Of a stretch of DNA of 64,000 nt, positions 1-64,000 are shown piece by piece (the first letter of the stretch is position 1; each line of letters opens with the position of its first letter). Source of the DNA: a virus. The position numbers and the translations under genes were made by a program. Under the pieces are notes generated by a model, which was not told where the DNA came from, searched no databases, and saw nothing but the letters and a program-made list of their open reading frames with translations. The stretch covers positions 36,936 to 100,935 of the IMG/VR virus record IMGVR_UViG_3300006738_000004; one strand, written 5' to 3'.

Positions 1-9700: not shown

Positions 9701-10998
9701 GGTCGGTTCAGAGGTTCGCCTTCAGCCAAACGGGTGTTCTCACGATCAACCCCGCAGCCGCCGATTTCTTCGCCTTCCCCAGTGGCGATGGTGCTGCATC
9801 CCAAGTTCTCCAGACTGATGGTGCAGGTGCTGTCACTTGGGCCACGATTGCTGGAACCGGGGATGTTGTAGGCCCTGCGGGCGCTACAGACACGGCCTTG
9901 GCCCGTTTTGATACCAATACCGGCAAGTTGCTTCAGAACAGCGAGGCCACTCTCACCGACCTTGCCACTGACAACAAGGTGGTCTTGACCTTGGATGGTG
10001 GCGGTGCGGGAGACGCTGGCTTGACTCTCACTACGGGGGCCACACCGGGGCACGACGCTACTGTTACTTTGGATCACGGTGGGGCCGCAGCCGATACAGC
10101 ACTCCTCAAGTTCCAGAGCAACAGCACTCTCTTGTGCCAACTCGGCCTCCTTGGAGACGGCGTTACCGCTCTTCCTGGAATCACACTCCAGGACGACGCA
10201 GGCAACACCAACCTGACAGTCACCTATGAGGCAGGTGCTCCCGTAGCAGGCTTGCACACCACGGTGGCGACGGTTGATGCGTCCGGGTATGTCGGTGGCA
10301 GCATCGCCTCACTTGTCGTGGACGGCGGCCCGGCGGGTGGTCCGGGCTTGGAGACGCACGCTACCTTGGAGTTCAAGCAAGCAGGGGTAGCAGGCTTCCA
10401 CTTCTTGAGCCGCATGGGCGGGATGCACACGACCCCCACGCTCATGCTCAGGAGCGGGTTTGGCGACGACGTACTACAACTGGATGCGACCGCAGCGGGT
10501 GCGCCTACCATCTGCATCAACGGGTCTGACCTTGGGGGTGACCATTGGTTCCTTCCTACGGTGGATGGAACTGCCGGACAGGTTCTGACCACAGACGGCA
10601 CCCACAATGCTGGGGGTGCCGCTTGGGCAACCCCGGCAGGCTCCAACGTCGAAATCCTGAAGGCTGATTTCTCCTACGCTGATCATGGAGGGACAGTCAC
10701 AGTCATCCCTGACCTTGCGGAAGGGGATGTCGTTCTTCAGGTCTGGGTACGGTACACCATTGCTTTCAACAACGGAGTTGACCAAGTCGAAGTCGGGAAC
10801 ACCGGCTCGGTAGATGCGTACTTCGGGATGTCCGACACTGCCCCACACCACACCGCCTCAGGTTTCAGTACGGAGCCTGTGGACTTGGTGACGGTAGGTC
10901 CTTCCCCCGCCGATGTGATCGTTACCATCACCCCAGGCATTGGACTACCATCAACAACCGGTACTGGTTTCGTTTGTGTCCTGGTCCACAGAGCGTAG
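6757..10998 (+). CDS. long modular tail-fibre protein with internal repeats
   Basis: Beta-helix cap (LYVD...DGSIAAPFTTIQDAVN); five [YF]xxP..DG...QVL.TDG.G.V.W knobs; GDV.GP.A.D.ALA.FD.TTGKL repeats. Confidence 0.75.
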   Translation: MSAFHGEQTSAQGIHTLTAWEHVDIAARNAGTYAAGDVGKVSRVGTGVGPFTFYILKDAGGPITDANWDDVGTSTGSTVAPLTGRLYVDRTYAGPAASDGSIAAPFTTIQDAVNACNLGGAATPAEEEAQSWLVVIAGGYYDEALALPEKRSIWLKGGAGVYLSDGISNQPVTIPGTVLPSSNAPYTYTFENIIFSDTVTVTSGVALTYHLSFRSCVFFDPAGTAVGPAVDGTGWAGGSALRVYAEKSVLRAFDGNYAIQLVGDTQNTAVGMDECQLEGGITCAGYGRMRSCQFGNGPSGTCDFDFNAAGIGLTAVTLSNVERPVGVFDSQFAGSTQFNDASANPNTNLYVDNVSDKSFSDAGGTFGANTNATHPLWNASAGGPPTGAAGGDLGSNYPNPAVTAVHSGANQLAIANGLAGDEVLVVNGAGTSITGSALTNFGDLSGPAGAADTALAVFDSTTGKLIKDVATTTLEDTTGPKLKLAAAATAGHNAQIILDAGTLADKSQITLLRGGVTDWVFGVTASDEFHWADASGTVRLKLDQTGALTFNEAYTFPTTDGGVAGEVLTTDGGGTVTWAAPAGGGTVTSTAATTVATQLALMTTDTNIYNAPEATLVGGDFALDASSLGVGHTASLTLKSGHSTDPSILMFEDASTARWAVETINPATSGNLRFKELGTNLTVMSVSTTGALTLGDHAGGHEFTLPDADGTINQVLQTNGAGAVSWGSVAGGGTVTSSAAGTTATQLAVMASDTDIYNAPEVTLVEAGLALDASALGVNHDASVTLASGTTADDAVINFKQASTAKFTVGITDVATTPVGELLFWSGVGTQLMSLSDTAHLTIAPGVNQYTLPSARGAALEVLQTDAVGNVSWAAVAGTGDVSGPGAAVVDDALVRWDTTTGTLVKDSYAVLTDAQLTLTGVAAADAASLTLTAGTTADATLNIDAGSATNRGTIAFKQAGTDVMSLGVAASATSLGLLDSGSVQRFAFSQTGVLTINPAAADFFAFPSGDGAASQVLQTDGAGAVTWATIAGTGDVVGPAGATDTALARFDTNTGKLLQNSEATLTDLATDNKVVLTLDGGGAGDAGLTLTTGATPGHDATVTLDHGGAAADTALLKFQSNSTLLCQLGLLGDGVTALPGITLQDDAGNTNLTVTYEAGAPVAGLHTTVATVDASGYVGGSIASLVVDGGPAGGPGLETHATLEFKQAGVAGFHFLSRMGGMHTTPTLMLRSGFGDDVLQLDATAAGAPTICINGSDLGGDHWFLPTVDGTAGQVLTTDGTHNAGGAAWATPAGSNVEILKADFSYADHGGTVTVIPDLAEGDVVLQVWVRYTIAFNNGVDQVEVGNTGSVDAYFGMSDTAPHHTASGFSTEPVDLVTVGPSPADVIVTITPGIGLPSTTGTGFVCVLVHRA

Positions 10999-11006
10999 AG
11001 GTAGTC

Positions 11007-11699
11007 ATGGCATACAAAAAGATTGATGGCATCATCGACACCAAGCTCAAGGTGATGAAGACCACGGGTCTTAGCGGTGATGTTTGGGCCGACGATGGCA
11101 ACTATTTCCAAAATGATGAGACCGGAGGCTTCTCCGTTAGGACGGGCGCAGCCAATGCCTTGCAGGTTCTGCAAGTTGCAGACCCTGCCGCTACTACGGA
11201 CTCAGCCACCAAGGACTATGTGGACACCAACGCTGGCTCGGTGGCTACCACTGAGCAGGTTGTCACCATCGAGTTCGACTACAATGATTTCAATGCCCAG
11301 GTGCCATTTTCTACGACGGGGTTCCAATACGCGGTGATGCAAGCAACCTTCACGCTTCCAGACGGGGCTTATGTCACTGGTTGTGGGGTTTGGATTGATC
11401 CAACCAGTCCGTGGTCCAACACGGCTGAGTGCATTGTCGGTGATGCCACTACCCCGGTTCCTGCTGGGCCTCCCCCGGCCCAGGCAGGGAACGTCATGCC
11501 GGACAGGTGGATGCTCAAGACCAACAACAATGCTTCTGCGGGAGGAAAGGTCTTCTGGCAGCCTAACTGGGACCTTCTCAACGACAATGTAGCCAAGACC
11601 ATCTTCGTGTGTATCGGTGAGACCCAGGTCGCTGATCCAGGGATCACGGTCGGCAAATGTCAGGTCTTTCTCAAGTACGTCGAAGCTCCGAGGACATAA
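11007..11699 (+). CDS. virion fibre/decoration protein
   Basis: VADPAATTDSATKDYVD fibre neck motif plus C-terminal beta-sandwich; GAGGT RBS before ATG 11007. Confidence 0.6.
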   Translation: MAYKKIDGIIDTKLKVMKTTGLSGDVWADDGNYFQNDETGGFSVRTGAANALQVLQVADPAATTDSATKDYVDTNAGSVATTEQVVTIEFDYNDFNAQVPFSTTGFQYAVMQATFTLPDGAYVTGCGVWIDPTSPWSNTAECIVGDATTPVPAGPPPAQAGNVMPDRWMLKTNNNASAGGKVFWQPNWDLLNDNVAKTIFVCIGETQVADPGITVGKCQVFLKYVEAPRT

Positions 11700-11702
11700 C
11701 CA

Positions 11703-12509
11703 ATGCCAACTGCAAAAGTCGTAAACGCCATAGAAGAACTCAGAGTCGCTGACCGGATCGTCCTGAACCATTATCCTAACGGGACCTACGACCCGTTTGA
11801 GCTTCTTCAAGATAACAACGGGAATGTTCGTTGCCAGAGAAGGGACACCGAGCACCTCGTACCCATCCTCTTTGGGGAGGATTCGGGAGAGGCGGATAGC
11901 GGAGTCACTCGGGGCACTTTCGACACCTTGGCAGCCACTGTCACCACACACGGCACCGACATCGGGGTCAACGCTACTGACATCACCACGAATCAGGGCA
12001 ACATCACCACGAACACTGGGAACATCACCACGAATAGCACTGACATCGGTGATAACGGCACCGACATCACCACGAACACGGCTGACATCAGTACCCTCAA
12101 CAGCGCCGTCAGCGCACTGGGTGCCCAGAACGATGCCCAAGTATTGTGGTTGAAGCAGACCAACATAGACTTCGCAACGGCTGGCTCGACTCCGATCACC
12201 ATCGGGCTTCCCACTAACGCGAGGGTGTTTGATGTGAAGTTTGTCTTCGACGGGACTGATGCCCAAAGGACCCCGCAGACACCGCCTACTCTTACCGTGG
12301 AGTTCACCAACGGGGCAGCCGCCACTGTCCTGGACTGGACGAGCGCGGCCATGGTCATGATTCCAGAATACGTTTTCACTATCCCTCAGTACACAGAGAA
12401 TGATGGTGGGGCCGGGTCGAACATTCAGGTGACCACAAGCCAAACTACGTTCAACACTCTCCCGGCGTTTACTATTTTGGTCGGCATCATCAAAGACCCA
12501 CTTACTTGA
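11703..12509 (+). CDS. trimeric coiled-coil fibre protein
   Basis: Heptad repeats ITTNxxN/D and a C-terminal beta-sandwich. Confidence 0.65.
   Translation: MPTAKVVNAIEELRVADRIVLNHYPNGTYDPFELLQDNNGNVRCQRRDTEHLVPILFGEDSGEADSGVTRGTFDTLAATVTTHGTDIGVNATDITTNQGNITTNTGNITTNSTDIGDNGTDITTNTADISTLNSAVSALGAQNDAQVLWLKQTNIDFATAGSTPITIGLPTNARVFDVKFVFDGTDAQRTPQTPPTLTVEFTNGAAATVLDWTSAAMVMIPEYVFTIPQYTENDGGAGSNIQVTTSQTTFNTLPAFTILVGIIKDPLT
11957..12090 (+). repeat. imperfect 21-bp-period coding repeats (ACATCACCACGAA core x4)
   Basis: Encodes the ITTN heptads. Confidence 0.8.
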
Positions 12510-12522
12510 TTAGAGGTGACAT

Positions 12523-13275
12523 ATGGGATGCGAATCTCCACAGTTAGACGCGGTCATCATCCGAGACACGATTTCTTGGAGGCTTGATCCTTCCGGCGAT
12601 CCGATGCCAAGCCTCTACCAAATCGAGGGGCAGGGCCAACCTGCGATACACCTCAGTGCTGATGCGTCTGGGAACCAGCGGTGGCTCATCACGGACAGCA
12701 AGGGCCTGAGCGGGAACTCCACCGCAGAGCTTGCACCCGGTGACATTGCCCAGGTTGCGGCAAGGGATCACTTTTTTTTACTCAACAACGCCACAGCGGC
12801 CCAGGAGTTGAAAGACACTCTCCAGTTCGACACCACGAGTACTGGTGCCAAGATGATCGCCAATACGTTTACGTCCACGAACACCTGGGCGACCGTCACC
12901 ATCACCATCCCTTTCTTGTGCGCCTTCGACAACCTGAAGGCCACGCTGCAATCAGGGCAGGGGATGTCTTTTGGGAGGGTGTACTTGGGGGTCAAGGACA
13001 TCGCAAATGCACCTTCGTTTGGTATCAAGCTGATAGATTGCAAGGGGACGGCCCACGCTGGCCCCACCATTTCCAACTTCTCGGTGAACGATAAGTTGGA
13101 AGCCTTCAACCTTTCGTTCACCGATTTCTTCGGTGCGGGCAACATCTCTACTGCTTCCATGCTGAAAAGGGAGACGGCCAACATCGTGGTCGAGATCAAC
13201 ATGCCGAGTGCCGAGTTGGTCGCCTACGTTGGAACAGCTTTGGTAGGAACCAATCCACGCGCTCTTGTGCCCTGA
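12523..13275 (+). CDS. hypothetical (probably structural) protein
   Basis: GAGGTG RBS; beta-rich; lies in the structural operon. Confidence 0.6.
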   Translation: MGCESPQLDAVIIRDTISWRLDPSGDPMPSLYQIEGQGQPAIHLSADASGNQRWLITDSKGLSGNSTAELAPGDIAQVAARDHFFLLNNATAAQELKDTLQFDTTSTGAKMIANTFTSTNTWATVTITIPFLCAFDNLKATLQSGQGMSFGRVYLGVKDIANAPSFGIKLIDCKGTAHAGPTISNFSVNDKLEAFNLSFTDFFGAGNISTASMLKRETANIVVEINMPSAELVAYVGTALVGTNPRALVP

Positions 13276-13294
13276 TACTAAGTAGGGTGACTGA

Positions 13295-16200
13295 GTGCCG
13301 GTTTTTCTACCAGGGTTGATGGGGGGGTTTGGATACGGAGGCAATGCCTACGGATTCTCACCTTACGGTAGTGCGGCACATCCCAGGCTCCCGGTCCCAC
13401 CGGGTGGAGGCTACGGCGGGGCTGCTTACGGCCTCTCGTCCTACGGCTCTGTAGACATCACCCCTCCAAGGGTGACAGGAGCGAACCCTATCGACGGGTT
13501 CACCGTGGAAGTCCTCTTCAGTGAAGAGATGGCCCACGACAGCCACCTCTTCCTGTCTACTAACTACACCTTTGGGGCCACTTATGGCGTCCCTCTCACG
13601 ACCGTTTCGGTTGAGGGGGGAACCCCAGGCTCCCACGGGGGCTTTACCTCCGTCATCATCACCCATACGGGTACGACACTGGGAGGCTTGTACCTCCTTA
13701 CGGTGAATGACGGCCTCACTGGGCCTCGTGATTTGGCGGGGAACATCGTTGGGCCACCACCAACGAACTCGGCATCGTTTTCTGCTTACGGGGACCCCAC
13801 GACGTTCAAAGTCGAGGTTCCTCCTAACAATGATGACGGCCACACGGTGCTTCTGGAGTTCTTTGATTCAAGGCAGCAGTTTCAGCCCTTGCTCCCTGAA
13901 GCAGAGTTTACTCCTGGAGTAGACGACACGGTCTCGTACTCGCTCGACACCGAGTACCCCGTCGTCCCAACCATCAACTCAGCGGAGCAGGTCACAGCCC
14001 TTCCAGCCAAGGTGTTCTTGGACATCAGCCCGATGACCAAGACGACCTACGGGCTAACGGTTGGCCCCGCAAGGGCGCTTACCTACAAGGCTGCCGTGCT
14101 GCCTGATGTTGACCCGGATTTCGACGGGGTTGAGGTAGGGACGGGGACTTCCACCCTTGGGGAAGGTCAACTCCTTCTTACCAAGGATCAAGGAGTCACT
14201 TACGGCTGGTCCTTTGGGGATACGTCTGGTCGGCTTGTGGGAGGGACTTCCTTCCGGGCAGACATCAACTTCGATGCAGGCTCGGCGGCTATCTACCCGC
14301 CGATGTCGAGTTCCTCACTCTTCAGCTTCACGGTGAACGATGGGCAGCGTCAGGTGACGCTGACGCTGGCCGACATCGCTGGAACCAAGGTCATCGACAT
14401 CAGCACCCCTCTCGGGGCCATTGGGTCGGTTCCTGCTGAATGGGGGGAGGTCGGGACATCAGACACCCTCTCCCTTGTCAGAAACCAGAAGGGTGCCTTC
14501 TACTCGGTCCTGTTCAACGGGGTGCCCCTTCTTACGTTCCCTGTGGGGGGCGTGACTCCCACCACAATCCCAGTGGGGGTGCAGGCCCTCCTCCTGAGTG
14601 CCCACAAGGTAGGACTGTTCAAGATCGCCTATCTGGGCGTTTCAGCTTCCACGACGGTCTTTACTGACACTTGGAACTTCATCCACGACCTTGCGGGGAT
14701 CTTTGTAGGTTCTGGGGTTCTGGCACGGGACAGGATTCTCACTGACCGTGGGCCTTTGGTTCGTGGGTGGGGTGACGCTACTCCCGCTACCAAGGATGAG
14801 GTAGCGGTATGGGTCGAGGGTGTGGAAGTCGAGGTAGCGGATGTAAATCCCTACGTTGGGGAGATTTACCCCGCTATTCCCATACCCTTGTCTGCTCCTG
14901 GCACGGTTTCTGTGGCCTTGGACTACATTTGGTTCTCCAACCCTCCAATGAAGATGGAGGGCCTGAACACGAGGGGCCTCACCCTCAACAAATGGGATCG
15001 CTCGGTAGGCCACACACCTGGGGCGCTCGCCCCACTGCCCGCATCTTCAATGGGGGCCTTCCGGCACCACCGTTTCCCCATGGGAACGGCTTTGGGTCCT
15101 GTAGCCCGGAAGTCACCAAAGCAGATCGGCCACAGGTACATGGGTTTCCAGTTGGGGGGCTATTCTGCCCTTTTGAACCAACCGACGACCCTTTTGACGA
15201 ACCAAAACCCTCACGAGTTGTCGGTTGGGGGCCTAAAGGCGCAAAGTCAAGCAACGTCCGTCTTGTTCGACGGGGAGACCTCTCCTACTAATGCTTCAAC
15301 CCCGTGGGTTTTGCACGGGGTTGATTCAGGAGCAGTCTCTGCTAACAGCACCTACACCTTAGTGGATGCCAGTGCTGGCTCTTACGCCACGGGGACCGCT
15401 GCCTTTTACGAACAGAACATCGACCTATCCCTGGATTGCCACGTTGAGTTAGGGCTTCGCCTAAAGGTGGACGACTCTGCGGGGACCTACGACGGGGTGT
15501 TCTCAGGAATCGCATGTGGGATTCATGATGGCCTACACCTGCTCATGGTCGGCTTCCTCAAGATTGATGGGGTTCGATCTCTCGGGCTTCTCAAAAACGC
15601 ATCCCGTCCCGACTTTGAGGAGTCCTGGGAGGTGGGTCCTTCAGTAAGCGGGACAGCCACCACCGAAACGACGATAGACGTTCCTTACGACCCCATGCTC
15701 AACGGGATCAAGAGTGGATCTAAGGTTCGGATTCCCTCAGGCCCGCAGACAGGCGTCTACACGATAGCGGAGTGTGGCCTTTATCTGAACGACCTGGGCA
15801 CCGTAACTCTTGTGCTGGAGGAGGCCCTTCCTGAGCCTGTGCATCTTCTCGGGAACGACACAGTTGACCTCTTGTTCGATGTTCCATGGAACGAGGAGTT
15901 CGTTTCACTTCGATCCGTGTCTTTATTCCCAGCAGGGACAGCCTCAGTTTCGATTGGGGGGTCTGTCTCGGGTCCCTTGGCAGAGAACTTTGAGGTCACG
16001 GCCTACCCAGCCGACACTGCTTTACTGATTCCAGCAGTTCCCAAGGGACCTCAGAATGGAGTCGTGTTCTGGGGGTCCGTTTCACGGCCTGCAATCAACA
16101 CCTCAGTCTGGGAAACGGTCCAGTACTCGGTCATCCCTAAGTACCTCGTAGAAGCCTCTCATGGAATCACAGTTCTAACAGAGATGGGGGTCGTTCCTGA

Positions 16201-19132
16201 AGAGGACATGAACACCCCATGGTTCATCGCCGGGGGCTTTGGATTGTCACGAGTGGACTCAACTGGGGACACCCTCCTCCTCAAGTCTACTTCTTGCACA
16301 ACCCCACCCCTTGGGGAGGCTCCTCTTACCTTCTCTTACAACCGGGCGGTCCCTTACCTTAGCCCCAAGGTGCGGACAGAGGTGGAGGCCACCTTCCAGG
16401 TGGACTCCTCTATTCGGGGGAGCGGCTCTGCCTCCCTGCTGATCGAAGACACAGAGAAAATGGCTGAGGCCACAACGCTGTTCTTTCGAGAGGGGTCCGT
16501 TGCTGGCGTAGCAGGGGATTTCAGAACCCTGCTCGATCTTCCCTTCTGCTCGTTGTCCGGGTTGCTGGACCCTGAGACAGCGGGGTGGGCACCATTCTCC
16601 TGGAACAGTGGCATCAACACAGCCGTTCCTTACGGGCAAAGGCTCGTCGTTTCCCAAGGCGGTATTGGTGGCTCTCAGTGGCAGCAAGAGGCCACCCTTG
16701 ATGCTGCCACGACCCTCTTTTGCATCACGGAGGGGGTGATTTTCGAGGCCACTGTAAAGGTGCTCGCAACTACTCCCGACCTTGGAAAGGCAGGCCCCAG
16801 TTTTGGCGGCCTTGTGCCTTGGGGCGGCGGCCACAGCCAAGTTATGCTGGACTTCCTCTCAGACGGGTTTGTCGGGCTGATCAGGACCAGTGATGCTGCG
16901 ATTCTTGCCTCATTCTATGTGGGTTGGGAGGACGGAACAGAACAGTTCTATCGGCTGGTCTGCGACCCCAGTGCGAACCTTGTAGTTCTCTCGGTAAACG
17001 ACACTGTTGTAGGAACCGTCTCCCTTTCCTCGTTCACCATCGTCCCAGACCTTGACCCGCTCATGTTTAGGACGGTGTTTGGCGTGGTTGGTTCGGCAGT
17101 GTCCCTTTCATCTTGGGACGGCGTCAGCGGCGTTCCCCTGAAGGTTCGCGGAAGAGCAGAGGGGGACATCACCCTGAAGCGCACTCTTGGCATTTACCTC
17201 GGGGGCGGTCGTGAGGACATCAACCATTACCGGATTCCTCGTAGTGACTCGTCAACTGCTGCTAACTCCAGTAGCAGTGCCCAGCCCATCGAGATGGACT
17301 GGACAAACCCCCTGCGGGTGCGGCTGTACCACGACCCTGAATGGGGCGTATGCCTTTACCGTCCCGACCTTCCCCCTCCTCCCTGGCACACCGGGGACTT
17401 TGCTACGGAGACGACTGACCCCAGCGCAGCTTGGATCAGTGTGGAAAGTGCAGACCTCCCCTTCCACAGCACCCTAAAGGGGGCGATCCGTTGGGGGTCC
17501 GTCAACCCCCGCTCCATCACGCAGCAGCGATGGGATTCAGTGAGGTACCGCTTGAGGGGCGCACCCGACGGCTTCGGCATTGCTCCTCAAAACATGCTCC
17601 TGAACCGATCCCACCGGATGACCTCGGGGGAGTTCCTGTACGACACCACCCCTGAAGTGGTCACAGTCAACTCTGCGGGTGCGAGAGAGGTCAATGTACG
17701 GGCTTGCGGAATCTACGCTGACCGGGTTTTTTCGGTCCAGGTGGATGGCGCTTTGCTCCCGTTTGCGGATTGGAACTTTGACTCCGACACCCAACTGCTG
17801 GTGCTGAGAACAGCCCTTCCTTCTGACACCTACCCCGTCACAGTCACGTTTGCCGCTGCCCACCCCATCACCGAAACTTACCTGTGCTCGCAGCCTATTG
17901 AAGGATCGGTCACCCTCCTCAACGAGGGGACACCTCCTATTCCCAAGAGCTTGGATACCGCCAGCATCAGGGAAATCTTGGCAGGTTCCCGCCTGAACGA
18001 CCCCCTGGATGTACTGGATGATGCTGAAACCCTCATCATCAATGACCCCCACCGAGTCATCAAGTTTAGGGAAACGGAGACCTCTCTCTATACGGACCTG
18101 ACGTTCTGCGAGGTGGAAGACGGCGAGAACATCTGGATTTCCACCTTGTGCGACGGGCCGGGGATTGGGGAGGGGTTCTCGGACATCAAGATTGAAGGCA
18201 CCGATTACGCCAACTCCTTCTCAGTGCCGGAAGGTCCCGTGGGTCCATGGGGGAAATCCTCTCCCACAATCAAGGGGTCCGCGACCCACTTCGACCAGTC
18301 TTCTGTGCTCCTTGCTTCAGGCGGTGTGATTCAGGGCGGCGTGCTCGGACCAGGAACTGCGGTTCTACACCCCAACGCGAGAGGTCCTTCAGGTAAGCCT
18401 CCTCCAGGAATGGGCCTGAATCAGGACTTCCGCATTGTCCTCTCTGCCCAGGCCGTATTGACGGATGCGACAGTAGACCCTCCTGTTGAACAAGCCCTGG
18501 AAGAGAGATTCGACACCCAACGCCCTATGGGGGATAACGTACCTCCCACCGAAGCTCTCCCGGTCTCAAGCAACCCGGATGGGGTCCCTGGACTCCACAA
18601 CCTGGGCAAGTGTGTGGCCCGTCTTGAGGACTATGGGTCGGATACCTCCACTTCAAGGCTGGGGCCATGGGGAGCCAAAACGTGGTTCGGGGAAGTCACT
18701 GTCCTGGACAACGCCGCTATCCTGGACGGGGACACCATCACTATCGCGGGGCTTCCGCTCACTGCTCGAATGTTTGCCCCTCCTGGAGGAACGGACGAGT
18801 TCCAGATTGGGATTGATGCTGCGGAGACTGTGGCAAACATTCGAGATGCGATCAACGACACCTCGAACAGCTTTGTGGGTCTGTGTCACTCCCAAGTGGA
18901 ATCACTCCCCATTACAAATCAGGCAAACATCTCATCATCACGAGAGCTTACGTTCGTCCTGAGTAATGGGGCTGCCTTCCGGCCTAACCCCAGGACCGGG
19001 CTGTTCAGCAAACGGTCCCTTCTGGGCGGTGGCGCACAACTGGATGGCTACCAGTTCATTCTGGGCGGGGGTGTTGCACTACCAAGCCCAACTGTTACAG
19101 AGTTCACCATCGAAGCGACTCCCCCGCCATAG
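13295..19132 (+). CDS. very large baseplate/tail structural protein (1945 aa) with Ig-like domains
   Basis: N-terminal GYGGxxYGxSxYGS repeats; Big_5-like DITPPRVTGA...VEVLFSEEM...DLAGN. Confidence 0.65.
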   Translation: MPVFLPGLMGGFGYGGNAYGFSPYGSAAHPRLPVPPGGGYGGAAYGLSSYGSVDITPPRVTGANPIDGFTVEVLFSEEMAHDSHLFLSTNYTFGATYGVPLTTVSVEGGTPGSHGGFTSVIITHTGTTLGGLYLLTVNDGLTGPRDLAGNIVGPPPTNSASFSAYGDPTTFKVEVPPNNDDGHTVLLEFFDSRQQFQPLLPEAEFTPGVDDTVSYSLDTEYPVVPTINSAEQVTALPAKVFLDISPMTKTTYGLTVGPARALTYKAAVLPDVDPDFDGVEVGTGTSTLGEGQLLLTKDQGVTYGWSFGDTSGRLVGGTSFRADINFDAGSAAIYPPMSSSSLFSFTVNDGQRQVTLTLADIAGTKVIDISTPLGAIGSVPAEWGEVGTSDTLSLVRNQKGAFYSVLFNGVPLLTFPVGGVTPTTIPVGVQALLLSAHKVGLFKIAYLGVSASTTVFTDTWNFIHDLAGIFVGSGVLARDRILTDRGPLVRGWGDATPATKDEVAVWVEGVEVEVADVNPYVGEIYPAIPIPLSAPGTVSVALDYIWFSNPPMKMEGLNTRGLTLNKWDRSVGHTPGALAPLPASSMGAFRHHRFPMGTALGPVARKSPKQIGHRYMGFQLGGYSALLNQPTTLLTNQNPHELSVGGLKAQSQATSVLFDGETSPTNASTPWVLHGVDSGAVSANSTYTLVDASAGSYATGTAAFYEQNIDLSLDCHVELGLRLKVDDSAGTYDGVFSGIACGIHDGLHLLMVGFLKIDGVRSLGLLKNASRPDFEESWEVGPSVSGTATTETTIDVPYDPMLNGIKSGSKVRIPSGPQTGVYTIAECGLYLNDLGTVTLVLEEALPEPVHLLGNDTVDLLFDVPWNEEFVSLRSVSLFPAGTASVSIGGSVSGPLAENFEVTAYPADTALLIPAVPKGPQNGVVFWGSVSRPAINTSVWETVQYSVIPKYLVEASHGITVLTEMGVVPEEDMNTPWFIAGGFGLSRVDSTGDTLLLKSTSCTTPPLGEAPLTFSYNRAVPYLSPKVRTEVEATFQVDSSIRGSGSASLLIEDTEKMAEATTLFFREGSVAGVAGDFRTLLDLPFCSLSGLLDPETAGWAPFSWNSGINTAVPYGQRLVVSQGGIGGSQWQQEATLDAATTLFCITEGVIFEATVKVLATTPDLGKAGPSFGGLVPWGGGHSQVMLDFLSDGFVGLIRTSDAAILASFYVGWEDGTEQFYRLVCDPSANLVVLSVNDTVVGTVSLSSFTIVPDLDPLMFRTVFGVVGSAVSLSSWDGVSGVPLKVRGRAEGDITLKRTLGIYLGGGREDINHYRIPRSDSSTAANSSSSAQPIEMDWTNPLRVRLYHDPEWGVCLYRPDLPPPPWHTGDFATETTDPSAAWISVESADLPFHSTLKGAIRWGSVNPRSITQQRWDSVRYRLRGAPDGFGIAPQNMLLNRSHRMTSGEFLYDTTPEVVTVNSAGAREVNVRACGIYADRVFSVQVDGALLPFADWNFDSDTQLLVLRTALPSDTYPVTVTFAAAHPITETYLCSQPIEGSVTLLNEGTPPIPKSLDTASIREILAGSRLNDPLDVLDDAETLIINDPHRVIKFRETETSLYTDLTFCEVEDGENIWISTLCDGPGIGEGFSDIKIEGTDYANSFSVPEGPVGPWGKSSPTIKGSATHFDQSSVLLASGGVIQGGVLGPGTAVLHPNARGPSGKPPPGMGLNQDFRIVLSAQAVLTDATVDPPVEQALEERFDTQRPMGDNVPPTEALPVSSNPDGVPGLHNLGKCVARLEDYGSDTSTSRLGPWGAKTWFGEVTVLDNAAILDGDTITIAGLPLTARMFAPPGGTDEFQIGIDAAETVANIRDAINDTSNSFVGLCHSQVESLPITNQANISSSRELTFVLSNGAAFRPNPRTGLFSKRSLLGGGAQLDGYQFILGGGVALPSPTVTEFTIEATPPP

Positions 19133-19178
19133 GGAATCTGCTTTATAGGCAGGTTCAAAGGCGAACATGAACTACCGT

Positions 19179-19193
19179 CGGTTTTTCCCTTAT
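19179..19193 (+). promoter_or_regulatory. class B motif variant CGGT-N7-TTAT
   Basis: CGGT ttttccc TTAT upstream of 19236. Confidence 0.5.
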
Positions 19194-19235
19194 CGGAGGC
19201 GTCGGTGAGCACAAAACTTTTCCAGGAGGAAACAT

Positions 19236-19739
19236 ATGCGACACTTTCTAACCTTGATCGTGCTGGTACTCGGTCTGACGGTTCCAACCGCTGCTTTTGC
19301 GGAAGAACCTGCTGCGGCTGAAGCAACGGAAGAGGCGGCTCCCGCTTCAGATGAAGCCGCACCTGCGGGGGACGAAGCTGCGGCAGATGAGGCTGCTGGT
19401 GACGAGGAAGTCCCGGACACTCTCGATGATGCCGCTGACGACATCAGCTTGCTCGTGAAGGCAGTCCAGGACAAGAACTGGTCCCTGGCTCTTGGTTTCT
19501 TGCTGATGCTCCTTGTCATGCTTGCCAACAAGTTCGGCCTGAAGGACAAGGTTGGCTCCAAGGCGGTCCCGTGGGTCGCTATGGGCCTCGCTGTGGCCGC
19601 TACCAGTGGTATTGGGCTGGCTAACGGTCTGGCGCTGATGGATGCTGGTATGCAGGGTGTTCTGGCTGGCGTGGCTGCCATTGGTGGCTGGGAGTTGCTT
19701 TTCAAGCACATCCTCCAGAGCAAGCCCGCTGCTGACTGA
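19236..19739 (+). CDS. membrane protein: signal peptide, acidic Ala-rich linker, about 3 TM helices (holin-like C-terminus)
   Basis: MRHFLTLIVLVLGLTVPTAAFA-EE signal; hydrophobic segments; AGGAGG RBS. Confidence 0.7.
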   Translation: MRHFLTLIVLVLGLTVPTAAFAEEPAAAEATEEAAPASDEAAPAGDEAAADEAAGDEEVPDTLDDAADDISLLVKAVQDKNWSLALGFLLMLLVMLANKFGLKDKVGSKAVPWVAMGLAVAATSGIGLANGLALMDAGMQGVLAGVAAIGGWELLFKHILQSKPAAD

Positions 19740-19759
19740 GTAACCTCAGTCCACAAACT

Positions 19760-20010
19760 CAGACGCCCCCCGGAGAGATTCTCGGGGGGCGTTCTGCGCT
19801 TACCGCCCCAGGTTTTTGCCGACTGGGGGCTTCGGCCCTAATGTGGTGGGTCCATGGGGACCTCCAGGAGAGAGGAAGTTTCAGCGGACTCCTTTGGCCT
19901 GCCGCTGCGTCAGGGGTGCGACCTGAGCTTCGCGCACCGGAAACCGCCTTGGGTGGGGACACTGGCGAAGGCCCCTAAATCTAATCCATCGAGCTTCTCT
20001 CCTCTTCTTG
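19760..20010 (-). ncRNA. putative structured non-coding RNA (~250 nt)
   Basis: Class A motif upstream and hairpin downstream; several stems whose G-U pairs favour the - strand; the only RBS-led ATG gives Met-Asp-stop. Confidence 0.5.
19763..19792. terminator. GC-rich hairpin, possible bidirectional terminator
   Basis: ACGCCCCCCG-N10-CGGGGGGCGT; a second hairpin GACTGAG-TAAC-CTCAGTC at 19734-19751; no long U tail. Confidence 0.55.
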
Positions 20011-20017
20011 AACTCTC

Positions 20018-20045
20018 TACGGGAGCCGCTGGGAACGGGAACCCC
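20018..20045 (-). promoter_or_regulatory. class A motif
   Basis: - strand GGGGTTC CCGTTCCCAGCGGCTC CCGTA. Confidence 0.75.
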
Positions 20046-20051
20046 TTCTCT

Positions 20052-20066
20052 CGATGATTTGGCTAT
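20052..20066 (+). promoter_or_regulatory. class B motif CGAT-N7-CTAT
   Basis: CGAT gatttgg CTAT upstream of 20135. Confidence 0.7.
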
Positions 20067-20134
20067 GAGTCAGGGTGTTCGACACCATGTGCGGAGTGTG
20101 CTCGGTAGAGTGCCGGACATGGAGGCAAGGTGAC

Positions 20135-20773
20135 ATGGGTTCAATGATGAAGGACAGGTTCCAATCTCCTCGTGGCCGGGTAAGCCTTGGTTTCACCATG
20201 GAGCAAGCTGCTGTGATGGCCCTTCCCAAGGGAGAGGTCTTCATTGAGATGGTGGATGGCAAGACGGGAGAGGTCCTTTTCAAGGAACATCGCCCCAACG
20301 TCATCACCGCTGACGCAGGCATTCAAGCCGCTCGCTACTTCAAGGACCCTTCGGAGCCTGCCAGCGGGGCCAACATGCTGGCTGTGGGCACCGGAGCTAC
20401 GGGTGCCCTGTTGTCTCCCGACGCCCCAAGCCCTGACCAACGGGGTTTGAATGCGGAGATTTCCAGGAAGGCGTGGGCTTCCACTACGTTCAGGAACGCC
20501 GATGGTGGCGCGTCAGAGATCCCCACCAACGTGGTGGATTTCACCTGCACCTATGACGAGGCAGAAGCAGTCGGTCCTCTGAATGAGATGGGCATCCTGT
20601 CCACACGCTCGGACAACCCGTTGATCACCTACCCCAACCCGGACATCTACCCGGCTCGGGAACTGTCACGGGACTTGCGGGACTACGATGTGCTGATCAA
20701 CTACCTGACTTTCGCGGTGATCTCGAAGCCCAGCACCGCTCGGCTGACCATTACTTGGCGAATCACGTTCTAA
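20135..20773 (+). CDS. tail collar/baseplate-type structural protein
   Basis: NVIT..G...MLAVGTG...L.AEISRK...EAVGPLNEMGI...ISK...LTITWRITF pattern of phage tail-collar-like proteins. Confidence 0.7.
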   Translation: MGSMMKDRFQSPRGRVSLGFTMEQAAVMALPKGEVFIEMVDGKTGEVLFKEHRPNVITADAGIQAARYFKDPSEPASGANMLAVGTGATGALLSPDAPSPDQRGLNAEISRKAWASTTFRNADGGASEIPTNVVDFTCTYDEAEAVGPLNEMGILSTRSDNPLITYPNPDIYPARELSRDLRDYDVLINYLTFAVISKPSTARLTITWRITF

Positions 20774-21500
20774 GCACGGCCTCCAACTCCTTGGCAGCAG
20801 CTTCGGTTAGCTCCATGAGGAAGTCTTCTTCCTCGTTGTAGGCAAGGTAGTGCCCTTCGTGAAGGACGATGCTGCGGATAGTGCAGTAGGGATAAGGGAG
20901 GCTTTCCCGACCAGTGCCGGGATTTCCCATGGAGCCGGACTCATCGACTACGACCATGGGAGGACTCGGCTCTCCAAAGGTGGAGAGGGGAGGCAGTTCC
21001 CCGACTCCTCCCACCATGTTCTGAAGTATTTGGGGCTTGTCTTCCACCACGGTCACTTCATGGCCGTTGGCCCATACAACATCATCCTTGCCGGGTCCTA
21101 CACGGAAGCCAAGGCGGTCACCCTTGACCCAGAAGACCTTCCCTTCCGAAGAGCCGTCGAGAGTGCGGACATGCTCTCCCTTGGAGGGCATCTTGGGGGT
21201 GACGAGGGCCAGAATCCCGCTCCAGGTTTGTCCTGCGGGGGGTTGGGGGTTTCGGCAGAGGTCATCAGGGAAACCCGGCAGAACTACCTCGACGTTAGAG
21301 GCCGCAGTCCAATGGACTGTGTCAGCCGCATCTTTGATGCCGATGCGGAGACCGTGGTTGTGGAGACCTCCCTCCCCTTCCCAAAAAACGACGCCTCGTA
21401 CTCCATGAGGAACCTTCCGGCCTTTCACCACAACGACGCTCTTCCCCTTCTGGACCGAAAAGAGAGTGTCACGGGCCTCTTGTTCTGCTGGAGTGGTCAT
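20763..21500 (-). CDS. hypothetical protein, tandem SH3/KOW-like domains plus a C-terminal domain shared with 38634-39158
   Basis: Two KG..V......G.VFW.....R.G repeats; GAGG RBS; class A motif upstream. Confidence 0.7.
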   Translation of the reverse strand: MTTPAEQEARDTLFSVQKGKSVVVVKGRKVPHGVRGVVFWEGEGGLHNHGLRIGIKDAADTVHWTAASNVEVVLPGFPDDLCRNPQPPAGQTWSGILALVTPKMPSKGEHVRTLDGSSEGKVFWVKGDRLGFRVGPGKDDVVWANGHEVTVVEDKPQILQNMVGGVGELPPLSTFGEPSPPMVVVDESGSMGNPGTGRESLPYPYCTIRSIVLHEGHYLAYNEEEDFLMELTEAAAKELEAVLRT

Positions 21501-21528
21501 CTTGTGGTTTCCTCACCTTTAGGGGATC

Positions 21529-21556
21529 TACGGCAGCAAGAGGCCAATGGAACCCC
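21529..21556 (-). promoter_or_regulatory. class A motif
   Basis: - strand GGGGTTC CATTGGCCTCTTGCTG CCGTA. Confidence 0.75.
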
Positions 21557-21563
21557 CCTTTCT

Positions 21564-21578
21564 CGGTTCCATGCCTAT
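21564..21578 (+). promoter_or_regulatory. class B motif
   Basis: CGGT tccatgc CTAT upstream of 21605. Confidence 0.7.
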
Positions 21579-21604
21579 CGAGATGGACAAGCGGAGGTGG
21601 CTCT

Positions 21605-21784
21605 ATGGGATGCGGATGTCGCAAGAAGACTGGTCGCAAGAAGACGGCAAGTCATGTGAAAAAGCCCATCGCATCAAAGCCATTGCCAAACAACTTCGTG
21701 TCCAAAGCCTCCCCGAAAAGTCGAGGTGTGAGAAGGAGCGGGACGTATACGCGCACTGCTTCAGGGTCGGTGGTGCGGAAATGA
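21605..21784 (+). CDS. 59-aa highly basic protein (MGCGCRKKTGRKK...), missing from the ORF track
   Basis: GGAGGT RBS; own class B motif; ends just before the next class B motif. Confidence 0.65.
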   Translation: MGCGCRKKTGRKKTASHVKKPIASKPLPNNFVSKASPKSRGVRRSGTYTRTASGSVVRK

Positions 21785-21799
21785 ATCAGGAGCGCGTTT

Positions 21800-21814
21800 C
21801 GGTGTCCCGGCTAT
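21800..21814 (+). promoter_or_regulatory. class B motif
   Basis: CGGT gtcccgg CTAT upstream of 21863. Confidence 0.7.
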
Positions 21815-21862
21815 ACGCCGCGATGCCGTAGGTAAGGTACTCCCTCGGAGCGGGAATCCCGG

Positions 21863-24800
21863 ATGGCTATCAGAGATAAATACTTCACAGGTTCCACAGT
21901 CTCACGATACCTCCCGCCAGGGGAGCATTCGTGGGATGAGGCTGTGTACCAGTCCGGCAAGCCGGTTCTGGACGCTGAACTGAACCTATCCCAAGAGGTC
22001 GGGCGTCAACTCCGGTCCTTGGTACAGCAACGCACTGTCCCGTCTGGGTGGTTGCGGGGACCTGTTCCCCCTCGCTTCAACGAAGGGATTTCCTTCCTTC
22101 CCACCTCCAACCCCAACTTCGCCCCCAACACGTTTTGGATGGGGAAGAGGACCGCTCTCGTTGCGGGTGCCCCCATTGTGGTGGAGTTTTCCAACACCGA
22201 CCTGCCTAACATAAACCGGATCGACCTGGATGCGGCCACCGTTTACGAAGGGACCGGCACCTCCATCAAGCGCACGGACTTCGTGTTCCTTGAGGTATGG
22301 CGTTGCCTTGTCTCCCACTCCCCCCGTGCTTCAGCGACGGTCGAGGTGGTGACTTGGGGTGACCTGGATGCGGCTGATCAGATCCTCATCAACGCGGTTG
22401 TCCTGCAAGCGACAACGGGTGGGCCAGCACTCAACACGTTCAACCTGGGCCTGAATGCCAATGAGACTGCCGCGAACATCGCCGCAGCCATCAATGAGCC
22501 TCTGAACGCCTTTACGGGGATCTGCACGGCTGCGGTGGACGTATCGGACCCCACCCAGGTGAACCTCACCACTGTCGATGCTTTGGCCGGGGCCGCTGGA
22601 AATGCAGTGACCCTGAGCCTTGCCCTCACCAATGCAGGCAGCATGACGGTGAATGCGGGACCAGGACCCACGACCTTTGCGGGTGGTGCGGACACGCCCA
22701 ACAAGCCCACGCAGTTCTCCCTCTATCGAAACGGAAACGTCCAGTCCCCCCTTGCCACCAACCTCCCTGACGAGATCGCGGACCCCACCATCGGGACCGA
22801 GACAACCAAGCGAGTTCAGTGGCAGTACAGGATTCGAGCCACCGGGGCGGCTGAGGGCGTCAACTTCAAGACCCAGCACGACGGTTTCTCGCAGCCCAAT
22901 GTCCAGGCTCAAGGGTCCCAAGCTGCTCCTCTTGGGGCGCTCTTCCCCTTTGTCAAAGCAGACATGACTTCGGTGATCGACAACAGCAGTGCTGTTGCCT
23001 ACGACATCCGTGATCCTGGCCTGTGGATTTCCGGTGATGGGACTTCTGCTTCAGCGACCGCCCTTGGAACTGTCGATGGCTATGTCTATGCAGTGCCCAT
23101 CGGTTTCGTGTTCCGTAGAAACGATGCCTACAACGGCGGGGTATCAGCACCCCCGCTGGGTCAGGGGTTTTCCCCTCTGGACAACACGAATGGAGGGTTG
23201 CCTTTCACCCATCCCTTGTTCGTGAACCCGTACATTGGAACCATTGAACCTAACGAGTCAGACCGCCCTGACGGTCAGTTCTATGATGTCATCTCCGACA
23301 CGGACTTCCTCGACCTGCGGAAGAACGTGTATCCAGGAGGTATTGACCTCAAAGCAGAGCTTGAGCGCCAGATGGGCTTGGTCCTGGACAACACGCTGGG
23401 GACCTGGGCGATTGATTCAGGGGATAAGTCCGGCGCGATGGGCGGTGGCTCTGGGGATGTGAGTTGGAAGTACATGGTCTGCAACGAGATTGGTCGTGCA
23501 GATGCAGAAGGAGGCAACCCGCAAAACTCCGGGGACACCCTCCGGGGCAACTTCATCGCCAACTTCGATCATGTTCGCCGTCGTTTCGGAGACCAAGCTG
23601 TCGTAGAGCTTCGGGTTTTCCCGATCCTGCCAACCGACATTGCGATCAATGAGCCTGGGAAGTTCGTCATCAAGGACAACCCAGCTACGCAGCCCCTTTG
23701 CTGGGCTGAAGATGATGTCATCCACATTGACCTGAGCAGTCTGAACGCTACCGGGGATGGGACTTGGGCTGAAGCAACTGAAACCTACCACGGCGGCTCT
23801 GGCGGTTTTGTTTCCAACTTCTTCCCGTCAGGCACCTTGATCACTGGAATCAACACCATCCGACATGACGACGGGCAATCCACCGCTGTTGTGGTTCCCG
23901 AAGTCCAGATGAAGCTCGTTACTGGGCTGGGCACGGACTACGTTCAAATCACGCTGGATAGGAATGACACACCCTGTGATGGCGGCGGTATCGCGGGCTA
24001 TCCAGGCACAACGATTTCCATGTCTGCTCCAACAGCAGCCAACGACACGGGAAGCCCTCGACGCATCTTCGTGGAGTTGGAGATCACCTACCCGGTAGGC
24101 TCTGGAACTTCCGACACGCCCTGGCTGGACGCCAATGACGAGTCCGTGGTTCCAGATGCTCCCACCTCTGTGGGGGTGTATGACTTCGGCCCTGCTGTTG
24201 AAGACGGCGACGTCAGTCAGAGGCCCCCGGATTTCAATGAGCAGTTGCCGCCCTTGTTCCGGCCCTCACACCGGGAGATCCAGGTTGAGTATGCGTGTGG
24301 CGACCCCGGTGCCCCCGGATCTGCGTACACGGACATACTCATCTCCGCAGATCCGCTGAACATCACCGTGCCACGACGCATGTACGGATCGAAGAACACG
24401 GAAGCCACTGTCACAGACCTTATTTCAGGAACCGCCCGTGCAGTAGACCATTCAACCACTCACTACGGGATGTCCTCCCGGCGTCTGGTTCTCAACGACA
24501 CGGGGACCGCACCTGCCATCCCGCTTACCAATACAGGCTCTACGCCCGTTACTGTGAACTGGTGGCCTCAGGACCCCATCCCCAACTCTGGGGGTAGTGA
24601 CGGCTACCAGCTTGCCTTCTACTACCGGACCCAGGCAGAGCAGACGGTAGGGAGCCAAACGGGTATTCCCAGTCTCCCCGAGAACCTTGTAGTGGAGCCT
24701 CTGGTGATGGCCCGTAGCCTGTGGACTAACACGGTTTCCGTAGGCTCAGTAGATGTCCCCTTCCCGTACCTGAACCCGTCAGACCAAATCCCAGTCAACG

Positions 24801-25267
24801 CCGACACACCCGTGAATGATTTCCCAGGTGAGTGGGCACTTCAAGCAACTGCCGACATCTCGGTGATGGATTTCGACGCTGACGTTGGCATCTTGAACCT
24901 GCATCAGATGGTCCCTGTGGCTAACGCACCTGAGTTTGACTTCAGGTTCCCCGACAAGGATGTGGAGTTCCGCTCCCACTACAAGTTCTTGGACACGAAC
25001 GCTTACCGTCCCACCGCGATGGCACAACCGTTGTCAGGAATCGCCACACACAAGGTGAGCTTTCCCTTCCTTGCACGGGTGACGAGTGGCTTGGACGGCA
25101 CGGCTGGAAGCACCCTGTGGAGGGAGAACGAGGTTATCCTGTTGGTTGTTACTCGATACGCCATCCTTGATGAGGACAACACCGTGCTTTTCACTGATGG
25201 TGCAGGGAACCGGACTTGTGTAGGGGTGTACCGCACTGAGGGCCTCACCCTTTTGGCCTCGGAGTAA
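21863..25267 (+). CDS. large virion structural protein, DUF6519/DUF4815-like N-terminus
   Basis: VYQSGKPVLDAELN motif; paralog of 33219-38627. Confidence 0.65.
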   Translation: MAIRDKYFTGSTVSRYLPPGEHSWDEAVYQSGKPVLDAELNLSQEVGRQLRSLVQQRTVPSGWLRGPVPPRFNEGISFLPTSNPNFAPNTFWMGKRTALVAGAPIVVEFSNTDLPNINRIDLDAATVYEGTGTSIKRTDFVFLEVWRCLVSHSPRASATVEVVTWGDLDAADQILINAVVLQATTGGPALNTFNLGLNANETAANIAAAINEPLNAFTGICTAAVDVSDPTQVNLTTVDALAGAAGNAVTLSLALTNAGSMTVNAGPGPTTFAGGADTPNKPTQFSLYRNGNVQSPLATNLPDEIADPTIGTETTKRVQWQYRIRATGAAEGVNFKTQHDGFSQPNVQAQGSQAAPLGALFPFVKADMTSVIDNSSAVAYDIRDPGLWISGDGTSASATALGTVDGYVYAVPIGFVFRRNDAYNGGVSAPPLGQGFSPLDNTNGGLPFTHPLFVNPYIGTIEPNESDRPDGQFYDVISDTDFLDLRKNVYPGGIDLKAELERQMGLVLDNTLGTWAIDSGDKSGAMGGGSGDVSWKYMVCNEIGRADAEGGNPQNSGDTLRGNFIANFDHVRRRFGDQAVVELRVFPILPTDIAINEPGKFVIKDNPATQPLCWAEDDVIHIDLSSLNATGDGTWAEATETYHGGSGGFVSNFFPSGTLITGINTIRHDDGQSTAVVVPEVQMKLVTGLGTDYVQITLDRNDTPCDGGGIAGYPGTTISMSAPTAANDTGSPRRIFVELEITYPVGSGTSDTPWLDANDESVVPDAPTSVGVYDFGPAVEDGDVSQRPPDFNEQLPPLFRPSHREIQVEYACGDPGAPGSAYTDILISADPLNITVPRRMYGSKNTEATVTDLISGTARAVDHSTTHYGMSSRRLVLNDTGTAPAIPLTNTGSTPVTVNWWPQDPIPNSGGSDGYQLAFYYRTQAEQTVGSQTGIPSLPENLVVEPLVMARSLWTNTVSVGSVDVPFPYLNPSDQIPVNADTPVNDFPGEWALQATADISVMDFDADVGILNLHQMVPVANAPEFDFRFPDKDVEFRSHYKFLDTNAYRPTAMAQPLSGIATHKVSFPFLARVTSGLDGTAGSTLWRENEVILLVVTRYAILDEDNTVLFTDGAGNRTCVGVYRTEGLTLLASE

Positions 25268-25271
25268 GTAG

Positions 25272-28200
25272 ATGCCTCGTAATGTAGATCCCGGAACTAT
25301 CGTAGTCGGCGCAGGGCTTGCTCCTGAAGGGACTGTTGAGGACAACTCCCTCCGGTACCCGGAAAGGGATGTAGACCCCCTTCGGGTCCACCTCCATGAC
25401 ACCAGCCGTGCCCACATGGCTGTGGCTATCGGCATTGACGATGCAGGCCATTGCTACACCTCGGATGAGGTAGAAGGCGCACTCCAGGAAATCTGTGCTG
25501 CTGCTGGCGCGAGCCGCATGAACGGCATGGTCAACGGCGGCTACTTCGTTGAGCTTGGGCCACCTTCCACCGCAGTGATTCAGGCGGCTATCTCTGGTGG
25601 TGGTGTGGGCACGACGCTCACCTTGGTGGAACCCACGACCGTGTTGGTCAACACCCACGTCCTGCATTTGGGTGGCATGACCATCACGCTCCCCGATGAC
25701 GCTGTCAGCTTTGTCTATGTGGACTGCGATGGAACGCACGCCACTTACGAGACTCTCGTCTCCACTTTGGCACCTCCTCCCCAGATTGATTCAGGGGGTT
25801 GGCCCGGTGTCGAGCATGTCATGATCGCCAAGATCACGACCGTGGGAGGCATTGTCACCGCATACCAGGATGCCCGGTTCTTCGTGGCTGACCTGGACCG
25901 GAAGCTCGCTTACTCTGTGCGGGCCGTTCCAGGTGAGCCAGACAACGACCTCTATGCAGAGGCGTGCTTCGTTACCCTTGAAGCATCCCTTTTCTGGATG
26001 GAGTGGTACCACACCAATGCTATGGACGGCCAAGACACCAGGACTCGGATCCTGCTGCGAGGGACCCAGACAGTCTTCGCGCCCCTTGTGGTACCGCTCA
26101 ATAACGTGGTGTTCCAAGGGGACGGGGACGCGAAGATCGTATTCCCCGGTGGTTTTGCAGGGACCACGTTGTTCGATGTTTCGGATCGTATAGGTGTTGA
26201 GTTCCGTGACCTTGAGTTTGTCTCAAGCGTGGCCACCAACAACACCGCCATCTGGGCGAACGGGGCAACGACCGCTTCCAGTGGGCTGAGGGTTACCAAC
26301 TGCCAGTTTGCCCATACTGGAGGGGTAGCAAACCGTTGGACGACTGGTATTTCCGTAGAGTCCTCAGCGTCCCCGCCGTCCTGGATATTGGTCCAGGATT
26401 GCCAGATGATGGTGAGCGGTGCGGGGGTCCGCATTGATTCCGGTGCCTCCTGCACTATCCAAGGGTGCTTGGTAGCGGGGGTGGCTGGGGTCACCCCCGT
26501 GGGGATTGACCTCCCCGCCACTCAGCATGGGCTGGGTAGTGACAACAGGGTCTTGGATTGCGAGGTCAAGGACTGTGCAACCGCTATTCGAGCCACCGAC
26601 AGCAAGAGGCTCCATGTAGAAGGTTGCCAGCTTGAGGCTGACGACGACGGCATCATCATCCGGGCGGCGACCCAGAGCTTCGATCTCGAAGAGAACGTGA
26701 TCGAGGGGACCGTCATCAAGCTGGCCGATACCACCACTGCCTTGTGTGGCATCGTTTTCGACCACTCTGCCATTATCGGCCCGATGACCAAGAACGCCGT
26801 CATCGACTGCCTTATCGAGAACCAACGAACTGCGGGCTGGGCCGCTGGGGATTTCTCGTGGGGAATCGACTTCCGTAGCTTTGGGGGCGACGAGATCGGG
26901 GTGCTCAATCGAATCTCTGGCTGCACAATCCAGGGATTCAACAACCCTGCGGCTGCCTTGCTGGGCATTAGCGGGGGTGTGCGGCTTGACGCCGCTGCTG
27001 ACCAGACTCGAATCGTAGATACCGCCTTCCACCTGTGCGCGAACGGCATCTATTTCGACGCTGGCAGCGGGAACGTCGCCCAAGGAGTTTCGGTAGAGGG
27101 GTGTAAGTACACAGCTTCTACGAACACGGACTCAGGCTTATGCGCGGGCTTCACCTTCCTCTATCAGTTTGATGATTTGGGCATTATCGGGAACACCTTG
27201 CACTGCCTCGGGAACGCCGATGGCAGCCAGGGTGCAATCCTTGGAGTCTACGTCGGCAATCCTGAGGATAATGCGGGTACAGGGCTTCGTATTGCGAACA
27301 ACCAAGTCACAGGTATGGGGTATCAGACGGGAGCGATGCGCCCAGCGGGCATCCAGGTTGACGGCTTCTGGACCAATGTCAACGTCAGTGACAACACCAT
27401 AGACGGCTTCATTGGTGGGGGAGGAGGACACTTCCCCAACGGTGCTGGGGTGTCTTTCACCCCACGTTCCTTGGCCCCTCATGATGTGGTTGTTTCTGGA
27501 AACGCCATCACCCGTTGCCTTCACGGGATCACCGCAGCGGGGGTGGACCACACACACTTTGCGAGCACTTACAACATCACCGGCAACACCATCAGCTACT
27601 GCGCTGGCCCGATTTCCGACTCCACCAACGTCGTGATGCTGGACAGAGCCGTCTTCGGGATTGCCATGGAGTTCTGTGAAGATTTCATGGTTTCCTCCAA
27701 CGTCATCTCAGATTGCGGGAGCATCAACTTCCCCAATGGGAGCGCGGCTGTCCCTGCTGGGACTGAATCTACCATTGGCATCTGCGCCCTGAACTGTACG
27801 CAGTACAGCATCCACGGCAACCGGATCCATGAGCTTATTTCGACCGGGGTGGGCATCACGATTCCAATCCAGGCCCGCAATGACGGGGCGGGTGTGGGCG
27901 CGGCTGGCACTTGGGCCTCGCGTGCAGTCTCGATCTGCAACAACGAGATCAAAGGAGCGGGGAATCCCCCTTGGCTCCTCGGGGCCGCTGCCCAACTGTG
28001 GGGCATCTCCGTTTCGAGCAGTGCCTTTGGGGACGCGGCTGACTCCACTTACATCATCAATGACCTGACGATTTCGGACAACACCATCACGGGTTTGCGT
28101 TCCCATGCTGTCACTACCATAGGCAGCATAGGCATCTGGGTCGGTGCCCGCCAGAACGCTGAAATCTCCAAGGTAGCCGTCCAAGGGAACTTGGTTTCAG

Positions 28201-31200
28201 GGTGTGAGTGGTTCAGCATCTGGCTGGACGCCGACGCCAAGTCTACCACCCCTGGCTACTTCTCGTTCATAAGGGACGCCGACGTCTCGAACAACGTGAT
28301 CGGTGCTCAACACTCTGTAAGTGACGCTACGGCGGGGATCTTTGTGCAGGCCGCCGACGCGGGGAGGGTTCAGCACGCCAACATCAGCAACAACAACATC
28401 AGCAATGTCCCTGACCGGGGCATCTACCTCAAGTCTGACAGTGACAACAGCGTCCTGTCAGGGATTCGGGTTGTAGGGAACACCATCCCTTACATTCCCG
28501 TAGGGGACCACGGGTCCTTCGGCATCGAGTTGGAGAGCGTAAGTGACGTTGTGGCTGAGGTGCAGGATGTTGTGATTTCGGGCAACACCATCGGCGGCAG
28601 GCTCGTGTTCGACTCCGGGTCCAGCAACTTCATGGTGCATACCGGAATCAAGGTTTTCAACGAGGAGTGTTCCAAGTTCCTCCGAGTTCATGTTGACGAC
28701 AATGAGATTGCGGCCACTGCTTACGGTGTCCATTGGCAGGTGGCATCAACAGCGGCTCCTGGGTCCAACCTCACAGTACGTTGGCCCTCCATCAACCGAA
28801 ACACCATCCACTACGCGCCCCAGGACGGGATCTCCATCTTTGAGTTCAGGCCCATCTTTGTGGACTCCTTTGGAGCGCACTGGGAAGACGCTGAGTTCAT
28901 CGGAAACCAAGTTCGGAGTGCTTGCACTCCTTTGAACGGTCCTGCTGTTCCCCTGACAGTACACCTGTACGGGGACAACAACCCCAGCACCGCGCCCTAC
29001 CACTTCACCAACATCAAGATCAACGACAACACTGCGGAGAACACGTCCGAGACCACTGACGTACCAAACACGGAGTCCATCCTTCTGCACATTGCCAGTG
29101 CCAAGATGGATGTCCACGGCATTCAAATCAACAGGAACACAACTCAGGGTGGGGGCATCAACTGCCTTCTGGACCACTTGGATGTCGAACACGATGAAAT
29201 CTCGGACATCAACATCTGTAACAACGCGGTGAACGGCAACCTCGCTCGCATTGGGATCAAGTTCAACACCAAGGATGTTCCCATCCTCTCACCCCAGCCT
29301 ATCAGCAACGTGAAAATCGACGGCAACACAATAGAGAGCCTCGCCACGGGCATCACCTTTGCTCCAACAACCGAGTCCTCCTACGGAATCCTCGTCGCCA
29401 CAACGGGCGCTGAAGCGCCGATTCGAGGGTGCTCCATCTCCAACAACACCGTCGATGGCACGTTGTCATCTGCGCTGTCGGCAGCTTGGGGGGTGACAGG
29501 AATCAAGATGGTGGGTGCCGGGTGCAGGGCAATGAGCATCCATGGGAACACGTTGGTCAACTTGAGGGGTGATGACAAGCAGACGAGGGGTATCTGGTAC
29601 AACTGCTTGTCAGGCGATTCGACCCAGGCCCTTACCGTTGACGGAAACACCGTCAACGGAGCCGGGGGGAGCGGCATTGAACTCCAGTTTGGCGGGGACG
29701 ATGCGGGTGTACATGCTGGCGAAGACGACTCCATCTCTTGCTGCAACAACAACCTGCGGCTCGTCACTACCGGGAGTGACCCCGGCATCCCAGGCATCCT
29801 GATACACGCAGCAGAGGGCACAGACACGACGCTCAAGAACGTCCAAGTCCACGGGAATCAGGTCGAGGTGGGAGACTCTCAGATCGGCATCCAGGTTGAT
29901 GCTGATGGGTGGGACGACAACTACTCCATCTCTTGCTGCGACAACACCGTCAGCAAGAACTACGGGAAGGTCCCCAACTTCGGAATCCTCGGGTCTTTCG
30001 CCAACAACGCTGAGGACGTCCGGTTCGACGGGAACACTTGCGTTGCGTGGAAGAACTACGGGGTCATGGTTTTTGCTCCGCTGGTGATGCGGAACTTCTC
30101 CCTTAGCCGAAACCTCGTGCGGACAGGAAACACCGAAAAGGCTTCCTTCTATTCAGGGGTTCGGCTGTACGGAGACGCTTTGACTGAGGGGAGGAACACA
30201 ACCCTGGATGGGAACATAGTTGACTACATCGGCGGCAATCTCGTGGGTGCAAACCGTGGAGTGGTGTTCACAACCGACAACATCGCTTTGCTGGGAGGGG
30301 CCGACTGTCAGAACACCAGCATCAGCGGCAACAAGATCATGGAGGCCAGCTACGCTGTCTGGTTTGGGGGCGAAGGGGCCAATGACGCCATGAGCCACTA
30401 CAACACGAACATTTGCGACAACCAAGTCGTCATAAGCAACTCGAATCCTCAATACGCTCCAGTCTCGGGCATCAAGGTCCTGTCTGGGGCCAATCAGACT
30501 GAGTTCCAAGGGATGACCCTCAGCCGCAATCAAGTATCAGTGAGTTCCAACGACCATGACTACAAAGGGATCGACATCCTCATCGGGGGGGTTGATGGCC
30601 TCAACTCGCTCTGGGATGTCTCGGACAACCAGATCAACTACCTCAACCCCCTTGTCGATACCGCCCAGGACACAACTGGCATCTACTGGGAGAACTTCTC
30701 GACCAATGGCCTCTGCCATCAAATGCGGATCGCCCGAAACACGGTCGTGGGTGCCGGGAGGTGGGGCATTGCAGTCGGTTTCTTTGGGGATACCCGAGAA
30801 GTCCAAATCCTGGATAACATCATCCACAGCAGCCGAAACACATTCACAGGCGGCTACGGCTACCACAACGGGGATCTGGTTATCGAGTGGCAGCTTGGCT
30901 CGACCCTCAAGGCCCTGAGTGTCTGCGGGAACCATTGTCGGAACGGGGCCAAGCACCCAGACCGTTACGGTTTCGTTTTCAGTGATGCAGGCTTGCCGGG
31001 AACCATCGGTAAGTGGATCATCTCGAACAACACATCCCTCAACTATGAGCAGTTCAAGGCCGTCGACACCACCTTTACAAACCCCTCCGTTCTCCAGTAC
31101 TCCAACATCACCGACAACATCAACATGGACATGACTGTTGCTGCTGATAACTGGGATAACGGTCTGAACTGGGCCGATCCCACAAACGTCCATGTCTCCA

Positions 31201-31217
31201 ACAACGACGTGGTGTAG
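25272..31217 (+). CDS. tailspike with a very long right-handed parallel beta-helix (putative depolymerase/receptor-binding protein)
   Basis: Dozens of [IV]xxN.[IV] / GI repeats; N-terminal H....AH.A.AI....VEGALQEI attachment motif. Confidence 0.8.
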   Translation: MPRNVDPGTIVVGAGLAPEGTVEDNSLRYPERDVDPLRVHLHDTSRAHMAVAIGIDDAGHCYTSDEVEGALQEICAAAGASRMNGMVNGGYFVELGPPSTAVIQAAISGGGVGTTLTLVEPTTVLVNTHVLHLGGMTITLPDDAVSFVYVDCDGTHATYETLVSTLAPPPQIDSGGWPGVEHVMIAKITTVGGIVTAYQDARFFVADLDRKLAYSVRAVPGEPDNDLYAEACFVTLEASLFWMEWYHTNAMDGQDTRTRILLRGTQTVFAPLVVPLNNVVFQGDGDAKIVFPGGFAGTTLFDVSDRIGVEFRDLEFVSSVATNNTAIWANGATTASSGLRVTNCQFAHTGGVANRWTTGISVESSASPPSWILVQDCQMMVSGAGVRIDSGASCTIQGCLVAGVAGVTPVGIDLPATQHGLGSDNRVLDCEVKDCATAIRATDSKRLHVEGCQLEADDDGIIIRAATQSFDLEENVIEGTVIKLADTTTALCGIVFDHSAIIGPMTKNAVIDCLIENQRTAGWAAGDFSWGIDFRSFGGDEIGVLNRISGCTIQGFNNPAAALLGISGGVRLDAAADQTRIVDTAFHLCANGIYFDAGSGNVAQGVSVEGCKYTASTNTDSGLCAGFTFLYQFDDLGIIGNTLHCLGNADGSQGAILGVYVGNPEDNAGTGLRIANNQVTGMGYQTGAMRPAGIQVDGFWTNVNVSDNTIDGFIGGGGGHFPNGAGVSFTPRSLAPHDVVVSGNAITRCLHGITAAGVDHTHFASTYNITGNTISYCAGPISDSTNVVMLDRAVFGIAMEFCEDFMVSSNVISDCGSINFPNGSAAVPAGTESTIGICALNCTQYSIHGNRIHELISTGVGITIPIQARNDGAGVGAAGTWASRAVSICNNEIKGAGNPPWLLGAAAQLWGISVSSSAFGDAADSTYIINDLTISDNTITGLRSHAVTTIGSIGIWVGARQNAEISKVAVQGNLVSGCEWFSIWLDADAKSTTPGYFSFIRDADVSNNVIGAQHSVSDATAGIFVQAADAGRVQHANISNNNISNVPDRGIYLKSDSDNSVLSGIRVVGNTIPYIPVGDHGSFGIELESVSDVVAEVQDVVISGNTIGGRLVFDSGSSNFMVHTGIKVFNEECSKFLRVHVDDNEIAATAYGVHWQVASTAAPGSNLTVRWPSINRNTIHYAPQDGISIFEFRPIFVDSFGAHWEDAEFIGNQVRSACTPLNGPAVPLTVHLYGDNNPSTAPYHFTNIKINDNTAENTSETTDVPNTESILLHIASAKMDVHGIQINRNTTQGGGINCLLDHLDVEHDEISDINICNNAVNGNLARIGIKFNTKDVPILSPQPISNVKIDGNTIESLATGITFAPTTESSYGILVATTGAEAPIRGCSISNNTVDGTLSSALSAAWGVTGIKMVGAGCRAMSIHGNTLVNLRGDDKQTRGIWYNCLSGDSTQALTVDGNTVNGAGGSGIELQFGGDDAGVHAGEDDSISCCNNNLRLVTTGSDPGIPGILIHAAEGTDTTLKNVQVHGNQVEVGDSQIGIQVDADGWDDNYSISCCDNTVSKNYGKVPNFGILGSFANNAEDVRFDGNTCVAWKNYGVMVFAPLVMRNFSLSRNLVRTGNTEKASFYSGVRLYGDALTEGRNTTLDGNIVDYIGGNLVGANRGVVFTTDNIALLGGADCQNTSISGNKIMEASYAVWFGGEGANDAMSHYNTNICDNQVVISNSNPQYAPVSGIKVLSGANQTEFQGMTLSRNQVSVSSNDHDYKGIDILIGGVDGLNSLWDVSDNQINYLNPLVDTAQDTTGIYWENFSTNGLCHQMRIARNTVVGAGRWGIAVGFFGDTREVQILDNIIHSSRNTFTGGYGYHNGDLVIEWQLGSTLKALSVCGNHCRNGAKHPDRYGFVFSDAGLPGTIGKWIISNNTSLNYEQFKAVDTTFTNPSVLQYSNITDNINMDMTVAADNWDNGLNWADPTNVHVSNNDVV

Positions 31218-31225
31218 AGGATCTA

Positions 31226-32164
31226 ATGCGTACTATTGCAGCTATGGCAAAAACCAACGCACTTTGTGTGGAGCACTCGGGTCAGACGCGGGTGCGAAAC
31301 GGTTGGACGAAAGACCCGGCTGACGATTCTTTCACCGCTCCCGATGTGAACGGCATCCTGGATGAGATGGTTGGGCTGGTAGCAGCGGCAGGAGCCACGA
31401 AGGTGTTGGACCTTGGCTGCGGCACTGGATGGTTTGCTGAGCGTCTTGCTTCAGCCCACCCCGAGATCGACTACACAGGGATCGACATCAGCATCCCCCA
31501 AATCCAGACTGCCCAAAGCAACGCTGGATCGATGGGCTTCAATAACGCTCCCGAGTTCCAGGTCGGCAACACCTGGGAGTTCTTGCGCTTCACTGATCCC
31601 ATCGACTGGGACTTCATCGTGTCCTCTCGTCATGTCTTTTGGGACTCGGACCAGAGGAACGACCTGCTCATGCTGGAGCTTCTGTTCACGAGAACGGCAA
31701 AGGGGGTCCTCATCTTGGGGGACAAGGAGCGCATCGCAAGGCTCCCTGCTGCTCGGTTCACTCGCCTCTCCTCTAACTTCACCGCCATGGGCAACCCCCT
31801 ACCCTACCACGACCCCAACGTGGCCAGGGCCTTCTTGACGGATGCCACGTTGGCGAACGCTTCACAAGAGGCGATGTCTCCCATCCTTTTCACGGCTGAT
31901 GGGGTAACAGAGGTAAAAGATCCTCCTACGATCCCAGGGCATCTTCAGTTCATCAACAAGGGGCAGTACAACCGGAAGCTCGCTGCGGACAAGATCCGAA
32001 AGGATGTGAAGAACCAGAACGCCAAGTCCACTGAAGTCGAGGGGATTACCTTCAACAGCAAGGGCCTTGTGACAGCAGTAGAGACTAAAACGATTGCCAA
32101 TCTGAAGAAGGTCCTGACCTCAGCGCAGTTGGATCCGAAGCTGGTCAAGGGGTCAAATCAATGA
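31226..32164 (+). CDS. class I SAM-dependent methyltransferase
   Basis: KVLDLGCGTG motif I; YTGIDIS; WDFIVS. Confidence 0.8.
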   Translation: MRTIAAMAKTNALCVEHSGQTRVRNGWTKDPADDSFTAPDVNGILDEMVGLVAAAGATKVLDLGCGTGWFAERLASAHPEIDYTGIDISIPQIQTAQSNAGSMGFNNAPEFQVGNTWEFLRFTDPIDWDFIVSSRHVFWDSDQRNDLLMLELLFTRTAKGVLILGDKERIARLPAARFTRLSSNFTAMGNPLPYHDPNVARAFLTDATLANASQEAMSPILFTADGVTEVKDPPTIPGHLQFINKGQYNRKLAADKIRKDVKNQNAKSTEVEGITFNSKGLVTAVETKTIANLKKVLTSAQLDPKLVKGSNQ

Positions 32165-32976
32165 GAGCTATAGTCGATCTTGTCACCAACCGAATCATCA
32201 AGGTGGCCTCCACGCCCGCCATCCCGGACACGGGCACCGTGATCAACGGGAACTACATCTTCCCGGTCCCAGAGGGGGCCGCTGTGACAATCGAGGAGGG
32301 GGACTACATCCTTCCTCAAGACACCAACTCGATACCGTATCGCTCTGCCCAAGAGTTGCTTGTGCGGTACCCGATGTATGACTTCATCCACTACAACTTC
32401 CTTCTCGACACAGCAGACATAGCGGGAATCGACGTTGCCCCTACTGCTCCTACACCGCCCCTGGCAACGACCCAGGAAGTTCGTTGCCAGATCGGACGTG
32501 CGGCTGGACCGGCTCCGGTTGGGAATGCTCCTACGTCAGTGCGTCTGATGAAACGCAACGCCACAATCTCCGGGGGAGATCCATTCAAGGACGGCCTCCT
32601 GGTCACGGACACCATCGACATCTCAGCGATTACTTCGGGGGCTGCGGGCACTGACGAGGCCATGCTGTGGTGGAAGATAGGGGTGTGTGACGCTTCCATA
32701 GATTCTGCTCGGGGCTACGGTGCATATTCAGCAAGCCAGGGAAACGACCCTTCCTTGCGAGCGTTCCAGGAACCCGGTAATGGCCCGGATTCCATCCGGG
32801 CATGGCTGAGTAATGACGATGGGGTGACATGGTATCCGGCCCCTTACCTGGAGCCGATTGATCTTGTTGACCTTGGCGCAAACCTGCGTATTTGCTTCAC
32901 AAACACAAGCGTGTCCATCGACTATGTGCTGCTGGGCTTTTGCGTCCTGTTTGTCGATACCTGGACAAGCTCATGA
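32161..32976 (+). CDS. hypothetical structural protein
   Basis: ATGA-coupled to the methyltransferase; Asp-box SNDDGVTW. Confidence 0.6.
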   Translation: MRAIVDLVTNRIIKVASTPAIPDTGTVINGNYIFPVPEGAAVTIEEGDYILPQDTNSIPYRSAQELLVRYPMYDFIHYNFLLDTADIAGIDVAPTAPTPPLATTQEVRCQIGRAAGPAPVGNAPTSVRLMKRNATISGGDPFKDGLLVTDTIDISAITSGAAGTDEAMLWWKIGVCDASIDSARGYGAYSASQGNDPSLRAFQEPGNGPDSIRAWLSNDDGVTWYPAPYLEPIDLVDLGANLRICFTNTSVSIDYVLLGFCVLFVDTWTSS

Positions 32977-33137
32977 GGCCAAAAATCATCAAAGCAACTG
33001 AGTTGACCCCTGAGCAACAAGGAAAGTGGGCTGCTGGCAGAAGAAAGTATTTCACCTCCATCCTGCGAAACCCCTCTACGTCAGCGGATGAGAAAGGGAA
33101 AGCCCGTAAGAAACTTCAAGCCCTCGTAGATGGTTGA
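32973..33137 (+). CDS. small basic hypothetical protein (54 aa)
   Basis: ATGA overlap with the upstream gene. Confidence 0.55.
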   Translation: MRPKIIKATELTPEQQGKWAAGRRKYFTSILRNPSTSADEKGKARKKLQALVDG

Positions 33138-33141
33138 TGTC

Positions 33142-33156
33142 CGGTCGCCTTTCTAT
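33142..33156 (+). promoter_or_regulatory. class B motif
   Basis: CGGT cgccttt CTAT upstream of 33219. Confidence 0.7.
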
Positions 33157-33218
33157 ATCGTTCGCGGGGGTAGGGTAGGGCGTGGCCCTCTCTTGCTTTC
33201 ATCGGAGAATGGACGGAC

Positions 33219-36200
33219 ATGGCACAGGACTTCGGAAATGGTGTAAGCCGCACGCTTTCGGCGTCCAATCGGCAGTTTCAGGTCGTCGTATGGCAAGCGA
33301 GCAAGCCCCCACTTGACTCTGAGCTAAACCTCATGGCCCAGGTTGCCTGGGAACGTGCGGCCAACGAGGTTCGGGCCAACATGCACTCGGGGTTCCTCTT
33401 GGACCCGATGCGGGCCTCGATGGACTACATGACGAACCCCGATTGGTCGAACTGGTTCTACTTCGGAGACCAGGGTCCTGCTGACCTCTCCCCTGTGATT
33501 TGGGCCAACGTGAACGGCTGGGTCATTCCAGTCACGGGAACTCGGAGCGCCGACGGAACCACCTCGAACCGCATCGACCTCTGGGGACCTCCTACTTCCG
33601 ATACCCGGATCGACTTCGTTTACCTGGAGGCTTGGCTGTCCCAGGTGGCTCCCAACCCTTCTACGGAAAACAAGCCCAGTGCTACTTTCATCTGGAAGTA
33701 CGGCAACACCATGTTTGGGGGCACCAATGAGCCTGATGACATGGAAGATCCCACTATTGGGTTCGAGACTACGGAGCGGCTCCAGGTTCAGTACCGTATC
33801 CGCGTTTTTGGTGAGGGTGACGGTGCAGGTCAAAGTGTAGACCTCTCTACCTTCCCCGATGCCTTGGACGACCCGAATGTTGTGGCACAGGGAAACGGGC
33901 TTCTCCCCCTTGCTTCTTACCCGTGGACCAATATGCGGGACGAGTTGGGGGATCCCAGCTTGTGGAGAGCCGGTAACGGTGATGCCTCTAATGACCTCAA
34001 GACCGTGGATGGCTACAGCTACGCCATCCCCATTTGTGCGATCTTCCGCAGGAACTCGGACTACTTCGTAGCCGCCATGAACGGAAGCACCGCAGCAAAT
34101 CAGAACGGTGCGCTCAACCGTAACCCTACTTCAGCGACTCTCACGGACCCCGCTGAGGGTTCTCGGACCTTTACAGATGTCCGGCTTACTTCTGACTTGG
34201 CAACGGGAACCACCGGCAACGTGGATGTGCTTGGGCTTACTGGTTCGGGGATGGATAACTCTGACATCAGTTGGGACAGCTACTTCATCGTCATCAACAA
34301 CGAAATCATCCACCTTACGGGTGTCAGTGCTGCTTCAGGCACCATCACCATCCGTACTGGAGATGTAGGAACCACTGACCAGGGGCGTGGGCGCTGGGGC
34401 ACCCAGGACACCTACCATTCTGCCGGGTCTGTTTTGAGGTTCTTCAACTCGCGTCCCGACGACCTGTTCTCCGATGAAATCCATCGGACAGACCTCCTGG
34501 ACATGCGGCGAGGAGTTACGCCTGGAGAGTGGGATTACGACCAACTTCTGGCCCACAACCTGACCAAGCTGTTCCAGGGGGAGCTTCACAGCACCTGGAA
34601 GCAGGCGGCGGTCTCCGACACGGAAGGTCCCGTCGTCGTAGAGGTGGATACTCTTTGGAACGATGGGGCTTCGGCTGTTCCAGCCCAAACGGAAGCTCTG
34701 GATGGCCCCGACGGCATCAGAACTGCGTTCTCGGATGCGGCGATCCTCCAATCGGATGTCACTCTGCTTCTGTCGGACCAGGGCGCAGGCTCTGTTAGCT
34801 CATGGACCAGCGGACATACTTGGGATGTGGCGGCAGACTTCGCTGCTTCCGGGTACCAGATTGATGCTGGTGGAATCACCAACGGCGATTCCGTCTTCCT
34901 CTACATTGGAGGCAATGACGGCACGGGTGGGGCACGAAGCTCCATGCGAGCCGGAACCGAAAGGGCTGTCCGTTTCGTAAACCCCAGAGAGCAGGCCCTG
35001 ATTCAGAGGGGGATCGGCAAGGAAGATGCTGCCACGGGCCGCCAGAACCCGGTCAGCGTCAAGTTCCTTGGTGAGCAGGCGATGGACTCACCCTCTCCTG
35101 CCGAGGCTCTGGGTCGCCATCCAGGCCCTTACCATCCCCTTCAGGCGACGAACTTTGAGGCCCCCTTCGTTTTCTTGGGAGGCTTGCTCCACACACTGCT
35201 CAATGTCACGGACGCCAACCTTTACGAGAACTCTTCTCCTGGGTCCTTCGATGAGATTGAGTTCACGGGCCTCGACTTCGACGTCAATGGAGCTTGGTTC
35301 GCCAAGGACGCGGCAGGGCTGTTCCAGCATGACCCTTCTCTTCTTACTAACCCGCTTTACCATGATCAAAAGACGCTCTTTGGCCTCTTGACTCGTGCCG
35401 GATCTGAATGCTCAGGGTTGTCCTCTGACATGTACATCGTGATCTCTGGGGCAGGCACGGCCCTCAACAACGGGGTCTACAAGGTGTTGGGGGCAGGACA
35501 AACCGCAGGGTATACGGCCATCTCTGCATCAGCGCCTGATCGTATGGTCCTCACGCCCATGATGGTCGGTCATGCGGGAGTGGTGGCTGAAGCAGGTCTT
35601 CCTGCGGAAGCTCGGTCCTGGATGACCAGCGCGGAAGATGGCACAGGGGCAGTTAGTGGACAGGCAGCAGCTTGTCTGGTGTTCACCGACGTAGAAGGAC
35701 TTGCACTCGGGGACTCAAACCCGTGGGGTGCCACGAACCTGGGTCCTTACGCCATCACTTCCCCGCTAACAGGGGACTTCGCAATCAACCTCACTCTGGC
35801 GTACTCGCCCGGTCGTGGAGGGCTGGCTCGGGTCGCAGATGAGATAAACACCTTCTCTGTGATTCAGCCTGCATCCGGGATGCTGCGGCAAGCGCCTTCT
35901 TCCATTGACTCTCTCTTCTACTCTGAAGCAGGAGTGGTTGCAGTATCAGAGTCCTACTACCCGCCAGAGCCTCTTCAGGTATGGAATCGCTTGGACAGCA
36001 AGGGGTTGGGGGCTTCTAAAGCGCCTGCCTTTGGGGGTGGTCGAATCCACCTTTCCGAGGAGTCCCGTGAAGCAGAGGTCTTCGTAGACCCTGGCTCCAA
36101 GACAGTCCTGTTCCGACCCTTCCAGTCCAAGGGCATGACACTCCAGCCTGTGGTGCTGTCCAACATCCTTTACCCAGCGTCTTATGCGGTTGGAGACGCA

Positions 36201-38627
36201 CACGGACAGCCCATTGACGGGGCGGGCCTTTTCCAATCAGGCGCTCTGATCTCTTACGCTCTTCCTCCTGAATACATGCCTCGATTTGGGCGTCAGGACA
36301 TCCCCTTCTACCAAGACACGACAGGCGCAGGTACGGGTGCGTTTTTGGACGGGATCAACCACCTCTTCCAGGACAACACGACGAACACCTCTCAGGTTTT
36401 CAACATTATCGGAGGCACCGATAATGTTGGTGTCGCTGGGGTGAACCCCATCTTCGCCCAAACGGGAGACTTCGCTACCACAGCTTTGTATTACGGGGAG
36501 TACGGCGTCATCGCCTATGGCGCTGGAAACTGCTATCAGGCCCGGAAGATCGAGGACGTGAACGTCATCTCTTCCGATGTCCCACGGGGTTTGCGCGGCA
36601 TTGAGCTTCCTCCTTTCCTTGGAGTCGCTCGTATTTACGGAATCTACGACGGGCGCGATTGGGACGGTACGGGTGCATGGACTAACCGGGTAGTCCCGGT
36701 GACTGACCACATTCCCAACCTGCTTCGCAAGGACGCGGACTTGCAGACCCTCTACATCAAAGAGGGCGGTGGCGAGGACGTGACCGGCGATGCCGATGCT
36801 CACACCTACATCATCCCGGAAGACCTGATTGACATCAAACGCTCGGCTTCCTACGTCGCTGGTGAGACATGGGATGACATTGATTTCGTTGTGGAGTTCA
36901 CTTGCTTCGGGTTCGGGCTTGGGTTCATCAACAAGAACAACTACGTTGCCATGCGGGCACACAACGCTGAGGGTAATGACCCGCTTGGTATTGGGTTGGG
37001 CGTTCTGACGGACGTCTCGATGGTGCTTCCAGCGGCAGCCCCCTCCGATACGGAGTGCTACGCCGCGTACCGTAGGACGGTCTACCAGGGCGATCCCTAC
37101 ATGACCAAGGGCCAGAGTACTCGTGCCCCTGGACTCACCGACTATGCAACCCGATACGGGCAGGTCAGCGTTGCCAATGCTTGGGAACTGAGCATGGCGA
37201 TCCAACAGTATTGCAACGATACCGACTATTCCCAGATTCCCACCAAGCCGAATCCCCGTGCTCTTGAAGTTCTGGCCGCCAGTGACTTCTACACCACCTT
37301 GGGGACAGGCAAGATGGGAGGTTCGGTTTACGCAGGGACTCTCACGGACGTTGGCTGCTTGGATTGCTCGGGTCGTATTCCAGCGTCAAGCACTGCCATG
37401 CAGTACCAAGTTCGGACACGGGTCTTCACAGAAGGTCAGCCAGACTTCGCCCCCAGAGGGGTGGTCACCTTGGAGATCAGCAACACCACCTTGGCTGATG
37501 AAACCTTTAGCATCATCGACCGTGGAGGGTTGGCCTCAATCAAGACATGGACCTGGGACGGCGGTGGGGCAACCGATCCTGCGGTCGGGGCTGACTCGAT
37601 AACAAGTGCAACAAACGCCGCCACCATCCTTCAGGCTGACTCGGAGATTCCGAGTCTTTACCGCATGAGTGTTCAATACTTCGGGGACAACAAGCTCCAC
37701 TTCGTTGCTTTGGATGCCGGGTCTTTCGGGAACACCCTTGCCGTAAGGATTGCCGACACGAGCACGACTCCGATGCCAACGGGACAGCATCTTCACAACG
37801 CAAGTTTTGGTGCTTCCGTGACTTCGGTAAACTCAGGCTGGCACCCGTCTGAGCTTGTGTTGGGGGGTTCCAACCTTCCGGCTAATGGTGGTAATGGGGC
37901 ATCCCCCATCAACATGGGGGGCATGACAGAGAGGCTTCCGCTGGGAATCCTTGTTCAGGACTCCGACTTCGTTGGGGAAGATCCCCTGAATGTCGGTGCT
38001 TCCGTGATGACTAAGCCTGCTGGGAGCAACTCGCCCACAAGCATGATGGCACCCCTCTTCGATGGTCGTGAGTACCACCGTGTTGTGGGTGGTGCAGGGG
38101 CTGAGATTGGAATGTGTGACGGGGCTATCGGCTCCTACATGGCCTACTCCACGGACGCTCCGAGTGGTGTGCGGCAGTTCCGACTCTTCCGAGGGGGTGG
38201 TTCCCTGTATGACCTCGACCGCGTGGCTGGAGGCCCTGTGGAGTGGTACGTCGAGGGCTGGAGCAGCGAGCAGAGGCCGGTCCTCAAGGGCGGTGTTCTG
38301 GTGGGTCGAGCGTTCCTGGTTCGCAACTATGAGGAAAGGGCTTTCTCTTCCAGTGACGTGACCACTCATGGAGACGAGATTCAGATGGTCATCGCTACCC
38401 GCGCCATCTACGGGCAGGGCATAGGAACGGCAAGCTCAACTCCCTCTTACACCTTGGAGGGGGAGATCAGCCCCACAGGGTACGGGAAGGGCTATGCAGC
38501 GGCAGACCGCTATCGCCTGGAGGGCTACCCGATGATGCCCGCGCACAGCAAGGACTCTCCCTTCGTAAACCCAGAGCTTGCGCCGTACACGAATATCGAC
38601 CCCGCAACCGACGACCCGTGCCCGTAG
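33219..38627 (+). CDS. large virion structural protein (1802 aa), DUF6519/DUF4815-like N-terminus
   Basis: VVWQASKPPLDSELN; shares DPTIG.ETT.R.Q.QYRIR and TVDGY.YA.PI...FRRN with 21863. Confidence 0.65.
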   Translation: MAQDFGNGVSRTLSASNRQFQVVVWQASKPPLDSELNLMAQVAWERAANEVRANMHSGFLLDPMRASMDYMTNPDWSNWFYFGDQGPADLSPVIWANVNGWVIPVTGTRSADGTTSNRIDLWGPPTSDTRIDFVYLEAWLSQVAPNPSTENKPSATFIWKYGNTMFGGTNEPDDMEDPTIGFETTERLQVQYRIRVFGEGDGAGQSVDLSTFPDALDDPNVVAQGNGLLPLASYPWTNMRDELGDPSLWRAGNGDASNDLKTVDGYSYAIPICAIFRRNSDYFVAAMNGSTAANQNGALNRNPTSATLTDPAEGSRTFTDVRLTSDLATGTTGNVDVLGLTGSGMDNSDISWDSYFIVINNEIIHLTGVSAASGTITIRTGDVGTTDQGRGRWGTQDTYHSAGSVLRFFNSRPDDLFSDEIHRTDLLDMRRGVTPGEWDYDQLLAHNLTKLFQGELHSTWKQAAVSDTEGPVVVEVDTLWNDGASAVPAQTEALDGPDGIRTAFSDAAILQSDVTLLLSDQGAGSVSSWTSGHTWDVAADFAASGYQIDAGGITNGDSVFLYIGGNDGTGGARSSMRAGTERAVRFVNPREQALIQRGIGKEDAATGRQNPVSVKFLGEQAMDSPSPAEALGRHPGPYHPLQATNFEAPFVFLGGLLHTLLNVTDANLYENSSPGSFDEIEFTGLDFDVNGAWFAKDAAGLFQHDPSLLTNPLYHDQKTLFGLLTRAGSECSGLSSDMYIVISGAGTALNNGVYKVLGAGQTAGYTAISASAPDRMVLTPMMVGHAGVVAEAGLPAEARSWMTSAEDGTGAVSGQAAACLVFTDVEGLALGDSNPWGATNLGPYAITSPLTGDFAINLTLAYSPGRGGLARVADEINTFSVIQPASGMLRQAPSSIDSLFYSEAGVVAVSESYYPPEPLQVWNRLDSKGLGASKAPAFGGGRIHLSEESREAEVFVDPGSKTVLFRPFQSKGMTLQPVVLSNILYPASYAVGDAHGQPIDGAGLFQSGALISYALPPEYMPRFGRQDIPFYQDTTGAGTGAFLDGINHLFQDNTTNTSQVFNIIGGTDNVGVAGVNPIFAQTGDFATTALYYGEYGVIAYGAGNCYQARKIEDVNVISSDVPRGLRGIELPPFLGVARIYGIYDGRDWDGTGAWTNRVVPVTDHIPNLLRKDADLQTLYIKEGGGEDVTGDADAHTYIIPEDLIDIKRSASYVAGETWDDIDFVVEFTCFGFGLGFINKNNYVAMRAHNAEGNDPLGIGLGVLTDVSMVLPAAAPSDTECYAAYRRTVYQGDPYMTKGQSTRAPGLTDYATRYGQVSVANAWELSMAIQQYCNDTDYSQIPTKPNPRALEVLAASDFYTTLGTGKMGGSVYAGTLTDVGCLDCSGRIPASSTAMQYQVRTRVFTEGQPDFAPRGVVTLEISNTTLADETFSIIDRGGLASIKTWTWDGGGATDPAVGADSITSATNAATILQADSEIPSLYRMSVQYFGDNKLHFVALDAGSFGNTLAVRIADTSTTPMPTGQHLHNASFGASVTSVNSGWHPSELVLGGSNLPANGGNGASPINMGGMTERLPLGILVQDSDFVGEDPLNVGASVMTKPAGSNSPTSMMAPLFDGREYHRVVGGAGAEIGMCDGAIGSYMAYSTDAPSGVRQFRLFRGGGSLYDLDRVAGGPVEWYVEGWSSEQRPVLKGGVLVGRAFLVRNYEERAFSSSDVTTHGDEIQMVIATRAIYGQGIGTASSTPSYTLEGEISPTGYGKGYAAADRYRLEGYPMMPAHSKDSPFVNPELAPYTNIDPATDDPCP

Positions 38628-38633
38628 GCCCTT

Positions 38634-39158
38634 TCAGACGTTAGACCGTGCCTTGAGCAGGGGACTCATGTCCAGAAGCTCCTGTGCAGCCGTAGGCAGC
38701 AGCACCATGATGAAGCTGCCGTTCTCGGAGAACGCATCGTACTGACCAGTACTTTCGTGGTTCCCAGAGCGTTGGATCTGCCGAATCGTGTTGTACGGGA
38801 AAGGCATCTCCTGCAACGAGGCATCATGATGAAGAAGGTCGGGTTCAGCCAGTTGGCGAATGTTGGTGGCGGTGCCCGTAGCGTAGGCATAACCCTTGGC
38901 TTCCTTCTCCCCAACCTTCTTGACTGCCTTGTCGATGGCGTAGTCCACTGGGGTGGCTCGACCGTGAGTGCCGACCTTACCCCAGTTACAGCGAACCGGA
39001 GCATTGCCACCACTGTAGGTAAGCTGCCACCACTTCTCGCTGTATCCGTTCTTGTTCTTACCGTTGTAGCCGCGATATTCGAGGCGTACTCGAAAGGGAC
39101 GATCCTGCCGCCAAAGCTGTAGGGCAACGTCCATAGACACCAGATGTGTTTTCGCCAT
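38634..39158 (-). CDS. WGR-domain protein
   Basis: SEKWWQL...WGKVGTHGR...EKEAKGY WGR signature; AAGGAGG RBS. Confidence 0.75.
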   Translation of the reverse strand: MAKTHLVSMDVALQLWRQDRPFRVRLEYRGYNGKNKNGYSEKWWQLTYSGGNAPVRCNWGKVGTHGRATPVDYAIDKAVKKVGEKEAKGYAYATGTATNIRQLAEPDLLHHDASLQEMPFPYNTIRQIQRSGNHESTGQYDAFSENGSFIMVLLPTAAQELLDMSPLLKARSNV

Positions 39159-39183
39159 GATTGATGGCCTCCTTCATCCCCTT

Positions 39184-39211
39184 TACGGGCAATGGGAGAG
39201 GTCGGAACCCC
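39184..39211 (-). promoter_or_regulatory. class A motif
   Basis: - strand GGGGTTC CGACCTCTCCCATTGC CCGTA. Confidence 0.75.
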
Positions 39212-39218
39212 CTGAAGT

Positions 39219-39233
39219 GGGTAAAGCCTCTAT
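39219..39233 (+). promoter_or_regulatory. class B motif variant GGGT-N7-CTAT
   Basis: GGGT aaagcct CTAT upstream of 39247. Confidence 0.55.
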
Positions 39234-39246
39234 GGGAGGTCCTTAG

Positions 39247-40068
39247 GTGGAGGCTGCCTTGAAGCATGAGAAGCTAATCTCGTTTCGCTCTTCCCGTGTC
39301 ACAGCGGATATTACTGCTGCCATCCAGAGACTGGAGGTGGCAGCAGTAGAGCGCGGGGACGTGAAAGTCCACTTCAAGGGTGTTGCTGCGGGACAAACAT
39401 GGGACCGGGTTCAGGCACGTCCTGGGCCTCTCAAGCTACCCGCTCACCTTTCCATGCAACCCGCAGGCAGGGAGGTGTACCTGAAAGTGAGCTTCACGGA
39501 GGAGGGTGAGGACACCTTCCAACGTCGAGAGGCAGAGCTTGCTGTCCTGTGGGGGCTTGCCATCCCTTTGGGGTTCACCCCATGGCAACGGTTTCCTGTT
39601 CCCGGCAAGTTGGCTGAGGTGTTCCATTTCCTGGGGCCTTGGGACCACATCGTTGATTCCATGCACGGTGAGGGCCGAGGAGAGTGGGCGTGGCCTTCCG
39701 TTTGTGCAGCAGCCCAATGCGCTGTTGGGAAGTGGGAAGGAGACCAGCCTCTTGAACGCTATGTTCAGGCTCAACTTCACCGGATGGGGATCAACTGCGG
39801 CCCGGTGGACGGGGCTATCGGAGATCGAACTCTGGGTGCTTTGCGTGCTTTGGGGTTGGTGGGGGTGCCCGTGGCGCAGATTGCCGAAGCACTGGGCCAG
39901 ATGAAGGCCCCCAAACCCACCAAGATCGAGAGACAGGTAGGGCATGTCATCCTGCCAGGAGGGCATCGGGCCTTTACGTCTGGGCAAGTTCAGTCCATGA
40001 GAACAAAGACTGGCTACACACTCTCATATGATGGTCCCGGCAAGGTCATCCTGATGATTGAGGGCTGA
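39247..40068 (+). CDS. peptidoglycan-binding-domain protein (possible degenerate M15 peptidase/endolysin relative)
   Basis: VQAQLHRMGINCGPVDGAIGDRTLGAL matches PG_binding_1. Confidence 0.6.
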   Translation: MEAALKHEKLISFRSSRVTADITAAIQRLEVAAVERGDVKVHFKGVAAGQTWDRVQARPGPLKLPAHLSMQPAGREVYLKVSFTEEGEDTFQRREAELAVLWGLAIPLGFTPWQRFPVPGKLAEVFHFLGPWDHIVDSMHGEGRGEWAWPSVCAAAQCAVGKWEGDQPLERYVQAQLHRMGINCGPVDGAIGDRTLGALRALGLVGVPVAQIAEALGQMKAPKPTKIERQVGHVILPGGHRAFTSGQVQSMRTKTGYTLSYDGPGKVILMIEG

Positions 40069-40069
40069 T

Positions 40070-40684
40070 ATGCACACTCAAGCTCTGGACCTCAATGACC
40101 CATCCCAAGCCTGCATGTACGGCAAGGGGGATGACATCTTCAAGATCGTCACGGAGCAGGCCAAGGTTTTCAACTCTGCTCTGAAGCCCTATGGGTCCAA
40201 GGTGTGGCCTTTGGTCCGTAAGGTAGGCGAAACCTACAAGGTCGCCCCCAACTTCGTCATGTCCAACCTCTTTGCCCGCGAGGCAAGCTGGCCGACATGG
40301 CTGTCCAAGGATGACCGCAGGCTCCTGCGCCTCTTGACGGAGTTGTTCTTCTTGCACGGTGGCCGCATCAATCTCCGCGACCCTTTGCAAGGAGGTACCC
40401 GAGGATTTCTGCTGCCAGAAGATGACAAGGCGATCCACAAGGCTTTCAAGGCTTTGATCAGTGCGGCAGAGAAGGAGTTCGAGAAGCCGTTGCTTCGGGT
40501 GTTTGCCCGACTGGAAGCACAGGTCGTTCCTCGAATCCAGGAGGCGTGCGTATGCCTCTACGGCGAGGAGTGCAGCAAGACGGACGCGGAAGAGTTATTT
40601 GAATCGGATCTGGTTCGGGGCCTGGACCACAACAAGATCCCCATCGAACGGCCTCAGGCTATGCGGTCGTTGCTCTTGAAGTAG
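40070..40684 (+). CDS. hypothetical helical protein
   Basis: Tightly packed after 39247-40068. Confidence 0.65.
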   Translation: MHTQALDLNDPSQACMYGKGDDIFKIVTEQAKVFNSALKPYGSKVWPLVRKVGETYKVAPNFVMSNLFAREASWPTWLSKDDRRLLRLLTELFFLHGGRINLRDPLQGGTRGFLLPEDDKAIHKAFKALISAAEKEFEKPLLRVFARLEAQVVPRIQEACVCLYGEECSKTDAEELFESDLVRGLDHNKIPIERPQAMRSLLLK

Positions 40685-40713
40685 GGGGGTCCTAAAGGGC
40701 TTCGGGAGGGTAT
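40685..40713 (+). promoter_or_regulatory. class C motif GGGGGTC-N16-GGGTAT
   Basis: Intergenic, upstream of the SNF2 helicase. Confidence 0.65.
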
Positions 40714-40736
40714 CCCTCATAGTTGGAGGCCCTCCC

Positions 40737-42320
40737 ATGCAGACCGTCTACGAGAAGCTCCAGAAGATCCGTGAAAAGGACGATCTGGCACTTCCGCACC
40801 CCACCTATATGGCCTCGTCCATCACGAAGCGGGACGGGTCCACTATCCCCTTCACCTTGCGGGGCTACCAAACCCAGATGGTCGTCCATCTGCTGGCGAT
40901 GAAGCGGTTTGTCGTGGGCGATGACACGGGCTTGGGGAAGACGGTTGAGGCCATCGTTGCGATGTGTCACCTGTGGGAGCGCGACCCGGAACTCAAGGCA
41001 GTCATCTTGACCAAGAAGTCTTCAGTGCCTCAATGGGCTTCGGAGTTTGCCCGGTTCACTCAAGGGGTAGAGGTGCTGGTGGCGAAGGGGCCACCTCCCA
41101 AGCGTGCAGCTATCCACGAGGCTTGGGAGAACAGCACAGGCCCTACTGTTCTGATTCAGGGCTACTCCTCTGCGTGCAACGACTTCTCTCGAATCCAGCA
41201 TTGGGAAGGTCATGTCCTGGTGACGGACGAGGCAACGGTCTACAAGACGCCCACCACGCGGGTCCACAAAGTCTGTCGCCACCTTGCAGCCCAGGCTGAC
41301 CGTTGCTGGGCGTTGACGGCCACCCTCATCAAGAACTCCCTGATGGAAGGCTACGGCATCTACAAGGTGGTGGTCCCTGACTTGTTCCGCATGTCAAAGC
41401 ACGCCTTCATGCAGAACTTCTGCATCCTCCGAATGCAGACAGTGGCGCGGGGTAGGCAGATCCCTGTGATTGTCGGCTACCGGGACCAAGACGTTTCACG
41501 ATTCAGGGACCAGATTGACCCGTACTACCTGGGGCGTCCTAAGCATCAGGTCGCTCACGAGCTTCCTGTCCTCACCACGAGGGATGTCTATGTCGGACTG
41601 TCGAAGTTCCAGAAGGAGAAGTACAGGGAGGCCCTGGACGGTTTGCTGGGCCATGGGGATGGGGAAGACAGGGAGACGACACAGCTTACGGCGCTCATCT
41701 ACTGCCAGGAGATCGTCAACCATCCCTCATTGATCGGTTTTGGAGACTCTTCTTCCGAGAAGATGGACGCGCTGGAAGCACTCCTGTCGGAGGGCGGTGA
41801 CCTCGAAGGAGAGAAGGTCATCGTCTTCACCCGGTTCAGAAAGATGGTGGATGTTGCCATCCCACTGCTGGAGAAGAACGGGTCTAAGTGTGTGCGTGTA
41901 ACGGGGGATGAGGGGGAAGATGAACGCAAGGCGGCGATGGATGCTTTCCAAGACCCTTCCTCCGACACAAACGTGATCTTCATCACCATGGCTGGAGGGG
42001 ATGCCATCAACCTTCAGGCAGCCAAGGCGCTCATCTTTTACGACACCCCTTGGAGTGCAGGCGACTACTTGCAAGTGCTGGGTCGCATGATCCGCATCGG
42101 TTCTGACCATGACCGCGTGTACGCCTTCCATCTTATCTGCGAAGACACCGTAGACGAGCGGGTTCAGGTAGTGCTGAGGAAGAAGATGGGCCTGATTGAG
42201 GCGGTGTTGGGAGAGCGGCTGCGCGGTGAGAAGGCTACCGGAAAGGTTTACTCGGTAGGGTCTGATGTCAAAGACCTCTACGACGCCTTGGTCATGGATG
42301 CCATCGGGAGACCGGAATGA
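40737..42320 (+). CDS. SNF2-family helicase/ATPase
   Basis: GDDTGLGKT, DEAT, LTAT, INLQAA, QVLGRMIRIG motifs. Confidence 0.9.
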   Translation: MQTVYEKLQKIREKDDLALPHPTYMASSITKRDGSTIPFTLRGYQTQMVVHLLAMKRFVVGDDTGLGKTVEAIVAMCHLWERDPELKAVILTKKSSVPQWASEFARFTQGVEVLVAKGPPPKRAAIHEAWENSTGPTVLIQGYSSACNDFSRIQHWEGHVLVTDEATVYKTPTTRVHKVCRHLAAQADRCWALTATLIKNSLMEGYGIYKVVVPDLFRMSKHAFMQNFCILRMQTVARGRQIPVIVGYRDQDVSRFRDQIDPYYLGRPKHQVAHELPVLTTRDVYVGLSKFQKEKYREALDGLLGHGDGEDRETTQLTALIYCQEIVNHPSLIGFGDSSSEKMDALEALLSEGGDLEGEKVIVFTRFRKMVDVAIPLLEKNGSKCVRVTGDEGEDERKAAMDAFQDPSSDTNVIFITMAGGDAINLQAAKALIFYDTPWSAGDYLQVLGRMIRIGSDHDRVYAFHLICEDTVDERVQVVLRKKMGLIEAVLGERLRGEKATGKVYSVGSDVKDLYDALVMDAIGRPE

Positions 42321-43051
42321 TTGCAAAGAAGGATTGTCCCGCCTGTGAGGGAACAGGGACTGTGAGGGCGACCTCCAACCCGCCCCATCCTCCTTCGTAC
42401 CGTCGTTGCGAGTGCATCCTTCATCACGACATCCTCGCCAATGTAGAGCGAGGAATGAAGAACCTGTCATCAGCCGAGGTCATCAAGGAATCACGCCTTA
42501 CGGGCCTTGAAAAGGCCAATATCGTGGTGACGGCTGGGTCTAAGAAGTTCAAGTCGCACCTGCGGCACCTTGCAGTAAGGCAGCCTCCGACTTGGAGCTT
42601 CAAGGTGGTGTCTGACGCTGAGCTTGTGACTGCGTGGCTGTCGTCTACTGCTCTCAAAGGAGTCGATATTATCGACCCGGATGCCTACATGGTGTCCACC
42701 ACCTACCTCTCTATCCCCGACTTGGTGATGCCTCCTGGCCTCCTGGTGATTCGGATGGGGGTAAAGGTCGCTCGTAACCAAGCCTCCCCTGAAGTGTTGG
42801 CTGAAGCTGTGAACCTGCGCTCTCATAGCGGGAAGCCCACCTGGATTTGGGATGAGCCTACACACCCCCTTGGACCTGGACATTTGTTTTGGTCGGATGC
42901 GGTTGCAGACATCGTGGGGGAGTGGGAGCAGATCAAGCTCGTAGGGAAGTCTGATCCTCGAAGCCCTTCTCCCTCCTCTTCTGGGAAGGGGCAACCTCCC
43001 CGTATGGGCACAGGCAGCAAAAAGTCTCTGCGAGGCGGGAGTAAGGGGTGA
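42317..43051 (+). CDS. DnaC/IstB-like helicase-loader relative with N-terminal zinc site, ATPase motifs degenerate
   Basis: CPAC...RCEC; LLVI...NLRSHSGKPTWI; directly upstream of DnaB. Confidence 0.5.
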   Translation: MIAKKDCPACEGTGTVRATSNPPHPPSYRRCECILHHDILANVERGMKNLSSAEVIKESRLTGLEKANIVVTAGSKKFKSHLRHLAVRQPPTWSFKVVSDAELVTAWLSSTALKGVDIIDPDAYMVSTTYLSIPDLVMPPGLLVIRMGVKVARNQASPEVLAEAVNLRSHSGKPTWIWDEPTHPLGPGHLFWSDAVADIVGEWEQIKLVGKSDPRSPSPSSSGKGQPPRMGTGSKKSLRGGSKG

Positions 43052-44640
43052 AAACACTACTTCGTTCAACATTTGTTGCCGGGGCAAACGACGACCGAGA
43101 GCTTCTGTTACGAAACGTGCAGGCTCTTCGAGATTCGGGCTTAGGGTTCGACAATCCTGAGGACGGAGCCATCTGGGGCTACGTCCAGGACTTCCGTGAC
43201 CAGTACCACCACGTTCCTGACGCCACGACTCTTCGGAACCACTTCATCCAGGTTCGAGAGAACGAGGTGGTGGACCGCTTGGATGCGTTGGCGGTTGTGC
43301 CTCCTCGAACTCAGGGAGACTTCCTTCGCATCCTTGAAGCACGCGCTGAAGATCGCCGGGTGCGGATTGTGTCCGAGGTTCTGCGTGAAGCAGCACGCAT
43401 CGTGGACACGGGCATCACGATCAAGGAGGGGCGCGACGAAAGACTGCTTCGAGGCCCTGCCAGCGCGATTCGCTACATCCTCGACCGAGGGCATGAGGTC
43501 ATCATGCCCTCCACGGGAGTGCGGCTGTCCGGTGAGGTCACAGCCGACGGGGATGCTTTCCTCAAGGAGTACGACCGGGTTGAGTCAGACCCGTTGGCAG
43601 GTATCGGACAGTTCAGCGGCATCGAGCAGATGGATCTTGCTCTCAAAGGAGCGAAACGAGGGGAACTTTGGACCCATGCAGCTTTCACAGGCGGCCTGAA
43701 AAGTACGCTGGCTCTCAACTGGGCGTACAACCAAGCCGTCCACTACAAGCACTCCTCCATCTTCTTTTCGCTGGAGATGCCTTACCAACAGGTTCGGCGC
43801 ATCCTGTACACCCTCCACTCTTCCCACGACAAGTTCGCTGAGGTTCGCAAGGAGCTTGGCATCGGGCGCTGTATTTCCTATCAGCGCGTTCGTGATGGTG
43901 AGTTGGACACCTACCCCGCTGAAGTCCTGGAAAAGATGTCTGAGGCGCAAATAGAGGCCCTGGTGGACGGTTGCCGAGACCCGGATCGTCCTGAGCGCAA
44001 GTTCCTGACGGAATACGTCGTTCCTGACTTCAATGACCGGGCCAACAACTACGGCTCCATTCACATTGAGGTGGCCGACCCCGATAAGTCTGACTTCACA
44101 GTGACGGACCTCAAGGCCCGTTCTGAACTGATCCACTCGAAGGACCCTCAGGTGTCGATGATCATTGCTGACCATGCGGGGCTGATGTCACCTCGTCATC
44201 GTCATCGGTCCACCACGGAGAACCTGAACGAGGTGATTCGGGACCTGAAGCGGTTGGCGATGTCCTTCAACCGAGGGGCCGGAATCGCTGTGGTATCCCT
44301 CTTCCAGATCAACCGAGAGGGGTATAAGAACGCCGAAAAGAATGGCGGGTCCTACAACCTCACCCACCTCTCTTATGCCAATGAGGCAGAGCGGTCTTCC
44401 GACATTGTGACCGCAGGGTGGATTGACCCGGAACTCGCCAAACGAGGACTGGTCAAGGTTCAGTGCTTGAAGTCGCGTGATGATGAACCCTTTGCGGATT
44501 TCTATGCGGGCATCGTATGGGATTGCCGCCGCCTCACCACTGTCCATGACGTGACCCCTGAAGCAGCCAAGCGGGCAGGGGATGCTATCGACAGCACAGG
44601 TGACGAGTTGGGAGAGCGGCTTCTGGAAGACTCACCGTGA
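43048..44640 (+). CDS. dnaB: DnaB-like replicative helicase
   Basis: RGELW...FTGGLKST Walker A, FFSLEM, IIADH, QINR, EAERSSDIV, KSRD. Confidence 0.85.
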   Translation: MKTLLRSTFVAGANDDRELLLRNVQALRDSGLGFDNPEDGAIWGYVQDFRDQYHHVPDATTLRNHFIQVRENEVVDRLDALAVVPPRTQGDFLRILEARAEDRRVRIVSEVLREAARIVDTGITIKEGRDERLLRGPASAIRYILDRGHEVIMPSTGVRLSGEVTADGDAFLKEYDRVESDPLAGIGQFSGIEQMDLALKGAKRGELWTHAAFTGGLKSTLALNWAYNQAVHYKHSSIFFSLEMPYQQVRRILYTLHSSHDKFAEVRKELGIGRCISYQRVRDGELDTYPAEVLEKMSEAQIEALVDGCRDPDRPERKFLTEYVVPDFNDRANNYGSIHIEVADPDKSDFTVTDLKARSELIHSKDPQVSMIIADHAGLMSPRHRHRSTTENLNEVIRDLKRLAMSFNRGAGIAVVSLFQINREGYKNAEKNGGSYNLTHLSYANEAERSSDIVTAGWIDPELAKRGLVKVQCLKSRDDEPFADFYAGIVWDCRRLTTVHDVTPEAAKRAGDAIDSTGDELGERLLEDSP

Positions 44641-45230
44641 GTAGGGGTAAGCGCAGGGCAGAGCGCATCCATGATCAAGTCCCCATCGTGCAGGTGCTGG
44701 CTGACTACGGCTACTCGGTTCACTCTGATGGGGGCAGCCGAGAGCAGCAGTTCTCCTGTGACCTGCACGGCGATGGCCGAGACACCAAGCCCTCAGCACG
44801 GGTCTACCCCGATTCAGCGAGCTTCTATTGCTTTGCGTGCGGGGAGTCCCGCGATGCCATCTCCCTGGTTCGAGAGAAGGAGGGCGTGAGTTTCGGGGCG
44901 GCCTTGAAGGTGCTGGAATCAAGGTACGGGTTGCCAGCGTTGCCTTGGGAGGATGGCGATGCGTGGGAATCAACTGAGAAGCAAGTGGAGGGTGCTCTGG
45001 AGCACACGCAATCGGTCGATGAGTGCAGGCAAAGAGTCGAGCGGTTCTTGCTGGGGTTGACCAAGGAGAAGTCGTTGGGGATGGAGAAATCAGCGTCCCT
45101 CTGGGAAGCCTTCGACAAGATTGCCTACCTTCACGAAAAGGATTCCTTGGAATCGCCTCAAGCGATTGTTCTGTTCATGAAGATTTTACGCTCTGCCAAG
45201 GAATCTCTGGGGGTCAGGCACACCCTCTAA
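44637..45230 (+). CDS. stand-alone CHC2 zinc-finger protein (primase zinc-binding domain, no TOPRIM)
   Basis: CDLH..D.KPS..VY....FYCFACG...DAI.LV...EG.SF..A. Confidence 0.8.
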   Translation: MSRGKRRAERIHDQVPIVQVLADYGYSVHSDGGSREQQFSCDLHGDGRDTKPSARVYPDSASFYCFACGESRDAISLVREKEGVSFGAALKVLESRYGLPALPWEDGDAWESTEKQVEGALEHTQSVDECRQRVERFLLGLTKEKSLGMEKSASLWEAFDKIAYLHEKDSLESPQAIVLFMKILRSAKESLGVRHTL

Positions 45231-45238
45231 ACGGGTAT
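45209..45238 (+). promoter_or_regulatory. class C motif GGGGGTC-N17-GGGTAT
   Basis: Upstream of the DNA polymerase RBS GGAGGT. Confidence 0.6.
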
Positions 45239-45257
45239 TCGTGTCTGTGGAGGTAAT

Positions 45258-47969
45258 GTGACCGACTTCTTTGACCAGCTTCAAGAAATGGAAAAGCCCG
45301 TAGTGGAGCGGAAGCTGTGGATGGACTCCGTCACGATGACGGTAGCCACCACTGAGGATCTGGACAGGATCGTTGACGAGTGCATCGCATCTGGGCTTTA
45401 CGGCCTCGACCTGGAAACCACAGGGTTGGATGCTCGGGTCTTCCACACGGAAAACGGGACTCCTTACACCAACGACAAGATCGTTGGCTACTGCATCGCC
45501 CCTAATGAGGACACTGGCTACTACATCCCCGTCCGGCACAAGGAAACGGATACCAATGTGCCTCCCCGCCTCGTAGCCGAAGCCATGAAGAGGTTGGTGG
45601 AATCAGACGCCGTAGCGGTTTTCCACAACGGGAAGTTCGACCAGGAGTTCCTTCAACATGATGACTACGGCCCCATTGGGGAATGGGAGAACCCGAAGGG
45701 GTGGGAAGACACCCTCATTCTCGCCTACTTGCGGAACACACGAGAGAGGAACAAGGGCCTGAAGGCGTTGTCGAAGAACGAGCTTGGCATGGAGATGATT
45801 GAGTTGAAGGAACTCTTCCCTCCCGAAAAGAAGCGGCAAGGGTTCTTCGACTTCTCTACTTTGGACCCTACTTGGCCCCCTTGTGTCTGGTATGCAGCGG
45901 CAGATGCCATTTGCACCTTGCGGCTTTTCCATGTCCTTCATCCCACAGTCATGGAGAGGGACGATCACAACAAGAGCCAACAGACCATTTATGCTCTGGA
46001 GAAGGGGTGCGTAGCAGCTACCCGTTGGATGGAGCGGTGTCGTATCCACATCGACCGGGAAAAGGTCGAGGAGTTGATTCGGCTCGGTCAACAGGAATGG
46101 ATGGACTGCCTTCGGGAAGTCTATGCGGATGCGGAAGGACTGTTGGGACGAGATGTGAGGCCCGGTTGGTTCAGGGTCATGGATGGAGAGGACGCAACCC
46201 TCAAGTTTGACCCCGACATTGTCAGGCCCTCCTACATGGAGGTGCGGGAGAAGGCGAATCAAGTCCCCTTTGAGGCCCCTCCATCTCTCATGAAGTCTGT
46301 GCCCTCACTGGTCAACATCAAGATGCAGGAATCAGTGGCGTTTCCTGCCATCTATGACGTGACCATCCCTGCAAACCTGGGCCTGATGATGCGGGAGTTG
46401 AACGTCCAGGGGTTGCGGCCCACCGAGAAATCAGGACAGGTGAAGACCTCAAAAGATGAGTTGGAGCGGGTGCTGGACAACGCGGGGGATCAGTTCCCCT
46501 TCATGGCGAAGGTCAAGAGGTTCCGCGAAGTTGCCAAGGGGCTTTCCTCCAACCTCTTCCCGGTTTGGCTCGACACAAGCCCAGCCCGTGCCCCCGATGG
46601 GTGTATTTGGGCGGGGTTCAACGGCCACAAGGTAGACACAGGACGGTTCTCCACCCCTACCCCGCGTAAGGGTGCGTTTCATGGGCAGGTGCGGTGGAAT
46701 CTCCACAGCATCCCGGCCACCTACGACAAGTCCAAGCCGTCATGTCTGTTGCGGATGCGGGAGTGCCTTACTGCTCGTCCTGGACGCATCCTGTTCGCTA
46801 TCGACTATTCCGGGGTTGAGCTTCGGATTGTCACCAACATCTCGGGTGAGCCAAAGTGGGTGGAGGAGTTCTTTCGCTGCTCCTCGTGTGACAAACGGTT
46901 CCCCCAAGGGGAGCTTCCTCCCCCCTTCTGCCCGGAATGTAGCTCCGACAAGATTGGAGACATCCACACCCTCACTGCCCTGGCGATCTACGGCGAAAGC
47001 AGCAAGCAACAGCGGCAGAACGCCAAGGCGTTGAACTTTGCGATGTGCTACGGCGGGGGTGGGTTGGCCGCTCAGCGGGCTGTTGGCGTTGGTAAAGAAG
47101 AAGGCCATCGCATCAAGCGCCAGTTCGACAAGACCTATACGGGCTTGCGTGCATGGTGGAAAGAGCAGCACAAGAAAGCCAAGAAGCAGAAGTACGTCAC
47201 GACAGCTTTTGGCCGCAAGTACCCGCTGCCTGACATCGACCATGAGATGGGCGGCTTCCGCTCCAAAGCAGAACGCAACAGCGTGAACGGCCCCGTGCAA
47301 GGAAGCAGTGCCGACATCATGAAGCTGGCGATGGCGTTGCTGCACCGCGACCTCAAGAAGAGAGGGTGGCTCAAAAAGGTTCTGATGACGGTCACCATCC
47401 ATGATGAGTTGGTCTTTGAGATTGAAGAAGACATCGCGGAAGAGGCAATCTTCATCATCGAGGACATCATGGTGAACAGAACGGCTCGCAACCTGCCGTG
47501 GGGAATCCCACTCAAAGTAGACATTGAGTTTGGGAGCGACTGGACAGTGCCGTACAACCTCACCGAGATGGCGCACAACCAAGGTGGAAACTGGACTTCC
47601 CATTTGGCCCAAGTGTTCCCACAGAGCTATGCGGCTTACCTGGAGGCGGGAGGCACAGTTGCGGAGGGGGAAGTCCCCCCACCCGTAAAAAGGAACACGG
47701 CAACCCCGCAACCGACAAGCAGCACCAAGCCAGCCCTTCCTTCCGACATCAGCAACAATGGAAAAGGCGAGGCCCATGTCTACCGGGTGCCTTCCCACAA
47801 GCTCACACCTTCAACTGCGGAGAAGCTCGCCAGAGTCATAGATCGGTGTTCGGGGCGTGGTACGGATGAGCTTCGTGTAGAGACGGACAGCGGTATTGAT
47901 CTTCTAAAGCAAGAGGTACGAGTCTCTTTCATCGAGTTTCAGATCATCGCCCGCTACGAGGGGCTGTGA
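45258..47969 (+). CDS. polA: family A DNA polymerase with 3'-5' exonuclease
   Basis: Exonuclease DLETTG, HNGKFD, YAAADA; polymerase motifs DYSGVELR, RQNAKALNFAMCYG, IHDEL. Confidence 0.95.
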   Translation: MTDFFDQLQEMEKPVVERKLWMDSVTMTVATTEDLDRIVDECIASGLYGLDLETTGLDARVFHTENGTPYTNDKIVGYCIAPNEDTGYYIPVRHKETDTNVPPRLVAEAMKRLVESDAVAVFHNGKFDQEFLQHDDYGPIGEWENPKGWEDTLILAYLRNTRERNKGLKALSKNELGMEMIELKELFPPEKKRQGFFDFSTLDPTWPPCVWYAAADAICTLRLFHVLHPTVMERDDHNKSQQTIYALEKGCVAATRWMERCRIHIDREKVEELIRLGQQEWMDCLREVYADAEGLLGRDVRPGWFRVMDGEDATLKFDPDIVRPSYMEVREKANQVPFEAPPSLMKSVPSLVNIKMQESVAFPAIYDVTIPANLGLMMRELNVQGLRPTEKSGQVKTSKDELERVLDNAGDQFPFMAKVKRFREVAKGLSSNLFPVWLDTSPARAPDGCIWAGFNGHKVDTGRFSTPTPRKGAFHGQVRWNLHSIPATYDKSKPSCLLRMRECLTARPGRILFAIDYSGVELRIVTNISGEPKWVEEFFRCSSCDKRFPQGELPPPFCPECSSDKIGDIHTLTALAIYGESSKQQRQNAKALNFAMCYGGGGLAAQRAVGVGKEEGHRIKRQFDKTYTGLRAWWKEQHKKAKKQKYVTTAFGRKYPLPDIDHEMGGFRSKAERNSVNGPVQGSSADIMKLAMALLHRDLKKRGWLKKVLMTVTIHDELVFEIEEDIAEEAIFIIEDIMVNRTARNLPWGIPLKVDIEFGSDWTVPYNLTEMAHNQGGNWTSHLAQVFPQSYAAYLEAGGTVAEGEVPPPVKRNTATPQPTSSTKPALPSDISNNGKGEAHVYRVPSHKLTPSTAEKLARVIDRCSGRGTDELRVETDSGIDLLKQEVRVSFIEFQIIARYEGL

Positions 47970-48286
47970 TGTCCGAAGGAATCGCAAAGTTAGAAGCCCA
48001 CGTTCGGCAACTGGAAGCCGACATGTCCGTCCTTTCGGAGGCCATGGCTGAAATCCTTGCGTGGTCCAAGGAGGCAGAGAAGGCTGGTCTTATCCCTGTG
48101 CAGGTGCGGGGTCGTGCCCGCACAGCCCTCAAGTTGTCGAAGAACCAAGCGGAGATGGAGACCCTTCAAGAGATCATCGGCATCTTGCAGAAGGACGGGG
48201 AGGGTACTCTGTATGAGAGCCTCCAATCCCGTTTACTTGTTCTCCAAGAACGGCGAGAGGAGTACCGCTCTGGTTTGGAGGGGTGA
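47969..48286 (+). CDS. coiled-coil hypothetical protein
   Basis: Overlaps the polymerase stop; heptad pattern. Confidence 0.65.
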   Translation: MSEGIAKLEAHVRQLEADMSVLSEAMAEILAWSKEAEKAGLIPVQVRGRARTALKLSKNQAEMETLQEIIGILQKDGEGTLYESLQSRLLVLQERREEYRSGLEG

Positions 48287-48289
48287 GAG

Positions 48290-48601
48290 ATGCCGCGTGA
48301 TCGAATGGGAAGCCTGGAAAACGGCCTGCATTGCCAGAACGGTGCGGAGTGGCCCCCTAAGGAAGTGTTTGGGTATGGGGAGGACCCTGAAGCCTGCCGT
48401 CCCCATGTTTCAGCACAACGCTACGAGCAGATCAAGACCTGGAAGCGGGTGTGCGGCTTGAAGGAGATGAACCCCGAGAAGTGCCCTACCTGTCCTTTCG
48501 CATTGGAACCCCACGAGGGTCCTCGCTTTGAACGACCCCCCAACAGCCCACAACCTCCTACGTCCTTCCTGAGCAGGGGCCGGTACAAGAGGTGGAAGTG
48601 A
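48290..48601 (+). CDS. Cys-containing hypothetical protein
   Basis: GGAGG RBS; CPTC. Confidence 0.6.
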   Translation: MPRDRMGSLENGLHCQNGAEWPPKEVFGYGEDPEACRPHVSAQRYEQIKTWKRVCGLKEMNPEKCPTCPFALEPHEGPRFERPPNSPQPPTSFLSRGRYKRWK

Positions 48602-49593
48602 GCGTTCGAGACCTATGGGATGAGTGTTACAGCGGGGAACATCGGAAAGGTTCCCCGGCTGAGTTCAAGCAGACCTTCTGCGGTCGCTGCCTCAATCCGG
48701 GGTGTGGGAACTCTCTCCAATCAGCCACTATTTGGCAGAAGCGCATGGCTACTCAGGAAGACGTGCTCCTGAACAACCCTCGCTTCGCCACTGAAGCAGA
48801 CTCACGCTTCAAGGACATCCGGGACCTTGATTTCCACGACATGGTGCAAAGTGCTTTGGCCTTGGAGGTGAGCGCCCAAAAGGGTGACTGGGCGGTCCCC
48901 ACAGAGGAGGAAATCGGCAAAGCAGCGGCAGAGATGGTGGGGGTAGTCGTGCCCTTGGTGCCAGAACCTGAACCAGAGCCGCCAAAGGACCATCCGCTCA
49001 AAGCCTTCAATGCCAAGGAGGCAGTACGGCGTGTTCGCAAAGCCTTGACCTTGGAAGAGGTTGCCTTCTTGTTGGACCCTGTTGAGGAAGGAGGGTCTCG
49101 GGAAACACGGAAGACGGTGCTCAAAGCAGCGCAAGACATGCGGGTGAAGCTCGAACCACCACCGGAGCCTGAGGAAATCCTCGAACTGGGCCATTGGAGA
49201 GTTCGAGGTGATTCAGGAGACATCTACGACGTAAAGCACTTCGTAGATGAGTCATGGTCCTGCATTTGTCCGGCATTCATCCACAAGAAAGTACCTTGCA
49301 AGCACGTTTTGGACATACAGCACCGCCTCGCCACCCTCCCTGAAGAGTCTGCGCCTATCGCTGCACCCCCTGCTGCTTTTGTGGCCCCGGAGACCCCTCC
49401 GGTTCCCTTTATGGGCCGTGTTGCCAGGAACACCGCAGTTCCTTCCGAGGGGTTGCTGGTAGGGGGTGCGCCTGCTGTTGATGACTGGGCTGCTCCCCCG
49501 CCAGCAGTAAGAAAACCGACAGAGCGGAAGATCGAACCAGGGGGTCGGATTGTTTTAGGTGCGGGTACTTCTAAGGGAGGAAACGATGAATGA
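48592..49593 (+). CDS. SWIM zinc-finger protein
   Basis: WSCICPAFIHKKVPCKHV (CxC...CxH); additional N-terminal Cys cluster. Confidence 0.75.
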   Translation: MEVSVRDLWDECYSGEHRKGSPAEFKQTFCGRCLNPGCGNSLQSATIWQKRMATQEDVLLNNPRFATEADSRFKDIRDLDFHDMVQSALALEVSAQKGDWAVPTEEEIGKAAAEMVGVVVPLVPEPEPEPPKDHPLKAFNAKEAVRRVRKALTLEEVAFLLDPVEEGGSRETRKTVLKAAQDMRVKLEPPPEPEEILELGHWRVRGDSGDIYDVKHFVDESWSCICPAFIHKKVPCKHVLDIQHRLATLPEESAPIAAPPAAFVAPETPPVPFMGRVARNTAVPSEGLLVGGAPAVDDWAAPPPAVRKPTERKIEPGGRIVLGAGTSKGGNDE

Positions 49594-50596
49594 TCCAACC
49601 AAACTACTGGCCGAGGCAAATGCCTTGGTGATGCAGATACCCGGTGCTGCTGACATTATTGCGGCTACGCAAAAGGGTGATCACACTCCCATGGAGGCTG
49701 CTGCGCTGTTGGCGGGTCTGTTGGAACGCAACAAGAAGCAAGCGTCTGCGTTGAACGAACTCATTCGGGTTGAGGGGCAGGCTGCCCCGTTGGTGATGGA
49801 GCACGACAACGGGGCCTCGATGCTCAACCCTTTGGTGGAGGCAGCTATCATAGAACGCTCCAGCATCGACGGTGACGTTCCCGAATGCCGCTCTGGGCCA
49901 CTCCCGGATGGGGCCTTCCCTGCGGTTCCAGTAAAGACTGTCTCCCCGGACCCGGTGCTTGTAGGGGTGATGCTTCAGCGAGCCTCTGAGCAAGTGCAAG
50001 GGGAGTTGAAGCTCGCCTTTCAGGAACACAAGGCCATTTGTGCCACCAAACAGGCCACCATCAAAGCCCTGATCGACTGTGGCGACGACGATGAGAAGGT
50101 AACGGCACTGCTTGAGAAGGCCAAGAAGGACCTTCCAGCACCTCCAACGGGGGTGGGCGGCTACGAGGCGGGGGCGCTCCCGGCGTTGAGGGAGGTCCCA
50201 GAACCATCTCCCATTGAACTGGCGGTCCTTACCGAAGAGGCTCGCCAAAAGGCTGCTTACTTGGCAGTGGCAACTACCCAAGGCCGAAGGTCATTGAGGC
50301 CCGTGGTGGAAGAACTGGTACGCCAGGAGTTGGCTGACCATGGGGTTTCTGTGGAAGTGGGAGAGGTCGTTGATCCGACCCTCCAGGCTGTCTGGGTCGT
50401 GGAGGTTCATGGACCCGATGAGATCAGCGACGAGTTCTCCCCAGCTAAAACTGCGGCCATCACTTTGGCCCAAGATTTGGTAGGGGGAGGGGCTGCGGAC
50501 ATGGTATCCCCCGTACTAACAGTAAAGGCGATCAACGCTATTGCGGATCGTCAGTTCGGCTGGAGTGCTCTACTGAAACCCAAGGAGGACGTATGA
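49586..50596 (+). CDS. hypothetical protein
   Basis: GGGAGG RBS before ATG 49586. Confidence 0.7.
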   Translation: MNDPTKLLAEANALVMQIPGAADIIAATQKGDHTPMEAAALLAGLLERNKKQASALNELIRVEGQAAPLVMEHDNGASMLNPLVEAAIIERSSIDGDVPECRSGPLPDGAFPAVPVKTVSPDPVLVGVMLQRASEQVQGELKLAFQEHKAICATKQATIKALIDCGDDDEKVTALLEKAKKDLPAPPTGVGGYEAGALPALREVPEPSPIELAVLTEEARQKAAYLAVATTQGRRSLRPVVEELVRQELADHGVSVEVGEVVDPTLQAVWVVEVHGPDEISDEFSPAKTAAITLAQDLVGGGAADMVSPVLTVKAINAIADRQFGWSALLKPKEDV

Positions 50597-50913
50597 GTAT
50601 CGGAAACTGCATGGGTAGAACTATCGAGAGAACTTCGGGGCACGGGCATCTGGTAGTAGTAGTGCCAGAGACTCGTCTCAAGGAAGCATTGAAACACGCA
50701 AGTGTCTCGGTGCCCGAAGGCTCCTGGTGCGGGGGAACCACTTGGGTCACCCCTACCGGAAAGAAGATCACTGTGACGTCCGTCAACGCCAAGCCGTTCA
50801 GCGACGAGTTCTCTCTCGCTTTGTGTGGCTGGGGTGATCGGGACCACACCCCCCAGTGGGAGAAGTTGAAGGGGTGGAAAGAAGCCTCTGGCAAGCAGCT
50901 TTGCTCGACATGA
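50593..50913 (+). CDS. hypothetical protein
   Basis: AGGAGG RBS; ATGA overlaps at both ends. Confidence 0.65.
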   Translation: MSIGNCMGRTIERTSGHGHLVVVVPETRLKEALKHASVSVPEGSWCGGTTWVTPTGKKITVTSVNAKPFSDEFSLALCGWGDRDHTPQWEKLKGWKEASGKQLCST

Positions 50914-51344
50914 GCCATGAAATCTGGACCGTGCAAGTGCAAGGAGGCACCCCTTTTGGCCTGGGGATTGCGGGCAACCCTCGCGTAGAACACAACGGGG
51001 GGATGTCAGTCTTTCATCTGGTGATCACTGAGCAGCAAGCTGAGGTCATCAAGGACATCGCAGAGCGTCGTGAGTGCAAGATTGAGATTCGGCCTATGCA
51101 GAAGCAGACAGATGAGCAGAAGTCCGAGAGGATGGCTCTCCTGGGCATTCAGCGAGGTGAGAAGTGCTGGCCCTGTGGGGCGTGCCCTAACTGTGCATGG
51201 TTTGACCCCCTTATTGAGGTAGGGGAGCCATGCGGGCATATCTCCTGGCCCGTGGAGACACGCGCTGCCTTTGAAGAGAGCGACAAGGCAGCCAAAGACT
51301 GGGAAGAGTGCCCCGTCAAAGAGCGGCTCTCCCAGGCGAGCTAA
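50910..51344 (+). CDS. hypothetical protein with Cys cluster (CxxCxxC...C...C)
   Basis: ATGA overlap; CWPCGACPNCAWF. Confidence 0.65.
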   Translation: MSHEIWTVQVQGGTPFGLGIAGNPRVEHNGGMSVFHLVITEQQAEVIKDIAERRECKIEIRPMQKQTDEQKSERMALLGIQRGEKCWPCGACPNCAWFDPLIEVGEPCGHISWPVETRAAFEESDKAAKDWEECPVKERLSQAS

Positions 51345-51553
51345 TCCTCATCCTCCCGGTCTGCGTCGTAGTTCTTCCAGTCCAGCCAGAAGCCTAACGC
51401 CACTATCAAGTGGAGGAAGGCTGAAGCAGCTACCTCCACCGTCTCATGGTAGTCGCTCAGGCTCAGATGGACATGGCCCACGATCCAAAAGGGGATTGCA
51501 AACTGCTGGCTGTACCAGATGAGAGCGAACTTACTGAACTTCTTGAACTTCAA
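51341..51553 (-). CDS. small two-TM membrane protein
   Basis: GGAGAGG RBS; two hydrophobic segments. Confidence 0.55.
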   Translation of the reverse strand: MKFKKFSKFALIWYSQQFAIPFWIVGHVHLSLSDYHETVEVAASAFLHLIVALGFWLDWKNYDADREDED

Positions 51554-51596
51554 CGACCTCTCCTGCCCTTTTCATCGTACCGGAGACTCGTTGTGG

Positions 51597-51624
51597 GGGG
51601 TTCTCAGAGGGACTCTTCCCCGTA
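51597..51624 (+). promoter_or_regulatory. class A motif
   Basis: GGGGTTC TCAGAGGGACTCTTCC CCGTA, 9 nt before ATG 51634. Confidence 0.75.
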
Positions 51625-51633
51625 GATAGAGGT

Positions 51634-52902
51634 ATGCGACTGCTCCCACAAGAAGTGCCGAGAGACCCTATTCATGCGGAGATCCTGCACGGGCTGGTGT
51701 CGAAGCGCCTTACACCCGACCAAGTGATGCCTTTGTTCGACATACCGGGCATTGGGTTCCATCGTGCCTTGTGGATATTGACCCTCTCAATGGCCTACTA
51801 CAAGTGGACGGGAAGCAACACCTTCGTCGTACCTGGGGCCATGCGTAAGGCCCTGGAGCAGACCTCCTTGGAAGAGGTCACAGCCGATGACTTGAAGTTG
51901 CCCTTCCCTTGCGTCTACATCGCGCTGCCTGGGTGTGACCTGGAGCTTTGGGGTGGCCCGAGAACCCAATGGCATGAGTGCGGGGGTGTGTTTTTGGTGC
52001 GTCCCACGCCTGAGGTGGGCCTCTGTGACGAGGGCCAAGACATCATCACGGTCTACCTGTGGGGCATGGAAAACGACAGGTCCGAGACAGCAGGGGACGA
52101 TGCGTCTTTCTGGCTCACCATCGACCTGAACGAGATGCGCCGGATGAGCTTGGACCTGGAGCAATACCTGTACATGCTCCTGGCTGATGAGAGCCGGGAC
52201 GAAACGTCCAAGGACCTGCTCCCGTTGGGCCTGCGTCTTGAGCTTGGAACGGAGATGCCCAAAGGAAAGAGGCGCAAGAAGCTGGTCAACAGCATGGTGT
52301 CGATCCTTCGGATTGCCATCAACACGCTTGTGTACCTCGACACGGACGAGCCTGATGTGACCCCGGACAAAGACTCAGCCAAGGTTGAGGCACAACGGCG
52401 GGAAACTCAAAAGGCCCTGGATCGGATCAAGAACCCCAACAAGAGCAGGGGTCGTCGCTTGCGGAAGAAGCTCGAAGACCTCCCTGAAGACAGGATTGTG
52501 TGGGTAGGAGGCTCCCTTACCAGCACTGAGCCGTCAGGTAAGAAGGGTTCGGCTGAGGCGAGGCGCAAGGCTGCTGAGCATTGGGTGAGGGGGCATTGGC
52601 GACCGAAGCGCCGGACCATCAAGGCCAAGATGGAAATAGCAAAGACGCTCTCGGAAACACAGAACGAAGCTGCCTTCAAGGCTATGGAACATGCCACCAC
52701 GCTCAAGAGTGGTGATGCCTCCAAGATCACTAAGGCACTCAAGGAAGCCCACAGGGCGCAAGAGGAAGCTGTTGAAGCCACCGCAGACTACACAACCCTT
52801 CAAGAGGAACTGGAAGGGCGCAGACGATGGATTCGGCCTTACCAGAGGAACAAAGGAGCGGAGCGGAAGGTAAAGTCTCATCTCTACGTCGTAGGTGATT
52901 GA
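51634..52902 (+). CDS. conserved phage hypothetical protein (HWVRGHWR...WIRPY family)
   Basis: LKLPFPCVYI and C-terminal H.VRGHWR / WI.PY motifs. Confidence 0.7.
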   Translation: MRLLPQEVPRDPIHAEILHGLVSKRLTPDQVMPLFDIPGIGFHRALWILTLSMAYYKWTGSNTFVVPGAMRKALEQTSLEEVTADDLKLPFPCVYIALPGCDLELWGGPRTQWHECGGVFLVRPTPEVGLCDEGQDIITVYLWGMENDRSETAGDDASFWLTIDLNEMRRMSLDLEQYLYMLLADESRDETSKDLLPLGLRLELGTEMPKGKRRKKLVNSMVSILRIAINTLVYLDTDEPDVTPDKDSAKVEAQRRETQKALDRIKNPNKSRGRRLRKKLEDLPEDRIVWVGGSLTSTEPSGKKGSAEARRKAAEHWVRGHWRPKRRTIKAKMEIAKTLSETQNEAAFKAMEHATTLKSGDASKITKALKEAHRAQEEAVEATADYTTLQEELEGRRRWIRPYQRNKGAERKVKSHLYVVGD

Positions 52903-53219
52903 TGGGTGATGACAAAAAGGTGGTGGATCTTGACCAGCATCGAATCAAGCTCGCTTTGGAGGGGGTGCGGGTTCCAGACCTGGACACTGACCCTGTGGCT
53001 TACATCGAAGGTGTGTGGGGGGAGGACGTTTACGGCTTCAACGCCGTAGTCAAAGACCTGGAAGATTTGCGGAGAGGGGGGACAGGTGGCGACTTGGGTC
53101 GTCCAAGGACGCACTACGAAGTAGAGTTACTCGTCAAGCATACGAGAGCTTTAGCCAATGACATTGCCCGCCACTTTGGGCTGGAACATTTGATACACAC
53201 CGAGGATGAACTGCCATGA
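52902..53219 (+). CDS. hypothetical protein
   Basis: Overlapping start/stop on both sides. Confidence 0.65.
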   Translation: MGDDKKVVDLDQHRIKLALEGVRVPDLDTDPVAYIEGVWGEDVYGFNAVVKDLEDLRRGGTGGDLGRPRTHYEVELLVKHTRALANDIARHFGLEHLIHTEDELP

Positions 53220-53587
53220 GACGACGAATCGCAAAGAAAATCGTACAGTTGTACGAGGACGGGGAGAGGGGCCACAGACGCCAAGCTGTGGTGGATGCCT
53301 TTACCAGGATGAGGATGGAAGTCCCGCAGCCCGAGGAGCCTGTTTCGGCCCCCGCGCAGAAGTTCGTGAAGAAGCCCCAACGAACCGAGGAAGAGATCAA
53401 GGCTGCGTTGTCTGCTGTCGTGAAGATCACGATGGACACCTTGGCGGGCAACTCGCCCTTTGAGGAAGCTGGCCCCGACCTCTCGTCCATGAAGGTGGGT
53501 GAACTGAAGGCTCTGGCAAAGGAGCGGGGTCTGACGGGCTACTCCAGCTTGAAGAAGGCTGAGTTGGTCAGCGCACTCTCCGCATAG
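53216..53587 (+). CDS. Rho-N (HeH) domain protein
   Basis: DLSSMKVGELKALAKERGLTGYSSLKKAELVSAL. Confidence 0.8.
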   Translation: MRRRIAKKIVQLYEDGERGHRRQAVVDAFTRMRMEVPQPEEPVSAPAQKFVKKPQRTEEEIKAALSAVVKITMDTLAGNSPFEEAGPDLSSMKVGELKALAKERGLTGYSSLKKAELVSALSA

Positions 53588-54191
53588 CCTTCTTCGTGGC
53601 CTTGTAGGTGCGCCTGCGGTGTCCCCAGCGCATGAGGAACCTTGCTGCCTTGCCTGACCTGTTGCACAGGTGGTAGAGGCGGCGTGCGTCCTTCGCATCC
53701 TTCATAGCGGTGTGGGAGCCGTCGGTGTCCCACCGTAGGAACTCTCGGATAGCGTCCATCGAGAGAGACTCCAGGCCACATGGCACGAGATGCTCATAGG
53801 CGAGGGTTACGGTATCTACCTTGTGGTAGGGGAGTTTCGGATTCCACCCGGCATTCTTGAAGGATGCGGAGAGCATGTCGATGTCGAAGCCCACGTTGTG
53901 GCCCACCAGGACGCATCCTTGGAGGGTTCCGCTAATCAGGTCAACGACCTCTCCCATGCGGGGGGCAGCCAACCAGCGGTCTGGGTTGGCCGCATAGCCG
54001 TTGATCTCCAGCGCCTTCGGATGGGCGAGTTCGATCTTCGCGGGCCGGATGAGGGACTGGTAGTACTCAACGCGCCCATCCGGCCATTCCTTCACGATAG
54101 CCACCTCGATGACCTCATGGGTCGCCGGGTCGAGTCCCGTAGTCTCGGTGTCGATGAAAGCGAGTGGTCGTTCGGAAATAGGGATACGCAT
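53568..54191 (-). CDS. DEDDh 3'-5' exonuclease (DnaQ/epsilon-like)
   Basis: IDTETTGL, GHNVGFD, VDT, HTAMKDA. Confidence 0.9.
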   Translation of the reverse strand: MRIPISERPLAFIDTETTGLDPATHEVIEVAIVKEWPDGRVEYYQSLIRPAKIELAHPKALEINGYAANPDRWLAAPRMGEVVDLISGTLQGCVLVGHNVGFDIDMLSASFKNAGWNPKLPYHKVDTVTLAYEHLVPCGLESLSMDAIREFLRWDTDGSHTAMKDAKDARRLYHLCNRSGKAARFLMRWGHRRRTYKATKKAMRRVR

Positions 54192-54210
54192 TGTTTGTGC
54201 CTATATTCTC

Positions 54211-54238
54211 TACGGTTTCCCAGGCGGTCTGGAACCCT
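54211..54238 (-). promoter_or_regulatory. class A motif (AGGGTTC variant)
   Basis: - strand AGGGTTC CAGACCGCCTGGGAAA CCGTA. Confidence 0.7.
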
Positions 54239-54240
54239 CT

Positions 54241-54255
54241 CGATGCTTTTCCTAT
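54241..54255 (+). promoter_or_regulatory. class B motif
   Basis: CGAT gcttttc CTAT upstream of 54298. Confidence 0.7.
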
Positions 54256-54297
54256 AAGCAGTTGTAGATAGTACCTTCCCCCGACAGGAGTTCTCAC

Positions 54298-54546
54298 ATG
54301 GCTATTCGATCTACTGCTTCAGCCTTTCAGCCCTCACCCCCCTACCTTCGCATCAGGCCAGCTTTCGGCAAACGCATCGGTGGGAATACGGGACGTAGCA
54401 CTGGTATGCGTGATGGTGCCGTTTCTTCGGCCTACTCGGCTGGTGCGGGAGCCTTCCAGAACGGCGGCAACGTCAAGCCCAATATGTGCTGTGCGCCCCC
54501 TCCGGGAGCAACTCGCATGTTCAAGATAAACGCCAAGATGGGATAA
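54298..54546 (+). CDS. small Gly-rich basic protein
   Basis: AGGAG RBS; class B motif upstream. Confidence 0.65.
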   Translation: MAIRSTASAFQPSPPYLRIRPAFGKRIGGNTGRSTGMRDGAVSSAYSAGAGAFQNGGNVKPNMCCAPPPGATRMFKINAKMG

Positions 54547-54547
54547 G

Positions 54548-54575
54548 GGGGTTCTGTAGCTTCTCCTGACCCGTA
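54548..54575 (+). promoter_or_regulatory. class A motif
   Basis: GGGGTTC TGTAGCTTCTCCTGAC CCGTA upstream of 54596. Confidence 0.75.
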
Positions 54576-54595
54576 AAGAGGGAGAGGAGAAGCTA

Positions 54596-55378
54596 ATGGC
54601 CCGCACTTTGTTCATAGGCGACGTTCACGGCATGGCCGATGAGTTGCGTCAGTTGGTGGAGCGACTGGACCCCCAAGCGGGTGATGCGGTCGTTTTCGTC
54701 GGTGACTTGGTGGACAAGGGACCGGATTCCGTTGCTGTGGTTCGCATGGCGCGGGAGATGGCTGAAGCTGGGTCTTTCCAGGTCGTGTTGGTTGAAGGCA
54801 ACCACGAGGACAAGCACCGTCGGTTCCGTCGGAATAAGACGTTGCGGCCTGAGGTTGCTGAACAGCAAGCTGCTCGGTCCCCCGTATTGGCTGAGGTCAC
54901 GGAAGCCTTGTCTCAAGAAGACGTGGCCTTCTTGGACTCTGCTGTGCCTTTCCACAAGGTCCCTGAACACGGCATATTGGTCGTTCACGGCGGTGTCCCT
55001 GGTGACATGGTGGAGTTCCCGGCTGAGACAGTCGAGGAAGCCGCTGCTTTGACGGGTAAGGCCAAGCGTCGGTTGCAGTTGTTGCAGCGCACTCGGTTCG
55101 TTTCTGTCAGCACAGGAGGCTTCTTGAAGTTGGGCACTGAATCCGAAGCTGATCCGTTCTGGGCTGAAGTCTTCGACGGTCGGTTTGGTCATGTTGTGTT
55201 CGGCCATGAGCCTTTCATGGATGGCCCCGGTATGTTCCCTCACGCTACAGGCGTGGACACGGGTGCCGTGTTCGGGGGGTCGTTGACAGCTTTGGTTGTC
55301 GAAGCCTCTGGAGAGCGGTCTTTCGTGTCCGTTCCTGGGCGTAAGTTCAGCGAGCGGTGGAGTTCCCCTGGCCGGTAG
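54596..55378 (+). CDS. calcineurin-like metallophosphoesterase (PrpE/ApaH/Pnkp-phosphatase-like)
   Basis: GDVHG, GDLVDKGPDS, GNHE, VHGG, VFGH, DTGAVFGGSLTA. Confidence 0.9.
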   Translation: MARTLFIGDVHGMADELRQLVERLDPQAGDAVVFVGDLVDKGPDSVAVVRMAREMAEAGSFQVVLVEGNHEDKHRRFRRNKTLRPEVAEQQAARSPVLAEVTEALSQEDVAFLDSAVPFHKVPEHGILVVHGGVPGDMVEFPAETVEEAAALTGKAKRRLQLLQRTRFVSVSTGGFLKLGTESEADPFWAEVFDGRFGHVVFGHEPFMDGPGMFPHATGVDTGAVFGGSLTALVVEASGERSFVSVPGRKFSERWSSPGR

Positions 55379-55384
55379 GTCGGG

Positions 55385-55413
55385 GGGGTTTCTTCCTTAT
55401 TGCCAGCGGGTAT
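55385..55413 (+). promoter_or_regulatory. class C motif GGGGTTT-N16-GGGTAT
   Basis: Intergenic, upstream of 55441. Confidence 0.6.
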
Positions 55414-55440
55414 CAATACCTGTTGTCGGCTGGAGGCCCA

Positions 55441-55938
55441 ATGAAAATGGAAGACATGAAGGGGTGGACCATGGATGTGGTGGACCACCTCCTGAGCCAA
55501 GCAGTCACGTTCCGCAAAAAGGGAGATGAGATTCCCCCGACCTTCTTTTTGGTCTCGTTCCCGGAGAACGAAACCCCCTTGGTTTACCAAGTCGATCCCT
55601 CGAACTGGGGCAACGACAAGGAAGGTGTGGCTCAGCAGATCCGCGTCCAAAGTGAAGAGGTGGGTGCGCGGTACGTCATCCACCTGTGTGAAGCGTGGAT
55701 GTCTATCCCCTCCAACGAAGAAGCATTGGCGGCTGGGGCGTGGATAAACGCTGGCATGTCACTCGCCAGCTACCCGGACAAAACAGAGAACATCCTGCTT
55801 TCTGTTGACGGCCCTGACTTGAATCAGATTCTCATGCACCGAATCCACGACGACGGCTCCATCGGGGAGCGGGTGAACGTCGAGGGCGAGTACGGCGGCA
55901 ACTTCCACAACTTGTCAGGACACGTCGGCTGCAACTGA
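55441..55938 (+). CDS. hypothetical protein (EAW motif)
   Basis: GGAGG RBS before ATG 55441. Confidence 0.7.
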   Translation: MKMEDMKGWTMDVVDHLLSQAVTFRKKGDEIPPTFFLVSFPENETPLVYQVDPSNWGNDKEGVAQQIRVQSEEVGARYVIHLCEAWMSIPSNEEALAAGAWINAGMSLASYPDKTENILLSVDGPDLNQILMHRIHDDGSIGERVNVEGEYGGNFHNLSGHVGCN

Positions 55939-55940
55939 GG

Positions 55941-55955
55941 CGGTAGAGCCTCTAT
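55941..55955 (+). promoter_or_regulatory. class B motif
   Basis: CGGT agagcct CTAT upstream of 55970. Confidence 0.7.
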
Positions 55956-55969
55956 CCCCGTGGTGGTGC

Positions 55970-56707
55970 ATGGCGACCATCAAGCTAACCGGCCTCGGCT
56001 CTGCCTTCGGCATCACCACAGCAGGGACCGATGACATTTCATCGACCCCTGGTGGGTTGACGGTCGGGGACGCCGATACCGATGACATCACGATCAACGC
56101 TGAGTTCACTTCCAGCTTGATTCCAGACATAGACAACGCGGTAGACCTGGGAAACGGGGATAAGTCGTGGCGTGAGATATGCCTGGGGACCGCGATCAAC
56201 CTCCATGGCACCGGCAATCTCGGCCTGCGGCTTGTGTGGGAAGACCCAACGATTCAGGACGAGACTATCACCCTCCCAGCCAGGAGCGGTCACGTTGCCT
56301 TGGAGGGTTTCCTACCCTCCTACCTGTCCTTCGGGAAGAACAACGCCCAGTCAGCAGACCTCACCGACTTTGAACTCTCCACCGTCAACGGGTCAACGAA
56401 CGCACGGGGGTGGAGGATGCCTGTCCCCGGTGCGGTCACCCACATAAGTTGTCAGTACGATGCGACCGCAAGCGGAGGCACCAACAGTTTCACCCTCGAC
56501 CTCTACAAGAACGGTGTGAAGGAAGTCGGGTACAGCCTCGTTATGAACGACGTCACTTCGGGTGACCAGGGGGACCAAGTGGCGTTCTCGCCGCATCTTC
56601 CCTTTAGTGCTGGTGACAGTCTGACATTGAAACTCACCATGACAGCGGGGCAGGGTGACACGTTCACTATGGATGACTTGGCGTGCCTCTTGAGGGTTCT
56701 GAACTGA
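55970..56707 (+). CDS. virion fibre/decoration protein
   Basis: LIPDIDNAVDLG...W.E and TITLPARSG.VAL fibre motifs; C-terminal beta-sandwich. Confidence 0.65.
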   Translation: MATIKLTGLGSAFGITTAGTDDISSTPGGLTVGDADTDDITINAEFTSSLIPDIDNAVDLGNGDKSWREICLGTAINLHGTGNLGLRLVWEDPTIQDETITLPARSGHVALEGFLPSYLSFGKNNAQSADLTDFELSTVNGSTNARGWRMPVPGAVTHISCQYDATASGGTNSFTLDLYKNGVKEVGYSLVMNDVTSGDQGDQVAFSPHLPFSAGDSLTLKLTMTAGQGDTFTMDDLACLLRVLN

Positions 56708-58068
56708 TGCCCACCAACGTCGTCAAGACTCCAGCCGATGAGAAGAAGTGGCAGAAAGCCAAAGCCCGTGCAAAAGAGCAGGGGAAGGCCGAGAACTATG
56801 CCTACATCATGGGCATCTACAAGCAGATGAACCCCGAGAGGTTCAAGTCAGCCCAGCGGGTCGCCGCCAGATACGCAGCACAGCTTCCTTTGATGGACCC
56901 CCTCTACAACCTGCGGGAAGCCGCCAAGGAACTGCTCTTGCTGGAGGACCATCTGGGTCATGCCCAGAAGCACTGTCCTGACTGCATCCGTAAACATCTG
57001 CTCACCACGGAGGCACTGCTTGAAGAAGCAGTGCGCCTCGACACAGAAGGGGAGATGTTGGGGTTGCTCTCACCGCTTCCGGCACAGGTACGGGAACTGT
57101 GGACAGCCTATCAAGATGGTCGCCCGAAGCATGAGATCGGGCAAGCCGCCCGTGTTTTGCGTAAGGGACTCGTAGAGGCTTCTGCCGCTGTTCGTGTGGC
57201 TGCCCGAAAAGGGCCGCCCATGCAGATGGGGTCAGCCGCCATGCTCAAGCGTCAGGGCCTGATTCCAGTGGACGTGTTCTTCGGTGAAGCACGCCCCCAC
57301 AAGCGCCCCATCATTGAACTCGGGGACGGCTTGCAGGACCGACGTGGAAAGCTGCACTTCTTCGTGGGTGTTGATGAGCGGGGGAAGGCCATCCTCGCTG
57401 ACACGATGGACAAGGCTAAGCGGCTTCATCGGAAGGTCATCCAAGACCGTAAGCACCACACCACAGCGAAAAACGTGGCTGCGAGATTCCAACTCAAGCA
57501 GGCCAAGCCTGAGAAGGCCCTGTACACAGCCGTTTTTCTCGATGACCCCGATGCTTTGAAGCGGTGGTGGGTGGAAGAGACCGGGATTCCGCTGTTGCCG
57601 AAGCACTACGCCCACCACATGACCATCAAGTATAGGCCCGACGCCAAAGAGGTAGTGGACCTCCCCATCGGTAAACGTGCCCCCCTCAGGATTGTGGGGT
57701 GGGCGGCAGATGCGAAAGGGCAGGCGGTCAAGGTGGAATCATCGGTCAGAAGCACCAAGAAGATTGCCCATGTCACGGTTGCGACCGACGGCACCCGTCC
57801 CGTGTACTCCAACAAGCTCCTGGCTACGGGCATAGAGCCTGCAAGCGGAACGCTCAAGGGGCGCGTTGGCTACAAAAGCACAGACTTGCTTCGGCACAAG
57901 CCCGTCTTCGACCTCAGTGGAACCATCTACGAAGCACTGTCCAAGATGGGGCCACGCAAAGCAATGCTCCCGGAGCAAGTCACAGACGAACGGGACCACG
58001 ACGTAAGACGGGATGACCCAGAAGATGGCGGTGGTTCCGTGCTTCCGGGGAGCGAGGAAGAAGAGTGA
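56707..58068 (+). CDS. multidomain protein: ChaB-like domain, CxxC-KH helical domain, small domain and C-terminal 2H phosphoesterase, separated by VAAR linkers
   Basis: HHMT and HVT 2H motifs; SAQRVAARY / SAAVRVAARK / TAKNVAARF repeats. Confidence 0.7.
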   Translation: MPTNVVKTPADEKKWQKAKARAKEQGKAENYAYIMGIYKQMNPERFKSAQRVAARYAAQLPLMDPLYNLREAAKELLLLEDHLGHAQKHCPDCIRKHLLTTEALLEEAVRLDTEGEMLGLLSPLPAQVRELWTAYQDGRPKHEIGQAARVLRKGLVEASAAVRVAARKGPPMQMGSAAMLKRQGLIPVDVFFGEARPHKRPIIELGDGLQDRRGKLHFFVGVDERGKAILADTMDKAKRLHRKVIQDRKHHTTAKNVAARFQLKQAKPEKALYTAVFLDDPDALKRWWVEETGIPLLPKHYAHHMTIKYRPDAKEVVDLPIGKRAPLRIVGWAADAKGQAVKVESSVRSTKKIAHVTVATDGTRPVYSNKLLATGIEPASGTLKGRVGYKSTDLLRHKPVFDLSGTIYEALSKMGPRKAMLPEQVTDERDHDVRRDDPEDGGGSVLPGSEEEE

Positions 58069-58280
58069 ACGGTCCCGAAAACAAGGAGAAAGGCCCACAA
58101 AGTCATGACTGGTGTCCTCCTGGATTCTGGGCTATTCCTTTGGGGGACGAGAAGGCATCAGACCTGTTATGGTTGTACTCTCGTCGCGTAAAGCGGAGCG
58201 ACCCCCTTCTGAGTGAGCGGTTGGAAGAAGCGTTGCAGAAGGTTGGGTTCGACCCCTCCGACCAAAAGTTCCATCGTTAG
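58065..58280 (+). CDS. hypothetical protein
   Basis: GTGA overlap; GAGG RBS. Confidence 0.55.
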   Translation: MNGPENKEKGPQSHDWCPPGFWAIPLGDEKASDLLWLYSRRVKRSDPLLSERLEEALQKVGFDPSDQKFHR

Positions 58281-58291
58281 GTTGAAGCAAG

Positions 58292-58320
58292 GGGGGTCTT
58301 AGTTTCTCCCTGACGGGTAT
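58292..58320 (+). promoter_or_regulatory. class C motif GGGGGTC-N16-GGGTAT
   Basis: Intergenic, upstream of 58342. Confidence 0.65.
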
Positions 58321-58341
58321 CTCTTACCTGGAGGTGCCCTT

Positions 58342-58845
58342 GTGACGAGGAAACTGAAGCCTATTGAGCTTCCCGTCGATCCCAAGTTGGCTGAGGAAGT
58401 GCTCAACTTTCCGGTTGTGGGCGCAGCCGGAACCGCCATCACCATTGGTGACCGGGTGCGTGAAGCTATCGCTGCGGTGGGGGAGGCGAACGCCTTCCTT
58501 TCCGAGAGTGTGGTCGCCAAGCTCCTGGCCGAGACCTTGATGAAGAGCCAGAAGAGGCGGGGCTTCCCCTCGCTTCAAGTTTCCCCGAATGGTGAGGTGG
58601 TTCTCCGCATTGACTATGAGGCTGAGTCCCCTACAGACCACAAGCCCCGGCCTCTTCCCTCCCTCAATGAACTGAGGGCGCTGGCGGCTGAGGCGAACGT
58701 GGACATCTCGGATCTCGGACGCAAGAAGCATGAGATCATCAAGAGGTTGGAGAGCCACCCGACGGACGCTCCCCCGGATAGACTGCGGGACGACGTTCAA
58801 GAATCAAAGGTAGCTCTCGGGCACATCAAGCTCCCCCGACACTAA
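58342..58845 (+). CDS. hypothetical protein with HeH-like domain
   Basis: GGAGGT RBS; SLNELRALAAEANVDISDLGRKKHEIIKRL. Confidence 0.65.
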   Translation: MTRKLKPIELPVDPKLAEEVLNFPVVGAAGTAITIGDRVREAIAAVGEANAFLSESVVAKLLAETLMKSQKRRGFPSLQVSPNGEVVLRIDYEAESPTDHKPRPLPSLNELRALAAEANVDISDLGRKKHEIIKRLESHPTDAPPDRLRDDVQESKVALGHIKLPRH

Positions 58846-58851
58846 TCTCGA

Positions 58852-58866
58852 CGGTATCCCCCCTAT
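58852..58866 (+). promoter_or_regulatory. class B motif
   Basis: CGGT atccccc CTAT upstream of 58891. Confidence 0.7.
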
Positions 58867-58890
58867 ACGGGACGGCAAACGGAGGTTAGC

Positions 58891-59265
58891 GTGTCCAACT
58901 ACGGTTTCTGGACTTACGGCAACAAGTGTGGCCTTGAAGGGGCCGCATCTACGCTTGTAGAGATGCGGGACGGTCGAACCGTGACGCAAAAGGACCCGGA
59001 CAACCCTGCCGTTCTCGAAGACTACTTCATCGCCTTCAGCTTGAGGTCATCGAAGCAGGCCCGGAACGACTTCACACGCCTTTTCAGTGGCCTTAGCAAA
59101 GCAGCCCAGTCACGCCTCACGGATTTGATTCTTCAGAACCCGGCCCAGACCTCTCTGGTTCTGAATGACCAAGACTTCGCGGATGCGATCCAGCACCGCG
59201 AGGTGACATCCGGGGTACGGACACGGTTGGAGATGGCGATCCGTAAGTTGCCTGGGGGACTGTGA
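58891..59265 (+). CDS. hypothetical protein
   Basis: GGAGGT RBS. Confidence 0.65.
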   Translation: MSNYGFWTYGNKCGLEGAASTLVEMRDGRTVTQKDPDNPAVLEDYFIAFSLRSSKQARNDFTRLFSGLSKAAQSRLTDLILQNPAQTSLVLNDQDFADAIQHREVTSGVRTRLEMAIRKLPGGL

Positions 59266-59603
59266 TGGCGAAGTCCGCTACACCCCCACCCCCAGAGGTC
59301 ACGTCACCGTGTACTCGGGAGAAATCACCCCTGCAATCCAAGAAGTTCATCGCCTACTTGCTGGCCGAAGCAACTTGGAAGGTGGTCGTGATCATCGGCT
59401 TGAGCGGAATCATCTACATCCAGACACAACCAGACACAACGGCGGTGGATACTTGGATGTATTGGCTTCTCTTAGCGTGCGTGGTCATCGCAGGTTTTGT
59501 AGAAGCAGGTTTTATTGGAGGGCAGGCGTGGCTTGATAGGTATGTTCGCCTTGCCCTGATTGCAGCTAACACTGGGGATGAATCCCCATCTCACAAGGAG
59601 TAA
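59265..59603 (+). CDS. two-TM membrane protein (holin-like)
   Basis: SKKF.A followed by two hydrophobic helices and GQAW.D. Confidence 0.55.
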   Translation: MAKSATPPPPEVTSPCTREKSPLQSKKFIAYLLAEATWKVVVIIGLSGIIYIQTQPDTTAVDTWMYWLLLACVVIAGFVEAGFIGGQAWLDRYVRLALIAANTGDESPSHKE

Positions 59604-59606
59604 GTC

Positions 59607-59870
59607 ATGGGACGAGGAATCCCCACAGCACTCATGGGTCGCCCCCTTCGTAGAAGTGGACACCCTATGCGACACAACAACCCAACAGGAGCCAAGGAGG
59701 CAGCCCCGGCTCCCGCCCCAGCGCCTGAACCTGCACCCGAAGCTGAAGAAGCAGCTTTCAGCATGTCCAACTCCAAGGCCGAGCTTTTGGCTGAGGCTGA
59801 TCGCCTCGTATTGGGAGTGGACAGCGGGAACACCAAGGCCGAGATCCTGGCGGCTATCGAAGCTGTGTAA
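59607..59870 (+). CDS. small protein with Pro/Ala linker and C-terminal HeH-like domain
   Basis: AAGGAG RBS; SKAELLAEA...TKAEILAAI. Confidence 0.65.
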   Translation: MGRGIPTALMGRPLRRSGHPMRHNNPTGAKEAAPAPAPAPEPAPEAEEAAFSMSNSKAELLAEADRLVLGVDSGNTKAEILAAIEAV

Positions 59871-59879
59871 GAGGGGCCA

Positions 59880-60323
59880 ATGGCTGATCTTCAGCCCATG
59901 GTGGTGTTTATGTACACCCGGTCACGGGAGTACGGCTTTTGTGCGGCCTCTTCAGAGGATGCCCAGGTGTACTTCCACGTCGATGTGTTTCACCGGACGA
60001 TGCCCCAAGAGCCTCCTCCCATCGTGGGGGAGGCTGTCCAAGTAGAGGTTTCCTCTAACCCAGACCGCCCCAAAGCTATCAGGGTGCTTCGTGCCGCCCC
60101 TCCGAGCCGTCTCGTAGGAGAGGTGAAATCCTTTGACCCTGGAAAGGGTTGGGGCTTTATCCAGCACGAGTCGGGAAGCTACTTCCTCCATAGGAGCGAG
60201 ATGGAAGGCATATGGGTGCCTGTTCGCGGGTCACGGGTATCCTTTTATCCGGGAATGAAGGACGGGCAGCCTCGTGCGTGCCATGTCGGACAACAAGGAA
60301 CTCTTGGGCAAGGAGAGGGATAA
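59880..60323 (+). CDS. tandem cold-shock (OB-fold) domain protein
   Basis: EYGF...VYFH and GEVKSFDPGKGWGFI...YFLH RNP1/RNP2 motifs. Confidence 0.85.
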   Translation: MADLQPMVVFMYTRSREYGFCAASSEDAQVYFHVDVFHRTMPQEPPPIVGEAVQVEVSSNPDRPKAIRVLRAAPPSRLVGEVKSFDPGKGWGFIQHESGSYFLHRSEMEGIWVPVRGSRVSFYPGMKDGQPRACHVGQQGTLGQGEG

Positions 60324-60325
60324 CG

Positions 60326-60952
60326 ATGTCGGTTGATAGCAACCCTTTTGGGGGCACAGGCGCAGGAAGCACCTACACGCCAATGACAGATGTGGAACGA
60401 GAGGCTGTCTCTCGTTTGGTCGAGGCAGGCAGGTTGCGGGTCCATGTCGTGGGTTGGGGTGTTGTCAATAGCCCTCGGGTCATCATCGGGGACCTGCGTA
60501 TCGGCATCCAGTTCCGACTGGACTTCAATGCTCCAGCAGTCCCGCAACCCAACCACTACTTCGACCTTGAGCTTAGGACGGACTCAGGGCTTCTCCTCTA
60601 CAAGGAGAGGCAGCCGACCATCTTCAACTACAAGCCTGTCCAAATCTGTGCGGGGATGTTCCTGGACTTGGTGTGGGACATCGCTATCCGGCACATGGAC
60701 CCCAAGATCGTGAAGGCCCTTGTGCCAGGAGCAACGGGCTTCACATCCAGATGGCAAGACCGGGACACTGGGGAGATGACCCTAAAGGGGAACACCCGGC
60801 ACATGACCGCAGAGACCCTTCAACGGTTGAAGCAGGTTCGAGTCATGGAAGAGGTCTCCAAGGCCGACACCAAAGAGATGGCCGCAAAAGCCACCGCCAA
60901 AGCTGAGGGCCTTGAGCTTGCGGCGAAGAAGGCGCTCATCAAGCTCAAGTAG
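60326..60952 (+). CDS. hypothetical protein
   Basis: GGAGAGG RBS before ATG 60326. Confidence 0.7.
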   Translation: MSVDSNPFGGTGAGSTYTPMTDVEREAVSRLVEAGRLRVHVVGWGVVNSPRVIIGDLRIGIQFRLDFNAPAVPQPNHYFDLELRTDSGLLLYKERQPTIFNYKPVQICAGMFLDLVWDIAIRHMDPKIVKALVPGATGFTSRWQDRDTGEMTLKGNTRHMTAETLQRLKQVRVMEEVSKADTKEMAAKATAKAEGLELAAKKALIKLK

Positions 60953-61334
60953 GTGAGCAACTTTGACTTCATCCCATCCCATCCCTGGTACCAAGGGAGG
61001 TGGGAACCACCCCTTCCAAAGGCGGCCCCCATGTGGCCGCCTTCTACTCGGAGGCTCCCCAAAAAAGCGGCCCCAGATCGCTCAAAGCAGACGCTGGTTG
61101 CAACAACGCGGTGTGCTCAGAAAAGCTCAGTCTGAACTTCCTCTTTTACGTCGAAAAGGGTGTTTTCGATAAGCAAGGTTGAACCTGGGTTTTCGAGGGG
61201 TGTTTTTTGAGCCTCAGAAATCTCTGAGCTTACGGACAGTTCCCCGGCTCGAATCATGCTTCAGGAACCAGTGATGTCGCTCACGGACCTTCACGGACTG
61301 GATCTCACCGGCTGCTAAAATCCTGCTGACGGGG

Positions 61335-61362
61335 GGGGTTCCATTTGGGCGGCCTCACCGTA
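61335..61362 (+). promoter_or_regulatory. class A motif
   Basis: GGGGTTC CATTTGGGCGGCCTCA CCGTA; no convincing CDS downstream. Confidence 0.7.
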
Positions 61363-61367
61363 GAGAA

Positions 61368-61780
61368 CACAGAGGGCTTCCCCTTCATCCCACGGGGTGG
61401 AGAACAGTCCTCAAGCCTCCCCCGGCTCTAAGCGGGTTCGGTCTCTGCCGACCCTAAACGCAGCACCCTCTCACTGGTGTAAAAAGGGAGCGCCTTCTCC
61501 CTGGTGTGAAACGGAGCGTGAGCCTACCGGACGTTATACCGGAGGCGTAGCCGACTACGTTAGTGTTGGGGTTCCAACCCACCTTACGGGGGCGTGTGAC
61601 CACGGGCGATACCGGGGGGTTCCAACCCACCTTACGGGGGCGCGGCTGCGAAATGCGAGAAGACGCAGGGGTTGGCCTCCCTTATCGGGCCACCCACTTT
61701 CATTTACCCTTCCACAGCGCCGTTAGAGTCGGTGACCAGGGGATAGGCAACCCCGTTGAGTTGTGGGAGGGTTCCCTTCA
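61368..61780 (+). ncRNA. putative structured ncRNA containing 27-bp direct repeats
   Basis: Downstream of a class A motif; many stems, including 13-bp 61706-61718/61760-61772 with two G-U pairs on the + strand. Confidence 0.45.
61568..61642. repeat. two identical 27-bp direct repeats GGGGTTCCAACCCACCTTACGGGGGCG separated by 21 bp
   Basis: 61568-61594 and 61616-61642; a degenerate third copy near 61668. Confidence 0.9.
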
Positions 61781-61794
61781 AATGGCGGGAATGG

Positions 61795-61822
61795 GGGGTT
61801 CCCCTTTTCCTCTTCGCCCGTA
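61795..61822 (+). promoter_or_regulatory. class A motif
   Basis: GGGGTTC CCCTTTTCCTCTTCGC CCGTA; no CDS downstream. Confidence 0.7.
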
Positions 61823-61827
61823 GAGAG

Positions 61828-62037
61828 ACTAAGCCCACGATAGTGCCCGGTGACTTACCTTCTTCAAGACCGGATTCAGGCTTCGTGTAAGAAGGCGGTC
61901 CACGCGACACAGTGGAACGGCCCCCAGTAGGCCCGACGTTGCCGACGTTGCAGCGAGGCCAAACAGGGTTGCAGGTGCTGCAAAGCCCCCTCTCCTAAAG
62001 CCCCGTTGATCTGGACGGCACAAGGGAGGTGGTTTCG
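61828..62037 (+). ncRNA. putative structured ncRNA (~200 nt), convergent with the glutamine synthetase gene
   Basis: Class A motif upstream; stems CCTTCTT/AAGAAGG and TTGCAGC/GCTGCAA. Confidence 0.4.
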
Positions 62038-63126
62038 TTATTCAGGCGCGTGCAGCGGCGAGTTACCGGGAGTGGACGGGTCTGTGAAGTCGAAATGGGT
62101 TGTCTTCTCTGAAGCCAACTTGGCGGTCTTCAGCATCTCCAACGCTACCTCGTAGGGGCAAGCGTTGGCGTTAGGGCGTCGATCTTCCAGGTAGCCATAG
62201 CCATCCTTGGCTGTTCCTATCGGGATGCGGATGGAGGCCGTGCGGTCGCTGACGCCGTACCGGAACTCGTTGTGGGAACAGGTCTCGTGCTTCCCGGTCA
62301 AACGCATCTCGATGCCATCCCCGTACACAGCGAGATGAGCAGCCCTACGCTCCGGGGTTCCAGCGGCTTCGCACCATGCTTTGATGTGCTCCATGCCTCC
62401 TTCTTCACGCATTGCTGCGGTGGAGAAGTTGGTGTGCATCCCACTCCCGTTCCAATCACCGGGAACGGGCTTCGGATCGAGCGTGGCGTTGATGCCATGG
62501 TCTTCGCCCAGGCGGTACAGCAGCCAGCGGGCAAACCAGAGATGGTCTCCTGCTTCAAGGGCAGTGCAAGGACCGATTTGGAACTCCCATTGACCCGGCA
62601 TCACCTCAGCGTTGATGCCGCTGATCTTCAGCCCTGCCTCAAAGCAAGCCTGGAGATGGTCCTCGATAAGCTCCCGTCCGTACACTTGGTCGGCACCGGC
62701 ACCGCAATAGTACGGGCCTTGGGCAGGTGGAAATCGTCTGTCCTCCCCGAAACCGAGAGGTCGTGCCCCGTCAAAGAGGACATGCTCCTGCTCCATGCCA
62801 AACCACGCATCCGTGAACCCCTCTGCTTCCAGGAAATCGCGCACCGCAGCCCGCTTGTTGGTGGGGTGGGGGGTGACACCATCAGCCTCGTAGACTTCGC
62901 ACAAGGCGAGGAAGTGGCCCCTGCCTCGAACGGGGTCAATGACGATCCGCACGGGCTTCAGGATGCAGTCTGAAGAGTCTCCACTGGCTTGCCCTGTGGA
63001 ACTTCCATCGAAGTTCCAGTCAGGGAAGGTCATTTCTTCCCCCTCCGGTTCGGCCAGCACCTTGGTTTTTCCACGGATGGTGCGTGTTGGGAAGGTGCCG
63101 TCAGGCCATAGGTAAGTGACAAACAT
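62038..63126 (-). CDS. glnII: glutamine synthetase type II (auxiliary metabolic gene)
   Basis: WNFDGSSTGQA, WFGMEQE, QGPYYCG, INAEVMPGQWEFQIGP, DWNGSGMHTNFST, YLEDRRP; ~360 aa; GGAG RBS before ATG 63126. Confidence 0.92.
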   Translation of the reverse strand: MFVTYLWPDGTFPTRTIRGKTKVLAEPEGEEMTFPDWNFDGSSTGQASGDSSDCILKPVRIVIDPVRGRGHFLALCEVYEADGVTPHPTNKRAAVRDFLEAEGFTDAWFGMEQEHVLFDGARPLGFGEDRRFPPAQGPYYCGAGADQVYGRELIEDHLQACFEAGLKISGINAEVMPGQWEFQIGPCTALEAGDHLWFARWLLYRLGEDHGINATLDPKPVPGDWNGSGMHTNFSTAAMREEGGMEHIKAWCEAAGTPERRAAHLAVYGDGIEMRLTGKHETCSHNEFRYGVSDRTASIRIPIGTAKDGYGYLEDRRPNANACPYEVALEMLKTAKLASEKTTHFDFTDPSTPGNSPLHAPE

Positions 63127-63151
63127 GCTCGCTCCAGGTGGTTTACGCCGT

Positions 63152-63337
63152 CTAACCAGCGTACCCATCTTCAGCCCAGCCCCCGCCTTTCAAAGCAAAG
63201 GAGGTCTGAGAGATCATCTTCTTACAGTTCTTGGAGTCGCATTCGGGGCAACTCTGGGGGTTTTCACGCTCGTCGTGCTTCAGGAGCCTCTCGAACCTCT
63301 TCTCGCATTTCTCGCATCGGTACTCGAACAGAGGCAT
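63152..63337 (-). CDS. FmdB-family zinc-ribbon protein
   Basis: MPLFEYRCEKC...CPEC...KKMIS.TSFALKGGGW..DGY; AAGGAGG RBS. Confidence 0.88.
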   Translation of the reverse strand: MPLFEYRCEKCEKRFERLLKHDERENPQSCPECDSKNCKKMISQTSFALKGGGWAEDGYAG

Positions 63338-63363
63338 GGATCCCCTCCTTGCTTCCACAATAC

Positions 63364-63378
63364 CGATAAGGTGCCTAT
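63364..63378 (+). promoter_or_regulatory. class B motif
   Basis: CGAT aaggtgc CTAT upstream of 63403. Confidence 0.65.
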
Positions 63379-63402
63379 TCACGCCGACCGACGGGAGAGA
63401 AG

Positions 63403-64000
63403 ATGGCACGAACCATTCGAGAGATAGTCCACGAGCAGATGCAGATGCAGATGCAGCCGCTGAAGCTCCAGCCGGATTACGGAAGTTCAGAGGGGGCAGC
63501 AGTGCCACGCGGGGAAGACCGCCAAAAGCAAGCCTTCAACAAAGAGAACGGCCCTGAGCTACTGGGCCAACTGCTTCGCGTGCTCAAGAGCAACGGCATG
63601 GACGACGCACTACAAGCTATCAAAAGCTGTGGCCTCACCCGTAAGCTCAACGATGAGTGGATGGGAGACACCCGGAACCGCCAGAAGCGCAAGCGTGATC
63701 GGCGTGCAGGCCAGCAATCCCTTTCAGCCCTGAGTAACGATTTTCACGATGTCCATGACGCCGTTGACATGACCAGGAAGACCTACAGACCGTTGGCGTT
63801 GGTGCTTGGGCGACTGGCAAAGCCGAGAGGGTCGATGGACGACCCCATCTTTAGGTCGGGGTATCTGGAAGACGTAGACGAAGCCATCGAGCAAATCCAA
63901 GACATCGAGTGGGCGGCACCCCGGTTGTACATGGTCCAGAGCGCACTGTCGGATGCGCTTTCGGAGTTGGTCCCTCTTTCCAAGAAGCTCAGAAGGCTGC
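63403..64000 (+). CDS. hypothetical protein, 3'-truncated by the window edge (MARTIREIVHEQ...)
   Basis: GGGAG RBS; frame open to the window end; absent from the ORF track because it has no stop. Confidence 0.65.
   Translation, partial: MARTIREIVHEQMQMQMQPLKLQPDYGSSEGAAVPRGEDRQKQAFNKENGPELLGQLLRVLKSNGMDDALQAIKSCGLTRKLNDEWMGDTRNRQKRKRDRRAGQQSLSALSNDFHDVHDAVDMTRKTYRPLALVLGRLAKPRGSMDDPIFRSGYLEDVDEAIEQIQDIEWAAPRLYMVQSALSDALSELVPLSKKLRRL

Follow-up and report, generated by a model that had tools for sequence, protein, structure and literature searches.

A 395-nt gap between two genes of a phage G-like huge phage seems, with slightly better than even confidence, to hold a lineage-specific and self-contained accessory "RNA moron" on the minus strand, the core of which would act as RNA in trans. 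The gap contains a promoter motif directed down the minus strand, lacks coding capacity, carries a constrained core, is part of a lineage-specific insertion and is bounded by a hairpin. From these features we infer the transcription of the unit, the ends and fold of its RNA, the action in trans and the role given to the ribosome. The case has moderate weight, as it is built on one pairwise comparison and on an RNA that is predicted from sequence.

Source genome and gene neighbourhood

The window, a stretch of 64,000 nucleotides, belongs to a virus record of 100.9 kb from IMG/VR, with a GC content of 58% and a completeness of 22% according to CheckV. The nearest cultured relative of the protein encoded beside the gap (20135-20773) is gp190 of Bacillus phage G, with 30% identity, and an uncultured 485-kb phage encodes a relative with 47% identity; the window is therefore taken to come from a huge phage with a genome of roughly 450 kb. 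The genes around the gap are the following:

13295-19132, plus strand: gene of 1945 aa
19236-19739, plus strand: gene of 167 aa, whose product combines a signal peptide, a TM region and an acidic stretch of low complexity and weakly matches a holin PHROG
395-nt gap between two plus strand genes: holds the candidate RNA unit
20135-20773, plus strand: neighbour gene, phrog_5417 (E 2.7e-19)
20763-21500, minus strand: class A gene of 245 aa
21863-25267, plus strand: gene

The preliminary description had located the unit antisense within a structural module, and this agrees with the map, where it appears as a minus strand insertion among plus strand structural genes.

Some of the surrounding proteins deserve a comment of their own. 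The phrog_5417 protein is well conserved and has a very broad distribution (803 proteins at E<=1e-3), and many of its homologues, from marine, lake and sediment metagenomes, have 60-70% identity. There are two copies of it in the 552-kb contig Ga0080013_1000001, and its homologue in Tunturi_5 is annotated as a virion structural protein. The 245-aa gene overlaps the 3′ end of this convergent neighbour by 11 nt and, like the RNA unit, is confined to the lineage of the window and its relative L001. Its product has two internal repeats (KG..V....G.VFW...G.R.G......W....EV), and the structural leads obtained for it in a protein atlas are weak (KOW-like, TM about 0.3). In the 167-aa membrane protein, the acidic low-complexity part (19236-19376) has an indel between the window and an otherwise identical twin, L017.

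Relatives were gathered by protein-guided scans with the neighbour gene and by DNA-pattern scans, which produced 8 viral and 53 metagenome loci. Of the loci fetched, only the window, L017, L001 and L002 have the gap with its class A motif and core. L017 is a twin of the window across the gap, with one SNP at 19779. L001, on a 180-kb IMG/VR contig, and L002 are identical here, with a neighbour protein that has 88% identity to that of the window, and the L001 sequence was assembled identically in two metagenomes. More than 50 loci of more distant relatives that contain the neighbour gene lack the RNA unit and, in distant relatives (<=72% identity) such as L018 and L020, this gene comes directly after the preceding one. 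Consequently, the unit must be considered a lineage-specific insertion. All statements on conservation refer to a single pairwise comparison, between the window and L001; closer relatives in ENA/Logan are P0001 (96%), P0002 (87%) and P0003 (76%).

Promoter motifs

The class A motif, GGGGTTC-N16-CCGTA, is found nine times in the window when 0.34 occurrences are expected, a count that was reached by none of 100 shuffled sequences, and the 180-kb relative contains it 25 times. With few exceptions, an RBS and an ATG come 14-45 nt downstream in the same direction, and the sites of the window other than that of the gap lie 14-33 nt ahead of their ATG; in total, the motif stands ahead of the RBS and ATG of about 30 genes across both phages, and the leaders often read GTTCAAGGAGG..ATG. 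In the window, the genes preceded by this motif include those for an RNase T-like exonuclease and a calcineurin-like phosphoesterase, which are accessory functions. The class B motif, CGRT-N7-CTAT, has 11 occurrences (1.09 expected), ten of them on the plus strand, with sites that include 2307, 3148, 20052, 21564, 21800, 33142, 54241, 55941, 58852 and 63364. Each class A motif on the minus strand stands back to back with a class B motif. The elements of the candidate unit and its surroundings, in the direction of the minus strand, are these:

20052-20066, plus strand: class B promoter (CGAT-N7-CTAT) of gene 20135-20773, conserved in L001 and back to back with the class A promoter
20014-20045, minus strand: class A promoter of the RNA unit (perfect motif at 20018-20045), formed by GGGGTTCC, a 15-nt spacer and CCGTAGAGA
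19990-20012, minus strand: putative transcript start and polypurine, SD-like leader GTTCAAGAAGAGGAGAGAAGCTCG
19981-19989, minus strand: mini-ORF ATG GAT TAG, with the RBS-like GAGGAGAG ahead
19878-19993, minus strand: conserved core of 116 nt, from CTCGATGG to GCTGAAAC
19793-19877, minus strand: variable 3′ part with a CU-rich stretch, an arm of the outer stem and the CCCCAG/CTGGGG hairpin, not alignable with L001
19763-19772/19783-19792, both strands: perfect 10-bp GC hairpin that probably terminates transcription in both directions, including that of the plus strand gene 19236-19739

Both class A boxes and the subsequent GAGTTCA are identical in the window and L001, while the central bases of the spacer differ at 8/8 positions. 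Such conservation of the boxes across a diverged spacer is the signature of a working promoter, so the class A promoter that the preliminary description had aimed down the minus strand is well supported by the perfection of the motif, its excess in the window and its conservation. The class B promoter of gene 20135-20773 is situated downstream of the core, which places the core outside the gene's own 5′ UTR.

A promoter scan of 19100-21900 found no sigma-70 promoters, and there is no clear phage sigma gene in the two phage fragments, where a sub-threshold Sigma70_r2 hit was obtained in the relative. ECF-sigma-type promoters have the form GGAAC-N16/17-CGT. Class A sites share with them the two short boxes separated by about 16 nt and a CGTA core in the downstream box, but their upstream box is GGGGTTC and not GGAAC.

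Two further regions of the window should be mentioned here. A second ORF-free class A unit is located at 61674-62037, with its promoter at 61795-61826 (plus strand) and neither RBS nor ATG behind it; it has 85% identity over 364 nt with the relative G001 (85118-84778), and its conservation extends further than that of the unit studied here. The region 60953-61700 has about 0.75 kb with no long ORF, a class A motif at 61335-61366 (plus strand) and a tandem pair of GGGGTTCCAACCCACCTTACGGGGGCG at 61569-61595 and 61616-61642. No tRNA or Rfam match was found in this second region, and G001 aligns to it in short pieces only.

Coding potential

Codon usage was scored as log-odds trained on nine long genes of the phage. 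Real genes, small class A genes included, obtain +0.16 to +0.36 bits/codon, and 95% of true 67-codon coding windows score above +0.13 bits/codon. By contrast, the values are -0.09, -0.36 and -0.23 bits/codon for the three ORFs that lie in the gap or overlap it. No homologues of either 67-aa ORF were found among 5.8 billion proteins in a word-indexed search, and an exhaustive search of 1.84 billion representatives gave a single low-complexity hit (E 1.5e-4) for the ORF of the plus strand; the minus strand gap ORFs tested had no match in PHROGs or Pfam. The window and L001 differ by 2-nt and 3-nt indels within the core, which exclude every shared reading frame. The description of about 250 nt with no credible CDS, in which the RBS-led ATG reads ATG GAT TAG, is thus confirmed by negative codon scores and the lack of protein homologues, and the conserved protein-coding frame that had been named as contrary evidence was looked for and found broken by indels in the relative.

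It is therefore very improbable that the core encodes a small protein, be it the 67-aa ORF at 19854-20057 on the plus strand or a minus strand ORF that starts at the ATG at 19989 and continues by read-through of the TAG codons. Such a protein would agree with the fact that the plus frame is open in the window, with about half of the substitutions falling on its third positions, and that the minus frame would be open from the ATG to 19759 if the TAG were read through. However, the 2-nt indel breaks both frames in the relative, the scores of the two ORFs (-0.09 and -0.36) are far from coding values, and the homologue searches gave only the low-complexity hit mentioned above, so that this explanation is largely refuted. 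In addition, the minus frame runs through the terminator hairpin, and code 11 leaves the large genes of the phage open, indicating that TAG is not recoded.

Conservation of the core

Over about 115 sites of the core, the window and L001 differ by 16 substitutions, plus one 3-nt and one 2-nt indel, which corresponds to 87% identity. In the adjacent gene, 52 of the 97 four-fold sites (54%) and 9.4% of codon positions 1+2 have changed. The core is, then, about four times less diverged than neutral sites; under a binomial model, the probability of 16 or fewer changes in 115 sites at the neutral 54% is 8e-19, which implies that the core is constrained about as strongly as the positions that determine amino acids. 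These values support the action of purifying selection on the 116-nt core. Beyond it, toward the terminator, nothing can be aligned with L001 until the upstream gene is reached.

The core is present as a single copy in each phage, and no paralogues of it were detected in either of them, nor was anything found in 40 related loci with the covariance model R1. Exact matches in L008, L072 and L083-L085 were rejected as chance, since they lie inside unrelated genes and have no extended similarity. The match in L008 includes a peptide, GLPLRQG, common with the plus frame, but the L008 protein has no homologue in the window.

Leader and mini-ORF

The leader GTTCAAGAAGAGGAGAGAAGCTCG is similar to the canonical ones of class A, for example GTTCAAGGAGG..ATG. 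In L001, the mini-ORF reads ATG GAT TGT ATT TAG, and an SD-like GAGGA is located 7-8 nt upstream of its ATG in both phages. L001 has a 46-nt insertion in the 5′ leader, yet a fresh GAGGA is found 8 nt before the same ATG. The preservation of the SD and the ATG may mean that ribosome loading matters for the stability of the RNA or for the switching of its fold.

As a separate observation, the class A phosphoesterase gene has a leader, GAGAGGAGAAGCTAATG (54576-54598), that is nearly identical to that of the mini-ORF, GAGGAGAGAAGCTCGATG (19987-20008). This suggests that class A cassettes could have been duplicated along with their leaders.

Predicted fold and strand

Three short hairpins are predicted on the minus strand within the core:

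19944-19968, minus strand: hairpin S1, TCGCC/GGCGG (GTCGCC/GGTGAC in the relative)
19915-19938, minus strand: hairpin S2, GGTGCG/CGCACC, with 12 nt in the loop, against 10 nt in that of the relative
19882-19907, minus strand: hairpin S3, CAGCGG/CCGCTG, with a 14-nt loop that contains AAGGAG

In S1, two changes affect one side of the stem only and leave G·U or U-A pairs, and the relative gains one pair. S2 contains the sole compensatory pair, a change from C-G to U-A, and the 2-nt indel falls in its loop. The stem of S3 is invariant, and three bases of its loop have changed. Considering the three hairpins together with the TCAGG/CCTGA pairing, 44/44 cells pair in both sequences, and this decreases to 36-46% when the partners are slid; all five substitutions at paired positions (5/5) keep the pairing, one by compensation and three via G·U.

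Other results are less favourable to a stable fold. With n=2 variants, 243/500 shuffles reach the same covariation, as the presence of only two distinct variants deprives the test of statistical power. The z scores of folding energy are -1.06 for the 251-nt transcript of the window and +0.58 and +0.44 for the cores, and the -2.69 obtained for the L001 transcript is due for the most part to the terminator hairpin and the 5′ stem of that transcript. Moreover, the compensatory pair of S2 also amounts to two synonymous third-position changes in a plus frame.

The six pairings listed in the preliminary description are all present in the window (GGTGCG/CGCACC, CAGCGG/CCGCTG, GGGGCCTTC/GGAGGTCCC, CCCCAG/CTGGGG, TCAGG/CCTGA and AGGAGAGA/TCTCTCCT), but one arm or both of the outer 9-bp stem, of CCCCAG/CTGGGG and of AGGAGAGA/TCTCTCCT cannot be aligned with L001. 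An analogous pairing of purine-rich and CU-rich stretches exists in L001, located in its 5′ insertion. With folding energies at chance, one compensatory pair from two variants and half of the pairings unconserved, the assertion that the RNA is structured is weak, and a structured RNA is no more than plausible for the core.

As for the strand, three of the G·U pairs would be A·C mismatches on the plus strand, for which the z score is -0.14. RNAalifold gives similar consensus energies for both strands (-30.35 kcal/mol for plus, -30.65 kcal/mol for minus), and the fold that it proposes for the minus strand is a different, rod-like one. The direction of class A, the placement of class B, the G·U pattern and the loop indel would favour the minus strand, only mildly.

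Terminator hairpin

The 19763-19792 hairpin is the strongest perfect intergenic hairpin in the window. It was not called in a consensus terminator scan because its U-tail is weak. Of the terminator proposed at this position, the perfect 10-bp GC hairpin bounding the unit is confirmed, and its function as a terminator is probable. At the corresponding place, L001 has a GC hairpin of different sequence, flanked by AAA and TTT. The last base of the stop codon of gene 19236-19739 is 19739, and the end of the hairpin is 24 nt further on, so this CDS is not overlapped.

Known RNA families, repeats and targets

No Rfam family was found at 19740-20134 (E up to 10, region 19000-22000), and the whole window has 0 matches at the gathering score; the claim of an unknown family is consistent with this lack of covariance-model matches. 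ARAGORN detected 0 tRNA or tmRNA genes in the window. Repeated 16-mers, sought as signs of a CRISPR-repeat mimic or mini-array, are absent from both phage fragments, and there are no flanking repeats of the kind left by mobile elements. One 21-mer, the most conserved of the core, was compared with 185,579 prokaryote genomes and gave three single hits with no extended similarity. The search for complementary targets in both phage fragments produced 10-14-mers at chance level, none of them at orthologous places.

Two familiar roles were discarded. A cis-regulatory leader or riboswitch was rejected because there is no credible minus strand gene between 19760 and 13295, and a cis-antisense RNA of the OOP type because the unit does not overlap the coding end of the convergent gene.

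Proposed mechanism and alternatives

In our model, the class A promoter at 20014-20045 would fire together with those of other class A accessory genes (for the RNase T-like exonuclease, the metallophosphoesterase and others), producing a non-coding RNA of about 250 nt that would start near 20010 and stop at the common GC hairpin (19792-19763). The functional part would be the 116-nt core (19993-19878), probably folded into three short hairpins, which would work in trans, regulating by base pairing or by binding a protein, or serving as a decoy. The SD and the mini-ORF of 2-4 codons at the 5′ edge of the core would probably load a ribosome, and this would stabilise the RNA or gate its folding. 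A more elaborate version, to which we give a low probability, is that the unit is an accessory element of a new type, one of several ORF-free class A units in this huge-phage lineage, and produces a regulatory or anti-defence RNA. A ribosome loaded at its conserved SD and mini-ORF would then switch the core between a fold in which CCGCUG pairs with the 5′ ATG region and another with the S3 hairpin.

Action in cis or locally, rather than in trans, seems unlikely to us. The minus strand RNA could affect gene 19236-19739 by antisense or transcription interference, as the unit converges on this gene and uses the same hairpin, or could be a put-like leader that modifies the polymerase and lets class A transcription pass the hairpin into antisense of the structural operon. 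Read-through is plausible given the weak U-tail, and the core lies directly behind the promoter, where put RNAs are found. On the other hand, the hairpin is 24 nt past the stop codon and the CDS is not overlapped, the part nearest the convergent gene is precisely the unconserved one, and there is no downstream gene on the minus strand to profit from read-through.

We also consider it improbable that the unit is a vestigial class A cassette, that is, a protein moron that lost its ORF and whose transcript is a by-product, with the core kept for other reasons or by later exchange. Ordinary class A genes have the same kind of leader, RBS and ATG (GTTCAAG..GGAG..ATG; GAGGAGA(G)AAGCT at 54571), and the class A half of a pair could persist, since all minus strand class A motifs are paired with class B motifs on the plus strand. 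Nevertheless, the low divergence of the core relative to neutral sites, between flanks that cannot be aligned, and the SD rebuilt before the same ATG in L001 are difficult to reconcile with a remnant, and exchange predicts near identity, whereas 87% is observed. Somewhat less likely still would be a core that works as DNA or on the plus strand, as an upstream region where a factor that controls the back-to-back class A/B promoters binds, or as a structured portion of a read-through 5′ UTR of 20135-20773. The core is located 60-175 bp upstream of the class B promoter, the inverted repeats of S2 and S3 are possible dyad sites, and the consensus fold of the plus strand equals that of the minus strand in energy. 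However, the two phages differ by 2 nt in the spacing of the S2 arms, a change that a loop would tolerate and a dimer site hardly would; the G·U pairs become mismatches and the folding energy is at chance on the plus strand; and the promoter of the plus strand gene is downstream of the core, which the hairpin separates from upstream plus strand transcription.

Comparison with known systems

Phage morons are independent insertions of promoter, gene and terminator between conserved genes, and they encode proteins. Like them, the unit comes with a promoter and a hairpin of its own, runs against the surrounding operon and interrupts a pair of genes that are contiguous in relatives (L018, L020). 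Unlike them, it has only an ORF of 2-4 codons and a conserved non-coding core. The OOP RNA of lambda is a convergent antisense RNA that overlaps the coding end of its target. It shares with the unit the short length, a promoter of its own, a terminator (putative in the unit) and the direction toward the 3′ end of a neighbour gene, but the RNA predicted here stops 24 nt beyond the stop codon and its conserved part is far from the neighbour.

The closest parallels come from giant phages. Transcriptomics of 201phi2-1 revealed 11 sRNAs, three of them intergenic (PMC11512511), and PA5oct produces four ncRNAs of 236-619 nt (PMC7318152). As in the present unit, these RNAs are ORF-free, have a few hundred nucleotides, belong to a very large phage genome and are bounded by start and stop signals, and their sequence is confined to close relatives. 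The differences are that they were seen as transcripts, while the present unit is a prediction (in 201phi2-1 and phiKZ, an sRNA is defined by a detected transcript with mapped TSS and TTS), that no relation exists in sequence or Rfam family, and that, in the present unit, the promoter class is defined and also found before genes for accessory proteins, and an SD and a mini-ORF are located at the 5′ edge. Giant phages are, in any case, already known to make such RNAs and, if real, the present unit probably belongs among them.

Huge phages are almost unexplored at the RNA level. If our reading is true, a single promoter class would serve both accessory enzymes and conserved ORF-free units, providing a handle, usable with sequence only, on regulatory or counter-defence RNAs of phages in metagenomes, and the moron concept would be extended from proteins to RNAs.
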